Shown here: piece by piece, positions 1 to 15,205 of the stretch
How the letters are laid out: every line of letters begins with the position of its first letter
Position numbering within the stretch: the first letter of the stretch is position 1
Assembly: GCA_051294375.1 (NCBI GenBank)
Contig: CM119270.1
Span: forward strand, 3,078,812 to 3,094,016
Reading direction: 5' to 3'
DNA from: Paraspadella gotoi
Lineage: Eukaryota; Animalia; Chaetognatha
Length of the DNA: 15,205 nucleotides
The notes under the pieces: generated by a model
Told to the model about the DNA's origin: nothing
What the model saw: the letters and a program-made list of their open reading frames with translations, nothing else
The model's database searches: none
Made by a program: the position numbers and the translations under genes

Positions 1-107
1 AGAGAGAGAGAGAGAGAGAAAAAATGAGAGCGCATGATCCTCGTCATAACTTTTTCTAACAACTATTTTGTTTGTTTCAAATTTTATTCCAGTTGTTTTC
101 TCCTTCA

Positions 108-645
108 ATTCTTATATTCTTCTATTTAATTTTCCTATTCATCTATTTAATTCTCCTATTCATCTATTTAATNNNNNNNNNNNNNNNNNNNNNNNNNNNN
201 NNNNNNNNNNNNNNNNNNNNNNNNNNNNNNNNNNNNNNNNNNNNNNNNNNNNNNNNNNNNNNNNNNNNNNNNNNNNNNNNNNNNNNNNNNNNNNNNNNNN
301 NNNNNNNNNNNNNNNNNNNNNNNNNNNNNNNNNNNNNNNNNNNNNNNNNNNNNNNNNNNNNNNNNNNNNNNNNNNNNNNNNNNNNNNNNNNNNNNNNNNN
401 NNNNNNNNNNNNNNNNNNNNNNNNNNNNNNNNNNNNNNNNNNNNNNNNNNNNNNNNNNNNNNNNNNNNNNNNNNNNNNNNNNNNNNNNNNNNNNNNNNNN
501 NNNNNNNNNNNNNNNNNNNNNNNNNNNNNNNNNNNNNNNNNNNNNNNNNNNNNNNNNNNNNNNNNNNNNNNNTATTCTTCTATTTAATTCTCCTATTCTT
601 CTATTTAATTCTTCTATTTTTCTGTTTAATTCTCCTATTCTTCCG
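108..645. repeat. 21-bp minisatellite (CTATTCWTCTATTTAATTCTC) spanning a 400-N gap
   Basis: About three units on each side of the gap at 173-572. Confidence 0.85.
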
Positions 646-886
646 TTCTCCCAATTTTCTCCATTTTTAGTTCTACAAAAAAAAATATTTTTAAAAGAAT
701 TTAAATAAAAAAAAAGAAGTAAATATCATAAACTTTACATTCATCGTTAAAAATAACTAGATTCTTACTTCCAGTAAAACAATTTAAGCGAAGAGTTAGA
801 AATTCTCTCGAATAACGGATGAAGCAACATTCGAAAGTTTTTTACATTTAAAATTTGAAAATTTAACCCGAATTTACTATGTTTGT

Positions 887-888
887 CT

Positions 889-926
<38 letters not shown>

Positions 927-984
927 GCTCTCTCTCTCTCTCATCTCTCTCTCTCTCTCCTCTCTCTCGCTCTCTCTCTCTCTC
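887..984. repeat. (CT)n microsatellite
   Basis: Imperfect dinucleotide run. Confidence 0.95.
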
Positions 985-1003
985 AATCTTCCATTCTTTC
1001 CAG

Positions 1004-1091
1004 TTTAAATTAGAGACGTCTCCCGGTGTGACCATAGCAAAGAGAATTCCACAGTTTTCTCCAATTCTGACCAGCATCTCTTGGAAGGACT

Positions 1092-1127
<36 letters not shown>

Positions 1128-1156
1128 TCGAAATTGACAACCTCCCCAGAGTTTAG
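1004..1156 (+). CDS. Candidate terminal exon (FKLETSPGVTIAKRIPQFSPILTSISWKDY-D11-VEIDNLPRV*)
   Basis: A long polypyrimidine tract ends in TTCTTTCCAG| at 1003. The phase-0 frame is open for 50 codons to TAG 1154-56, and (GAC)11 reads as poly-Asp. No homology recognised. Confidence 0.3.
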
Positions 1157-1985
1157 GAAGTTTTTCGCTCCCGATCGGCTGTTCGTGTCGTAGGTTATTT
1201 GATTCTGTTCCGATCGGTTGTCTCTACAAATTTTCATTTCTTTCTGGTTTCATTTCGGGGTGCAAGTGTCTTATTCGTTCTTTTACTTAAATGAGGGCTT
1301 TATTAAAAAATAGTTAAGATAAGAGATATATTGCTCTGTGAATTTTTCATTTACTTTAAATCAATAACCATCATATCGCACAATTGTTTTTATTTTACTG
1401 TATAAGTTATATTCTTTTCTTATTGTAACTTTTTCGTTCGATCGATTTTAAACATAAATTTTATTCATTTCTTTGTTTTAATATTATTTATTTTAGTCTC
1501 GTTTAATTTGTAAACATCTTGAGGTCAGATTTCAGGCAATGTCAGTAATTTTTCCTCCAAGTATCGTAAACTCGCTGTCGTCTTTCTATCAGTCGTAATT
1601 GGTCTTTCTTTCTGTCATTTTCTTTCGTTCATTTTTTTTTTTTGCGGCTCGAATTTCAACGACATTGTGAGTTTAGATGAGAGGAGATGAGATGGATAGA
1701 GAGTAGAGGAGACTGAACGATGAGGAGGAGAGAATGAGAGAAAGATGAGAAGAGAGAGAGAGAAGAGAAGACGAGACGAGAGAGAGATGCAGAGAGAGAG
1801 GCTTGAGGGAGAAGTGATTTCTTTGCCCCAAAGGTCGATGCCAATCCGCAAGAAAGAAGGAGGAAGAAGGCGATTGGAATGAGAAAGCGGAAGGAGAGAA
1901 AGAAAATAAAAAGAAGAAGAAAAAGAGGCAAGCGAAATAAAAAGGGTAATAAAAAATCGCTACTAAAAACCCTTTCGGTTGCGAA

Positions 1986-3103
1986 ACCCTTTTCCTTTCC
2001 TTTTCCTTTCCTTTTCCTGTTCCTTTTCCTTTCCTTTCCTTTCCTTTCTTTTATCCTTTCTTTTCCTTTCTTTCCTTACCCTGGGTCCTTTCCTTTTTTC
2101 CTTTCCTTTTTCTTTTCTTTTCCTTTTCTTCCTTTCCTTTTCCTTACCTTTTCCTTTCCTTTCCTTTTTCCTTTCCTTCCTTCCTTTCCTTTCCTCCTTT
2201 CTTTTCCTTTTCTTTTCCTTTTCTTTCCTACCTGTCCTTTCCTTTTCCTTTTTCCTTTCTTTCCTTTTCTTCCTTTCCTTTCCTTTCTTTTTCTTTCCTT
2301 TCCTTTTCACTTACCTTTCCTTTCCTTTCCTTTTCCTTTCCTTTCCATTTCCTTTCCTTTCCTTTTTCCTTTCTTTTCCATTTTCTTTTCCTTTTCTTTT
2401 CCTTACCTGTCCTTTCCTTTTTCCTTTCCTTTTTCCTTTTCTTTTCCTTTTCTTTCCTTTCCTTTCCTTTACCTTTTGCCTTTCCTTTTCCTTTTTCCTT
2501 TCCTTTCCTTCCTTTCCTTTTCCTTTCCTTTCTTTTCCTTTTCTTTTTCCTTTCTTTCCTTACCTGCCTTTCCTTTCCTTTTTCCTTTCTTTTCCTTTTC
2601 TTTCCTTTTCCTTTTCCTTTCTTTCTTTCCTTTCCTTTCCTTTTCCTTTTTCGTTTCCTTTCCTTTCCTTTCCTTCCTTTCTTTTGTCCTTCTTTTCCTT
2701 TTTTCGGTTTCCATTTCCTTACCTTACCTTTTCTTTCTATTTTACTTTCCTTTCCTTTCCGTTTTCCTTTCTTTTCCTTTTTCTTTCCATTTCCTTTCCA
2801 GTTTCTTTCCTTAACCTTTCTTTTCCTTTCCTTTCCTTTCCTTTCCTTTCCTTTCCTTTCCTTTCTTTCTTTTTCTTTCCCATTTCTTTACCTTTCCTTT
2901 CTTTTCCTTTTTACTTTCCTTTCTTTTTTCCTTTTCCTTTTTCCTTTTTCTTTCCTTTCCTTTTCATTTTTCCTTTCTTTTCCTTTTTCTTTCCATTTCT
3001 CTTTTCCTTTTTCTTCCTTTCCTCTCCTTTCCTTTTCCTTTCCTTTCCTTTCCTTTCCTTTCCTTTCCTCTCCTTTCGTTTTATTTTCTTTCCTTTCCTT
3101 CTC
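1986..3103. repeat. ~1.1 kb polypyrimidine/polypurine low-complexity tract, (TTTCC)n-like
   Basis: Almost only C and T on the + strand; source of the F/P/S/L-rich and K/R/E-rich pseudo-ORFs. Confidence 0.95.
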
Positions 3104-3608
3104 ATTGGCAGTTGCGGCGTTGGCCTGTTTTTTCAAGCGACCGCGCTGGCGAATCACTATTGCCAACGATACAAAAAGTCTTTGACGCGCGTTTTGATAA
3201 TCAAATTAAAAAAATTATTTAATCATTCCATAAATAAGCGATGTATGCATCCTCTTGTCTCTTATGGATTAATTATTGTAATAGTTGTGCCAATTTTTTA
3301 AACAAAATCAATGCAAGCTTTCAATTAAAACTCTTTTTCAGTATATGAAACCCCAGAGAATACGGGCTTCTTACAAATCAATTGGTATAACATTTCCTTT
3401 CCTCTTTTGAGAATCGTCTTTCTCTTCAACGACTCCGGCCTCTTTTCCGGCCAAACATCCTTTCCGGCATCTCCTCATCAGAAATCTCGGCAAAGCGTCG
3501 CCCCAATTTTAAGTCATCGACGCATCCGCTTCCATTTCTAAGAAATCGGCTGAGATTCCGGCGAATCCCATTCCCGGCGCCGGTAGCCCTCGATTTGTCC
3601 ACGCGTAG

Positions 3609-3752
3609 CGACATCGTTTCGTCACTTCTCAAGACGGGCAGCCCCGACAACATCGGCAGCACCGGCAGCACCGGCAGCACCGCCAACACCGGCAGGGGGC
3701 CCCGACTCCCCGTCAACAAAAGCCAACGCGTTTTCGTAAATTGGATTCTTGC
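3609..3752 (+). CDS. Candidate internal exon with a (QHR)5 repeat (RHRFVTSQDGQPRQHRQHRQHRQHRQHRQGAPTPRQQKPTRFRKLDSC)
   Basis: Bounded by a weak acceptor (CCACGCGTAG| 3608) and a donor (GC|GTAAGA 3752/3753), 144 nt, phase 0-0. All differences between the 9-nt repeat units are synonymous in this frame. Confidence 0.3.
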
Positions 3753-4193
3753 GTAAGAGTCACTAGTCGGTTTCAATCCCCAGCTTTTTACGAGTCTTAA
3801 CCGATAGAGGGCCACGAATGACCGAACCACGCAACGTCACCCACCATGTCGTGGCAATCGGTCCAAGGGGGGGAGGCAGGGCGCCACTACACAGCGGGCG
3901 CTTCGCAACGGCCCCCTTCTCGCCTTCCCCCTTGGTTTCGTCTCCGTCTCTCGATTTTTTTCCATTTTCGCTGTCAAAGTCGAACCAACCACATCGTGCG
4001 TTTGAGAGAGGAGGAAAACTATAACAAGTCTACGATGAGAGACAAGGAAGATCTGGCTGCCTGATACATGAGAGAGACGACTCTAGTGTAAACTCTATGA
4101 GGCTGCGGAAGAGAGAGAGAGAGAGATGGTAGACGGGATGAGATGAACGATGAGATGGAGGAGGGAGAGAGATGAGGGAGATAGAGCGGCGAT

Positions 4194-4216
<23 letters not shown>

Positions 4217-4227
<11 letters not shown>

Positions 4228-4362
4228 AGAGCAGAGAGAGAGAGACAGGGAGTCTCTTTCGCTCTTAACGTCAGAGTGGAACGTCAGGAGTGGGTGACGT
4301 TCGGAAAGAGAAGAGAGAGTTTTTTGTCTGTATCTTTTCGGCAGAAACTCTCTCTCTCTTCT

Positions 4363-4438
<76 letters not shown>

Positions 4439-4556
4439 TTTCGACTCCAAAACTTTCTCAGTTCGTCACGCTTGGGAGCCGCAACGTGATCCTTTCGCTT
4501 TATATCTCTAGAGATGAGAGAGAGAGAGGAAGGAGAGAGAGAGAGAGAGAGAAGAG

Positions 4557-4589
<33 letters not shown>

Positions 4590-4789
4590 AGAGAGATGGA
4601 TCCCTAACCTCTAGCGATTTGTCACCGTCGGTGTGGCGACGTCATTTGACGCTCAAATCTTTCGCGCTATTTGTCTCTACTTCCGGTTTATCGATCGAAG
4701 CTCCGATGGCATCGTCGTTGTCGTCGTCGGTCGTTTGTCATCGTCCTCGTCGTCTTCGTTGTTGTCATCGCCGTCGTCGGTCGTCGTCC
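4217..4789 (+). repeat. Copy 1 of a ~575 bp direct duplication (GA/CT blocks with unique spacers)
   Basis: Unique spacers (for example CTTTCTCAGTTCGTCACGCTTGGGAGCCGCAACGTGATCCTTTCGCTTTATATCTCTAGAGA) recur at 6291-6876. Confidence 0.95.
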
Positions 4790-4930
4790 TTTAATCCCGG
4801 CTGCTGATAAGATTACATGGAGTTGTATCAGGCGGAGCGGCGGCCAGCCGCCTCCGCTGAGGGGTCGACATCGACTCAACTTAGCCAGACGGGTTAGTTC
4901 GGTCGGCAAATCGTGATCGAAGCAGATCAA
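4790..4930 (-). mobile_element. Possible 3' end of a non-LTR retroelement (stacked hairpins running into a (GAC)n tail)
   Basis: The minus strand reads ...CTGATA-N16-TATCAG CAGCCGGGATTAAAG GACGACGAC..., preceded by several hairpins. It starts exactly where the two copies of the duplicated block diverge. Confidence 0.35.
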
Positions 4931-5269
4931 GACGAAGGTTGAAACAAACGGAGCGACGCTTTTGCTTTCCTGCCAAGAAAGAGTCCTTCATCCAGCAAGA
5001 AATCGGCATGTTTTATTCCCTAAGTTGAGTCTTTGGGTTGGCGACCGAGAAATTCGCACATTGCATTGTAAGCGCCATTCTGTAAATGACTACTTAAGAC
5101 CTATATGCAGACATTTTATCTCTCCACACCCGGTTATACTCTGTTGCTTCAACGAAATATTTTTGTGTCACTGAGAGGTCACCTATTCTCCCTATTATTT
5201 TCACAAATTAGTTGGTCTTAGTTTAAATATCAAGACGATGAAACAATCTAAAGGATCAGACAACGGGTT

Positions 5270-5974
5270 TTATACAATTTTATTTACGTTTTTTCTTATG
5301 ATAATGAGAAGAATATTGGAGCGGTACGAAAACCAATTTGTTTGCGGTACGTTTTCATTGTAAACTGAATAGATAAAAATGTTGGCCTCGCGCGCACGTA
5401 GAAGCATGCTTATATCCGGTGGAAGAGACTTATCTGATTGTGGGCGCCAGGCACGCGATAGTGCCTCGAATAACCCAAGTACTGCGCCAGACCCGAGAGG
5501 GCGGGCGACGTCATATTGCGGTCGGATTTGCAATGCGTCGGAGAGTATGGACAGCTTTTCCCACTCATCGAAGTTGACGAGCGCGAGGCGCAACAGTCAG
5601 CGATCAGGGGCGGCCGTCGTGTTCGGTGTCGTTGGTAATGGCGGACGGTGTGTCGGAACGAGGACGTTGGTCCGGACAAATCGTGCGCGATGACTCAAGT
5701 TTCGAACCGCGAGCGTTTTCTCGTTTAAGTCCATAGAGCTTCCCTCCTCCACGTCGTTGTTACCATTGTCTGAAAGATGCATGAAAAATTTGGATTCAAT
5801 GGTAAGGAAAACCGTGTTTATTTGCGGAGGTCTGGCCAGCATTTCTCCATCAGCTTGTCGCGCAAAAGGCGCCCAAGAGTAAATCCCGAATTTGGAGGTG
5901 TAATTGAAGGACTCGCCAAAAGGGGAAAGAAAGAATGCATGATGAGGGGCGAGCTCCGCGGTTCGAAATTCCGT
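5270..5974 (-). pseudogene. Interrupted 235-codon reading frame of unknown origin (possibly a decayed mobile-element ORF)
   Basis: Track ORFs 5597-5842 and 5270-5593 are in the same frame, separated only by one TGA (5597-99) and one sense codon. The frame stays open upstream to 5974. The sequence is non-repetitive; no domain recognised. Confidence 0.3.
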
Positions 5975-6290
5975 TCAGACGCTTCAGGTCATGAATTGTC
6001 GGACTGCGCCGATCCAATGGCGTCTTTGAGATTCTACAAACATGGAAAACGATTATTTCGGAAAACGGCTGGTCAGAAAGACGGAAACTTGATTCAACAT
6101 TTTATCTGCACCATTTTTCGTATCACTCCGTGTCAATCAACATTTTTCGAATCTGATTTTTTCGTTCAAAATTTTTTGCAAAGAAGGCGTCAACTTCTTT
6201 TGCAGCCGAGCGTAACAACCATCACGAACCTGCGTTGTTCTACATATCGAAGGAGAGAAAGTTTCNNNNNNNNNNNNNNNNNNNNNNNNN

Positions 6291-6471
6291 AAGAGAGAGA
6301 GAGAGCAGAGAGAGAGAGAACAGGGAGTCTCTTTCGCTCTCTTAAACGTCCCAGAGTGGAACGTCAGAAGTGGGTGACGTGGTGAACGAGAAGAGAGAGG
6401 TTTTTTGTCTGTTCTTTTCGGTCAGAGAAACTCTCTCTCTTCTCTCTCTCTCTCTTCTCTCTCCTCTCTCT

Positions 6472-6524
<53 letters not shown>

Positions 6525-6631
6525 TTTTCGACTCCAAACTTTCTCAGTTCGTCACGCTTGGGAGCCGCAACGTGATCCTTTCGCTTTATATCTCTAGAGA
6601 GAGAGAGGAGAGAGAGAGAGGAGAGAGAGAG

Positions 6632-6680
<49 letters not shown>

Positions 6681-6876
6681 AGATGGACTCCCTAACCTCT
6701 AGCGATTTGTCACGTCGTGTGGCGACGTCATTTGACGCTCAAATCTTTCGCGCGATTTGTCTCTACTTCCGGTTTATCGATCGAAGCTCCGGATGGCATC
6801 GTCGTTGTCGTTCGTCGTCTGTTTCATCGTCGTCGTCGTCTTCGTTGTTGTCATCGCCGTTCGTTCGTCGTCGTCC
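6291..6876 (+). repeat. Copy 2 of the ~575 bp direct duplication, starting at a contig edge
   Basis: Same order of spacers and microsatellites as 4217-4789; differences are mostly 1-2 nt indels; begins immediately after a 25-N gap. Confidence 0.95.
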
Positions 6877-7776
6877 AGTGATGGAGCGGAATGCACGCAA
6901 TCACTACTTTTTAATCACGTGATTGAAATTTAACTCGAAACTTTTCTCTTTTTTCTTTTTTTTTTTCTCTCATTTAAACTTTTTAAATTCGGATTTCGTT
7001 TCGTTGCGACAACAAAATATTGATTTCCGAACTTTTTTCTCATCTTCCCCCCCCCCTACACCAAAAAAAATTTAGCCTGTCCGAATCTGGGGCAAGATAG
7101 CCTATTTATATATTTATTATTAACGGATAACTTTTATATTTTTTTGTACCAATTTCATAAAGTTCATCTCCAATTGATTCTAATATTCCCGATCTCATAC
7201 TAAAGCTAAAGGAGTGGTCCTTTTTAATACATGTGAAACCTACTGTTGTCCATTTCATACGATTCTGAGCCTTGTTTATTTTTATTTATTTTTATTTATT
7301 TTTTTTTTTATTTTTAGTGATAATTAGTGCTATTAGTCTTGCTCAATGCTTATTTATTGTTTTGTCTGTCAAATTGTTTCTTTTATTTCAGAAATTTTTT
7401 TTTTTTCAGCGAACAAAGTTGTTGGTTTGGTTTGTTTGTTTGTTGTTTGTTTGTTTGTTTTTGTTTTTCATTCCCATATTTTTTTCCGTTGTTCTTTCTT
7501 TTGTTTCCTTCCAATCTCATTTCTCATTCTTATTTCCTTGTTCTGCTCCGCTAAGTTTTTCCTTGTTCTGCATGCCATGTTCTTTCCCGCCTTTTTTCCC
7601 CTCTTTTCCTCTTTGTCATAACCTCCTTGTTCCTCGCCATGTTTTTTTTTCCATGTTATTTTCCGACTTTCGCTTCGTCTCATTTTTTTTTCTTCCCAAA
7701 ATATTTTTCACGTCAACTCGTCTTGTTCTTACGTATTTGTGTTTCTCTCGCCATGTCTTGACTTCAACTTCTTCGC

Positions 7777-7852
7777 TAAGCAACGCCACGCATACGCCAC
7801 GCACGCTACGCTACGTTAAGCAACGCCACGCTACGTAAGCCACGCAAACGCC
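7777..7852. repeat. Degenerate pentamer array (ACGCC/ACGCT/ACGCA)
   Basis: Repeated ACGCN units; TAAGCAACGCCACGC occurs at 7777 and 7817. Confidence 0.75.
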
Positions 7853-8116
7853 GGGCGTGATTCTACGTCGCCGAAAAGGTCGCCGCCCCCCCCTCTCTTC
7901 CTCGTTTTCCCTTCCCCCCTCCCTTCTTCTCCCCATTTCGATCCCCGCCTTTTTCCCCTCTTCCCTCCTCTCCCCATTCTCCCTATCCCCTCACCTCCTT
8001 TCCCTCTCCCCCTTTGCTACTCCCCTTCTTCCTCTTCTCTTTTTCCTCGTTAACAAAAAGGGAAAAAAATGGTCTGGAGAGAATGTCAAACGTTTGCTCG
8101 CGCATATAATCTCTGC

Positions 8117-8117
8117 T

Positions 8118-8201
<84 letters not shown>

Positions 8202-8297
8202 CTCGACGGCTCGCATGCGGCGTCACGCCCTTCGGCATCTCGGGGCTTCCGGATTTCGCGAGACGGCTCTCTCTCTCTCTCTCTCCTTCTCTCTTCT

Positions 8298-8351
<54 letters not shown>

Positions 8352-8360
8352 TCCTCTCTC
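8117..8360. repeat. Two (CT)n microsatellites flanking a CpG-rich spacer
   Basis: CT runs at about 8117-8198 and 8267-8360. Confidence 0.95.
8198..8267. promoter_or_regulatory. Putative cis-regulatory motif cluster
   Basis: TCGCATGCGG (NRF1-like) 8211-20, CGTCA (CRE half-site) 8221-25, CTTCCGG (ETS core) 8246-52 and TTTCGCGAGA (one mismatch to TCTCGCGAGA) 8254-63, all within 55 bp and 1.4 kb upstream of the 9690 ATG. Confidence 0.35.
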
Positions 8361-8549
8361 TTCCTTTTCTTTTGCCGTTGGGTCAGGATTTTCTCATCAA
8401 TAGCTTTGGATTTACAATCTAAACTCATTTGTAATATTTCTTTTAATCGAAAAGTAATTCTCACTCTCTCTCTCTTTCTCCTTTATTTAAATAATTTTTG
8501 ATACAAGTTTTTTTTGTTTGTCTTCGTATTCTTATCTTATATTGTTTAC

Positions 8550-8552
<3 letters not shown>

Positions 8553-8646
<94 letters not shown>
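8553..8646. repeat. (TTA)n microsatellite
   Basis: About 31 perfect units. Confidence 0.97.
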
Positions 8647-8647
<1 letters not shown>

Positions 8648-8961
8648 TTATTAACATTTCCATTTCGCATTCCAGCCACAATTTCTTTTTCTTTCCAGAT
8701 TTTCCGCGAGCGAACAATGTTTTCAGCGAGAGCGAAATTCGGCTAAGACGAGATCCCGACAATAAGAGGATTTCCAATTTCTTTTTTTCCGATCGAAAGG
8801 CAGGGATCCTCTTTTCGCCGCCCCTCACCCAAACAGCAGCAGAACTGACTGACTTTTTTACTTTTCCGCCCTTTGGAGAAAATCAAAAAGTAGGGAAGGT
8901 AGGGTTCGGAAAATCTCCCTGCAAATTCTATCATGTGAAACGCTTCAAAAATCTCTACGGT

Positions 8962-9085
<124 letters not shown>

Positions 9086-9689
9086 GCGACGCCAGAGTCC
9101 GTAGCGCTCGCGGATCGATTGTAAACAACGCAAGAAGAACAGGGTACTACTTTCTTCACTTCTTAGAAAAAATCTTCGTAGAAGCAGTTGATGAATAAAC
9201 TTATCATGGATCGGAAAATCATTTTTAAAACTTTTAATAATCTCAATTGACAATTGTTTTGATATAAGCAATAGGCACCCCTTTTTTTTACATCTCTCTA
9301 CATAATTAAGGCGACGTAAAGAAAAAAAAGAAAAAAAAACCAAAAGACATAATTTATCTTCTTTACGTCTTAAGCTAAAAAAAATTAATTAGGGCGGCCA
9401 CCTTCCAGTTCCGCATAATCGAAGTTCGTATATATTTTTATACCAAAAATAAAAAAAATTAAAAAATATCGTCACTTTATTAAGTACAACCAAAAAAAAT
9501 AAAAACAATAACGAAACTCCGCATCAATAAATAAAAGAAAAAATCAAAATAAAGCAGATTTAAAAAATAAAGCGCCTTAAAAAAAAAGGAAAGAATACAA
9601 AATTCCCGGCTTCAAAGAATAAAAAGTAATCGACGATAATTTCGTCAACGACGACGACGACGACGACGACGAATTACTACCAAGAGGCG

Positions 9690-9854
9690 ATGGCGGTCAT
9701 GCAGGCGTACAACTCACTTCCGGCGACGCTGACGCTGCAGAGCGCCATCGGCGGCGGCGGCGGTGACGCCAATCCGCTCGTCGCCTCGGCGCTAAAGACG
9801 AACCAACAGATCTTCGCGCTCAACAACAACAACGATGCCGGATCCGACGAAGAG
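9690..9854 (+). CDS. Probable first coding exon of an unidentified spliced gene (MAVMQAYNSLPATLTLQSAIGGGGGDANPLVASALKTNQQIFALNNNNDAGSDEE, 55 aa)
   Basis: ATG in good context (GCG ATG G) with an in-frame upstream stop (TAA 9627-29). Third codon positions are strongly G/C against A-rich flanks. It ends exactly at a codon boundary on a consensus donor, GAG|GTGAGG (9854/9855). Downstream exons were not identified and could lie in the 11690-12404 gap or outside the window. Confidence 0.6.
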
Positions 9855-10060
9855 GTGAGGGGGGGGCGGGCTGTTGTTGTCGTCGTCGTTGTCGTTGATA
9901 TCCTATGCTTTCCTTGTTATTGTTTGCTATTTAGTAACATTTTAGGTTCTATTTGGAACCGATTTAATTTTAAAAGGACCAGTTAAAAAATGGACCTTAT
10001 TTTCCTGGAACGTCCCATTTTATCTTAATTATTGGAATTAATTATATTTTTTTTAATTAA

Positions 10061-10250
10061 AGATTAGGTTGAAGGTTAATGATTAAGGATTAAATTTTGG
10101 ATTAGGTAAATGATTATGGTTAGGGATTACATTAGTGATTAGGGTTGGGGACTGTTTTAAAGTTAAGGGCTAAAAATCAATGATAATGATTTAAAGTTAG
10201 GATTTAAAAATAGGTTAAGTTTGGGATAATGGATTCAAAAGAGGTTTGTG
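10061..10250 (+). repeat. Degenerate TTAGG(G)-like low-complexity tract
   Basis: Recurring ATTAGG, GTTAGGG, TTAAGG and GATTA words; C nearly absent. Confidence 0.55.
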
Positions 10251-10897
10251 ATTTATCACATCGGTTCTATTTATTTTCAAATTGTGAGTAAATTAAATTT
10301 CTCAAATTCGTGAATGCGGTGTAATGTCAGGGGGTCAGATAAGATTGTGAAAGGAAAGATCAAGGATCACGAAGAGAATAGAAGGGATCAGGAAGGGTCA
10401 GGGGTCAGGGGTCACGGAGCGGAGGAACAGAGCTCGACGAGTCTGTGGGATCTCCTGGGGATCGGGTTGTGAGAAGAAGAGTGATAGAGGAGGAGGAGGA
10501 GGAGGAGGAGGAGGAGGAAAAGAATGAAAGGAGGATTCAATTGTCGGTGACTTTGGCCGACATTTTGGGGGCTAAACTATTAAGTGGAGACTGAAGAGAG
10601 ACTTCGTATGGAAGACGAAGAGAGAAAAGATGAAGCACGTTTTTGTTTGTTGTCGTCGCCGACGCCAGCGACATCTTCCCTTTGCTTTTTAAGTCAAACA
10701 AAACGACATCGGAGATCGGAGTAGTCGATCCCTTGAATTGTGAAACGGAGGGAGAATGTTGGTCGCCTTGTCTTTTACTGGTTATGAGATCAAAAGAAAA
10801 TCTTCAATGAGATTCGATTTCTCACTCTCTCTCTCTTTCTCTCTCTCTTTATCTCTCTCTCTCTCTATCTCTTTTCCTGTTTTTCCTAACCTTCCTT

Positions 10898-10973
10898 TTG
10901 ACGGTTTTAAGCAAAATTGACGATTTTAAGCAAAATTGACGATTTGAAGCAAAATTGACGATTTGAATAAAAT
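10898..10973. repeat. 19-bp minisatellite, 4 copies (TTGACGATTTKAAGCAAAA)
   Basis: Units start at 10898, 10917, 10936 and 10955. Confidence 0.9.
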
Positions 10974-11243
10974 TTTGAAATAACTCGTTTGTTACGCTTT
11001 AAAGTTTTCGTCCATAATTTTAATCCGCGTTACGCAAAGAAAAAATGAAAAAACTGTGAGAATAAGTCTTCTCTCTCTCTCTCGTTCTCTACTCTCTCTC
11101 TCTCTCTCCTCTCTCTCTCTCATCTCTCGTTCTCTCCTCTCTCTCCTCTACTCTCCCACCAACCGCGTAATATCAAGAATTGGTCCGTGGTGAGATATAA
11201 GTTCAATTCCTTCCATCTGGTTCAATAACTTTTTGTCTGTATC

Positions 11244-11307
11244 TTTCTCTATCTCACGCTTTGTCTATCTTTCGGTTTGTCTATCTCGCGCTTTGTCTAT
11301 CTCACGT
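11244..11307. repeat. 16-bp minisatellite, 4 copies (TTTGTCTATCTCACGC)
   Basis: Units start at 11244, 11260, 11276 and 11292. Confidence 0.85.
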
Positions 11308-11689
11308 AAGCTTTCTGTATTAACGATTAACCTTTATCCGACTTTTTGACAAAGCGGCAAAGAATTTGTAAGCCTAAACATTGTTAGTCTAAATGAAAAT
11401 ATAGAGCGCGTTACTTTTTTCTTTAGTTAAAATATTTTGTAAATTAACAGTGACCGCTATATAACAATATAAATGTTTAAACTATACTCCCTCCTTCCAC
11501 GGCCTCGCTGTGTATTTTAACTCAAAAAATATTGTAATTTGCAATACGTCTTGTTACGCTAAGCGCGATATTTTTCGTGCGAAGAACAAAGACTCACTTT
11601 TGCGTCATCAGTCTATTCTGCCTCCGAACGGGAACATTGAAAAGAGATAAATTTGGGAAGTCTCTCCTTGCGTAATCAGACGTAACGGA

Positions 11690-12404
11690 NNNNNNNNNNN
11701 NNNNNNNNNNNNNNNNNNNNNNNNNNNNNNNNNNNNNNNNNNNNNNNNNNNNNNNNNNNNNNNNNNNNNNNNNNNNNNNNNNNNNNNNNNNNNNNNNNNN
11801 NNNNNNNNNNNNNNNNNNNNNNNNNNNNNNNNNNNNNNNNNNNNNNNNNNNNNNNNNNNNNNNNNNNNNNNNNNNNNNNNNNNNNNNNNNNNNNNNNNNN
11901 NNNNNNNNNNNNNNNNNNNNNNNNNNNNNNNNNNNNNNNNNNNNNNNNNNNNNNNNNNNNNNNNNNNNNNNNNNNNNNNNNNNNNNNNNNNNNNNNNNNN
12001 NNNNNNNNNNNNNNNNNNNNNNNNNNNNNNNNNNNNNNNNNNNNNNNNNNNNNNNNNNNNNNNNNNNNNNNNNNNNNNNNNNNNNNNNNNNNNNNNNNNN
12101 NNNNNNNNNNNNNNNNNNNNNNNNNNNNNNNNNNNNNNNNNNNNNNNNNNNNNNNNNNNNNNNNNNNNNNNNNNNNNNNNNNNNNNNNNNNNNNNNNNNN
12201 NNNNNNNNNNNNNNNNNNNNNNNNNNNNNNNNNNNNNNNNNNNNNNNNNNNNNNNNNNNNNNNNNNNNNNNNNNNNNNNNNNNNNNNNNNNNNNNNNNNN
12301 NNNNNNNNNNNNNNNNNNNNNNNNNNNNNNNNNNNNNNNNNNNNNNNNNNNNNNNNNNNNNNNNNNNNNNNNNNNNNNNNNNNNNNNNNNNNNNNNNNNN
12401 NNNN
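11690..12404. other. Assembly gap (715 N); other gaps at 173-572 and 6266-6290
   Basis: Runs of N. Confidence 1.
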
Positions 12405-12493
12405 CGTCATCGTCGTCGTCGTCGTCGTCATGGCTATATCGTGAGAGGATGAATCTTATCTCATCCTCTACTCACAATGTCGTTACTGGTATT

Positions 12494-12581
<88 letters not shown>

Positions 12582-12639
12582 TAATAATAATAATAACAAC
12601 AATAATAATAACAATAATAATAATAATAATAATAATAAT
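12494..12639. repeat. (AAT)n microsatellite
   Basis: Imperfect trinucleotide run with AAA and AAC variants. Confidence 0.97.
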
Positions 12640-12880
12640 GTGAGAGACAAATTTACCGTAAAATGGTTTGGTAATAAAAAGAGTTTTTAATGTAAAGAAA
12701 GGTTTTGCGTTTAATGTAATTTAGAAATGGTTTGTTTGTACAAAAGTAATCGTAAAGAAAGCGGATAATTTTTGTTCTCATTGGGGAAAAGAAATTTCGG
12801 CTTGAGATAACCCGGCACTGGGATTTAATTTTAGTGTGGCGAATCCTAAATTTGCCTCCCGTATTGCTTGATACAACTCA

Positions 12881-13130
12881 GCTCGTCCTATTGGCTTGGA
12901 CAGCTAAGTAATCGTTCACCAACCCAGAGTTCCGGGTTCAATCCCCTCACGGTCACGCTGGATAAAGTGTGATAGTATTGGCATAAACACGCCAGTGACA
13001 TGTGGTGGTCACTGCAGGTCCAAAGCCCTGAGCGCCATCTGTCCGGATATGCCTCATTCCCCGGGTTTCACATGTTCCCCCCTTGCAATAATAGCCTTCT
13101 TATACGAAAGAGGGTGAGTGTAAGGTAAGG
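12881..13130 (+). mobile_element. tRNA-derived SINE-like retroelement containing the twister ribozyme
   Basis: A-box-like TGGCTTGGACAG at 12892-12903, B box GGTTCAATCCC at 12935-12945, and partial acceptor-stem pairing (GCTCGT / ACGGTC). The body contains the twister, then a 3' stem-loop CCTTCT-N8-AGAGGG (13095-13114) and a short tandem tail GTAAGGTAAGG (13120-13130). No target-site duplication found; boundaries approximate. Confidence 0.65.
12958..13046 (+). ncRNA. Twister self-cleaving ribozyme, type-P5 circular permutation (this copy possibly partly decayed)
   Basis: Aligned by eye to the Oryza Osa-1-4 twister (P1-UAA-P2-GC-P3-P4/L4 GUCCCAAGCC-A-P2'-GA-T1'). P5 CTGGATAAA 12958-66 pairs with TCTGTCCGG 13038-46 (8 of 9 pairs including 2 G-U). 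P2 GTGT 12967-70 pairs with ACAC 12987-90. The conserved GA is at 12971-72. T1 TAG 12973-75 pairs with CCA 13020-22 (one central mismatch). A vestigial P1 lies at 12976-83 and UAA at 12984-86. T2 GC 12991-92 pairs with GC 13025-26. P3 CAGTGAC 12993-99 / GTCACTG 13008-14 is a perfect 7 bp. P4 CAG 13015-17 / CTG 13028-30 closes L4 GTCCAAAGCC, which matches the Osa loop at 9 of 10 positions. The conserved A13031 follows P4. Confidence 0.8.
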
Positions 13131-13266
13131 ACTTGTTCGATTGACTGCAGTTCGAGTTTTTCAATTAATTTTTTTCTCGGATCCTGAGTTCGAAACCTGA
13201 ATTGCTGATTGACACAAAAGGATATCAGCGACGAAATTTAATTTTAAAACTGGATATAAATTTTAT

Positions 13267-13301
13267 AGAAAGAAAGAAAGAAAGAAAGAAAAAAAGAAAA
13301 A

Positions 13302-13373
<72 letters not shown>

Positions 13374-13375
13374 AA
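13267..13375. repeat. (AAAG)n microsatellite
   Basis: Tetranucleotide run. Confidence 0.97.
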
Positions 13376-13721
13376 TGTAGATACAAAGAAAAACAAGATG
13401 AAAGAATTAAAGAAATAAAGCAAGCAGAGGAAACAAAGTAAGCAGAGCAAGAAAAGCGAGCAAGCAAAGAAAGAAACCGCCGAAAAATAAAAAAAACAAC
13501 AAAAACAAAAACAAAAGCACTAAAATCGGGAAAAAGTTTTGTACGCGCGGGACGAAGAGAGAAAAAAAAAGAAGAAAAAAGAAGAAAAAAGAAAGAAAAA
13601 AGTTTGAGTTCTGTTTTTGTTATCGCGATAATTGAGGCGGAGACCAGATTCCAGATGCCGTCCAGGATGATGAATGGGATGTGGAAGGGAAAAGAAAAAA
13701 GGAAAAGGAAAAAAAAGGGGA

Positions 13722-13722
13722 A

Positions 13723-13814
<92 letters not shown>

Positions 13815-13816
13815 AA
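13722..13816. repeat. (AAAG)n microsatellite
   Basis: Tetranucleotide run. Confidence 0.97.
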
Positions 13817-14463
13817 TAAAAGAAGGAAAGCGAAAAAAAAGTCTATTACCATAAAACGATTTTCCGTCTGGTATTAAAAAAAATTCAAATTAACGCGAAA
13901 AGAAAGAAAGGAAAGAAAAGATAGACAAGAGAGAGCAGAGAGAATGAGAGAGACGCAGCAGAGACGAGAGAGAGTGAGAGAGCAGAGAGAGTAGAGACTG
14001 AGAGAGAGAGAGACAGAGAGAGATTGCGCACGGGCCAATAGTTTGGATATTTTGAATCGACTGCCTTTTTAATAACTGGTGAGTTGTATGAAGCTATTTG
14101 ATTAAGATTGTATGACCAGTTTGACCACTGACCAAAGTGACCCTTCTGTCGTTGTTGTTACTGTTGTCTCTTTCACTGAGAAAAACCAATTATGAACTGT
14201 GATGTGAACGGTGAAGTAAACGTCCTCGAAACAGCGACTGGAACATCTGACGCCCTCAATGCTTGGCGTGAGAAAAAAAGCTTGGAAGCAAAAGAGCTTG
14301 GCGTTCAAACCGAAAAGAAAGTTAAGCTTCGAAAGGCGACGCGTGATCGCGAATCGGTTCTCGCGAGAGATGGGATGGAGAGATTGAGTGTGACGCAAAA
14401 TTTGGCGCAGGATTTTGCGTAAAAATGTGGCGCAGAACATAGAAATATCGATCCTTCATACGT

Positions 14464-14682
14464 GACACGGTGGTTCATTGAGTAAAGTCATCGGCTAATG
14501 ACCACTGAGTACCGGGTTCAATCCCGTTCGGGAAGCGTTAGGCCAGGACTGCGAGAGAGGGTTAAAGAAGTTGTGGAAGGTCATCATCTCTCCGCTTTGC
14601 GTCTTATCCACAGACGCGTGGGGGAAGAAGGTGGAAGATGAGGAGGAGGAGGAGGAAGAGGAGGAAGAGGAGGAAGAGGAGG
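14464..14682 (+). mobile_element. Second tRNA-derived SINE-like element (different body)
   Basis: A-box-like TGGTTCATTGAG at 14471-14482 and B box in CCGGGTTCAATCCCG at 14512-14526. No intact cloverleaf. A 3' hairpin GCGTCT-TATCCAC-AGACGC (14599-14617) is followed by a purine (GAG/GAA)n run to about 14682. The 3' boundary is uncertain. Confidence 0.55.
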
Positions 14683-14740
14683 GAAAGTTGATTTAGAAAA
14701 TCAGTGACGTCAGTTCGGAGTCACGCCCATTCGCGAAAAG

Positions 14741-14747
<7 letters not shown>

Positions 14748-14802
<55 letters not shown>
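14748..14802. repeat. (GA)n microsatellite
   Basis: Perfect dinucleotide run. Confidence 0.97.
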
Positions 14803-14804
<2 letters not shown>

Positions 14805-15205
14805 GGGGACCAAGATTCTCTTTCCCCAACCGCGGATCTCAACATGGGCGGCGGCAGCGGTGGCCCGACGCGGCGGCGCCCCAAAGGGCAGCCGTCAATC
14901 GAGCGTCTATAATAAAACGCAAAAGTAAATAAACAAACGATCGAAAAGATGACGACGACGAGAGAAGGTCCATAACGGTAATAATAGTGAGCTTGGAGAG
15001 AGTAAAAAGAGATAGAGAGAGAGAGATATATATATATAATTATATATCGAGAGAGAGTTGTTTCCTATGCGAATTCCGTGAATAATTTGAATGGCGAGAA
15101 AACCTCTTTTCCCTTCGTTGGACTTAAAGGCGAACGTCCTATCGAAAACCTTTGATGAATTAGCCGATTTTCTCAGCTTCTCTCTCTCTCTCTCTCTCTC
15201 TCTCT

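Follow-up and report, generated by a model that had tools for sequence, protein, structure and literature searches.

The window (the whole stretch of DNA analysed, 15,205 nt) is microsatellite-rich eukaryotic DNA, presumably of an animal, that includes 1,140 N. On its forward strand lies one 256-bp unit of a non-autonomous, high-copy repeat in which a Pol III-type promoter motif is joined to an internal twister ribozyme with type-P5 strand order (Table 1). This much of the initial annotation was borne out, as was its expectation that the tRNA-like head and the twister co-occur at other loci, since the two are joined in a high-copy family. No second copy of the element was found within the window. 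Elsewhere in the window, positions 4218-4789 and 6292-6876 form a 590-bp duplicate (92% identity) that adjoins an N gap and may be an assembly duplication, and an exon-like open stretch (9690-9857) has a GTGAG donor-like site at its end.

Table 1. Features of the repeat and its flanks (window coordinates).
Feature	Positions	Strand	Basis
Left copy of possible 4-bp target-site duplication, TTAG	12831-12834	+	3/4 match to 13091-13094
Whole repeat unit, 256 bp, likely solo LTR	12835-13090	+	read-contig depth and loose ends
5' terminus TGTGGCGA, complementary over 8 nt (two G.T) to family 3' end	12835-12842	+	sequence and loose-end rows, by eye
7-bp hairpin upstream of tRNA-like part	12838-12856	+	7/7 pairs
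Upstream A-box-like motif, TRGCY then directly YGG in most copies	12864-12874	+	contig majority tables
Second A-box-like motif (initial annotation), non-canonical spacing	12892-12899	+	sequence; no match to canonical-spacing pattern
B box GGTTCAATCCC in T-arm-like loop, inside outer stem 12922-29/12946-53	12935-12945	+	motif search and pairing
Closing P5 helix, register uncertain	12956-13046	+	pairing
Twister core, type-P5 order	12967-13030	+	pairing, shuffles, phage-based covariance model
Core parts, 5' half	P2' 12967-70, G12971, A12972, T1' 12973-75, P1 12976-83, UAA 12984-86
P1, 8 nt: 2-bp hairpin as monomer, predicted 8-bp duplex between family copies; broken here	12976-12983	+
Predicted cleavage site U|A, repeat position 150/151	12984-12985	+	homology to twister UAA
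Core parts, 3' half	P2 12987-90, T2 12991-92, P3 12993-13014, P4 13015-18/13027-30, L4 13019-26
7-bp hairpin in most copies, decayed here	13048-13068	+	loose-end rows at 13056, by eye
3' terminus, last bases TA, not CA	13083-13090	+	loose-end rows and sequence
Right copy of possible 4-bp target-site duplication, ATAG	13091-13094	+	sequence comparison
Stem-loop and (GTAAG)2 of initial annotation, single-copy flank outside element	13095-13130	+	depth 268, 74, 43 in X1-X3; 7 in X7

The limits of the repeat were read from contigs of four public sequencing runs aligned to 12760-13260, with 832-1,858 contigs in X1-X3. Summed depth in X1, which is not equivalent to copy number, reaches 1.6e5-6.4e5 over bins 12828-13048, compared with 118-268 on the flanks, and 12835-13090 is a high-copy repeat. 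In X3 the left flank has a depth of zero, a value that was disregarded. The repeat starts sharply at 12834/12835 (X1, 64 contigs; X2, 68; X3, 27) with a fixed TGT, and the sequence before it is random (flank agreement 0.43-0.45 in X1-X3). Loose ends at 13056 and 13072 continue into conserved family sequence until the equivalent of 13090. The bounds originally given for the element, 12881-13130, therefore have to be moved, to a start at 12835 and an end near 13090. The 3' stem-loop and (GTAAG)2 tail that had been counted as parts of the element lie in single-copy flank, and the fragment sizes of 104 and 146 nt forecast for the cleaved transcript are wrong because the bounds were wrong.

The possible target-site duplication is a single site with one mismatch, weak evidence that would arise by chance at an estimated rate of about 8%. 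No duplication of at least 5 nt was found at this insertion when three starts and twelve ends (13084-13095) were tried, and the empty-site check in X7 yielded neither the joint nor an empty allele among 5 contigs. In the contig consensus rows, T tends to come second in the four-base stretches that flank the repeat, which hints weakly at a preference for certain 4-bp targets. This copy departs from the family majority at 18 of 224 sites, at each of which the majority letter accounts for 79-99% of depth. One X7 contig (398 nt, depth 82, where single copy is about 4-6) has the last 7 bases of the repeat repeated directly after its end, in the manner of a tandem tail. The same contig is missing one arm of the 3' hairpin and continues for more than 300 nt beyond the terminal 7-base repeat; it could represent an internal region, a subfamily with a tail or a copy inserted in another repeat. 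Viral and prokaryote contigs scanned with element patterns gave no match, and a single 21-nt metagenome match (L001) was dismissed as chance, as there was no similarity beyond it.

Of the promoter motifs, the B box was confirmed as GGTTCAATCCC, with an exact GGTTC, and is one of two B boxes in the window. The outer stem around it has 6/8 pairs in this copy and 8/8 with majority letters, in a register chosen post hoc. The A box had been placed at 12892, where canonical spacing is absent. Indeed, both A-box-like motifs depart from it: TRGCY and YGG, as defined in the Helenus paper (PMC10886601), are present and the spacer is missing. In this copy the upstream motif has decayed at 4 sites, and ARAGORN finds no tRNA. 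The first A-box-like motif and the tRNA-like part follow the fixed 5' end of the repeat at a distance of 22-29 nt, and no T-run of at least four occurs in this copy before 13157. A second tRNA-like head was identified at 14462-14535, with an A-box-like stretch near 14471 and a B box at 14515-25; it matches 18 of 19 nt of the element's B-box stretch, has a folding z-score of -0.05, and is probably another SINE-like remnant. Over 12867-12933, one contig of depth 1053 carries a tRNA-like head that differs at several positions and forms a separate variant; it comes from run X9, which is only guessed to be RNA and hence has no bearing on expression.

The initial annotation proposed a complete twister at 12958-13046. 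Its parts are at the places proposed, with full Watson-Crick pairing in this copy for P2 (4/4), T2 (2/2), P3 (7/7) and P4 (4/4), L4 in place as TCCAAAGC, and both the catalytic G and the letters of the cleavage site present (G12971, A12972, U12984|A12985-A12986). Completeness holds for the family rather than for this copy: in registers set by the twister consensus, T1 has 2/3 and P1 1/2 pairs here versus 3/3 and 2/2 with majority letters. Since the majority letters restore both, the core is intact in most copies of the family and this copy is decayed, with T1 and P1 broken. Written with the motif already known, a descriptor of the P5-ordered topology matches once in the window, and finds nothing in 200,000 shuffles of the element or in 300 shuffles of the whole window.

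Independent references were provided by 125 phage loci, which yielded 52 distinct phage cores. A covariance model was built from nine P3-bearing phage P5 twisters, after four misregistered rows of a 13-row alignment were dropped. It matches the window end to end at 12965-13031 with 25.4 bits (rough E 4.3e-4), the next match in the window scoring 7.5 bits; four held-out phage twisters score 22.2-36.4 bits and the best background 15.2. The full-length match agrees with the P5 strand order, in which P2'-GA-T1' lies upstream of UAA. Thus, the twister fold is real and beyond chance. By homology to the UAA cleavage site of known twisters (PMC8501958), self-cleavage is predicted at U12984|A12985, although this copy, with T1 and P1 broken, is probably a poor cutter or inactive.

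A significant Rfam twister-P5 match, named as support for the initial call, was not obtained. No Rfam twister model matches the element at gathering level, while phage controls pass (Twister-P5 is assigned to 9/12 and 7/7 of the phage loci tested); the only hit is a partial twister-P1 match at 12993-13031, scoring 21.7 bits where the cut-off is 67.2 (E 0.03 and 0.008). The P3 insert was considered as the cause and rejected, because all five P3-bearing phage controls pass Rfam P5. The T1 pair U12973-A13022 departs from the Rfam consensus on both sides; the same variant occurs in 2 of the 52 phage cores, one of which, L064, scores 51.1 bits on Rfam Twister-P5. Of the 52 P5-ordered phage cores, 17 have a P3 hairpin that is absent from the Rfam Twister-P5 model, including the IMG/VR loci L014, L017, L018, L042 and L090.

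Closure of the P5 helix can be drawn in several registers. The one originally proposed, 12958-64 with 13040-46, pairs 7/7 in this copy and 5/7 with majority letters, and is thus private to this copy rather than a feature of the family. A register of 12957-61 with 13035-39, chosen post hoc, gives 5/5 with majority letters and 4/5 here, and an alternative of 12956-59 with 13031-34 gives 4/4. No fixed P5 geometry was found among the phage cores. A P1-type reading, with 12980-85 paired to 13048-53, was rejected, as P2' finds no match, GA is missing and the register is shifted by 2 nt.

The abnormal part of the core is P1, which spans 8 nt here compared with 15-34 nt in 52/52 phage cores. Forced into a monomer hairpin, the family octamer is unstable (+2.9 kcal/mol). 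As a duplex with itself it reaches -9.5 kcal/mol, against -2.1 for the octamer of this copy, and the resulting 8 bp are as many as P1 has in the Rfam P5 model. Retroelement hammerheads whose short stems are palindromic work as dimers (PMC6765202), and by analogy the short, self-complementary P1 suggests a ribozyme assembled from two copies. The signal is modest and suggestive, given that 36 of 256 inner tetramers would be self-complementary with the outer 2 bp in place. We would put dependence of activity on the dimer at a little below an even chance. The monomer may remain active, since twister cleaves, inefficiently, even without P1 (PMC8501958). A lone unit such as 12835-13090 would, on the dimeric reading, cut poorly.

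The start of a Pol III transcript is expected downstream of the fixed 5' end of the repeat. A SINE is hard to reconcile with a fixed end upstream of the expected Pol III start, whereas an LTR fits. The sharp TGT 5' end, the complementarity of the two ends over 8 nt and the possible 4-bp duplication also favour an LTR. Such an arrangement is known in Helenus elements, which have tRNA-like boxes within their LTRs, many solo LTRs, and Gypsy helpers deduced from the PBS (PMC10886601). In animals, Helenus LTRs measure 104-323 bp and are flanked by 4-bp duplications; in bivalves the tRNA-like part begins at LTR position 21-45, and some fungal Helenus LTRs likewise end in TA (PMC10886601). The TA at the 3' end, the single imperfect duplication, the non-canonical A-box spacing and the X7 contig with its terminal repeat count against an LTR. 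Neither a two-LTR copy nor an internal region was seen in the contig loose-end consensus and the window, nor a PBS or PPT in the loose-end consensus, although a consensus based on contig counts would hide a collapsed internal region. On balance we lean towards regarding the repeat as an LTR. Our preferred reading of the whole, with a probability of roughly 0.5, is that 12835-13090 is a decayed solo LTR of a Helenus-like mini-retrotransposon, and that the twister in the LTR would process its RNA in the style of plant retrozymes.

Two published Helenus sequences bear on this reading. Inspection by eye places a type III hammerhead core downstream of the B box in Helenus-2_SyJa-LTR and Helenus-2_SyUm-LTR, both wasp consensuses of 277 bp (PMC10886601 DataS1); its stem I has 7 bp, its stem II 4 bp and its loop-loop pairing 12 bp. 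The cut would fall at about 151 of 277, versus 150 of 256 here. The main text of the Helenus paper mentions ribozymes only inside a reference title (PMC10886601). From their sequence, these two LTRs look like unrecognised animal LTR retrozymes.

The reading closest to the initial annotation is of a SINE-like element, the twister counterpart of Sm-alpha, spread by target-primed reverse transcription. Here Pol III would make the RNA, a weak monomeric twister would leave much of it uncut, and a LINE enzyme would copy the uncut RNA from a short tandem tail. tRNA-derived Pol III elements with an internal hammerhead are known (PMC6765202, PMC2770079), twisters are linked to RTE LINEs (PMC8501958), and both the TA at the 3' end and the one contig with its terminal 7 bases repeated past the end are in keeping with it. 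However, the SINE and RTE-tail interpretation first advanced rested on flank outside the repeat, and the TGT 5' end 22-29 nt upstream of the tRNA-like part fits an LTR better: the first base, T, lies upstream of the expected start, and the tRNA-like head is not at the 5' end. The consensus past the 3' end is without a tandem tail in X1-X3, this site has no long duplication, and most copies are not tandem, unlike those of Sm-alpha, since the 5' flanks are random. The RTE twisters are moreover of P1 type at the 5' end of the element, not internal and of P5 type (PMC8501958). We consider this reading unlikely.

Penelope-like elements also use ribozymes that are dimeric via a palindromic short stem (PMC6765202), and the repeat could be a non-autonomous piece (pseudo-LTR) of one, with a tRNA promoter and with the twister in place of the dimeric hammerhead. 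Insertions of these elements are 5'-truncated, tandem or inverted, and favour microsatellites (PMC8557442). By contrast, this repeat has a fixed 5' end and random flanks and occurs only once in the window, which leaves this reading very unlikely. The fixed ends, the terminal complementarity and the possible 4-bp duplication would fit equally well with a MITE of a DNA transposon, having 8-bp terminal inverted repeats and 4-bp target-site duplications, in which promoter and ribozyme are captured passengers. Its inverted repeat is short and imperfect, and an RNA intermediate accounts more readily for an intact twister in the master copy that was amplified; we regard a MITE as most improbable. Whatever the class of the element, the twister could be a relic that no longer cuts, its P1 lost to disarm it and the family spread from uncut RNA. 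P1 is shorter than in any of the 52 phage cores and unstable as a monomer hairpin, the 3' segment 13049-53 can pair with the bases immediately before the cut, and 5' truncation is what a ribozyme placed after a SINE head would bring about (Kojima 2018, PMC5786205). Genomic copies starting at 12985, which had been expected to betray cleavage, are not among the main 5' ends: that position is absent from the six best-supported loose ends in X1, the smallest with 13 contigs (528 further rows follow), so that at most 13 contigs compare with 64 at 12834/12835. Against a relic, the majority letters keep every other core position and pair intact, T1 with its two-sided change among them, and the remaining P1 bases are self-complementary. 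We judge inactivity of the family ribozyme quite improbable.

Returning to the Helenus-like LTR, beyond the observed motif, repeat, ends and decay we infer a cycle of transcription, cleavage, circularisation and use of a helper. Pol III would start about 20 nt into the 5' LTR and, meeting no T-run there, would transcribe a short internal region into the 3' LTR. Two 8-nt P1 segments would then pair, forming two complete twister sites that would cleave each LTR at its U|A. The RNA between the cuts would carry a 5'-OH and a cyclic phosphate at its ends and lack a terminal repeat, and would for these reasons be circularised, by an RtcB-type ligase, before being copied by a Gypsy-type reverse transcriptase and integrase. 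In plant LTR retrozymes the RNA is cut in both LTRs, loses the R repeat, is circularised and is copied by enzymes of LTR elements (PMC4918200, PMC7761336), and RtcB circularises animal retrozyme monomers in vitro (PMC7229834). The initial annotation had noted that the cut would part the promoter from the body of the element, which we judge to be right as a prediction, given the internal position of the twister. The paradox of promoter loss would be resolved if the promoter lost from the 5' LTR were restored from the 3' LTR. It is possible, and we put this forward tentatively, that the element is an animal LTR retrozyme driven by Pol III, in which the twister fires only when two LTRs pair via the palindromic P1, which would restrict cutting and circularisation to full-length transcripts.

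To our knowledge, LTR retrozymes have been described mainly from plants and with hammerheads. If the reading is correct, a twister in a tRNA-promoter LTR extends the route from ribozyme to circle to retrotransposition to LTR parasites of animals, and gives twister a second role in retroelements besides 5' processing in RTE. Together with the wasp Helenus hammerheads it would establish a class of animal TRIMp3 elements that bear ribozymes, and it would be a dimeric twister occurring in nature, which the palindromic P1 makes directly testable in a simple in vitro assay. Such elements are likely to be under-counted, because the motif escapes the Rfam cut-off. The family may already be catalogued in Repbase or Dfam without its ribozyme having been noticed.

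The arrangement had been thought not to match a described family. This stands for the twister, as far as titles and abstract openings show; it does not stand for the general plan, since a tRNA head with an internal hammerhead is known from Sm-alpha (PMC6765202). Titles and abstract openings, a scope that excludes most subscription journals, contain no twister in a tRNA-headed SINE or in any LTR. PMC8490949 does not mention twister, and the available main text of preprint 10.64898/2026.07.22.740005 mentions neither twister nor tRNA. Naiad elements are without canonical hammerheads, and their insertions are truncated tandems (PMC8557442).

As to the ribozyme, the element shares with type-P5 twisters (Rfam RF02684) the order P2'-GA-T1'-P1-UAA-P2-GC-(P3)-P4-L4, the conserved G and A and both pseudoknots. 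It differs in having a P1 of 8 nt rather than an 8-bp hairpin, another P2 sequence and a score under the Rfam cut-off. About 1% of annotated twisters have a stem P5 (PMC6154101). A twister in a retroelement, described at the 5' end of RTE elements, and with a weak P1, is also seen in the T-variants of Perere-3 (RTE; PMC8501958); those are P1-type, lie at the 5' end of an autonomous LINE, have P1 completed by the flank and have no Pol III head.

As to the element, Helenus (TRIMp3; Kojima 2024, PMC10886601) resembles it in having a tRNA-like A/B-box segment 20-45 nt inside a short, TGT-starting repeat, in repeat length (within the animal range), in the possible 4-bp duplication and, on the LTR reading, in the many solo LTRs. 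The head here is far more degenerate, with no T-run behind it, and a twister takes the place of the hammerhead held by the two wasp LTRs. The accessible parts of that paper describe Helenus without any ribozyme, and text searches of them, in which line breaks can hide some matches, found no twister L4 motif in context in the Helenus consensuses. In Schistosoma, Sm-alpha and Sj-alpha combine a tRNA-derived Pol III promoter with an internal self-cleaving hammerhead and face the same problem of promoter loss, the cut parting promoter from body (PMC6765202, PMC2770079). They are SINE-like and often tandem, whereas the units of this family are single and dispersed, carry a twister and have fixed ends that resemble those of an LTR. 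The parallel proposed here with plant LTR retrozymes (Cervera et al. 2016, PMC4918200) covers a ribozyme in a short LTR, 4-bp duplications and solo LTRs, and a cut-to-cut RNA without R repeat that is circularised before copying. Theirs is a type III hammerhead in an LTR of 300-400 bp, with no tRNA-type promoter mentioned in the accessible text; the element described here has instead a twister, probably dimeric, placed behind a B box.
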